From: a virus | Lineage: Duplodnaviria; Heunggongvirae; Uroviricota; Caudoviricetes | DNA length: 40,859 nucleotides | Virus record (IMG/VR): IMGVR_UViG_2597489870_000008 | Reading direction: 5' to 3' (one strand) | Notes under the pieces: generated by a model | Database searches by the model: none | Seen by the model: only the letters and a program-made list of their open reading frames with translations | What the model was told of the DNA's origin: nothing | Part shown: in pieces, positions 1-40,859 of the stretch | Position numbering within the stretch: position 1 is the stretch's first letter | Layout: every line of letters begins with the position of its first letter | Translations under genes and position numbers: made by a program

Positions 1-7
1 AAGAAAT

Positions 8-39
8 AGGGCTTCCACCTGGGAAGCCCTTTCTTTTTA
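8..39. terminator. Stem-loop (AGGGCTTCC / GGAAGCCCT, 4-nt loop) followed by a T-run; candidate intrinsic terminator downstream of pspG
   Basis: 9-bp GC-rich inverted repeat at 8-30 followed by TTTCTTTTT at 31-39, with an A-rich stretch on the other side. Confidence 0.4.
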
Positions 40-165
40 TAGTTCGGCTGTATGTAGGGTACAGCACAATGAATCTGTTAGAGGCGCAATAGTGACAGAT
101 TTGATTATCAATTCCTATTTTGTTCTAAGGATAAAACCTTAGGTTGTGATCATCCGCACAATCCC

Positions 166-408
166 TTAGTAACGCCAGCGGTCATAACGCTGATATTTCG
201 GCACTTTTGGTGCTTTAATCGCCTTAATAACCCACACCACCGCAATCGTCAGGAGTAACCACGGCAGCAACTTAATCATCAATGCCAGCATACCGCCGAG
301 GAACATAATGGCCGTCGCCACAACCAGCGCGGCGATAATGCCCAGCAACGAAACGCCGGTGACCATCAACATGACAAAAAAGCCAATCACAAAAAGTAGT
401 TCCAGCAT
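166..408 (-). CDS. pspG: Phage shock protein G (80 aa small membrane protein)
   Basis: The track ORF 166..618 contains an internal Met at 408 giving an 80-aa hydrophobic protein (MLELLFVIGFFVMLM...KYQRYDRWRY) that matches my recollection of E. coli PspG; the N-terminal extension in the track looks spurious. Confidence 0.7.
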   Translation of the reverse strand: MLELLFVIGFFVMLMVTGVSLLGIIAALVVATAIMFLGGMLALMIKLLPWLLLTIAVVWVIKAIKAPKVPKYQRYDRWRY

Positions 409-443
409 GATGCTCTCCCAAATATGAAATCTCTTGCAGGCAT

Positions 444-459
444 TACAAGAATCATGCCA
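444..459 (-). promoter_or_regulatory. Candidate sigma-54 (-24/-12) promoter for pspG
   Basis: Minus strand reads TGGCATGATTCTTGTA, close to the TGGCAC-N5-TTGCA consensus (GG present, -12 is GT instead of GC), about 40 nt upstream of the pspG start. Confidence 0.35.
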
Positions 460-541
460 AAAATAATCTATTGATTTAACAGCAAAACGCCCCGCGACGG
501 TGCGCAGGGCGTGGTGAATTTGACTACTTTTTGGTGAAAAG

Positions 542-1579
542 TTAACGCTTATCCGCCACCAGTTTGAGCGCGTGTTCCAGCACGTTAATGTCAGCACCCG
601 CTTTATGGGCATTTTCACTTAAATAACGCCGCCACTGCCGCGCGCCAGGAATACCCTGGAACAAGCCCAGCATATGCCGGGTAATATGGCCGAGATACGT
701 CCCCTGGCTGAGTTCACGCTCAATGTACGGATACATGGCGCGCACTACCGCCACCGGATCGGCATCGGTATCCGAGGAACCAAAGATCTCCCGGTCTACC
801 GCCGCCAGAATACCCGGATTCTGATACGCCTCGCGCCCGACCATCACGCCATCCATATGTTGCAAATGCGCTTTAGCTTCTTCCAGCGACTTGATGCCAC
901 CGTTAATCGACATCGTCAGATGCGGAAAGTCACGCTTCAGTTGATACACACGCGGATAATCGAGCGGCGGGATTTCACGGTTTTCTTTCGGGCTTAACCC
1001 CGAAAGCCAGGCTTTACGTGCGTGGATGATGAACATCTCACACTCGCCTTTGCCGGAAACGGTGTTGATGAAATTGCAGAGAAATTCATAGCTGTCCTGG
1101 TCATCGATGCCAATACGCGTTTTCACCGTCACCGGAATCGACACCACATCGCGCATCGCTTTCACGCAGTCGGCAACCAGCTGCGCATTACCCATCAGAC
1201 ACGCACCAAACATGCCGTTCTGCACCCGGTCAGACGGGCAGCCGACATTCAGGTTGATCTCATCATATCCGCGCGCTTCTGCCAGCTTCGCACACTGCGC
1301 CAGCGCCGCCGGATCGCTACCGCCGAGTTGCAACGCTACCGGATGTTCTTCTTCACTGTACGCCAGGTAATCACCTTTACCGTGAATAATCGCCCCTGTG
1401 GTCACCATTTCGGTATACAGCAGCGTATTGCGGGAAAGCAGACGCAAGAAATAGCGGCAATGTCTGTCCGTCCAGTCGAGCATAGGAGCAATGCTAAACC
1501 GAGAATTCCAGTAAACACCAGTTTTTTCAGGCATCACGCTGGTTTGATTAATTTTTTGTGTTTCATGATTATCGTGCAT
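542..1579 (-). CDS. dusA: tRNA-dihydrouridine synthase A
   Basis: 345-aa ORF with a full-length Dus/TIM-barrel flavoprotein sequence (…[21 protein letters not shown]…VKTRIGID…) matching E. coli DusA; lies next to pspG as in E. coli. Confidence 0.9.
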
Positions 1580-1611
1580 TTTTGAACATTTCAGGCTATT
1601 TTTCTCGCGTT

Positions 1612-1647
1612 AGGTTCCCGCACAGGTTCCCACGTTTTATGGGAACC
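1612..1647. promoter_or_regulatory. Cluster of AGGTTCCC motifs (two direct, one inverted) in the dusA-int intergenic region; candidate integrase or regulatory binding sites
   Basis: AGGTTCCC at 1612-1619 and 1624-1631, and inverted GGGAACC at 1641-1647 (7-bp stem with a 9-nt spacer), just upstream of the int start. Confidence 0.35.
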
Positions 1648-1667
1648 CGAAATAACGAGGTCGTGTA

Positions 1668-2765
1668 ATGGCGTACTATAACATAGAGAAACGACTAAAA
1701 TCCGATGGCACACCACGCTATCGCTGTAATGTGATTATCAAAGAAAAAGGTGTTATCACTTACAGGGAAAGCAAAACATTCCCTAAACATGCTCATGCCA
1801 AAACATGGGGCACACAGAAAGTGATGGAATTAGATCTATATGGCATTCCATCATCAAATGCAGTTGACGGACTTACAGTCCGTGACTTACTACACAAATA
1901 TTTAAATGACCCAAATGCCGGAGGTAAAGCAGGCCGTACTAAAAGATATGTGCTGGAACTGCTTATGGATAGTGACATCTCCGCGATCAAACTATCTGAA
2001 CTGACAGAAAATGACGTAATTGAACATTGCAGGCTAAGAAACAACGCTGGTGCAGGTCCAGCTACAGTTAGCCACGATGTTAGTTATCTTGGCAGTGTTC
2101 TGGATGCTGCCAAACCTGTATATGGAATTAATTACACATCAAACCCAGCAAAAGCCGCTCGTCCATATCTACTTAAACTTGGTTTAATTGGTAAATCAAA
2201 TCGTCGTAATCGTAGACCGGCATCTGATGAACTGGACATGCTCATTGAAGGTCTTCAACAACGATCTACACATAAATGCTCAAAAATTCCGTTCGTTGAT
2301 ATCCTCAAATTTTCTGTGTGGTCATGTATGCGAATCGGTGAAGTATGCCGATTACGATGGGAGGATCTCGATCAGGAACAAAAATCCATACTCGTAAGAG
2401 ACAGGAAAGATCCACGTAAAAAGGAAGGCAACCATATGAAAGTAGCCTTGCTTGGGGAAGCCTGGGATATCGTCCAACGACAACCCAAAAAATCAGAATT
2501 CATTTTTCCATATAACAGCACTTCTGTTACTGCGGGATTCCAGAGGGTAAGAAGCAAATTAGGTATTAAAGATCTGCGATACCATGATTTGCGTAGAGAA
2601 GGGGCAAGTCGCTTATTTGAGGCTGGTTTTAGTATTGAGGAAGTCGCCCAGGTTACAGGGCATCGTTCATTAAACGTGCTATGGCAGGTATATACCGAAC
2701 TGTATCCGAAATCTTTACATAATCGTTTTGAAGAGCTCCAAAGGAGCAGAAATAAGACCTCTTGA
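1668..2765 (+). CDS. int: Tyrosine-type phage integrase (dusA-associated integrase class)
   Basis: 365-aa ORF with GAGG 7 nt upstream of the ATG; C-terminal HDLRREGASRL…GHRS…YTELY region typical of tyrosine recombinases; sits immediately next to the 5' end of dusA. Confidence 0.85.
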   Translation: MAYYNIEKRLKSDGTPRYRCNVIIKEKGVITYRESKTFPKHAHAKTWGTQKVMELDLYGIPSSNAVDGLTVRDLLHKYLNDPNAGGKAGRTKRYVLELLMDSDISAIKLSELTENDVIEHCRLRNNAGAGPATVSHDVSYLGSVLDAAKPVYGINYTSNPAKAARPYLLKLGLIGKSNRRNRRPASDELDMLIEGLQQRSTHKCSKIPFVDILKFSVWSCMRIGEVCRLRWEDLDQEQKSILVRDRKDPRKKEGNHMKVALLGEAWDIVQRQPKKSEFIFPYNSTSVTAGFQRVRSKLGIKDLRYHDLRREGASRLFEAGFSIEEVAQVTGHRSLNVLWQVYTELYPKSLHNRFEELQRSRNKTS

Positions 2766-2793
2766 CACTGTTTATCCATACAGTTAAAAATAA

Positions 2794-2813
2794 TACTGTA
2801 TACAAACACAGTA
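2794..2813. promoter_or_regulatory. LexA (SOS) box TACTGTATACAAACACAGTA upstream of the dinI-like gene
   Basis: Perfect CTGT-N8-ACAG palindrome with TA-rich centre, 14 nt upstream of the dinI-like ATG; a possible -35 TTGACA lies at 2762-2767. Confidence 0.6.
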
Positions 2814-2826
2814 TAGAGGGACTTTT

Positions 2827-3075
2827 ATGCGTATTGAAATCTGCATAGCCAAAGAAAAAATGACTAAAATGCCAACCGGTGCTGTGGATGCGTTAAAGGA
2901 AGAATTAACCCGACGCATCAGTAAACGTTATGACGATGTAGAGGTGATCGTAAAAGCCACCAGCAACGATGGCCTTTCTGTTACACGCACCGCAGATAAG
3001 GATTCTGCAAAAACTTTTGTTCAGGAGACTCTGAAAGATACCTGGGAATCTGCTGACGAGTGGTTTGTTCACTAA
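2827..3075 (+). CDS. dinI: DinI-family DNA damage-inducible protein
   Basis: 82-aa ORF ([11 protein letters not shown]…[15 protein letters not shown]) with the overall pattern of E. coli DinI (MRIEV…ETWESADDWFV); GAGGG RBS; preceded by a LexA box. Confidence 0.8.
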
Positions 3076-3218
3076 TTAACACGTAAAATCGGTAACGGCT
3101 GGAAATCATTCAATACTCGCACTATCGAAAGTTCGCCAGCCAGCCGCAGCACGTTCTTGCATACGACGTGGCTGCGGCTTCCAACATTAGACAAATAACT
3201 CTTTAAATTGCTTTTAAA

Positions 3219-3782
3219 TTATTTCGTTTGAATGCCAGTAACAGGAAATCGTTTATATAGGGTTGATAGCCCAACGTTATAGATACGTGCAACATAACGC
3301 CGTGATTTCCCTGCCGCTATGAGCGCTCCCATCTGTTGCCACTGCTCGTCGCTAAACTTCGGTCTACGCCCACCAATCCGGCCTTTGGATCTGGCAATAG
3401 CCAAACCAGCTAAAGTTCGCTCGCTATTCAAATCAGATTCATACTGCGCAGCAGAAAGAATATTACGGAAATTATAGCGACCACTTGCTGTTTTCAGGTC
3501 TACGCCATCTGTAATACTCCGAAAATTAACACCTTTTTCGTGCAGATTTTGAAACATCAATAGCGCATGCAGCACATTTCTCCCTATCCGATCTAACTTC
3601 CAGACAATCAACTCATCTCCACTTTTCATCACCGTAATTAATTCCTTTAACACAGGGCGATTAGCTGTTCTGCCACTGGCATATTCTTCATAAATTCGCT
3701 CACAGCCAGCTGACTCAAGTGCAAGACGTTGCAACTCTGTATCCTGATGATTTGTTGATACACGAACATACCCGTAAATCAT
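3219..3782 (-). CDS. Serine recombinase, DNA invertase of the Gin/Pin/Cin/Hin family
   Basis: 187-aa ORF beginning MIYGYVRVSTNHQDTELQ with GRTANRPVL, resolvase/invertase catalytic domain plus C-terminal HTH; sits next to an invertible tail-fibre segment. Confidence 0.85.
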   Translation of the reverse strand: MIYGYVRVSTNHQDTELQRLALESAGCERIYEEYASGRTANRPVLKELITVMKSGDELIVWKLDRIGRNVLHALLMFQNLHEKGVNFRSITDGVDLKTASGRYNFRNILSAAQYESDLNSERTLAGLAIARSKGRIGGRRPKFSDEQWQQMGALIAAGKSRRYVARIYNVGLSTLYKRFPVTGIQTK

Positions 3783-3787
3783 GAGTG

Positions 3788-3814
3788 CTTCTCCTGTTGT
3801 AAAAACAGGAGAAG
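3788..3814 (-). promoter_or_regulatory. 27-bp perfect palindrome (CTTCTCCTGTT-gtaaa-AACAGGAGAAG) that contains the invertase Shine-Dalgarno sequence
   Basis: 11-bp perfect inverted repeat with a 5-nt spacer directly upstream of the invertase ATG; the AGGAG lies in one arm, so a hairpin would sequester the RBS. Confidence 0.4.
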
Positions 3815-3841
3815 AGGCGAAATATCACCTGATTCAGAAAA

Positions 3842-3867
3842 ATATTTGAAAGGTTGGTTTGGGAGAA
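3842..3867. promoter_or_regulatory. gix/hix-like invertase crossover site (invertase-proximal)
   Basis: Reverse complement reads TTCTCCCAAACC-AA-CCTTTCAAATAT; it shares its first 15 bp with the site at 5722-5747 and resembles Mu gix (TTCCTGTAAACC-GA-GGTTTTGGATAA). Confidence 0.6.
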
Positions 3868-4215
3868 GCGGCGAAAAGGGATGTGGGTACAGGAGAAAAT
3901 CAGATACCGGATATGTCAGCCTGGAAAAGAAATCCGAGTTCTAATCGCTGGAGAAAATTGCCTGATGGAACCATCATTCAAATGGGAATATCAGCATCAG
4001 GGCCATTAGGCTCACCTGTAAATATCACCCTGCCGATATCTTTCAGCAATACCAATTATTGTGTTGTTGCATCGTACGATAATGCACGGTCAGGTGTGTC
4101 AACAATGGTTAGTTTTGCAGCGTTACCTGTTTCACCATCGCAATTTTCCCTGATGTCATCAGTGACTGAGCAAGGAATAAATCCTTTTGCTTACTGGATT
4201 GCTTTTGGAGATTAA
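3859..4215 (+). CDS. Alternative tail-fibre C-terminal variable segment (no start of its own; becomes fused to the constant N-terminus after inversion)
   Basis: Open frame begins exactly at the crossover site on a TTG codon (GLGE junction shared with the fibre gene); an inversion would join it in frame to the constant part at 6024..5735. Confidence 0.65.
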   Translation: MGEAAKRDVGTGENQIPDMSAWKRNPSSNRWRKLPDGTIIQMGISASGPLGSPVNITLPISFSNTNYCVVASYDNARSGVSTMVSFAALPVSPSQFSLMSSVTEQGINPFAYWIAFGD

Positions 4216-4218
4216 TAA

Positions 4219-4638
4219 ATGGACAGATACTTCTATTCACAAAAAGAAAATGGTTTTTTTACCGATTTAAATAAAGCACCTTCAGATGCTGTTGAGATAA
4301 CCACGGATGAATGGCTGTCACTACTGGATGGTCAGGATAATGGCATGAAAATAGTCAGCAATCAGGAGGGATATCCGGTTTTGACAGAGCAACCACCTTT
4401 ATCAAAAGAAAACCTTATTGCATTGGCAGAGTTGAAAAAAGGAAAACTTATTAATGAAGCCAACGAGCACATGAACAACAGGCAATGGCCTGGTAAAGCG
4501 GCGATTGGTCGCCTGAAAGGTGAGGAACTGGTGCAATATAATTTGTGGCTGGATTATCTGGACGCACTGGAACTGGTCGATACTTCCGGTGCGCCAGATA
4601 TTGAATGGCCTACGCCTCCGGCAGTTCAGGCCAGATGA
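4219..4638 (+). CDS. Tail-fibre assembly protein (alternative orientation)
   Basis: 139-aa ORF; the C-terminal DTSGAPDIEWPTPP motif is typical of Tfa proteins; directly downstream of the alternative fibre segment. Confidence 0.75.
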   Translation: MDRYFYSQKENGFFTDLNKAPSDAVEITTDEWLSLLDGQDNGMKIVSNQEGYPVLTEQPPLSKENLIALAELKKGKLINEANEHMNNRQWPGKAAIGRLKGEELVQYNLWLDYLDALELVDTSGAPDIEWPTPPAVQAR

Positions 4639-5203
4639 CGTCCGGCGCTGTGCTGGTATCTGTTGCCGTCACCGCGTCAATATAATCCAGCACAGCGTTA
4701 AGTCGGGTGTTTTCTGGCTGCGTCAGCTTCCGCCCGGCCTGTAATTTCAGTTGAATCAGACTGATGGAAGCCATTGCAGCATCAATCAGCGACTGGCGCT
4801 GTGCTTCTGCCGCTTCTACTGCGGCACCGTGTTGTGCCTCAGTATCTGTCACCCATTTCTCACCATCCCATTTATCATATGGCGTTAACGGTGAAAGCGT
4901 GACATAACCGTTTTTGATGGCACCGATATAATCCACTGTAACAGCTGCGCCATTTTCTGTTGAGTAAACAGTCTCATTGCGATGGTCTTCTTCATGGCTC
5001 CATCCCTTACCCGTAAATATTGCCACTCTTCCCGGAATGTATTCGCCCGGGTCAATACCAGTGGAACAGGCGGGCATACTTACGCCAGTATTAATATATT
5101 CATCAGACCAGCCCGTATATTCAGACGTTACTGCATCATAATAATAACAACGCATATCACCCGGTACTGTAGCCAGCCCATTTTCATCAAAAACAGGTTT
5201 CAT
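4610..5203 (-). CDS. Tail-fibre assembly protein (currently expressed orientation)
   Basis: 197-aa ORF starting [10 protein letters not shown] with C-terminal DTSTAPDVIWPELP; follows the tail-fibre gene and converges on the other tfa. Confidence 0.8.
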   Translation of the reverse strand: MKPVFDENGLATVPGDMRCYYYDAVTSEYTGWSDEYINTGVSMPACSTGIDPGEYIPGRVAIFTGKGWSHEEDHRNETVYSTENGAAVTVDYIGAIKNGYVTLSPLTPYDKWDGEKWVTDTEAQHGAAVEAAEAQRQSLIDAAMASISLIQLKLQAGRKLTQPENTRLNAVLDYIDAVTATDTSTAPDVIWPELPEA

Positions 5204-6024
5204 TATTTAGCCCTCACCAGAAAGTTAAATGCAATATTTCGTGGACGGGTTTCTGTACCTACATTTCCACTAATTTCACCATAACGTTTAACACTACGAG
5301 AGCTAAGAGCTCGTAGTGAGGAAGGCACCTTAAGACCGGGTTCGTCCGTTTTAACTATTCCCCCGTCACCATATGTAGCCAGTATTCCTGGGTTTACTCC
5401 TTCCCGTGCACTTCCTGCGGCAAGCCCGTCCCCCGTCCACAATTCCATATTGTGTGCATGATCCATAATTGTGTGTGATTGCCCTGAAAGTAGGGTACGT
5501 CCGACATCAATCCCGCGCCCGTCATCCCAGATACGAATGAAATCACCGCGTGCGTCAGGTAATGCCAGCGCCGGAAACACTTTCGCCAGCACAGGGTAAT
5601 CAGTGGCAGAGAATTTCGCGCCGTTGAACTTCAAAAACACCATACTGGACCAGCTATCGATTACGGTATCTGGCATTGCTGCGGACGGCCAGAAGAACGG
5701 AACGCCAATAGCTGGAGCTCCTTCTCCCAAACCAAGGTTTTCGAGAGCCGTTTTCACCGTGCCATCCGATTTGATATCGCCAAACGGATTCTTGCGGCTT
5801 AACAGCAGCGCACGAAGCGCAGTAAGCAGCTGGTCATGCCGCCCCTTCTCCAGGCTGGCACCGGATGCCTCCACCACGCTGCAGAGTTCTTCCTGCAACA
5901 TGTCAAAGTAGTCATCATCCAGATCGGTGGCAGGTGTGCCGGTCTGGGGGTTACCACGGGTAAAACCGTTCTTACCCGCGCCGAACTTATCCTTCTGCGC
6001 GGTTTTCGTGTCTATACGATGCAT
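5203..6024 (-). CDS. Tail-fibre protein (constant N-terminus about 6024..5735 plus current variable C-terminus)
   Basis: 273-aa ORF beginning [21 protein letters not shown], a conserved prophage fibre N-terminus; a crossover site lies within the coding region. Confidence 0.8.
5722..5747. promoter_or_regulatory. gix/hix-like invertase crossover site inside the tail-fibre gene
   Basis: TTCTCCCAAACC-AA-GGTTTTCGAGAG, an imperfect palindrome with AAACC half-site ends; encodes the ALENLGLGE junction. Confidence 0.6.
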
Positions 6025-6027
6025 GGA

Positions 6028-6612
6028 TTACTCCGGATATTTAAAAATTACGTAGGTATGCGACGGGCAGAGTTTGTTAAGCACGCACTCGACAACGGTG
6101 TCGCCCCAGATACGCAGTGCGGAATCACAGGGATCGCCACATGTCATCCAGGTGGTGTTGGTAGCGGCTGGCATGTTGACCTGCCAGTAATACCGCCATT
6201 CCGGCGCATTCACCGCGTCAGTACAGGCCGATGAGCAGGTGAACGTGCTTTTATCGTATCGCGTGATGGTGGCGTCTGGTCTGCCCAGGGCAGCAAGCTG
6301 TGCAAGGTAAAAATCCTCATTGATGCCGCCCGCCAGATTAACCTTCGCATCCAGCCGTTGCTGACGCTGGCGAAGGGTCTGTGTCCCTGCGGGAATACAT
6401 TCATCCGGCAGACCGCACAGACGCTCCCAGCGGTTTATCAGTTCAGTGGTGGTGCGCGGATCCAGCTCCCGCATCAGGGCATCCGCACGCTGATGAACAC
6501 GGGTTAATGACGGTGCCGCACCTGCAATCGCCGGATCGCTGGCTGACCACGCCGGACCGGGCGGCAGCAGTGCCGACAACAGACGGATGTAATCATCGTT
6601 TGTCACGTCCAT
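6028..6612 (-). CDS. Mu gp48-like tail/baseplate protein
   Basis: 194-aa ORF in the position of Mu gp48 between the baseplate J-like gene and the tail fibre; coupled to its neighbours. Confidence 0.65.
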
Positions 6613-7661
6613 GAAATCGTCCCCAGAACCGCCAGTTCATTTTTTGCAATGGAGATATTGTCCGCCGGTGCAAGCAACTGATGGCTGTATTCCCCGTTCG
6701 CACCGGAAATCGCTTCACTGATACGTGACACCTTCAGTTCTCCCTGCGGATAACCATCACGCAGCAGGAACGAACGCAACTCGGCGGTGATGGCAGCCCG
6801 TATTTCCGGTGTGTCCGGCGTCACGCGGATATGAAAATCCACTTTATGCGCCACCGGCCTGAACACATACAAATCAGAGCCTGCCACCGGGGCCAGTGGC
6901 CCGATATGTTGTCTTGCCGCCGTTTCCGTTGATTCTTCCGGAATGGGATTAATCAGGTCACTGCTGGCAATCATCACACCGACAGTTCCCGTTCCCATCC
7001 AGTGACGGTATGTCCATGCGCGGGTAATGCCGGGCACTTCTTTAGCCCAGACGACATAGTCCCCGTCAGCCCCGCCCTGAGGCGTCCAGTAATACCGCTC
7101 AATGACGCGGGCGCGCCACGTTTCCAGATCTTCAGTATCGAATCCGCCAGTCAGGGTATCTGCAACACCGGAAGACGGCAGACCATTCACCGGCGTGACC
7201 AGGATTAATGCCGTACCGTCGTCAGCGTTACCGACCGCGCCTGTAGTTGAGCAAGTGATCGGCACACGCAGGACACCACCGGAGCTGGTTGCATCGGCAG
7301 TTGCCGTGTACTGAACCAGGTCATCGCGCTGAATCACGCTCCCGGCAGTCACCTTCAGGCCATCACTGACACCTTCCCAGCGCATATACCCGCTGGCAGC
7401 CGTGGCCCCCTTGCGCGGACACCGTTTCATCGCAGCATGTCGCGCCAGCCAGGACTCATCGCACAGGTCAGGCAGCATATTCATTGCCAGATAATCGATG
7501 TACCCGTAAACCGTATGCAGCGCCGCCGCATACACCTTTGCCCGCACGTCTTCATCCATGCGCCGGAGCGTGTCGCTGACGTCCAGCCTGGCGAATAAAT
7601 CGTTACGGAGCATACTGATATTTTCTGCCAGCGTCGGGCGCTGAAATTCACTGTCCGCCAT
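6603..7661 (-). CDS. Baseplate J-like protein (Mu gp47-like)
   Basis: 352-aa ORF in the conserved position and of the expected size; start overlaps the upstream gene. Confidence 0.75.
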
Positions 7662-8076
7662 GCGTTATCGCACTCCACAGATCATCAAAAGAAATCATTA
7701 CCGGTCCGTCACGACGCCAGAGAGTGATACTGTTACCCAGTTCATTAATCCCGGTGCGGCGGATATCCAGATCAATACGGGACACCACGCCGTCATCAAT
7801 CATCCATTGCAGGCATTCGCGGATATACCCCCTTACCGTCTGCACCAGCTGATTGGTCAGTTTGCTGCGCTGAAGCAGCCACAGTCGGGAGCCGTAACGG
7901 TCATTCTGTACCGCAGGCCAGGTATCCCCCCACCATCCCATCGGGACGTCGGCGTTGTCATCAGGCTCCGCCCGCCGCCAGGTAAACAGGGAAATCACCA
8001 CGGCGCGGGTCAGCGGATCCAGCGGTGCGCTGGCGCAGGTGCGTTTACCGTTCACCGTCAGCCACAGTTCCATCAT
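7648..8076 (-). CDS. Mu gp46-like baseplate protein
   Basis: 142-aa ORF in the conserved position within the Mu-like baseplate gene order; overlapping coupled start. Confidence 0.65.
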   Translation of the reverse strand: MMELWLTVNGKRTCASAPLDPLTRAVVISLFTWRRAEPDDNADVPMGWWGDTWPAVQNDRYGSRLWLLQRSKLTNQLVQTVRGYIRECLQWMIDDGVVSRIDLDIRRTGINELGNSITLWRRDGPVMISFDDLWSAITHGGQ

Positions 8077-8621
8077 GCCTCCATCGCTTTATCAGGTTTG
8101 TCGGTGTTACTGCCCTGACCGTTCTCTCTGTGACGATGCCCGTTATAGGCAAGCCGCATCGCTGACATGGTGGTGCCGCTGGAGTCGCACAGGTCTTTCA
8201 CCTGTCCTGTCACTTCCAGGTCCATTTCAAAACGTGCCTTAGGCGCATTGCGAAACGTGATCGTTTTACCTGCACCGTCCACCACGATCCCCTCCCGGGT
8301 CAGCGTCACGGACTGCCCCTGATCGTCATAGACAGCCACCTCCCCCGTCTGCAGCCCTTTCAGGCGGTAGCGACGGTCCGACACCGTAACAACCACCGCA
8401 TGAGAACGGTCGCCATCCGGAAACAACACCACCGCTTCCGCACCGCTGTTTGCCCTTGCGGTAAAACCGTAGGGTTCAAGATGTTCAACCCCGGCTTTGG
8501 GTTCACCGGCAATCAGGGACACATCCACGGTCTGACATTTCGTGGCGGCACTGATGCTTTTCACCACTGCCCGCCCAATCAGGCCGAGGAGTTGTCGCTG
8601 CATGGCTTCAATCGTCCTCAT
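8073..8621 (-). CDS. Baseplate assembly/spike protein (Mu gp45 / V-like)
   Basis: 182-aa ORF in the conserved position and of the expected size for a gpV-like spike protein. Confidence 0.7.
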   Translation of the reverse strand: MRTIEAMQRQLLGLIGRAVVKSISAATKCQTVDVSLIAGEPKAGVEHLEPYGFTARANSGAEAVVLFPDGDRSHAVVVTVSDRRYRLKGLQTGEVAVYDDQGQSVTLTREGIVVDGAGKTITFRNAPKARFEMDLEVTGQVKDLCDSSGTTMSAMRLAYNGHRHRENGQGSNTDKPDKAMEA

Positions 8622-17862: not shown

Positions 17863-19092
17863 TCAACCACCAACGCTACCTTTCCCCACCAGCGCTTTAA
17901 TGGCAGAGGTGTCTTCCAGGATACAGTCAAAACGATGAAAGGCCAGAAAACCGGTCTGATCATATTCCGCGTAACGCTCAACCAGACGTTTAAGAATCAT
18001 GTATCGCACACGACGGATAATGAAGCGATCAAAGTCACCACAGAACATGAATTTTTTACCCGCCCCGATATCATCAATTTCCTGATCAATGACATAAGGT
18101 ACATTCAACACTGAAGCAGGTGCCACACCAACAATATCCGGCAACCATAAAGGGCGTCCCTGACCGTCTTCCATCTCACTGATCAGTTTCAGCGTATTAT
18201 CGTTAAATGCCAGGCGGAATTTCGGTCCGCGACGATATACAGGATCAATGCTGTGTTTCAGAGCCAGAATTTCCTGCCACTTCACCGCATTTGCCGCGGC
18301 AGTCTGTGTTGTGCCGGTCACTGATGCTGCCAGCCCTTTGGGTTGTTTAGGCGTACCAGCACCAGTTCCCTGAATCAGATAACGGGCTTCACCACGACCA
18401 ATACGTTCAGCAATGCGACGGGCAAGATAAGCTTCCATATCGATCGCGCTGTCCTGCAGCAACTCATTAGACACACGAATGATTTTCGATGTCATTTTGA
18501 GCGCCCCAAGACTTCCCATACCGAAATCGGTGTCTTCTTCACCGGCTTCTTCATTTTCGCCCAGCAGAACACCAACTTCGGAAGTACCATCAGCTGTTGC
18601 CCACTCCATGGTGCGACCGTCAGAAGTGGTCAGAATCTGCGCCACACTGGCGATGCCACCGTAGGATTTCATCTTCTCAACAACTTTCGCCAGGAATGTT
18701 TCTGGTACGGTATATCCGCCCTTTTCATCCTGAGCTACACCCTGGGCACGAAGTTCACGCAACGCCTTTCGCTCTTCTGATGTCAGCTCACTGGCACCGT
18801 GACGCATCCACTTATCAAAAACCTGAGCTCGTTTCTCATCCTGTTGCGAATTGTTTTCCGGATCAAGATTCTGACGCTGCTCTTCCTCATTGCTTTCAAT
18901 GTACGCCTGATCCTGACGACGCAGTTCTTCTTCGCGTGCAATTCGTTCATCAAGCGCTTCCAGTTCGGATTTTGCTTTGTTCCACTCAGTGCGCTGCTCT
19001 TCCGTCCATGCGTTATCACCAATTTTTTCATTCAGGGCGCGCATGTCAGTTGCGATAGTATTACGTTTCTGTTTCAGTTCATGCAGTTTCAT
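17863..19092 (-). CDS. Major capsid protein, HK97 fold
   Basis: 409-aa ORF with a coiled-coil delta-like N-terminus (MKLHELKQKRNTIATDMRALNEKI…) followed by a capsid domain; follows the prohead protease. Confidence 0.85.
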   Translation of the reverse strand: MKLHELKQKRNTIATDMRALNEKIGDNAWTEEQRTEWNKAKSELEALDERIAREEELRRQDQAYIESNEEEQRQNLDPENNSQQDEKRAQVFDKWMRHGASELTSEERKALRELRAQGVAQDEKGGYTVPETFLAKVVEKMKSYGGIASVAQILTTSDGRTMEWATADGTSEVGVLLGENEEAGEEDTDFGMGSLGALKMTSKIIRVSNELLQDSAIDMEAYLARRIAERIGRGEARYLIQGTGAGTPKQPKGLAASVTGTTQTAAANAVKWQEILALKHSIDPVYRRGPKFRLAFNDNTLKLISEMEDGQGRPLWLPDIVGVAPASVLNVPYVIDQEIDDIGAGKKFMFCGDFDRFIIRRVRYMILKRLVERYAEYDQTGFLAFHRFDCILEDTSAIKALVGKGSVGG

Positions 19093-19102
19093 GATGTTTC
19101 CT

Positions 19103-19705
19103 TTACGCGTTAAGAAGGGTCAGGACGCGTTCACGCGCCATACGTTGATTAATGGCTTTCTGTAGCGCGCCGCTGTTGCGCGCCTCCTGCCATGCTTTCA
19201 TGGAGCGAACAGCCGAGTCAGCCTCCTGATAGGCAGGATATGTCACAGGACTGACATCCAGCAGACGGGAAAAGCGGGTTATCTCGCGAATAACAACCCC
19301 GTCCTCATCCTGATACCACTCCTCACCGTCACGGGCGACACGGAAAGCGAAAGATGACTGGTTAATATCTCCACGTTGCATCGGGGCCAGCACCAGATCA
19401 CGAATGGTCTGTGTCTCCGGAGCCTGGATGTCATAGCGTAATCCGCGCTCATCAACTGAAAGATTCAGCGTGCCTGCTGCACTACGCCCAAGAATAAAAT
19501 TAGGATCGTGGTTAAACAGTGCGCGTACATCATCACCAAGCACATCGTCAAAAGCGCCGGGCCGGATGATTTCGCGGAATGAACCGAATATCAGCTCAGA
19601 ACGACAGTCAAACACCGATCCATAACCGATAATGTGCGCCGGGTTATCGTCATGCCTCTCAGCACGCACCTCACCGCTGTAACAACGGATTTCACGGTCA
19701 TTCAT
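19103..19705 (-). CDS. Prohead protease (HK97 family)
   Basis: ORF starting MNDREIRCYSGEV… in the portal-protease-capsid order; Met at 19705 chosen over upstream Mets because of spacing to the portal stop. Confidence 0.75.
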   Translation of the reverse strand: MNDREIRCYSGEVRAERHDDNPAHIIGYGSVFDCRSELIFGSFREIIRPGAFDDVLGDDVRALFNHDPNFILGRSAAGTLNLSVDERGLRYDIQAPETQTIRDLVLAPMQRGDINQSSFAFRVARDGEEWYQDEDGVVIREITRFSRLLDVSPVTYPAYQEADSAVRSMKAWQEARNSGALQKAINQRMARERVLTLLNA

Positions 19706-20972
19706 TGGTTTTTCCCTCATCGTTTTTTGGGGGCTTAAAATCTCCTGCCGGGTTAGCAGCATTCACGCTTACCAGCATCTCGTCCAGCCCTTCAACCGGA
19801 TTCATATCCTCGAATGCGCGGGCCTCATTACGGCTCATCCATCCATCGGTAATAGCGAAGTGATAGAATTGCGCGCGCTCCTGCGGAGTTCCGCGTAAAA
19901 GCCCCGTCAGATTGAACCTGACGTAATACCCGGCGGCTAACTCAGCGCGGGTAAACAAGCGACGGTTAAGCTCCTGCTCCCAGTTCGTCACCCACGGCAT
20001 CATCGTGTAGCGGACAAACTGAATCGCCTGCGCAGAAATATTGGAGAAGGTGGCTTTTTCGAGGTCATTAATCATGTGCGCAGGAATATTGAAAATACCG
20101 GCGATCATTGAACGGTTCAGCTTCATCATGTCAATGATCTGAGCGTCAACTGGCGACACAGTCAGTGCCTTGTAATCCAGATCGGCTGGCAGCAGCATGG
20201 TTTTGTTTTCCTGGCGGCGTAACGCCTGCGATGCCTTCTGCCACTGATCTTTAAGCCAGCCCCAGCTTTCCTTATTGAGTCCGCTTTTAACGGATACTAT
20301 CCCCGCCGGACGGGCATTACCGCTGAAGAAGCTTTCTGTGTACTTCTGACCGCTCATCCCCATGCCTATTGTTTCGGCATGTTGCATAATCGGACTCAGC
20401 CCCATCTTCTGATTATTACCCAGCGCACGGATGTGGATCATATCGTCCGGACTGATCGCAAACGCCCCATATTCGTTGTACAAACCGTAGGTATATCGGC
20501 CACCAGTATTCATCAGCGTCGTTTCCCACGGCATACAGCAATCCAGGGATATAACTTCACCGCGACGATTACGTTTCACCCAGGTATACCCATTCCCCCA
20601 GCCAAGGATGTGACGTTGCTTCAGTTCGCGCCATTTGTAGCTGGTTTGCCAGGTATTGGGCTCATCATGAACCAGATAAAACGCCGGATGATCGCGTGCG
20701 GGTTCAACCTTCCCCTTGTGCCTGCGCATAACATGCAACGGCATCTGGGCAAGGCTGGAAGACAGGACATAGATACAGGAATACACCGCAGCCAGTTTCA
20801 TCGCAGTCTCAGGACTGACATAAACGTCTGCCCGGAACAGCCCATCAGTATCAACGGCATCACCGGTTATCGGGGTGGAAGGATTCTCCAGTGATTTACT
20901 TCTGAACAGAGCATCAAGCAGCACGCGTCCCCCTTCTGGCCATAGCCAGTGCGCCCACCAGCAGTAAAGCAC
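19698..20972 (-). CDS. Portal protein (HK97 family); start codon uncertain
   Basis: 424-aa track ORF following the large terminase; the true start may be an internal GTG or Met downstream of 20972. Confidence 0.8.
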   Translation of the reverse strand: MLYCWWAHWLWPEGGRVLLDALFRSKSLENPSTPITGDAVDTDGLFRADVYVSPETAMKLAAVYSCIYVLSSSLAQMPLHVMRRHKGKVEPARDHPAFYLVHDEPNTWQTSYKWRELKQRHILGWGNGYTWVKRNRRGEVISLDCCMPWETTLMNTGGRYTYGLYNEYGAFAISPDDMIHIRALGNNQKMGLSPIMQHAETIGMGMSGQKYTESFFSGNARPAGIVSVKSGLNKESWGWLKDQWQKASQALRRQENKTMLLPADLDYKALTVSPVDAQIIDMMKLNRSMIAGIFNIPAHMINDLEKATFSNISAQAIQFVRYTMMPWVTNWEQELNRRLFTRAELAAGYYVRFNLTGLLRGTPQERAQFYHFAITDGWMSRNEARAFEDMNPVEGLDEMLVSVNAANPAGDFKPPKNDEGKTNE

Positions 20973-21075
20973 CGGACAAAATTAGAGCCGGAGCCATACC
21001 AAACTGCAGGTAAACCCCGCACGTAAGCAGGCCAAAACCAGCCAGCCCGATAACATCAGCAATTAGTGATTTCAT
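20914..21075 (-). CDS. Small predicted 2-TM membrane protein (53 aa) between terminase and portal
   Basis: Hand-found [56 protein letters not shown]; its ATG overlaps the terminase stop. Confidence 0.3.
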
Positions 21076-22805
21076 AGAATTAAGAGATCATCGTCCGGAT
21101 CAAGAGATGAGAGGAAATCGTCAGGTTCTTTGAGCATTGCCCGACCGATCGTCATAATCAGTGCAACCGCACCATCGATTTTGTTTTCCGCCTGCTCCTT
21201 GACGGGCTTCACTAAATCATCGTTACCTGGCATGTTTTTGCCGACCACATTGCCGATACACCAGGTCATGATGGGATTGCCGTCATGATGAAAGCGTCCC
21301 GATTCAATCGCTGCTTCCAGCTCTTTCATCGGATCGGACATATTGGCGAAGTTCTGGACGATAGTGACGGGATTCAGATCTTCATCAGCAAGGTCATGTG
21401 ACAGCCCGGTCGCCCCGAAGGGGTCGATGGGTGACTCACTGACCGGGCTGATTTTGTTCGCCGCTTTGGCCTCCTCGAGGATGTAGCGATAATCCACCTC
21501 TGCACCATCGGTAACGGTCAGGACGCCCATTTCCACCCATTTCTGAAAGCGTTCGGCTGTCCGTCTATCTTCATTTTTCTCGACGCTGTACACCGTGTCA
21601 TACGGTACCCAGAAGCGCGGGGCCACACTGTAGTAATGCGTTTTACCGTCAATCTCGCGGGTATAAAGTCGCGCCATGCTGTTCATATCCAGCTTACGCG
21701 CCAGGTCAAAGGCCAGAATGCACGGCTGCCCCTCGAACTGCTCAAGGGTCAGTGATTTATCCTCGCAGCTCTGCCAGCTCACCAGGTTGAAATACGCCGA
21801 ACGTGCCGACACCCAGATATTGAGGTGTTTCGTTTTAAAGACGTTTGCCAGACGGGCGTTATTTTTCGCACGCTGCTGCTGACTTAACAAAAATTCGCGA
21901 TAAACCGACACGCCAATATTTGGATTGGCTTTTTCCAGCACCTGCGGGTCGGTCCAGTCGTCACCTTCATCAACGGTATAGATGATCCCGAACAGTTCAT
22001 CGTTAGGCACCGAGCCGTTGAGCATCTCGATGACTTCCCGCCGCTTGTCGTAGCACGGCCCCTCAATGTTGTACCCGGCGGTGGTGATGGCCCACATCAG
22101 TGGCTGACGTCGCGCCCCCATCCCGGTAAGCATTGTGGTATAAAGCGCATCGGTGGCATGCTCGTGATATTCATCAACCACGGCACAGTGGGGTGATGAA
22201 CCATCACCGGGGTTGCCGATCAGCGGTTCAAACCGCGCGCCATCCTCCGGACGGTTCATGTTTGAGGCGTTAACCTCAATCCCGAACGCTTCCGTCAGCA
22301 TGGGTGTGCGTTTACACATCAGTCGCGCCGGGCGAACGACTTCCCACGCCTGTTTCTCTGTCGTGGCACCGGAATACACTTCCGCGCCAAACTCGTTATC
22401 ACAGGCAAAACAATACAGGGCAACACCGGCAGAGATTGCTGATTTGCCGTTCTTACGGGGGATTTCGGTATACACCTCCCGGAAGCGGCGCAACCGGGTG
22501 CCTTTATTGACCCAGCCAAACGCACAGCAGATCACAAATAGCTGCCACGGCTCCAGCGTGATGGGCATCCGTTTGAATGCCCACTCACCCTTGGTGTGCG
22601 GCAACAGCTGAATAAATTTCGCGGCCCGTTCAGCCAGGTCCTTGTCGAAGCGGTAACGAAACGACTTACTTTTTTCCGCCATCAGGTCATCAAGATGGCG
22701 CTGGCAGGCCTGAATCACAAACTGGCAGGCAACAATCTTTCCGCGCACGACATCCCGGGCATACTGATTGGCAGCATTTACGTTGGGGTAAGATTTCCGG
22801 CTCAT
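21072..22805 (-). CDS. Terminase large subunit
   Basis: 577-aa ORF with an N-terminal ATPase region (…[18 protein letters not shown]…) and C-terminal nuclease region; overlaps the small subunit gene. Confidence 0.9.
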
Positions 22806-23296
22806 GACTCGATGATTTTCAGAAACGGGTTAGTGGCTTTCTTCTTCCCCGCCAGGCCAATCAGACGCTGGCGGCTGCTGGGGTCGAGTCCGAGCATTGC
22901 CCCCGTGCTGCTCATCTCGGACTCCTGTTCTTTCTTGGCGGTCAGCTCCGGGTTTTTGACCATACCGCCCATTGCACCGGTAATGGTGTTGCCCTGGCTG
23001 GCAATATTTTTCACGGCACGTCGCCAGAACTCATAGGCCACGCACCACCGCTCAAGCACCGCGAGGTCAGTCACGCACAGCAGGCCCTGACCGCAGAGTT
23101 CTTTGGTTGTCAGTTGCCACATGATCGTGGCGAGAGGGAGATCTTCTTCAGCGAACCACTCCGGTGGCTCAACACCTTTGATGGGCGTAAAAACAGGTTC
23201 ATCTTTATTCAGGGCTCGCTTGCCGGGGTTTCCGGCCAGCGCCTTGCGCGCCGTTGGCTTGGGGCGACGCCCGGAACGCCCCGCCGTTCCAGCCAT
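22802..23296 (-). CDS. Terminase small subunit (P27 family)
   Basis: ORF immediately upstream of the large terminase; AGGAG 8 nt before the Met at 23296; basic N-terminus. Confidence 0.75.
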
Positions 23297-23305
23297 ATGC
23301 GGCAC

Positions 23306-23421
23306 TCCTGGTTAAATTTCATTTTTCGCGGGTATAAAAAAACGATGGGGCGGGCAGTCCGGAAGACGTCAGGCTGCAGGGATTTGACCCGCCCCTCCCC
23401 TCAGGCAGTTGAGAATTATTA
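23306..23421. other. Candidate cos/packaging site region between the HNH endonuclease and the small terminase
   Basis: Non-coding gap containing an 8-bp GC inverted repeat (GGGGCGGG at 23347-23354, CCCGCCCC at 23388-23395); HK97-like phages place cos here. Confidence 0.3.
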
Positions 23422-23772
23422 TCACTTTAACCGTTCACGGGCCGTCTTCGCCTTATGACACGGCCAGCACAGACTCTGCAGATTACTGTCAGCATCAGTG
23501 CCGCCATGCGCTTTAGGGATGATGTGGTCAACAGTTTTCGCCTCACGCACCACACCAGCACGCAGACATAACTGACACAGGCCTTTGTCACGCTTCAGAA
23601 CACGCGCGCGGATACTGTCCCACTTCGAACCGTAGCCGCGCTGATGACGGGATTGTCCAGGTTTGTATTGCTTCCAGCCTTCGCTTTTGTGGCTTTCGCA
23701 GTAGCCTGAAGGGTCAGTAGTGGTATGGCGGCAGCCGCGAACACGGCAGGCTTTCGGGGTTCGTGGCGGCAT
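23422..23772 (-). CDS. HNH endonuclease (terminase-associated)
   Basis: 116-aa ORF with Cys pairs and a DHIIPKAHGG…N…LCWPCH motif typical of HNH nucleases; located just upstream of the terminase genes. Confidence 0.8.
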   Translation of the reverse strand: MPPRTPKACRVRGCRHTTTDPSGYCESHKSEGWKQYKPGQSRHQRGYGSKWDSIRARVLKRDKGLCQLCLRAGVVREAKTVDHIIPKAHGGTDADSNLQSLCWPCHKAKTARERLK

Positions 23773-23821
23773 TAATGCTTCCCTTTAAGTTATTACGATG
23801 GAACAGACCATAGAAATGGCA

Positions 23822-23843
23822 ATAAAAAACCGCCCGGAGGCGG
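23822..23843 (-). terminator. Intrinsic terminator (CCGCCTCCGGGCGG hairpin plus U-run on the minus strand) downstream of the GrlR-like gene
   Basis: 5-bp GC stem with a 4-nt loop followed by six T on the minus strand, 20 nt after the stop of the 23865..24185 ORF. Confidence 0.5.
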
Positions 23844-23864
23844 TTCAATTATCATCTCGATAAA

Positions 23865-24185
23865 CTAAATCAGATCACCAATGTATTTTGCACTAATTGA
23901 AATTTGCATCTGAGGCATTCCGACCACAGATCCATTTAACAGGTAATCACGTCCTCGTTCCTGCAAAGAAAGACTCAATTCAAAGTTCTTTACCCCAGGG
24001 AAAACCGAGGTGACATTTAAATCATGCTGCGATACGCGCAGAATAAGTTGGCTACCGTCAATTTTTCCCTGATACGTAAAACCAAAATCTCCGCCGTTTA
24101 CTGCATTGTTTTTGACAACTACGGTACCATTACCAAAATCACGTTGATTGCTTCTGAAAACAACAAAATAGATACCATCTTTCAT
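23865..24185 (-). CDS. GrlR-like protein (moron between the lysis and packaging modules)
   Basis: 106-aa AT-rich ORF; its N-terminus MKDGIYFVVFRSN…GTVVVKNN…GGDFGFTYQGKI parallels GrlR (MKDGIYSIIFISN…GILIKNG…GGD…YQG); identity rests on recalled sequence. Confidence 0.5.
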   Translation of the reverse strand: MKDGIYFVVFRSNQRDFGNGTVVVKNNAVNGGDFGFTYQGKIDGSQLILRVSQHDLNVTSVFPGVKNFELSLSLQERGRDYLLNGSVVGMPQMQISISAKYIGDLI

Positions 24186-24277
24186 GTGTAAAGCCCTTTA
24201 AAAGAGTCACCAAAATCAGGTGCTTTGTATCTATTGGGCCATCACATATCAAATCAAGGAACAAAACAAAGTTAACA

Positions 24278-24547
24278 TCATTTTTTTTGCATGATGTGAC
24301 CACGCTCAACTTCAATCCTTCTGATGTCAGCTTTATCGGTATTACACTGCGCCAATGCAGACAACAAGGCGACATTCAGATCTAAGCTCGAGCCCCACGT
24401 AAAATGATCAGGTAAATCAGGCTGAGGGGTTTCAGCCGTCAGGCTGGCTGGTAACGGAACTACCGGAACCTGGACGTAAACTGTTCGCGTACTTCCGCAA
24501 CCGGTCAGCAGCGGCAGCAGGCACAGGACGTGAAGCACAATCATCAT
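24278..24547 (-). CDS. o-spanin (Rz1/LysC-like outer-membrane lipoprotein)
   Basis: Internal start giving MMIVLHVLCLLPLLTGC (lipobox LLTGC) followed by a proline-rich segment; overlaps the i-spanin gene out of frame. Confidence 0.6.
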   Translation of the reverse strand: MMIVLHVLCLLPLLTGCGSTRTVYVQVPVVPLPASLTAETPQPDLPDHFTWGSSLDLNVALLSALAQCNTDKADIRRIEVERGHIMQKK

Positions 24548-24824
24548 CCGCAACAGCCACTTTGATATCTTCCTGGGTTCTCTGTGACTCCAGTGCGATC
24601 TGCTGTTTTGCATGTTGATTCGCCTCCTGAATGATGTTCGTTATTGCCATAGTACGCAGAACATTCGCGGTGATAGCCTCAGTAGAATCAGCTCGCTGTT
24701 CCGCAGCATCAGCACGCTTCTGCTCCTCCAGAAACTTTCCATGATAGTGATTCGCTGACCAGACAAGACCACCAGCGACACAAGCAATAAACGTTAAAAT
24801 GAGCGCCCAATAACTCATCTTCAT
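24432..24824 (-). CDS. i-spanin (Rz/LysB-like)
   Basis: 130-aa ORF with an N-terminal TM helix (MKMSYWALILTFIACVAGGLVW) and a charged periplasmic region; directly downstream of the endolysin. Confidence 0.65.
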   Translation of the reverse strand: MKMSYWALILTFIACVAGGLVWSANHYHGKFLEEQKRADAAEQRADSTEAITANVLRTMAITNIIQEANQHAKQQIALESQRTQEDIKVAVADDDCASRPVPAAAADRLRKYANSLRPGSGSSVTSQPDG

Positions 24825-25435
24825 ACCAGCAGCGCCGCCCGCGCCTTGTTGTATCGGACCTTACGATCCTCAATACCGTTCAAACCGCCGTTAATGATGC
24901 GCGTAACACGGTTAATATCGGCACCGTAGATCATGCAACCTTTAGAGGTGTAGAACCATGCAGCTGAGCGCGCAGCCTGTAGTTCCTGTTCCAGTTGTTC
25001 AGGTGAAGTCACCAGATCTAACTTCAGCGCCGCGCCACAGATGCGATAATTATGGAGGCCAGTGATTTGAATTAATCCTCTACCACGATATTTCCAGCCA
25101 TCACCTGGTGCTTTGTTACCCAGTCGGTTGCTATACACCAGATTGGCAATAGCATCCTGACGAGCTGCATGTCCGGATGTTCTGCCAAGGGCATCAGCCT
25201 GCTGCTGTGTGATCCTCTTTCCGAACGTCGCCACCAGCGCAGATGGTGTGTAGTTAAAATTTTCAACTACGGCGCTAAACCCCATCGACTCATGGCCTAC
25301 CTGAGCGATAAACATTGCCTGATCCGCTGGTGCTGTAATGCCGAATTCCTTCATCGCCGCATCAATGTGCGGAAACCAGCGCGCAGCCAGCCCGGCGCTA
25401 ATACCAGCCGACTTTTGAAATAATTGTTGGTTCAT
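24821..25435 (-). CDS. Endolysin, glycoside hydrolase family 19-like
   Basis: 204-aa ORF with a GH19-type catalytic region (…GDGWKYRGRGLIQITGLHNY…); sits between the holin and spanins. Confidence 0.75.
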   Translation of the reverse strand: MNQQLFQKSAGISAGLAARWFPHIDAAMKEFGITAPADQAMFIAQVGHESMGFSAVVENFNYTPSALVATFGKRITQQQADALGRTSGHAARQDAIANLVYSNRLGNKAPGDGWKYRGRGLIQITGLHNYRICGAALKLDLVTSPEQLEQELQAARSAAWFYTSKGCMIYGADINRVTRIINGGLNGIEDRKVRYNKARAALLV

Positions 25436-25716
25436 TAGTGCCTCAGATGATCAACCAGACGTGCAACGTTGCCTCTGACGGCCACCAGCACGGAAAGAAA
25501 AATAGTGTTCGCCACGATAATGGGCCATGAGGAATGGGGATAAATCCCACAGAGATAGGCCAACGGAACAGCACTGTATGTAACAGTAATCAGCCAGGCT
25601 AAACGTGAAACCCAAGGACGATGCCGCGAATCACCACGACGATAAAACATCAGAGTAATAACAACACAAGCACATAACAGCGCATTTATAGTTGCTGTCG
25701 GGTCATTTAGCTCCAC
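25435..25716 (-). CDS. Small membrane protein of the lysis cassette (holin/antiholin-like)
   Basis: 93-aa ORF with 2-3 hydrophobic helices between the holin and endolysin. Confidence 0.5.
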   Translation of the reverse strand: MELNDPTATINALLCACVVITLMFYRRGDSRHRPWVSRLAWLITVTYSAVPLAYLCGIYPHSSWPIIVANTIFLSVLVAVRGNVARLVDHLRH

Positions 25717-26089
25717 CTGAACCTCCCCGGCGCGTTATGAGCGCCACCAGCGAGCCGATATCCTGATTATTCAGGAACGTCAGGATTTTAACGGCTAAAG
25801 CAGAGACGATTACGGCACCAATAGCATCCAGAGGTTTATCACTGTATCCGGTCAAGTTCGCCAGCTTGGAGCCAACCAACCCAGAGCAAAGAATCCCGGC
25901 AATATATGACACGATAAAATATGCCAGTCGGCGCGATGCACTCAGATCTGCTGCTGTTGCTATGTAGAATACAGCCCCTGCAAATGCGCCAAATACAACG
26001 CCGTAATCAGTTCCGGTCAGCAGTCCATAAACACTGGCACCCGTCAGGGCACCACCAGCCAGCCCAGTACCGGAAATCGGATCGGACAT
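25703..26089 (-). CDS. Holin-like membrane protein
   Basis: 128-aa Gly/Ala-rich ORF with multiple TM segments; GAGGGGG RBS; first gene of the lysis cassette. Confidence 0.6.
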   Translation of the reverse strand: MSDPISGTGLAGGALTGASVYGLLTGTDYGVVFGAFAGAVFYIATAADLSASRRLAYFIVSYIAGILCSGLVGSKLANLTGYSDKPLDAIGAVIVSALAVKILTFLNNQDIGSLVALITRRGGSGGAK

Positions 26090-26168
26090 TTAGCCCCCTC
26101 TTAATTGCTGTTGGTCCTCTCAGATATGAGGGGAAGGGATCTTAATGACAGTCTGTTTATTATTTCAG

Positions 26169-26426
26169 TCAAATACTACCCTGTTGATGATTTCTCAGAA
26201 GCGAACTTGACTCCCAGGGGAAACTCAACTTTCCGTTAAAACCACCAGCAGACATTCGTTCAATTTCCACAGAAATATCACTGAGCCGTTCTTCAAGCTC
26301 TGCTTTTTCTTTTACCAGACGGTTATAGCGGCTTAGATGAAGCTTTTGCTGCTCCAGCCAGTCTTCAAGCTGTTCAACAGTCATACCAGGGTTAAAAAAA
26401 TATGGCTGCTGCTTTTCGCCCTGCAT
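26169..26426 (-). CDS. Hypothetical late protein (85 aa from the Met at 26426)
   Basis: GGAGG 7 nt upstream of the ATG at 26426; first ORF after the putative late terminator; predicted coiled-coil; no family recognised. Confidence 0.45.
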   Translation of the reverse strand: MQGEKQQPYFFNPGMTVEQLEDWLEQQKLHLSRYNRLVKEKAELEERLSDISVEIERMSAGGFNGKLSFPWESSSLLRNHQQGSI

Positions 26427-26440
26427 TATTGACCTCCAGA

Positions 26441-26469
26441 AAAGCAAAAACCCCGCCGAAGCGAGGTTT
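26441..26469 (-). terminator. tR'-like intrinsic terminator in the late leader (likely target of Q antitermination)
   Basis: Minus-strand RNA forms CCUCGC-UUCG-GCGGGG followed by UUUUUGCUUU, just downstream of the Q gene and a candidate promoter. Confidence 0.45.
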
Positions 26470-26516
26470 GTTATGATTTCGTTAACGGCAGACATACAAA
26501 GCCCATCGTTAGGAGA

Positions 26517-26545
26517 ATCCTAACCATATTTTTTGAAAAATGCAA
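26517..26545 (-). promoter_or_regulatory. Candidate late promoter (PR'-like): TTGCAT -35, 17-bp spacer, TAGGAT -10
   Basis: Sigma-70-like hexamers on the minus strand between the Q stop and the tR'-like terminator; would give a short leader RNA of about 50-60 nt. Confidence 0.3.
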
Positions 26546-26576
26546 GCATCATGTCGCCATCTTCGGCGAAAATCAT

Positions 26577-27329
26577 TTATCTTGTCACTTTTCTCAATTG
26601 TGTCTCTGCATATGCTTCTTCCTGCCAGCACTTTGTAACCAGTTTATCAATGACATCTGCATATCCTTTGTACCACTGATAATCCGTCAGGTCCGGTACC
26701 AGCTTCTGGACATGATGCCGCGCCAGTGTGGTTGGTAAACGGCTAAACCGGTTTCCATTGCAACGCCCACAAATCTTATAAACAGGCGCACCATGAAGCC
26801 GGGTTCTTTTTTCATCCAGTACAATACCTTTCCCCTTACACCCTCTACACGCTGTGCTGACTTCTCCCTTACCATGACAATGCTGACATAGTTCCTTCAC
26901 CCACTCTTCCTTGATAACAGATTCCCCGCTTCTGGAGTGTTTCACCACTTCGCGCAATACATTATGAAATCCAGTACCAGCACAATGCTCACAGCGAGCC
27001 TTACTTGCCGCAGACCTGGAATAATCAGCAAAGGCAAAATTCACAAGGTAAGGAATGATCTGTAGCCGGGTTTCTTCACTCAATTTATTCAATGTCGGGT
27101 TATCCAGTGCCATCGCGTAATTGAGCAGACCTTCAATCGCAAACTGAGGATCCTGAACACCAACTTTTGCCAGGAATAAGGCAAACCCAAGCGGTGCTTT
27201 CGACTGCACCATCCCCTGCGCAGCCATCACATCCGTAATTGTTAAACCACCAGAGCCTGTCGCCGGTGCGTCATCGCTCAGTTTTGGAGATTTCGGGGAG
27301 TAATATTTCGGTAAGGCTTCAAGGTTCAT
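26577..27329 (-). CDS. Late-gene antitermination protein Q (QuuQ/phage 82 Q-like)
   Basis: 250-aa ORF with a Cys-rich zinc-binding region (CEHCAGTG…CQHCHGKGE…CRGCKGKG…CGRCNG); located directly upstream of the lysis genes. Confidence 0.65.
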   Translation of the reverse strand: MNLEALPKYYSPKSPKLSDDAPATGSGGLTITDVMAAQGMVQSKAPLGFALFLAKVGVQDPQFAIEGLLNYAMALDNPTLNKLSEETRLQIIPYLVNFAFADYSRSAASKARCEHCAGTGFHNVLREVVKHSRSGESVIKEEWVKELCQHCHGKGEVSTACRGCKGKGIVLDEKRTRLHGAPVYKICGRCNGNRFSRLPTTLARHHVQKLVPDLTDYQWYKGYADVIDKLVTKCWQEEAYAETQLRKVTR

Positions 27330-27342
27330 GCTCGTTCTCCAC

Positions 27343-28338
27343 TTACGCCAGTACGCCTATTGCCAGCGCACGATCGATAAAACGAAATATCAGCTCCAAC
27401 TGGGAGCCATACTTCTCTTCAAATGCCACGGTATCCGCATGCAGCTCGTCGTGATGCTTTCTGCACAAAGGCAACACAAAGAGGTCATGCGCTTTTGTAC
27501 CCATTCCACCCTGACCGTGACCTATCAGGTGGTGGGGATCATCAGCAGGCTTTCCACAACATGCACACGGCTGCGTCTTAACCCAGCGCGTGTACTTTTC
27601 GTTAACCCAGCGGCGACGTTTAGGGCGTAACATAAAAGACTCCGGCGACTCCGGATCCACTTTCAGCGCCAGCACCTTTTTCGCTTTATCCTGGATAATG
27701 CTGGTGGCAGGAACCGAAGGAACAAGGTCACTCTCCCGGGTGACAGACGGCACAACAGGCTTTGGTAATCTCAGTGCCTTACGGGCTGCACTTTCCGGTA
27801 AGGCATCCGCCAGGTCATTACGAATCAGCCACCAGCACAGTTCCGGCATTGTCACAACGTGACTATCATCAAAACCGAGATCCCGACGCACAACAGACAA
27901 CACCCAGCGGGCACAGTTATCCGTTGCCATTGATTCCAGCCGCTCCGTGAACTGATCGCGCAGCTGGTTATCACAGTGCCAGCACAGACGGATTGCGCCC
28001 GGAGCGTGTCGCATTGTGGTCATGTTCTCGCTGTGCCAGTCGGAATGAGGCCACTGGCAGCCTTTTTCACGAAGTAACCAGCTTTCAAGACATTCCACGC
28101 CACCAGCACGACGGATCACTGCCTCATTGCGGAACACGGCCCGAACAGCAGGATCATCCGCCAGCGGTTGTGATGCCGCGGGAACGGCACCACTGGCAAA
28201 AGATGAATAACGTTCTGGCTCAGGCTCCAGCAGGACACGCCCCTGCATAAACAGGGGCATCAGCTCTGAACCGGGTCTGAACAATACGATCCCCATACGC
28301 GGGGCAATTTCAGGGGTCAGTAATGCTCTCACGGTCAC
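27343..28338 (-). CDS. DUF968-like phage protein with a C-terminal HNH-like motif
   Basis: 331-aa ORF; C-terminus CACCGKPADDPHHLIGHGQGGMGTKAHD…CRKHHDELH; nin-region position upstream of Q. Confidence 0.5.
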   Translation of the reverse strand: MTVRALLTPEIAPRMGIVLFRPGSELMPLFMQGRVLLEPEPERYSSFASGAVPAASQPLADDPAVRAVFRNEAVIRRAGGVECLESWLLREKGCQWPHSDWHSENMTTMRHAPGAIRLCWHCDNQLRDQFTERLESMATDNCARWVLSVVRRDLGFDDSHVVTMPELCWWLIRNDLADALPESAARKALRLPKPVVPSVTRESDLVPSVPATSIIQDKAKKVLALKVDPESPESFMLRPKRRRWVNEKYTRWVKTQPCACCGKPADDPHHLIGHGQGGMGTKAHDLFVLPLCRKHHDELHADTVAFEEKYGSQLELIFRFIDRALAIGVLA

Positions 28339-28339
28339 C

Positions 28340-29149
28340 TCAATGAACGGTATCGAGCAGCTTTAACAGCTCAGGGAATCGGGATTCGAAGAAATGCGGC
28401 TGCGTCTCGCGCGGATTTGCGGGACTGGTGATGTTCTTGCCGAACATGCAGCCTTTCGCTGTCAGCGACCAGAATTTTTTGATGTTGTTAATCGCGGTAC
28501 GGCTGTATCGTTCGCGCTGCTCGACGATCCCCAGCTTCACCATCTGGTGATATGCCTGATTAGCCGTCAGGCGGATACCATACTGCTTCAGCAGTGCACT
28601 CAGTGACAGCGTAGGGCGACTTGAGCCATCGGGTGCATCGGCAGGAGCATCAATTGCATAGCGCGGAGCCAGATTCGGTAAGCCAACAGCCTCCTGGAGT
28701 TTCTGACAAGCCCCAAGCACAGATGAGTTAGACAGGTTTAATTCCCGACGCATAAAGTCCAGCAGAATCACACCAGCCTGCATCTTGTCAGCAGCCTGCC
28801 CGGATAATTTTTCCGGTGCGCTGGTTACCATGTCGAAAGTACGGATCACCTTCAGATGGAATGACGGGCTGATCCACATTGCATAGGCATACACCAGTTC
28901 CTTGCAGACATAAGTTCCCCGTTCATTTCCCCCATGAATCACACTCACCGGGTCAACACCCAAATTCTGGGTGTTGGTCAATTCATGAACAAGTTCAACA
29001 GTTTGTTGGCTGGAAAGAAACTTTCCTGGCTCCTTGGTTCTGGCATTTGCACCAGATGCTACTGCTGCGCGATGCAGATCGTTCAGGCTGTAACGCCCAT
29101 AAGCATCACGACGAACTTCAATACCATCAATGACCATCAGATTATTCAT
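28340..29149 (-). CDS. KilA-N domain protein (antirepressor-like)
   Basis: Start at MNNLMVIDGIEVRRDAYGRYSLNDLHRAA, a typical KilA-N N-terminus; AGGAG RBS upstream. Confidence 0.6.
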   Translation of the reverse strand: MNNLMVIDGIEVRRDAYGRYSLNDLHRAAVASGANARTKEPGKFLSSQQTVELVHELTNTQNLGVDPVSVIHGGNERGTYVCKELVYAYAMWISPSFHLKVIRTFDMVTSAPEKLSGQAADKMQAGVILLDFMRRELNLSNSSVLGACQKLQEAVGLPNLAPRYAIDAPADAPDGSSRPTLSLSALLKQYGIRLTANQAYHQMVKLGIVEQRERYSRTAINNIKKFWSLTAKGCMFGKNITSPANPRETQPHFFESRFPELLKLLDTVH

Positions 29150-29168
29150 ACTTCGTTTCTCCTCTTGA

Positions 29169-29558
29169 TCAGGCGGCTGCACCCGCCGTTTTCTCGTACT
29201 TACTGATAGTGATCTCGACCTTCCCTTCCGGGATAACCGGTCCCCACTCCACCAGCATTCTTTTCACCTGGCTGTCGTCTTCCCACACACCCGCGTGGGT
29301 CAGGGCGTCAAACAGCGCCTTGTTATAGTTGTCCAGATCGCGGATCCGGTTATCCGGAGGAAACAACACGATCTCCACTGAAGCAGGTGCCGACGTTGGT
29401 TTTGGCAGACGACGTAACTGCTCAACTATTGCTGCACACGCCGCGCTCTGGAATTTGCGCCCCGCCGCGCTTATCAGGCTCTTACCTGCAAACGCCCCTT
29501 TGTTGGGGTGTCGCCAGTACGTGTTCACGCTGGGCGGAAAAGGCAGTATTAGCTTCAT
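29169..29558 (-). CDS. rusA: Holliday junction resolvase RusA
   Basis: 129-aa ORF starting MKLILPFPPSVNTYW… with the acidic catalytic region DLDNYNKALFDAL. Confidence 0.85.
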   Translation of the reverse strand: MKLILPFPPSVNTYWRHPNKGAFAGKSLISAAGRKFQSAACAAIVEQLRRLPKPTSAPASVEIVLFPPDNRIRDLDNYNKALFDALTHAGVWEDDSQVKRMLVEWGPVIPEGKVEITISKYEKTAGAAA

Positions 29559-29881
29559 ACTTTCAGCTCCCTCTCATGTAACCAGTGGGCTGCACGCAGC
29601 CTGGCGTTTTCCTCACCGGCAAGCAGTGAGCGGATAATCCCGACCGCCTCGCTGTCGTCGTCCTTCACCGCGGTATGAAGCGTGATGCCCCGGGCCACGC
29701 CACGCTTTATCGTGATGACGCCTTTTTTCTCCAGTGCGCGAAGATGCTCCACCGCTGCATTCACTGAACGGTATCCCAGCATGGTTGCCACCTCCTGATT
29801 GGTTGGCGGGAAACCACGTTCTTTCTGATAAGAAATCAGCATATCCAGCACCTGCTGCTGGCATTGAGTTAACGTCGTCAT
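29555..29881 (-). CDS. LexA N-terminal DNA-binding-domain protein (no peptidase domain)
   Basis: 108-aa ORF; MTTLTQCQQQVLDMLISYQKERGFPPTNQEVATMLGYRSVNAAVEHLRALEKKGVITI aligns by eye with the LexA N-terminal domain ([58 protein letters not shown]). Confidence 0.65.
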   Translation of the reverse strand: MTTLTQCQQQVLDMLISYQKERGFPPTNQEVATMLGYRSVNAAVEHLRALEKKGVITIKRGVARGITLHTAVKDDDSEAVGIIRSLLAGEENARLRAAHWLHERELKV

Positions 29882-30531
29882 GCCGCCATCTCCCTGACCA
29901 GTTTTTCCGCCTGCTGGCGAACCTGCGCCAGAAACGCCTCACCACATGCCTCAAGTTCATCGCGCCCGATGTAGCTGATTGCCGGTCCCTTCCAGGTCTT
30001 GTCAAAAACAGCAATAGCACCAGCGAAAAAAGCTCCTGTCGGTACCTGCTTCTCGTCTTTCGGGATAAACCAGACAGGCAGTTCAAAACCAATACGCCCG
30101 CGAATAAAAGCAATATGATCTGCATCTTCCGGCCACCACACTTCGCTGGTGGCAGCTTTGATCAGGAAAACATAGCGCCCGCCCTTATCACGCATGGCAC
30201 TGGCATGTTTCATGATGTAACGCATGCCGGTGATGTATTGCCCCTCATGCTGACTGGCGCGGCTGTATGGGGGATTACCAAAGGCAGCACCTTTAAGCTC
30301 CGCAAGACGTTCTGACCAGTCATGCGCCAGCGCGTTGTCTTCCGCCGTGTAATACGCGGCACATTTGGCGTTATCACCGTCAGTGAACAGATCCAGAACA
30401 AACGGGCCAAACAGGGTGTTAATTCCCCAGAAAATGTTGTCCGGCGTGCGCCACTGATCGCCCACTTCCTTCAGTTCATGGGCTGGTTTGTTCCGCAGTT
30501 CCACCAGCGCCTGGCAATATTTATTACTCAT
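29878..30531 (-). CDS. Phage N6-adenine DNA methyltransferase (Dam-like)
   Basis: ORF with the NPPY motif (AFGNPPYSRA) characteristic of amino-methyltransferases; start at the Met at 30531 overlapping the upstream stop. Confidence 0.75.
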   Translation of the reverse strand: MSNKYCQALVELRNKPAHELKEVGDQWRTPDNIFWGINTLFGPFVLDLFTDGDNAKCAAYYTAEDNALAHDWSERLAELKGAAFGNPPYSRASQHEGQYITGMRYIMKHASAMRDKGGRYVFLIKAATSEVWWPEDADHIAFIRGRIGFELPVWFIPKDEKQVPTGAFFAGAIAVFDKTWKGPAISYIGRDELEACGEAFLAQVRQQAEKLVREMAA

Positions 30532-31025
30532 TAAGCCCCCACGTAATTCCCTGACAGATACCACTCTTCACCCGATGCAGCGCGCTTGCTGCTTTTCCGT
30601 AAGCACCGCTCACGACGCGCCAGAAAATTGTTTCGTTCTGGCTGGGAGTGGCTTTCACGGAATGCCGCCATCCACACGGTTGCAGCACGACGGTATAAGC
30701 CCCTGGACTCCAGTTCTTCCGCCTGGCGGGTCAGGCACAAAATCACACGGGGATCGTTAGTGCCGACATAGAAATTGCGCACAGATCTGGTTTCACGAAC
30801 TGGTTGTGGTTCCGGTTCCTGCGCTCTCTCAGTCAGGCGCGGGAAATGTCTGCGTGTATCTCCTTCACAACGGTGAGCCACACGCCCACTCTGACGTAAC
30901 TTGCTTGCTGACTGCAGAACGCGCTGCCGTGAGTAACCGGCAAAAGCATCCGCAATATCTCCGGAAGTACAGCCCGGATGGGCTTCAATGAATTTCTGAA
31001 CGTCATTCAAAAGACTCATGCTCAC
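30531..31025 (-). CDS. Regulatory protein with a PerC/Pch-like C-terminal region
   Basis: 164-aa ORF; C-terminal AEELESRGLYRRAATVWMAAF…RRERCLRKS matches the PerC-family signature as I recall it. Confidence 0.45.
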   Translation of the reverse strand: MSMSLLNDVQKFIEAHPGCTSGDIADAFAGYSRQRVLQSASKLRQSGRVAHRCEGDTRRHFPRLTERAQEPEPQPVRETRSVRNFYVGTNDPRVILCLTRQAEELESRGLYRRAATVWMAAFRESHSQPERNNFLARRERCLRKSSKRAASGEEWYLSGNYVGA

Positions 31026-31963
31026 CCCCTGAATCCTGCCGGGATCTGGCTGTAGTCCACGTTGTCGTAACTGGCTTTGAAGTACGGGTCTTCGCGTTTT
31101 TCGGTGTACGTGCTGACGGACGGCGATAAGCGCAGGGAAAGCTCATCCCATTTTTCCCGCAGCTTCGACGGGCTGAGCACGTTACGGCACCAGAACGGAT
31201 CGCGACTGACGCGGCTGTACATCTCGCAGATTTGTTTATGAGTACGACCATCCTGCACACACATCAGGCGAATTTCGTTTGCCCAGGCTGTCCAGTTCGG
31301 TTCTTTGGGACGAACCACCTCGCCGTCACATTCGGCGGCCTGCTCGTACAGGGCGATGATTTTTTTCCAGAGCCACTGTGCGCAGGTCAAATTATCCTGC
31401 GTTCCCCACTGGCGCTTTTTAGGGCTGAATACAACCGCATCAGGATGGCGAGTTAAAAACTCCTGTTCAGCCGTCTGCGTGTCCGGTTGCGAAGCGTCCG
31501 GACGAGAAGTTTTTTTATCTGACGGATCATGTTTTGATTTTACTGACGGATCCCCGCCAGATTCTGACGGGTGAAAACCCGCTTTTTTGCCAGATTTCGA
31601 CGCATCAAATTTTGACGGGTCAGATTTTGATGCGTCAGATTTTGACGGGTCAGAATCTGACAGTTGAGAAAATGCCGCTGCCTGAAGCTTCGCAACGTTA
31701 AGCTGATAAACATTCGACGCATTGCGGTTACCCTGGCGACGCGCCTTACGCGTTAACCAGCCTTCTGCTTCCAGCCGTGCGATAGCCGTTCTGACGGTAC
31801 TCATTCCCGCGCTAATCTGGCGGGCAATGGTTTCAATTGATGGCCAACACACACCTTCGTCATTACTGAAATCAGCCAGGCGGGCCATAATTGCCACGCT
31901 GGATAACTTCATGCCTGACGCAGCGCAACCATCCCATACATAGCCGGTTAATTTAGTGCTCAT
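31022..31963 (-). CDS. Replication initiation protein (O-like replisome organiser) with an internal iteron-encoded repeat
   Basis: 313-aa ORF with an N-terminal winged-helix region (…ETIARQISAGMSTVRTAIARLEAEGWL…) and a central SDSDPSKSDASKSDPSKFDASKSG repeat encoded by DNA iterons; GAGG RBS. Confidence 0.75.
   Translation of the reverse strand: MSTKLTGYVWDGCAASGMKLSSVAIMARLADFSNDEGVCWPSIETIARQISAGMSTVRTAIARLEAEGWLTRKARRQGNRNASNVYQLNVAKLQAAAFSQLSDSDPSKSDASKSDPSKFDASKSGKKAGFHPSESGGDPSVKSKHDPSDKKTSRPDASQPDTQTAEQEFLTRHPDAVVFSPKKRQWGTQDNLTCAQWLWKKIIALYEQAAECDGEVVRPKEPNWTAWANEIRLMCVQDGRTHKQICEMYSRVSRDPFWCRNVLSPSKLREKWDELSLRLSPSVSTYTEKREDPYFKASYDNVDYSQIPAGFRG
31516..31663. repeat. Iteron array (about 8 copies of a roughly 15-bp CAGATTTTGACGGGT-like motif); candidate replication origin within the initiator gene
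   Basis: Tandem degenerate direct repeats visible in the DNA (…cagattctgacgggtg…caaattttgacgggtcagattttgatgcgtcagattttgacgggtcagaatctgacag). Confidence 0.55.
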
Positions 31964-31972
31964 GACCGACCT

Positions 31973-32311
31973 CTATTTCCCTGAATTTACGACGAAACTG
32001 TTCGAGCGGGCTGAAGCACTCATGCTCATAGCCTTCGCGGAGGTAGATAACCCGTTGTGTTTCCGGTTCCCAACGAATGACTCTGACGGGCACTCCGTAG
32101 TGATCTTTGAACCAGCGGTTAACTTGTTGCAAAGGACTGTCTCCTTCTGCCGGTTGAAATCACCCACAGCCCACTCTGCAAATCTGTGGGTTACAATTTC
32201 CCTGTCACCTGGTACATTCACTGCATAGCAATACTCCACCTTCGCTTTTCCACCCGGTACAGGAAGCGCAATCAGTTGCGAGCGACGGTAGTGTGTTGTT
32301 AAACTGTTCAT
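31973..32311 (-). CDS. Hypothetical early protein (CII position, function unknown)
   Basis: 112-aa ORF whose ATG overlaps the stop of the upstream gene; ends 10 nt before the initiator gene. Confidence 0.5.
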
Positions 32312-32892
32312 GCGTTAGTTTCTCCACAACCAGAAGCAATCGACGCCACGACGCCCGGAGCTGCACACTCGCGGGCGTTACTCTTTTCCGGCGCACAAAA
32401 AACACGAAATAACAGTGTTAAATGCTCCTGCCACTTCGCCATTACTTGGTAGCTGTTCTCTTCGATTTGCTCACGCTCAGCCTGGTCAATAACTCCATCA
32501 GCAGTTGCCTTGCGTAAGTACTGGGAATGCTTGCCAATCCATTCTATTGACTCCATCAGCCGCTGATTAATGTCACCATTGTCAATGTCATCAATGACCA
32601 CCAGCGGCACAAACACCCCATTACTACGACGGGCTATTGCATCTGTTACATGCCTGGTACCACTGGCATCCTGTAAAACCATGGCCCACTCAAGTGGAAA
32701 AATTTGATCCCCACCGCTACGCAGTCTGTTATGCAATTGATCTTTTGCTGGGGTGATATCATCAGATTTATACAAACCAAGAATTTTTGCTGCTTCCTCA
32801 TAGCCATGAGGTAAATCAGCAATCGTTCTTCGTATTGCTGCCACCAGCCATGCTGGTTGTTTATCAACTTTCCATTCAGGTTCTTTACCCAC
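32308..32892 (-). CDS. Hypothetical early protein (194 aa; probable GTG start)
   Basis: ORF following the cro-like gene with GAGGA 8 nt upstream of the GTG at 32892; possibly YdaT-like, unverified. Confidence 0.5.
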
Positions 32893-32919
32893 GGTTAATT
32901 CCTCATTTCTGTGGTGTTT

Positions 32920-33117
32920 TTATGCCGCAGCACTGTTAGTCTTTTGATATAAAGACACGTCAACTTTCAGTTTCCCGTTAGTAATTTTTTCTAACTGGTA
33001 CGCTCGGCCTTCAGGAATAATCTCAGGCCACTCTGAAACAGACGGATGCTTAATACCTAGGGCTTCGGCGGTTTTACAAACTCCGCCGAAATAATTAATC
33101 ACGTCGGATTTCCGCAT
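32920..33117 (-). CDS. Cro-like repressor (YdaS/Cro family HTH)
   Basis: 65-aa ORF (MRKSDVINYFGGVCKTAEALGIKHPSVSEW…) divergent from the cI-like gene; GGGAGA RBS. Confidence 0.7.
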   Translation of the reverse strand: MRKSDVINYFGGVCKTAEALGIKHPSVSEWPEIIPEGRAYQLEKITNGKLKVDVSLYQKTNSAAA

Positions 33118-33148
33118 TTCTGTCTCCCGTTAAATTACGTTAAGCAGA

Positions 33149-33178
33149 AATGTAGGATATCCAACATGTCAATGTCAA
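33149..33178 (-). promoter_or_regulatory. PR-like promoter (TTGACA-N18-TACATT on the minus strand) overlapping an 18-bp operator ATGTAGGATATCCAACAT
   Basis: The -35 and -10 hexamers lie on the minus strand with the palindromic operator at 33150-33167 across the -10; the same module recurs inverted downstream of cI. Confidence 0.5.
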
Positions 33179-33212
33179 GAATCCTACATTGGCATGTGGT
33201 AGGATTGCCTAC

Positions 33213-33866
33213 ATGATGAACATGAGTGATCGTATTCGCCAAAGGCGAAAAGAACTGAACCTGACACAACAAGCACTGGCTGATTTGACTGGTGTGAACC
33301 GTGTCACGGTTACTGGATGGGAAAAGGACGACTACCAACCAAATGGAGCCAACCTTCAAGCCCTAGCCAACGCACTTAAATGCGATCCTCTGTGGCTTGT
33401 TAGCGGAAAAGGCTCGCCTGAACCAAAGATAAATCTAAAACCTGAAATATTCGCAGTTAAAAAAGTCCCCCTCATCTCGTGGGTTCAGGCGGGTTCATGG
33501 ACAATGACGGAGCCTGGTGTCAGGAAAGAAGATGCTGAAGAGTGGGTTTATACTACCGCCCTTGTATCAGAAATGGCATTTGCACTACGGGTCCGTGGTG
33601 ATTCAATGACCAATCCCCTCGGCTCACCATCGATACCAGAAGGTTCTATCGTTATCGTAGAGCCAGATATTATTGATACAGAGTGTATTAACGGAAAAAT
33701 CGTTGTTGCCCATATCAATGGTGGGCAAGAAGCGACACTCAAAAAATTTGTTGAGGACTGGCCGAACAGGTATCTCGTCCCACTAAATCCTAACTATAAA
33801 ACTATTGAATGCGGTGAGAACTGCAGAATAGTTGGTCTTGTCAAACAAGTAATAATGGATTTTTGA
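33213..33866 (+). CDS. CI-like prophage repressor (HTH plus LexA-like S24 peptidase domain)
   Basis: ORF with an N-terminal HTH (…LNLTQQALADLTGVNRVTVTGWEKDD…) and C-terminal S24 autocleavage region (…LRVRGDSMTNPLGSPSIPEGSIVIVEP…); no SD, so possibly leaderless. Confidence 0.85.
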   Translation: MMNMSDRIRQRRKELNLTQQALADLTGVNRVTVTGWEKDDYQPNGANLQALANALKCDPLWLVSGKGSPEPKINLKPEIFAVKKVPLISWVQAGSWTMTEPGVRKEDAEEWVYTTALVSEMAFALRVRGDSMTNPLGSPSIPEGSIVIVEPDIIDTECINGKIVVAHINGGQEATLKKFVEDWPNRYLVPLNPNYKTIECGENCRIVGLVKQVIMDF

Positions 33867-33886
33867 CACATCTTCCTCACTATCGC

Positions 33887-33912
33887 AAAACCGGGGTATC
33901 CCCGGTTTTTTT
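33887..33912 (+). terminator. Intrinsic terminator downstream of cI (CCGGGG-tat-CCCCGG plus T7)
   Basis: Perfect 6-bp GC stem followed by seven T, 25 nt after the cI stop. Confidence 0.6.
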
Positions 33913-33928
33913 ATGAGCCTATCTTTTT

Positions 33929-33982
33929 ATGTAGGATAACCAACATAAACTCTTGACACTCACATGTTGGATATCCTACATT
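33929..33982 (+). promoter_or_regulatory. PL-like rightward promoter (TTGACA 33953-33958, TACATT 33977-33982) flanked by two operator copies
   Basis: Operators ATGTAGGATAACCAACAT (33929-33946) and ATGTTGGATATCCTACAT (33964-33981) bracket a consensus -35 and overlap the -10. Confidence 0.5.
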
Positions 33983-34140
33983 TGTTTTTAGAGTTGTGGT
34001 GAAGGCGCAGGCTGATGCGCGAAAGACATTGCAGCTATTGCGGAAAAGAGCTGTTCGGCGGGGCAATTAAACGCCCGTGAGAGTCTGAAATAACCGCAAG
34101 CCGGAGATCAGCACCGGTCACCACAACAGCCACTGCTTTG

Positions 34141-34187
34141 GCGGTACCAGTTTGTACACTTGCTTCCGGCTGGTACCGCTCTTTTTA
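34141..34187 (+). terminator. Leader terminator or attenuator in the early-right operon (10-bp stem plus UCUUUUU)
   Basis: GCGGTACCAG…CTGGTACCGC perfect 10-bp stem with a 19-nt loop followed by TCTTTTTAC, about 170 nt downstream of the PL-like promoter and before the first gene. Confidence 0.45.
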
Positions 34188-34323
34188 CAAAACAGAGAAG
34201 AGCATCACCGGACGACGGGCTCATAACCCAATCCATCCGGGCGGCTGCCACCGCAGGTGTTCTTCTCTGTTTTGTGGAGAAACCAACCGACCTTGCAGGG
34301 TCGATATGATGAGGAGCAGCAAA

Positions 34324-34686
34324 ATGGCTAGCGAACGCAGTACTGATGTGCAGGCATTTATCGGGGAGCTGGACGGCGGCGTATTTGAAACCAAAATCGG
34401 CGCAGTTCTCAGTGAAGTCGCTTCAGGTGTGATGAACACGAAAACCAAAGGTAAGGTCTCACTCAACCTGGAAATCGAACCATTTGATGAGATCCGTGTA
34501 AAAATCAAACACAAACTCTCATATGTTCGCCCGACTAACCGCGGGAAAATTTCCGAAGAAGACACCACCGAAACGCCGATGTATGTCAATCGCGGTGGTC
34601 GCCTGACTATTCTGCAGGAAGACCAGGGACAATTACTGACTCTTGCCGGTGAACCTGACGGAAAACTCCGCGCAGCAGGTCATTAA
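34324..34686 (+). CDS. Hypothetical early protein (120 aa; possibly YfdP-like)
   Basis: GAGGAG 7 nt upstream of the ATG at 34324; first gene of the rightward early operon; no family recognised with confidence. Confidence 0.55.
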   Translation: MASERSTDVQAFIGELDGGVFETKIGAVLSEVASGVMNTKTKGKVSLNLEIEPFDEIRVKIKHKLSYVRPTNRGKISEEDTTETPMYVNRGGRLTILQEDQGQLLTLAGEPDGKLRAAGH

Positions 34687-34751
34687 TATCGTTCTTAATT
34701 AACCGATTATTTATCTCATCACTGAATATCTTTATATAGTGAGGACTTATT

Positions 34752-35576
34752 ATGTCTCAGAACTTAGACGCAACCGCAATTAATCAAATCCATGCCCTTA
34801 TTTCTGCTCAGGGTGTTAATGAAATTATCAGTAAGATTGGTGCCGACGCAGTGGCATTACCTGAAAATTTCCGCATTCATGATCTGGAAAAATTTAATTT
34901 AAATCGCTTCCGTTTCCGTGGTGCGCTTTCCACTGCCAGCATCGATGACTTTACCCGTTATTCTAAAGATCTTGCAGATGAAGGCACCCGCTGCTTTATC
35001 GATGCCGATAATATGCGAGCCGTCAGTGTGCTTAACCTGGGTACTATTGATGAACCAGGTCACGCAGATAACACCGCCACTCTCAAACTGAAAAAGACAG
35101 CACCGTTCTCTGCTCTGTTGTCTGTTAATGGCGAGCGTAACTCCCAGAAGTCACTGGCAGAATGGATTGAAGACTGGGCCGACTACCTTGTGGGCTTTGA
35201 TGCGAATGGTGACGCCATTCAGGCAACAAAAGCGGCTGCGGCAGTCCGTAAAATCACGATTGAAGCAAACCAGACCGCTGATTTTGAAGATAATGACTTC
35301 AGCGGCAAACGCTCCCTGATGGAGTCTGTCGAAGCGAAGACCAAAGACATTATGCCAGTGGCATTTGAATTTAAATGCGTTCCGTTTGAAGGCCTTAAAG
35401 AACGTCCGTTTAAATTACGCCTCAGCATTATCACTGGCGATCGTCCTGTACTGGTTCTGCGCATTATTCAGCTGGAAGCGGTGCAGGAAGAAATGGCTAA
35501 CGAATTTCGTGATCTGCTTGTTGAGAAATTTAAAGACAGCAAAGTAGAAACCTTTATTGGTACTTTCACCGCCTGA
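34752..35576 (+). CDS. YfdQ-like (DUF2303-type) phage protein
   Basis: 274-aa ORF with a GAGGA RBS; size and position match CPS-53 YfdQ as I recall it. Confidence 0.55.
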
Positions 35577-35703
35577 TTTCATTACTGCAAATGCCCCTGC
35601 GGGGGCATTTATGGAAACATAATTTACTCAATAATCGCCGGATAGTGAGGGCTTCCTTTTACCAGAATTCAGCGCGGTGCAGCGCATATACGTGGAGAAC
35701 AAA

Positions 35704-36240
35704 ATGTCATTTATTAAAACTTTTTCCGGGAAGCATTTTTATTATGACAGGATAAATAAAGACGACATCGTTATTAACGATATCGCGGTTTCCCTTTCAA
35801 ATATCTGTCGCTTTGCAGGACATCTTTCACACTTCTACAGCGTCGCCCAACATGCGGTGCTTTGCAGCCAGCTGGTACCGCAGGAATTTGCTTTTGAAGC
35901 GTTAATGCATGATGCAACAGAAGCATATTGCCAGGACATCCCCGCACCACTGAAACGCCTTCTTCCTGACTATAAACGGATGGAAGAAAAAATAGACGCC
36001 GTAATCCGTGAGAAATACGGGTTACCTCCTGTTATGAGCACGCCAGTGAAATATGCCGATCTCATTATGCTGGCAACCGAACGCCGCGATCTCGGGCTTG
36101 ATGATGGCTCTTTCTGGCCTGTACTGGAAGGTATCCCGGCGACAGAGATGTTCAAAGTTATTCCACTGTCACCAGGCCATGCCTACGGGATGTTTATGGA
36201 ACGTTTTAACGAGTTATCGGAGTTACGCAAATGCGCATGA
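35704..36240 (+). CDS. HD-domain phosphohydrolase (YfdR-like)
   Basis: HD motif region (…HLSHFYSVAQHAVLCSQL…ALMHDATEAYCQDIPAPLK…); start taken at MSFIKTF giving 178 aa. Confidence 0.7.
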   Translation: MSFIKTFSGKHFYYDRINKDDIVINDIAVSLSNICRFAGHLSHFYSVAQHAVLCSQLVPQEFAFEALMHDATEAYCQDIPAPLKRLLPDYKRMEEKIDAVIREKYGLPPVMSTPVKYADLIMLATERRDLGLDDGSFWPVLEGIPATEMFKVIPLSPGHAYGMFMERFNELSELRKCA

Positions 36241-36593
36241 ATGTTTTCGAAATGGAAGGGTTTCTTCGCGGGAAATGTGTACCACGAGATCTGAAAGTGA
36301 ACGAAACAAATGCTGAGTACCTGGTACGTAAATTCGATGCGCTTGAAGCTAAATGTACGGCACTGGAAAACAAAATAATACCAGTGTCAGCTGAACTGCC
36401 ACCAGCAAATGAAAGTGTTCTGTTATTTGATGCTAACGGAGAAGGCTGGCTGATTGGCTGGCGTTCTCTCTGGTATACATGGGGGCAAAAAGAAACCGGA
36501 GAATGGCAGTGGACATTTCAGGTCGGGGACCTTGAAAACGTCAATATCACTCACTGGGCAGTAATGCCAAAAGCACCGGAGGCTGGAGCATAA
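36231..36593 (+). CDS. DUF551-like phage protein (YfdS-like)
   Basis: 120-aa ORF with C-terminal WLIGW…THWAVMPKAP reminiscent of DUF551; overlaps its neighbours. Confidence 0.55.
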   Translation: MRMNVFEMEGFLRGKCVPRDLKVNETNAEYLVRKFDALEAKCTALENKIIPVSAELPPANESVLLFDANGEGWLIGWRSLWYTWGQKETGEWQWTFQVGDLENVNITHWAVMPKAPEAGA

Positions 36594-37402
36594 TGACCAC
36601 ATTTACCGATAAAGAACTGATTAAAGAAATCAAAGAACGAATCAGCAGCATGGACGTGCGAGACAATGTTGAGCGCCGTGCTTATGAAATTGCTCTGGCA
36701 TCGCTGGAAGAGGATCCGGTGGCATGGCTGCATTCAGACAATGGCTTAGGTATTCCGGCAATAACCAGGAGTAAAAACATTGCTGACAGTTGGTTATCAA
36801 AGGGCTGGTATGTTCAGCCGCTATATATAGCCAAGCCAGTGTCGGTGGTGCCAGATGCTCGTCCATCTTTAAATAATGGCATAGTCGGTTTTGATGAAGG
36901 CTGGAACGCCTGCCGAGCTGCCATGCTCTATGGTGCCGTACCTGCAAGCCAGGCTTACAAGTTGCCACAAACGCAGTTTAAACAGGTTGCTGACCTCTAC
37001 GAAATGCAATTTGATGACGGTCGCACTTGTACCTTTCACACTGATGCGCAAAAGGCTGTGCAATGGCTTCAGGCATGCGACGGAAACAGGGTTCAGGAAT
37101 ACGTTAAGCTGGAACGATTGCAGAACGCACTGTCTGGCAACTCTCCGGTAACTCCGGATGGTTGGGTTATGGTGCCGAAGAGACTAACAGCCGAGAACGG
37201 CGCTAAGGGGGCGCTATCCGGTGAATTTTCAGAAACTACGTTTATAAGCTGCCTGGAATGCTTTGGCGATGATGATTGCGATACCTGTGACGGGAGCGGA
37301 CGTATTGAAATTAAAGTGCCAGTCACGTGGTCGACCATAAAATCTATCTGGGATAAAGGTATCGAGTATTTTGCAGCAAAACCATCACAAGAGGTGAAGT
37401 GA
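36593..37402 (+). CDS. Hypothetical phage early protein (possibly Ead/Ea22-like)
   Basis: 269-aa ORF with a GGAG RBS and a C-terminal Cys/Asp cluster (CLECFGDDDCDTCDGSG); family assignment uncertain. Confidence 0.55.
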   Translation: MTTFTDKELIKEIKERISSMDVRDNVERRAYEIALASLEEDPVAWLHSDNGLGIPAITRSKNIADSWLSKGWYVQPLYIAKPVSVVPDARPSLNNGIVGFDEGWNACRAAMLYGAVPASQAYKLPQTQFKQVADLYEMQFDDGRTCTFHTDAQKAVQWLQACDGNRVQEYVKLERLQNALSGNSPVTPDGWVMVPKRLTAENGAKGALSGEFSETTFISCLECFGDDDCDTCDGSGRIEIKVPVTWSTIKSIWDKGIEYFAAKPSQEVK

Positions 37403-37974
37403 TGAACAACTTAATGATCGACCTTGAGACGATGGGGAAAAATAAGGATGCACCGATCGTTTCCATTGGCGCGGTGTTCTTCACCCCAGAAACAGGAGAC
37501 ATCGGACAAGAATTCTATACGGTTGTCAGCCTAGGCAGTGCTATGAAGCAAGGAGCTACACCTGACGGCGATACCATCCTGTGGTGGTTGAAACAGAGCT
37601 CTGAAGCACGAGCTGCAATCTGTATTGATGATACTTTGTCGATCAGCGATGCTCTCTCAGAACTAAATCATTTCATTAACCGGCACGCAGCCAATACGAA
37701 ATATTTAAAAGTCTGGGGTAACGGGGCCACCTTCGACAACGTAATTTTACGTGGAGCTTATGAGCGAGCAGGGCAAATCTGCCCGTGGGCATACTGGAAT
37801 GACCACGATGTACACACGATCGTTACGCTTGGGCGTTCCATCGGATTCGACCCCAAAATGGACATGCCTTTCGATGGCGAACGGCACAACGCCCTGGCCG
37901 ATGCCCGTCATCAGGCAAAATATGTTTCCGCTATCTGGCAGAAATTAATTCCTGCCACCAGTACAGAATTATGA
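37402..37974 (+). CDS. 3'-5' exonuclease (DnaQ-like DEDD family)
   Basis: MNNLMIDLETMG… (Exo I motif D-x-E) with later …HNALADARHQAKY… (Exo III motif); GAGG RBS. Confidence 0.7.
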   Translation: MNNLMIDLETMGKNKDAPIVSIGAVFFTPETGDIGQEFYTVVSLGSAMKQGATPDGDTILWWLKQSSEARAAICIDDTLSISDALSELNHFINRHAANTKYLKVWGNGATFDNVILRGAYERAGQICPWAYWNDHDVHTIVTLGRSIGFDPKMDMPFDGERHNALADARHQAKYVSAIWQKLIPATSTEL

Positions 37975-38000
37975 TTTTCCCGGGTGCAGCCGGTTTTGAT

Positions 38001-38292
38001 GGAGAAAATTATGAACACCTTGTTTTTACTGATGGCTGAATTCAATACCTCAAACATTGAACTCTCAGCAGTTAGCCAAAAGTACTTTGGTATGAGTCCA
38101 GCCACAGCAGAAGCAAAAGCAAACGCTTGTAAGTTGCCTGTTCCTACATATCGCATTGGCACATCACAAAAAGCAAAACGTTGCATCAATATTCAGGATC
38201 TTGCGGAATACATAGATAAAAGACGAGAAGAAGGACGTATCGAGTGGGAACGGGTCAGAACAGACAAACAGAAGAGCAAAGAACATCACTAA
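38001..38292 (+). CDS. PrtN/AlpA-like small DNA-binding regulator (excisionase-like)
   Basis: MNTLFLLMAEFNTSNIELSAVSQKYFGMSPATAEAKANACKLPVPTYRIG…NIQDLAEYIDKRREEGRIEW resembles pyocin-activator PrtN-type proteins; GGAG RBS. Confidence 0.55.
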
Positions 38293-38346
38293 AGAAAAAA
38301 AACGCATAAAGGCCAATGCCGTTCACTTAAGATGAGCTGCTCTGTA

Positions 38347-38387
38347 TTTCACCAGATAATGTTATTTTGATATCTTAATTTCCCTCG
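38347..38387. repeat. Left 41-bp terminal inverted repeat flanking the CoiA-like gene
   Basis: TTTCACCAGATAATGTTATTTTGATATCTTAATTTCCCTCG matches the reverse complement of 39547-39587 at 39 of 41 positions. Confidence 0.6.
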
Positions 38388-38484
38388 GCTCTGATAGTTG
38401 GGGGCATTTTGTTATGAACACAATACCCAGAACATCCCCCAGATGTTCCTGTCATTTCGGGATGGCAACGAGGATAAGACAGCA

Positions 38485-39519
38485 TCAGAAAAATATTTCA
38501 GCTTTTTTACCATCAAATACCCACTCGCTGGATAAGATTTTCATATTGCTAGCATAATTAAAAGTAAATTCTATCATTATCTTTTGTTTATCATTCGGAT
38601 AGTCGAAAACCTCTAATAAAAAGAAATCTCCTATAATCGAATAACAATGTATGCAACAGTTAGATAAATAACAATCACTGTCTCTGTCCTTAACAGTACC
38701 AATTCCAGCCGCCCAGAGTTTTTTGTTATCCACGTGAGTGGCTATTAGTTCTTTGACATCAGAATCACGAAAAGATAAAAACTTGACGAATACGGACTTA
38801 CTGTAAACAGAAATACCTCTGATAATTCCAGTTCGTTTCTTACATCTCCAGCATTTTGTAACTCGCGATTCTATTTTTGCAGTCAGCACATCCCCAACCT
38901 TTGGGAACCATAATAGCTTTCTGGCAAAAACACCCGCGATAAACTCCCTGACACTAATCCCAAACTGTGGTAGATACAAGTCCCCATTTTCATTCTGACG
39001 CACACCAAAAACAGGTAAATCGTAGCTATGGTATATATTCCCACCATGCTCTTTACTTCCTTTACGTAACTTTCGCAACCACAGTGCACGGACTCCTGAT
39101 GCGATATATCGTTTTTGACGTTCTTTAAATTCATCGTCTTTTTGCGGTGATAACTGTACTTCGAAAACCAGTTTCGCGTTATTTCTGGTACAAAACACAT
39201 CGGCAATCCATTGTTCTCCTGCTGGGGTCGCCCCTTGTTTTTCGGTAGTAACTGACCAGCCAGCATCACTGGCTAATTTTGCGATTAAGAATTTGAGATA
39301 TAAATGTTCTGCGCTTTCTTTCGCATACAGGCAATCGCTTTTGGATTTATGTGCAAAGTAATAGTTATTAAGTTTGCTTGTTTTAGGTATACCAGGCTGA
39401 CCACAGCACGACATAAACAAAGACTGGCTTTTATATGTCTGTTTAAGATATTCCCATTCCTGAGAGTTAAATTCAAAAGAATGAATTTCTTTTCCGTTAA
39501 GTGACGCTTTTAGTGGCAT
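38485..39519 (-). CDS. CoiA-like (competence protein CoiA family) putative nuclease
   Basis: 344-aa AT-rich ORF; N-terminal CCGQPGI…NYYFAHKSKSDCLYAKESAEHLYLKF fits the CoiA signature (Cys pair, FAH, ESxEH) as I recall it. Confidence 0.55.
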   Translation of the reverse strand: MPLKASLNGKEIHSFEFNSQEWEYLKQTYKSQSLFMSCCGQPGIPKTSKLNNYYFAHKSKSDCLYAKESAEHLYLKFLIAKLASDAGWSVTTEKQGATPAGEQWIADVFCTRNNAKLVFEVQLSPQKDDEFKERQKRYIASGVRALWLRKLRKGSKEHGGNIYHSYDLPVFGVRQNENGDLYLPQFGISVREFIAGVFARKLLWFPKVGDVLTAKIESRVTKCWRCKKRTGIIRGISVYSKSVFVKFLSFRDSDVKELIATHVDNKKLWAAGIGTVKDRDSDCYLSNCCIHCYSIIGDFFLLEVFDYPNDKQKIMIEFTFNYASNMKILSSEWVFDGKKAEIFF

Positions 39520-39546
39520 TCATGCTACCTGTATTTACCCTCCCAG

Positions 39547-39587
39547 CGAGGGAAATTAAGATATCAAAAAACCATTATCTGGTGAAA
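39547..39587. repeat. Right 41-bp terminal inverted repeat flanking the CoiA-like gene
   Basis: Reverse complement TTTCACCAGATAATGGTTTTTTGATATCTTAATTTCCCTCG; lies 28 nt upstream of the CoiA-like start codon. Confidence 0.6.
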
Positions 39588-39657
39588 CGCAGTACCATCA
39601 CACTTAAGTGAACGACATTATGTCTAAAGACATTTTAAAAAAATCACCACCTATGAA

Positions 39658-39831
39658 TCATACTGCTTTGCGACGACGAAGCTTACCCTGCTGCTCTTTA
39701 CCAGAGACAGTAACGTGAGTGAACGCATTAGGAGCAGCCTTCATCAGAACTTCAACAGCAGCACCCATACCTGCGAATGCTTTCATTGTGTCGAACTTAA
39801 GCTGTGGCTTGGTTGCTTTTTGATCTTCCAT
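39658..39831 (-). CDS. Small hypothetical protein (57 aa) downstream of the candidate toxin gene
   Basis: Hand-found ORF below the track cutoff: MEDQKATKPQLKFDTMKAFAGMGAAVEVLMKAAPNAFTHVTVSGKEQQGKLRRRKAV, with GGAG 8 nt upstream. Confidence 0.4.
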   Translation of the reverse strand: MEDQKATKPQLKFDTMKAFAGMGAAVEVLMKAAPNAFTHVTVSGKEQQGKLRRRKAV

Positions 39832-39870
39832 AGAAAACTCCAGAAGCTATACCGAAACAATTCCTGTTGT

Positions 39871-40290
39871 TTACTCATCATCAATAGATGATACGCAATA
39901 TTTATTTTTAAATTTAAGGTTCTTTGGCGTAACTTCATCAGATATATCAAAACCGTCCAGAATTCTATTGAATGTAGCTTCTGGCATATCATCATGAACA
40001 GAAATCTCACCCGATCGCTGCTTTCTAACCATGTTATCCACTCGCCAAATTATAGCTTCAGCGTAAACAACATAACTTGGATGCTTGATAAAGCGATGAT
40101 CACCGGAATTCAAAACGCAAGACGGATCGTGGGGGACACCATCCTTGATACTAGAAATATTAACAACTAAAACACAATAACAATCGTTAACGGGGTAATA
40201 AACAGGATCATTACAAATCACATGAAGATGATTGCATGGTCCAGTTGGGGCAAGCACAGTTCCTTTCCTGTATGGCTGATAATCCGTCAT
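39871..40290 (-). CDS. Uncharacterised 139-aa protein translationally coupled to a Panacea-domain gene; candidate PanT-type toxin or defence effector
   Basis: ATG overlaps the stop of the upstream DUF4065 gene (ATGA); AT-rich; Cys/His-rich (…GPCNHLHVICNDP…DPSCVLNSGDHRFIKHPSYV…); no known family recognised. Confidence 0.55.
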   Translation of the reverse strand: MTDYQPYRKGTVLAPTGPCNHLHVICNDPVYYPVNDCYCVLVVNISSIKDGVPHDPSCVLNSGDHRFIKHPSYVVYAEAIIWRVDNMVRKQRSGEISVHDDMPEATFNRILDGFDISDEVTPKNLKFKNKYCVSSIDDE

Positions 40291-40859
40291 GATAATTGCA
40301 AAGAAAATTCCTTAAGTTTCTGAGATTCTTCCATTTTGCCAATTATACGATTAGCCTCATCCTCGCTTTTACCCTCACTGATCAACATTTCTTTCAGGTC
40401 TATAGGCTTACGAGAATTGCCAGGATCGTGCCACTCTGGACAAACGCTTTCTAAATGCGTCATATTTGCGAGATCAAATCGGTTCATATGCCCATACCGA
40501 GAATAGATTTCATCTAAAATCCGGATATCTGCACGACTCAATTCATCAAAGACCTCGTCTGCATCCATTTCCCTCGGATCTGAACGCAACGATACATTAT
40601 GCCCGTTCGTCTCTATCAAGTTGTACCAGTAGTCACCAATGCCTTCAGCCTTACCGCGAATCAAGTTCAGCGTATTCGACATGACTGGTCCAAATTTCAT
40701 AGAGTAAAGGCTATCTTCGCCGATCATCCTGCCATGCTTCAAAATCGACTGGCGGTTAGACAGATAGAGCAGCTTCATCAATTTCAGATATGCCATGCGC
40801 CCACCTCTCTTAAGAAGTAGGTATGCAGCCATTTGAGCTACTTTTTCTTCGCAAAACAT
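40287..40859 (-). CDS. Panacea-domain (DUF4065, SocA/GepA-like) protein; candidate antitoxin (the N-terminus may lie at or beyond the window edge)
   Basis: …MAAYLLLKRGGRMAYLKLMKLLYLSNRQSILKHGRMIGEDSLYSMKFGPVMSNTLNLI… matches the DUF4065 pattern as I recall it; the ORF reaches the last base of the window. Confidence 0.6.
   Translation of the reverse strand: MFCEEKVAQMAAYLLLKRGGRMAYLKLMKLLYLSNRQSILKHGRMIGEDSLYSMKFGPVMSNTLNLIRGKAEGIGDYWYNLIETNGHNVSLRSDPREMDADEVFDELSRADIRILDEIYSRYGHMNRFDLANMTHLESVCPEWHDPGNSRKPIDLKEMLISEGKSEDEANRIIGKMEESQKLKEFSLQLS

Follow-up and report, generated by a model that had tools for sequence, protein, structure and literature searches.

A CoiA-like nuclease gene between IS4-type right ends in an Escherichia coli prophage terminator: a probable mobile insertion cassette

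The window analysed here is a stretch of 40,859 nucleotides from a viral record (Caudoviricetes; IMG/VR IMGVR_UViG_2597489870_000008). Towards its end a gene for a 344-aa protein lies between a PrtN-family/excisionase-like gene (PrtN/Xis-like) and a minus-strand accessory operon (57-aa ORF, 139-aa ORF and Panacea-domain gene) that points toward it. The window comes from a prophage region of E. coli ETEC H10407: the 344-aa ORF and its two flanking arms, i.e. the unit described below, match NC_017633 at 100%. The coordinates of all features are collected in Table 1.

[quoted passage not shown] The first-pass annotation had described these repeats correctly and had taken them as the limits of the element; the true ends lie about 33 bp further out on each side. 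A repeat search widened the inner inverted repeat to 46 nt (91%; 38342-38387 and 39547-39592) and detected an outer inverted pair of 17 nt (94%; 38315-38331 and 39603-39619). Reading of the junctions then gave a whole unit of 1307 bp, from 38314 to 39620, with arms that reach the tips and measure about 74 nt (upstream) and about 155 nt (downstream). Both arms have a conserved terminal block and a conserved inner block, separated by a block of 15 nt that differs from one arm to the other. These repeats are far above the level of chance: the longest exact inverted word within 37500-40859 is 23 nt, the maximum in 100 shuffles being 16 nt, and the terminal 17-mer AATGCCGTTCACTTAAG has two inverted occurrences in the whole window (up to 3 mismatches) for 0.09 expected.

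Table 1. Features of the 1307-bp unit and of its immediate surroundings (window positions)
Feature	Position	Strand	Description
Left flanking gene, outside the element	37984-38292	+	PrtN-family/excisionase-like; Pfam PyocinActivator 1e-22; its terminator is the target
Left target-site duplication	38303-38313	.	CGCATAAAGGC; abuts the element tip; half of the split bidirectional terminator hairpin 3' of the PrtN/Xis-like gene
Left terminal inverted repeat	38314-38331	+	CAATGCCGTTCACTTAAG; same sequence as the IRR (right-end terminal repeat) of the IS4-like IS
Downstream arm	38314-38465	-	Derived from the final ~155 nt of the IS4-like IS; contains the 3' coding end of its transposase gene in decayed form
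Left half of the inverted-repeat core	38342-38387	.	46 nt, 91% complementary to 39547-39592
Passenger gene	38485-39519	-	344-aa CoiA_nuc-domain protein, predicted PD-(D/E)xK nuclease
Leader/RBS	39520-39538	-	Accompanies the ORF where full arms are missing; the passenger proper reaches no further upstream
Upstream arm	39547-39620	+	The final ~74 nt of the IS right end, present a second time and inverted
Upstream-arm terminal repeat	39603-39620		CTTAAGTGAACGACATTA
Right target-site duplication	39621-39631	.	TGTCTAAAGAC; other terminator half; the T/A run of the former bidirectional terminator comes next
Right flanking gene, outside the element	39658-39831	-	57-aa ORF, last gene of the minus-strand accessory operon

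The 344-aa ORF is the only long ORF of the unit that matches a protein family. Residues 68-194 match Pfam CoiA_nuc (E = 7e-10; 39.6 bits for a cutoff of 20.3), in agreement with the initial description of a single CoiA-like gene, while the match to CoiA_N stays below the Pfam gathering score (18.6 bits for a cutoff of 26.3). The protein has two zinc-binding modules, an N-terminal CC..H..C and a C-terminal CxxC...CxxC. Fold search returned a PD-(D/E)xK nuclease, with matches to the R2 endonuclease and to the homing endonuclease I-Bth0305I; no RNase-H/DDE fold was found by this search in the 344-aa protein, and sequence searches of PHROGs and PDB for the nuclease gave nothing. True CoiA is reported to be confined to Bacillota, where it acts with RadA as a D-loop resolvase in competence (bioRxiv 10.1101/2024.02.06.579203). 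For this reason the present protein is not its orthologue, although the two have a domain in common.

Both arms resemble one end of an insertion sequence. When one of them was compared with E. coli genomes by a sensitive search, more than 2300 genomes were matched, almost always at the 3' end of an "IS4 family transposase" gene. By alignment, both arms are about 80-85% identical to the right end of this IS4-like IS over 73-155 nt. The downstream arm (38311-38465) has 81% identity to positions 2423-2577 of the IS-bearing sequence L020 (blastn), and the upstream arm 83.6% to positions 2501-2573 of L020 and 85% to L067. The homology includes coding sequence: the pseudo-translation of the downstream arm, ending in VFITKCPQLSEPREIKISK-stop-HYLVKYRAAHLK-stop, resembles the transposase tail, which ends in VFITKRPRPSRPRAVKISKTRYPVKRSTAPLK-stop, and the translation of the upstream arm, REIKISKNHYLVKRSTITLK-stop, is again the transposase tail. 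The remnant amounts to about 50 codons interrupted by a stop, and the stop codon of the transposase falls within the terminal repeat.

The two termini of the unit are thus both of the IS right-end type, one being inverted relative to the other. The 18-bp tip is identical to that of the IS on the left side only; the upstream tip has drifted, reading TAATGTC in the window and TCATGTC in a second copy, near thiM (see below), where the IS has CAATGCC. The tips CAATGCCGTTCACTTAAG and TAATGTCGTTCACTTAAG both fit the end consensus of the IS4 subgroup, -AATR--------WTW, a subgroup whose direct repeats are 10-13 bp long (PMC2266710). The nuclease gene occupies the place of the transposase gene of the parent IS, in the same orientation, and no DDE transposase ORF (Nterm_IS4 + DDE_Tnp_1) is present inside the element, where the sole family-matching ORF is the CoiA-like gene. 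From this sequence comparison the element appears to be a derivative of an IS4-subgroup IS rather than an autonomous IS. With its 1307 bp and a 344-aa ORF under selection it is also distinct from MITEs, which are non-coding and measure from tens to a few hundred bp. The region upstream of the ORF, initially regarded as enclosed together with the gene, is IS-derived apart from a leader/RBS of about 19 nt.

Copies of the IS4-like IS were found as the insZ remnant of K-12 between adhE and tdk, in the sil island, as a remnant in O157:H7 and, intact, on plasmid p12579_2. The latter copy is 1.43 kb long (1429 bp) and encodes a 446-aa transposase (WP_001130323.1) with the Nterm_IS4 and DDE_Tnp_1 domains. 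Each IS copy examined is inserted at the centre of a GC-rich hairpin, with a target duplication of 10-11 bp: CCCCGTCAGGG for the sil-island copy, CCCTTCTGGG for insZ, which lies inside the adhE terminator, and CCCGCTTCGCG for the p12579_2 IS. In H10407 the adhE terminator is intact and represents a true empty site for insZ. The arm search also indicated one further arm-like sequence in the chromosome of this strain.

A scan with the terminal 17-mer over one genome per species and over viral contigs recovered two kinds of elements across many Proteobacteria: transposase-bearing ISs of 1401-1428 bp and non-coding derivatives of 75-583 bp. The small derivatives whose flanks were read (L031 and L099) lie in hairpins and have duplications of 10-12 bp; this is 12 bp for a 121-bp MITE and 10 bp for a 583-bp element, each in a hairpin. 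A 1287-bp element of Chromobacterium with right-end-type tips was considered as a second cargo cassette and rejected, as it consists of a MITE with a nested IS5-family IS.

The unit of the window has the same kind of target. The related phages Lys8385Vzw, SKA5 and mEp460 match both flanks and lack the insert of about 1.3 kb; in them one hairpin, aaaaaaCCCGCCtgaaGGCGGGtttt, separates the PrtN/Xis-like gene from the 57-aa gene. The cassette is an insertion relative to these phages. For the two strands of the empty-site hairpin of Lys8385Vzw the folding energies are -19 and -16 kcal/mol (z -4.3); those of the corresponding half-sites in the window are at the level of shuffled sequence. Here the duplication has 11 bp and is imperfect: CGCATAAAGGC and TGTCTAAAGAC agree at 8 of 11 positions. 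With the right copy TGCCTAAAGGC of the most divergent E. coli copy (L005), CGCATAAAGGC agrees at 9 of 11. The reconstructed target, AAAAAACGCCTAAAGGCGTTTTTT, is a strong hairpin (-11.8 kcal/mol, z -5.7). The matching half-hairpins on both sides indicate a single insertion event.

A homologue with 89% aa identity adjoins thiM in other E. coli strains, at an unrelated locus. DNA homology between the window and this copy runs tip to tip, from window position 39618 to 38309 (87.6% over 1356 nt), and then ends: the cassette is the same discrete unit at both loci. The thiM-site copy is flanked by a perfect 10-bp duplication, CCTTCAAAGG, inside a palindrome, and its reconstructed target folds as a hairpin. 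The candidate empty alleles for this site (L028 and L029) deviate in a junction stretch of about 45 bp and are not clean pre-insertion sites; insertion at thiM is instead judged from the perfect 10-bp duplication and the reconstructed palindrome. Between the two copies the arms diverge by 11-15%, about as much as the nuclease gene does at synonymous positions (dS 0.157), as expected if gene and arms travelled together; the gene is under purifying selection. The first-pass annotation had suggested a compact mobile cassette or the ends of a non-autonomous element, to be recognised by other copies, empty sites and target duplications; all three were found, in the thiM copy, the three related phages and the 10-11 bp duplications respectively. 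It had also named a repeat unique to this locus as the result that would speak against mobility, and the thiM copy provides the opposite.

Window-type copies are present in 12 of 5426 complete E. coli genomes, once per genome. The six copies examined (the window, L003-L006 and L032) all lie between the PrtN/Xis-like and 57-aa genes, and their orientation is constant, although their prophages are integrated at different chromosomal sites. Only two insertion sites are known, this one and the thiM-adjacent site: a metagenome scan for a third site with a cassette-specific 29-mer gave one contig, again with a thiM-type copy, and megablast of the unit against plasmids gave no match. The cassette may be a fossil that now spreads only with the prophage module, since its upstream tip has drifted, its duplication in the window is imperfect (8/11) and only two sites were found.

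Inverted repeats around a whole gene could also be the crossover sites of an invertible DNA switch, or the arms could pair as a long regulatory RNA stem in a transcript crossing the element. A part of the arm, TATCAAAAAACC, has what we take to be a resemblance to hix/gix sites; its reading as a Hin/Gin crossover site was dropped when the IS homology was found. A Hin/Gin-type system would need a recombinase gene; neither the unit nor the adjoining DNA contains one. All six copies examined point the same way, the repeats show homology to the ends of an IS and have target duplications next to them, and an Rfam search of 37900-40000 gave no match. We therefore give the switch and the RNA stem practically no credit.

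The homologues of the nuclease gene are located on satellites, plasmids, islands and prophages of Proteobacteria, and those outside the E. coli cassettes separate the gene from the arms. In a Salmonella P4-like satellite (79% aa identity) homology to the window covers 39538 to 38480, and arms are absent; on an IncFII plasmid (76% aa) it covers 39547 to 38480. These two copies have in common the ORF, 19-28 nt upstream of it and 5 nt downstream. Upstream, and there alone, the plasmid copy retains in addition a 45-nt IS-end fragment with 93% identity to the IS. At five more distant homologue loci (Morganella, Citrobacter, Salmonella diarizonae and metagenomes) no bracketing repeats were found. 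Since the armless and partial-arm copies keep only the ORF and a short leader, the passenger segment appears to consist of an RBS and an ORF devoid of a promoter. No sigma-70-like promoter was found on the minus strand over 38200-39750; among weak -35/-10 pairs noticed by eye in the upstream arm the best has 8 of 12 matches, and we claim no promoter from it.

The same homologues indicate that the nuclease is cargo and not a transposase, because the satellite and the five distant loci have the gene without arms and the plasmid has it with an end fragment only. The fold points the same way and is in line with the early remark that CoiA-family proteins are not established transposases. The other suggestion made at that stage, an undescribed association between CoiA-like genes and such repeats, finds no support in the comparison with these loci.

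The plasmid copy, with its IS-end fragment on one side, could also be an intermediate stage of another history, in which two IS4-like copies inserted independently around a resident nuclease gene and then lost their interiors. Two inverted ISs with their right ends outward would leave two termini of the right-end type, as observed. But the related phages lack both the gene and the repeats and have one intact terminator, which implies that gene and repeats arrived together, and the half-hairpins that match on the two sides of the window indicate one insertion. The thiM copy, moreover, has identical internal junctions and tips, so the unit moved whole at least once after it was formed. As an account of this locus, independent insertion of two ISs is thus unlikely; it may describe the first formation of the cassette elsewhere.

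More radically, the CoiA-like nuclease could itself be the mobility enzyme, using the IS4 ends or homing on empty hairpin sites, and the unit would then be a new type of autonomous element. The gene sits in the exact place and orientation of the transposase gene, it is under purifying selection, and few of the 5426 complete E. coli genomes (162) have a full-length helper IS. PD-(D/E)xK enzymes do act in mobile elements; the nuclease TnsA of Tn7 is one of them, and the fold of the present protein matches the R2 endonuclease and I-Bth0305I. Against this, the arms are those of a decayed IS with a remnant of transposase coding sequence, so that these ends were shaped by evolution for a DDE transposase. 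Duplications of 10-12 bp and hairpin targets are shared by the unit with transposase-bearing ISs and with gene-less MITEs. The satellite copy and the five distant homologues have no arms, the plasmid homologue has a truncated fragment on one side, and an element with two known sites is not proliferating. In our opinion mobility driven by the nuclease is very unlikely, less probable still than two independent IS insertions.

We are thus fairly confident that the segment 38314-39620 is a non-autonomous mobile insertion cassette (MIC) of the IS4 subgroup, moved in trans by a DDE transposase. Its terminal inverted repeats are homologous to those of an IS (80-85% over 73-155 nt) and it has no internal transposase gene. 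Its duplications have the length of those of the parent (11 bp here and 10 bp at thiM, for 10-11 bp), and it is polymorphic for presence and absence, with two insertion sites. In such a cassette nearly the whole transposase gene would have been replaced by the promoterless RBS and ORF of the CoiA-like nuclease, in the same orientation. Transposition would be of the cut-and-paste type, and a full-length IS of the IS4-like group would provide the transposase in trans; the intact p12579_2 IS (L160) is a candidate helper. Two observations count against this reading: such helpers were found in few genomes (162 of 5426), and in H10407 the insZ site expected to hold one is empty. The cassette would have landed at the centre of the GC-rich terminator hairpin and duplicated 10-11 bp around its loop. 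The nuclease is probably transcribed by read-through from the minus-strand accessory operon upstream, because the operon terminator is split into two weak halves and the passenger lacks a promoter.

IS-derived mobile insertion cassettes are an already described class, of which this one is a further, enterobacterial IS4-family example; our literature search found no description of the present cassette. An odd gene bracketed by repeats is here accounted for by an ordinary mechanism, and our view of transposition is unchanged, while spread driven by the nuclease through IS4 ends or hairpin cutting, if true, would represent a new kind of autonomous element. Genome annotation usually misses mobile insertion cassettes. 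In the present case a promoterless accessory gene dropped into a prophage terminator destroys a strong bidirectional terminator between an excisionase-like gene and an accessory operon.

As for the passenger, its homologues occupy accessory regions of prophages, satellites and plasmids, and for this reason our guess is a DNA-targeting role in defence or exclusion. The CoiA_nuc family of Proteobacteria, as yet uncharacterised, might be a new nuclease directed against phages or plasmids, acting as a single gene and moving among prophages, satellites and plasmids; we hold this tentative idea with some doubt, although it is likelier than mobility driven by the nuclease. The defence models of PADLOC-DB 2.0 gave no hit to the nuclease at E <= 0.1. 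PD-lambda-4B, the defence protein with a "CoiA domain" described by Vassallo et al. 2022, was considered as a support and set aside: the similarity is confined to the N-terminal zinc-finger region, and PD-lambda-4B belongs to a two-gene system. Uncharacterised CoiA-like nucleases nevertheless recur in proteobacterial prophages, P4-like satellites and plasmids, and are therefore reasonable candidates for a defence screen.

Among the closest known systems are the IS4-like ISs of E. coli (insZ and the p12579_2 copy). The 18-bp terminal repeat CAATGCCG(A/T)TCA(G/C)TTAAG is common to them and to the cassette, as are the 10-11 bp duplications at the centre of GC-rich hairpins, and the sizes are 1429 bp (IS) and 1307 bp (cassette). 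The IS has a 446-aa transposase and distinct left and right subterminal sequences; the cassette lacks a transposase and ends on either side in right-end sequence. The terminal repeat is also shared with the MITE-like derivatives of 75-583 bp (Crenobacter, Pseudomonas, Iodobacter, Deefgea, Klebsiella indica and a viral contig), and in several of these, for example those of Crenobacter, of the viral contig L031 and of L143, both tips are of the GTTCAC right-end type, as in the cassette. The hairpin targets with duplications of 10-12 bp recur in L031 and L099. These derivatives differ from the cassette in being non-coding and often multi-copy; the latter has a protein gene under selection and occurs once per genome in the 12 complete E. 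coli carriers.

As a single accessory ORF between phage genes the cassette resembles the "morons" of phages, and by its passenger without a promoter of its own it resembles an integron gene cassette. Morons usually bring a promoter and a terminator and have no terminal repeats or duplications, and integron cassettes use attC sites and a tyrosine recombinase. Its protein has the CoiA_nuc PD-(D/E)xK domain and the N-terminal zinc-finger-like module of the CoiA of Bacillota. It differs from this competence protein in being proteobacterial, in its location on mobile elements, in an extra C-terminal CxxC...CxxC domain and in a sub-threshold CoiA_N match.

The mobile insertion cassettes themselves are also close counterparts; their definition and the history of MIC231 are given in the literature (PMC3913671; PMC3129680). 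In MIC231 of Bacillus cereus, derived from IS231 of the IS4 family, and in the qnrD and qnrS2 "mic" elements of Proteeae and Aeromonas, the repeats of an IS bracket a passenger that replaces the transposase, as in our cassette. As in these elements, target duplications flank the unit, a transposase gene is missing, and the cognate IS is expected to mobilise it in trans. Such mobilisation has been demonstrated for MIC231 and would apply to the present cassette by inference. The parent is within the IS4 family in both cases; here, unlike for MIC231, it is an enterobacterial IS of the IS4 subgroup and not IS231. Finally, the cassette differs from MIC231 and the "mic" elements in its two termini, which are both of the right-end type, measure 74-155 nt and include a remnant of transposase coding sequence, in its passenger, a promoterless nuclease ORF, and in its target, the loop of a terminator hairpin.

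The adhE terminator is uninterrupted in the tdk-adhE intergenic region of H10407, whereas in K-12/DH1 the IS4-like insZ remnant lies exactly at the centre of the terminator hairpin and is flanked by a 10-bp duplication, CCCTTCTGGG. The two alleles are a clean empty/filled pair for the parent IS. Querying the H10407-type chromosome (NZ_CP007594.1 / NC_017633) with the cassette arm returned three places: two are the cassette arms themselves and the remaining one is a further IS-end-like sequence, which is not at the insZ site.

Coordinates of the features discussed
Feature	Sequence	Position	Strand
Uninterrupted adhE terminator	L163, H10407 (NC_017633)	7100-7150	
insZ remnant, stretches compared with L163	L022, K-12/DH1	1560-1590, 2560-2590	
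MITE-like elements, 121-132 bp	L063, L070, L075, L080, Crenobacter oryzisoli		
MITE-like elements, 121-132 bp	L049, L088, L112, Pseudomonas MAG		
MITE-like element, 121-132 bp	L031, viral contig		
Non-coding element	L099, Klebsiella indica	2040-2640	
Nested element	L071, Chromobacterium amazonense	237-1523	
G/C tract, thiM-type cassette	L007	5125-5160	
Right duplication, stretch compared	window	39621-39634	
Right duplication, stretch compared	L005	3815-3830	
17-nt direct repeat	window	38378-38394, 40567-40583	
139-aa ORF	window	39871-40290	minus
SocA/Panacea-domain gene	window	40287-40859, continues past window end	minus

Elements of 121-132 bp, MITE-like and present in several copies per genome, carry the same 18-bp tips. 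In the viral contig, where the flanks were read, a 12-bp duplication borders the element, which is inside a GC-rich hairpin. These elements look like a widespread family of miniature elements targeting terminators. The non-coding element of K. indica is longer (583 bp) and its two tips differ in type, one being left-end and the other right-end; it is bordered by a 10-bp duplication, GCCGATCGGC, within the hairpin AAAAAAGCCTGCCGATCGGCAGGCTTTTTT. The C. amazonense locus was considered as a cargo cassette and rejected: it only mimics one, being a MITE that belongs to the same family as these elements and is split by an IS5-family IS (321-aa transposase).

The right duplication varies among the cassette copies of the window-type site: it is altered on both sides, reading GCC...GGC in L005 and GTC...GAC in the window, L003, L004 and L006. 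The small hairpin at this place is kept despite the change, and residual selection on the stem is possible. In the thiM-type copies a G6-ATTTTCAAAAAAA-C13 tract downstream of the nuclease gene shows a 20-bp indel between strains (L007 vs L008); from this comparison the homopolymer-rich tract appears unstable.

The left arm, at its inner end, shares a 17-nt direct repeat (16/17 identical) with a site within the Panacea-domain gene. A rough calculation gives a chance expectation of ~0.02-0.05, and the repeat is probably a coincidence.

Elsewhere, the CoiA-like homologues of Salmonella (L013-L015), the IncFII plasmid (L016-L019) and Morganella and relatives (L023-L026) have toxin-antitoxin-like neighbours (TumE, a weak Cas2-like match, HTH), together with Phage_antitermQ and AlpA/DUF927 primase genes. 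These loci are satellite and plasmid accessory regions, a setting that agrees with the nuclease being defence or exclusion cargo. Beside the cassette itself, the 139-aa ORF, which has no Pfam match, overlaps the SocA/Panacea-domain gene by 4 nt. The two genes look like a Panacea-type toxin-antitoxin pair adjoining the cassette; PADLOC returned no match.

Follow-up and report, generated by a model that had tools for sequence, protein, structure and literature searches.

The window, by which we mean the whole stretch of 40,859 nucleotides analysed here, ends in two overlapping genes, panA and panT, which probably (we put this at about 0.75) form a bicistronic type II toxin-antitoxin (TA) module of the PanAT kind, carried as accessory prophage cargo and encoding a MazF-fold toxin that would inhibit translation. 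The TA reading is based on the Panacea domain of PanA, the homology to a Pseudomonas pair, the MazF-like predicted fold of PanT and the strictly kept, co-evolving two-gene architecture. The toxicity of PanT, its neutralisation by PanA, the formation of a complex and the translation-specific inhibition are taken by analogy from the orthologue in Pseudomonas moraviensis and should be read for the present pair as predictions.

A preliminary description of this region had proposed a candidate PanAT pair with an unrecognised partner. The pair itself stood, as domain content, gene order, coupling and conservation all agree with it, but the partner can no longer be called unrecognised, being an orthologue, at 43% identity, of a toxin of cluster T6. 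The accompanying suggestion that the partner is a good candidate for a new toxin had to be given up, since the P. moraviensis member of T6 has already been validated (PMC8832971).

The host prophage and the surroundings of the pair

The 1,320 bp of the window that were queried are 100% identical to the genome of Escherichia coli ETEC H10407 (NC_017633.1). According to the annotated record, the prophage is about 39.5 kb long and encodes HK97-type head genes, a contractile tail and lambdoid regulatory genes. It is inserted in the 5' end of dusA, and its two ends are marked by the following features.

Intact dusA: window 542-1579, minus strand, at the integrase end of the prophage
Tyrosine integrase: window 1668-2765, plus strand, abutting the intact dusA
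dusA 5' fragment: 105 nt, 254-358 bp past the window end (L001 10574-10678), marking the second att site

Farrugia et al. 2015 (PMC4482086) described a family of dusA-specific integrases, which this arrangement fits. At the att end away from the integrase, the panA-panT pair is the first transcription unit on the prophage side. The GC content is 0.39-0.445 across the pair, compared with 0.46-0.50 in the adjacent prophage genes, and 0.36-0.42 over a neighbouring CoiA-like gene. The AT-rich island at the prophage end that had been noted from the sequence is thus real, with the dusA fragment beginning 254 bp past the window.

The CoiA-like gene (window 38485-39519, minus strand) lies in the lowest-GC part of the island (0.36) and encodes a protein of 344 aa, which matches Pfam CoiA_nuc with an E-value of 7.4e-10 and shows weak matches to CoiA_N and DUF6035. 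As phages Lys8385Vzw and SKA5 are otherwise near-identical but lack the gene, it is an insertion specific to this lineage, and it could serve as a defence or accessory gene of the nuclease type that acts alone. Just 3' of panT lies an ORF of 57 aa (window 39658-39831, minus strand) belonging to PHROG 2741 (E 1e-34, function unknown), which is present in phage mEp460 without PanAT and is unlinked to the pair in other species. Both genes were considered as third components of the system and rejected, because neither of them is conserved with the pair elsewhere, so that the module comprises two genes.

Searches of PADLOC-DB v2.0.0 with PanA, PanT, the 57-aa ORF and the CoiA-like protein gave no match at E-values up to 1. 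A promoter and terminator scan of the region 5' of panA found sites no commoner than in shuffled sequence, and a single -35/-10-like site about 130 bp upstream of panA was dismissed as promoter evidence since the count is at chance level. Rfam and repeat scans of the region returned nothing credible.

Gene organization, junction and start codons

The Panacea gene and the adjacent 139-aa ORF, which had been proposed at 40287..40859 and 39871..40290, were both confirmed on the minus strand, and the 4-nt ATGA overlap reported between them was read directly from the sequence.

panA: 40859..40287, minus strand, 190 aa, ATG start, Pfam PF13274, predicted antitoxin
panT: 40290..39871, minus strand, 139 aa, ATG start, predicted toxin of cluster T6
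ATGA junction: 40287..40290, minus strand, where the panA stop codon TGA shares 4 nt with the panT ATG

The junction is seen as tcat on the plus strand at 40287-40290, corresponding to ATGA on the coding strand, and this overlap implies that panT would be translationally coupled to panA. The ATG of panA begins at the last base of the window; the gene is nevertheless complete, as 33 homologues start at the same MF/YSExKxAQ motif.

The RefSeq/PGAP annotation of H10407 starts the partner gene at an internal GTG (V12), which gives a product of 128 aa without overlap (WP_014640052.1; NC_017633.1, 4685133-4685519). With this start, the ATGA junction disappears from view, and the product lacks 11 conserved residues at its N-terminus, some of which belong to the first beta-strand. 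The residues P6, K9, G10 and T11, all of which lie upstream of the GTG, are conserved family-wide in the alignment, and the start of the validated Pseudomonas toxin also precedes the corresponding position; therefore, the ATG at 40290 is the better start for panT. The codons for R8-K9-G10 account for the Shine-Dalgarno-like stretch (AGGAAAGGA) that precedes the GTG.

Conservation and co-inheritance of the pair

panA and panT are inherited as a unit within the T6-type family. The pair was found in 565 of 5,426 complete E. coli genomes, at 95-100% identity. In other species, a PanA homologue lies directly upstream and on the same strand in 30 of the 31 genome loci that carry a PanT homologue, the sole exception sitting at a contig end. 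Taken together, these two counts show that the pairing exceeds chance. The 31 loci span Gamma-, Beta- and Alphaproteobacteria, and five phages also keep the PanA-PanT order. All of the upstream partner proteins, 34 in number and including three from phages, matched PF13274.

The junctions of the related pairs are ATGA (17/31), a 1-nt overlap of the form TAATG (3/31), or gaps of 1-27 nt in the others. Kurata et al. 2022 define a PanAT pair by location on the same strand at a distance of at most 100 nt; the spacing is -4 nt in H10407 and ranges from -4 to +27 nt in the related pairs, well inside this limit. When the identity matrices of PanA and PanT from 22 pairs were compared, the Mantel correlation was 0.82, a value reached by none of 5000 permutations, and the mean identity was about 41% for each of the two proteins, that is, they have diverged equally.

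Phages Lys8385Vzw and SKA5, whose genomes are circular, carry an identical pair that adjoins the integrase across attP. The pair also occurs in an accessory position in unrelated temperate phages, namely beside the integrase in Lys8385Vzw and YeP1 and in a P2-like Pseudomonas phage, as well as in a tailless Vibrio prophage. Pseudomonas phage Sirocco (OR683410.1) carries a PanT homologue at 1486-1884 (plus strand; 132 aa, 48% identical to the PanT of the window). The Sirocco gene has no annotation, and a 135-nt antisense CDS (1741-1875, minus strand) is annotated across it. A different irregularity was seen in the methanotrophic gill symbiont of Bathymodiolus platifrons (2989-3273), where PanT is interrupted after 34 codons and PanA is intact with 190 aa; this may be a decayed toxin with a kept antitoxin, or a sequencing error.

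The Panacea protein

The assignment of the 190-aa product to DUF4065, which had been made from the letters and left to an HMM search, was borne out. PanA matches Pfam PF13274 (SocA_Panacea) over residues 27-137 with an E-value of 2.2e-19 and 70.9 bits, the gathering cut-off of this family being 25.7 bits, and it is named 'Panacea domain-containing protein' in RefSeq (WP_000458584.1). The protein is a stand-alone Panacea (DUF4065) domain without an extra N-terminal domain, and a conserved C-terminal region of about residues 138-190 extends past the Pfam match. It is 49% identical to the PanA of phage Sirocco. A structural model of PanA built from the single sequence reached a pLDDT of 42 and was too poor for use.

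In a protein collection clustered at 90% identity, one cluster of 541 members holds the E. coli 190-aa PanA and the 139-aa PanT, together with a 232-aa 'DUF4065 domain-containing protein'. The composition of this cluster suggests that some assemblies contain miscalled or extended ORFs bridging panA and panT.

PanT represents a large family without a curated model

The preliminary description could place the partner in no family, and in this it was correct with respect to curated models: PanT has no match in Pfam, NCBIfam or PADLOC, and its sole family match is PHROG 19071, function unknown. The absence of any Pfam, NCBIfam or PADLOC model covering the family explains why the partner looks unassigned. 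The first homology search with PanT returned 62 clusters, all of them 'hypothetical' and mostly from Enterobacterales with some from Vibrio and Shewanella. An exhaustive HMMER search with a PanT family profile yielded 2,703 representative clusters (50% identity) at E-values up to 1e-3 and 929 at E-values up to 1e-10.

Several sequence-based routes to the MazF family were tried. The Pfam profile PF02452 (PemK_toxin) gave no match at E-values up to 1 for PanT or for 28 diverse relatives, and the PanT family profile found no match among the PDB sequences. Alignment of the PanT profile by hhalign with E. coli MazF, and with a four-sequence MazF/Kid alignment, gave probabilities of 0.1-0.2; the MazF sequences used here were confirmed against the PDB. 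As all of these routes came back empty, the link of PanT to MazF came from structure comparison and the literature.

Predicted fold and conserved residues of PanT

Structure prediction, which had been proposed for the 139-aa protein, was informative. An AlphaFold2 model built on a 54-sequence alignment has a pLDDT of 90 and a pTM of 0.83, and consists of a MazF/Kid/CcdB-like beta-barrel at about residues 10-99, followed by two C-terminal helices within residues 104-131. The predicted elements include strands at 10-16, 19-25, 37-47 and 72-83, and helices at 84-93, 104-116 and 122-131. The barrel is of the SH3-like fold of MazF, Kid and CcdB. When the model was compared with the PDB by Foldseek, the best 50 matches were all MazF chains, with TM-scores of 0.44-0.63 and a probability of 1.00 at a modest best E-value of 3e-3; the best matches among viral models were PemK-like proteins. 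Judging from this model, we infer that PanT is probably an endoribonuclease of the MazF/Kid structural type. Since a sequence-level link to MazF or PemK is lacking, the basis for this assignment is the predicted fold together with the effect of the orthologue on translation.

Eight residues, L13, G17, H21, L22, H65, S72, Y76 and S117, are invariant across 28 diverse relatives, and H23, C26, D28, P29, V43, D55, C58, L60, V74 and G113 are nearly so. The PanT of H10407 keeps every invariant residue of the family, and both ORFs are intact in this strain. One of the two invariant histidines lies at the start of strand 2, presumably where MazF has its catalytic arginine, and the loop that leads into strand 5 contains the other. 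In E. coli MazF, the catalytic Arg/Thr pair is R29/T52. The invariant H21, H65, S72, Y76 and S117 of PanT suggest a chemistry that may be unlike that of canonical MazF, and from their conservation H21 and H65 would be the best candidates for a catalytic general acid/base pair.

The HxHxxC motif and the conserved C58 raised the question of a zinc site or cysteine chemistry. C26 is invariant in Enterobacterales, but the validated Pseudomonas toxin has Met at this position, and one relative has Val in place of C58. Hence, neither cysteine chemistry nor a zinc site is likely to be essential, and both were rejected as such; the Met in a validated toxin also shows that some of the conserved PanT residues are not essential.

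Relationship to the validated Pseudomonas pair

In a survey of Panacea antitoxins, Kurata et al. (2022, PNAS, PMC8832971) sorted the partner proteins into 88 toxin clusters, among which T6 is described, by HHpred, as 'EndoA/PemK/MazF-family RNases'. The T6 member from P. moraviensis is marked 'TA', that is, validated, and its PanT (WP_083201923.1) was predicted to have a MazF-like fold. This PanT is toxic in E. coli and growth is rescued by its PanA; a PanA-PanT complex was seen in a pull-down, neutralisation was independent of ClpXP and Lon, and the toxin specifically blocks incorporation of 35S-methionine (PMC8832971).

By BLASTP, the PanT of the window is 43% identical over 120 aa (E 6e-34) to SDU72800.1, a 132-aa protein of P. 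moraviensis, which starts with MPGNIL and ends with IRQNNF, exactly as encoded by the published cloning primers for PanT(Pse. mor.). As both the strain name and the six-residue termini match, SDU72800.1 is the validated P. moraviensis PanT. The T6 rows of Dataset S1 also list Pantoea septica LMG 5345, with the antitoxin before the toxin at a distance of -4, and Yersiniaceae bacterium 2016Iso4, with a distance of -1 (PMC8832971). Our genome scan independently returned both strains as carriers of a PanT homologue, with a Panacea gene directly upstream and overlaps of 4 nt and 1 nt, respectively, as tabulated. On the antitoxin side, the upstream Panacea protein of phage Sirocco, which carries a closely related Pseudomonas pair, starts with MIFSEQKVAQ, and the same ten residues were restored to the validated P. 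moraviensis PanA by Kurata et al. (PMC8832971). As judged by these sequence comparisons, the PanT of H10407 is an orthologue of the validated T6 toxin and not a new toxin.

We also considered whether the H10407 pair could be the non-toxic 'E. coli MOD1' or 'Salmonella phage Emek' pair of that survey. Both were rejected, since they belong to cluster T1, not T6; Salmonella phage Emek was not among the tblastn matches.

Comparison with known systems

The P. moraviensis PanAT resembles the E. coli pair in the families of both proteins, the order PanA then PanT, the tight coupling of the genes and the MazF-like fold prediction. The two PanA proteins share the stand-alone Panacea architecture and a near-identical N-terminus. 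They differ in context, as the P. moraviensis pair is tabulated as 'NotPhage' and the E. coli copy is on a dusA prophage, and in the junction, which is a 1-nt overlap in P. moraviensis and ATGA in E. coli. The E. coli PanT is 7 aa longer than its P. moraviensis counterpart and has an acidic tail, and its C26 corresponds to the Met of the Pseudomonas protein.

Compared with MazEF and Kis-Kid (PemIK), PanT has no detectable sequence similarity to the toxins, and the antitoxin also differs: the MazEF and Kis-Kid antitoxins are of the AbrB or RHH DNA-binding type with a disordered tail, whereas here a Panacea domain is found. Relative to MazF and Kid, the predicted PanT structure has the S1-S2 loop cut to a tight hairpin and two extra C-terminal helices, and it carries conserved His/His/Ser/Tyr residues against the Arg/Thr pair of MazF.

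SocAB of Caulobacter crescentus, a type VI TA system, is related through its antitoxin, as SocA shares the Panacea/DUF4065 domain. However, PanA scores 14.4 bits against the NCBIfam SocA equivalog NF047745, for which the cut-off is 190, and PanT is predicted to be MazF-like, not SocB-like. SocA is a proteolytic adaptor, whereas PanA-type antitoxins neutralise by direct binding without ClpXP (PMC8832971).

The fused toxSAS CapRel (Zhang et al. 2022, PMC9712102) is also prophage-borne and related to PanA-neutralised toxins, and it serves as the precedent for the sensing of a phage protein by an antitoxin element. In contrast to the H10407 PanAT, CapRel is a single polypeptide that joins a toxSAS toxin to a neutralising element of the pseudo-ZBD/PAD1 type (PMC9712102). 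The H10407 system consists of two proteins with a predicted MazF-fold toxin, and sensing by it is a hypothesis.

Proposed mechanism and biological role

In the mechanism that we propose, panA would be translated first and panT would be coupled to it through the ATGA overlap, and PanA would bind PanT directly and hold it inactive. Free PanT would stop translation, with cleavage of mRNA, tRNA or rRNA as the likeliest means. If PanA were lost or inactivated, the toxin would be set free and the cells would cease to grow. An action of PanT like that of CcdB on DNA gyrase, instead of one like MazF or Kid, is a very improbable alternative.

Abortive-infection defence of the lysogen, in which a component of a superinfecting phage inactivates or remodels the PanA sensor and thereby frees PanT, is a tentative possibility as the main role of the pair and is compatible with the TA mechanism above. 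It is favoured by the att-proximal position of the pair among accessory DNA of low GC content, beside a nuclease-like accessory gene, by the recurrence of the pair as accessory genes in unrelated temperate phages, and by the proposal that Panacea is primarily a sensor domain and that TA modules are linked to defence (Ernits et al. 2023, PMC10440598). Against this, neither PanA nor PanT matches any PADLOC model, our literature search yielded no account of a T6 PanAT protecting cells against phages, and location by itself is weak evidence. The fuller version of the idea, that the T6 PanAT is a prophage-borne abortive-infection system in which the stand-alone Panacea domain senses a protein of a superinfecting phage and frees a MazF-fold RNase working with a His21/His65 pair in place of the Arg/Thr of canonical MazF, is speculative and in our view rather unlikely. 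A role in retention of the prophage is doubtful but deserves weighing next to defence: on prophage loss, labile PanA would no longer be made and stable PanT would arrest the cells. Type II TA modules on mobile elements classically behave in this way; in addition, panA and panT show strict co-inheritance and, lying directly beside the attachment site, would go with prophage excision. However, neutralisation by PanA needed neither ClpXP nor Lon (PMC8832971), so that the differential antitoxin stability on which retention would depend is an assumption.

It might also be that the E. coli pair is non-toxic in its own host, being domesticated, decayed or active only in another background. In E. coli, eight of the 25 predicted PanTs that were assayed had no toxic effect, among them one from an E. 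coli pair of cluster T1 (PMC8832971), and the B. platifrons symbiont locus has a disrupted PanT. Such silence is nevertheless quite unlikely for the T6 pair, given the intact ORFs of H10407 with all invariant PanT residues kept, the 95-100% identity at which 565 E. coli genomes hold the pair, and the toxicity in E. coli of the T6 representative that was tested (PMC8832971). A translation-inhibiting PanAT module remains our preferred reading.

Implications

The lack of a family assignment does not by itself make the partner of a Panacea gene a new toxin. The large PanT family is 'hypothetical' everywhere because it lacks a curated model, and its genes are subject to annotation faults such as the PGAP mis-start in H10407 and the gap in the annotation of at least one phage; with a family model, many annotations would be mended. 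The remaining interest of the family lies in this lack of a curated model despite its size, in conserved residues unlike those of canonical MazF and in a common and tractable E. coli copy. If the fuller defence reading were true, the His21/His65 PanT would form a branch with its own mechanism within the MazF superfamily, and the current catalogues would lack a defence family. The pair is present on dusA-type prophages in about 10% of complete E. coli genomes and, as this host is amenable to genetics, these copies are a convenient place to ask about phage sensing by stand-alone Panacea antitoxins and about the RNA target of the toxin.
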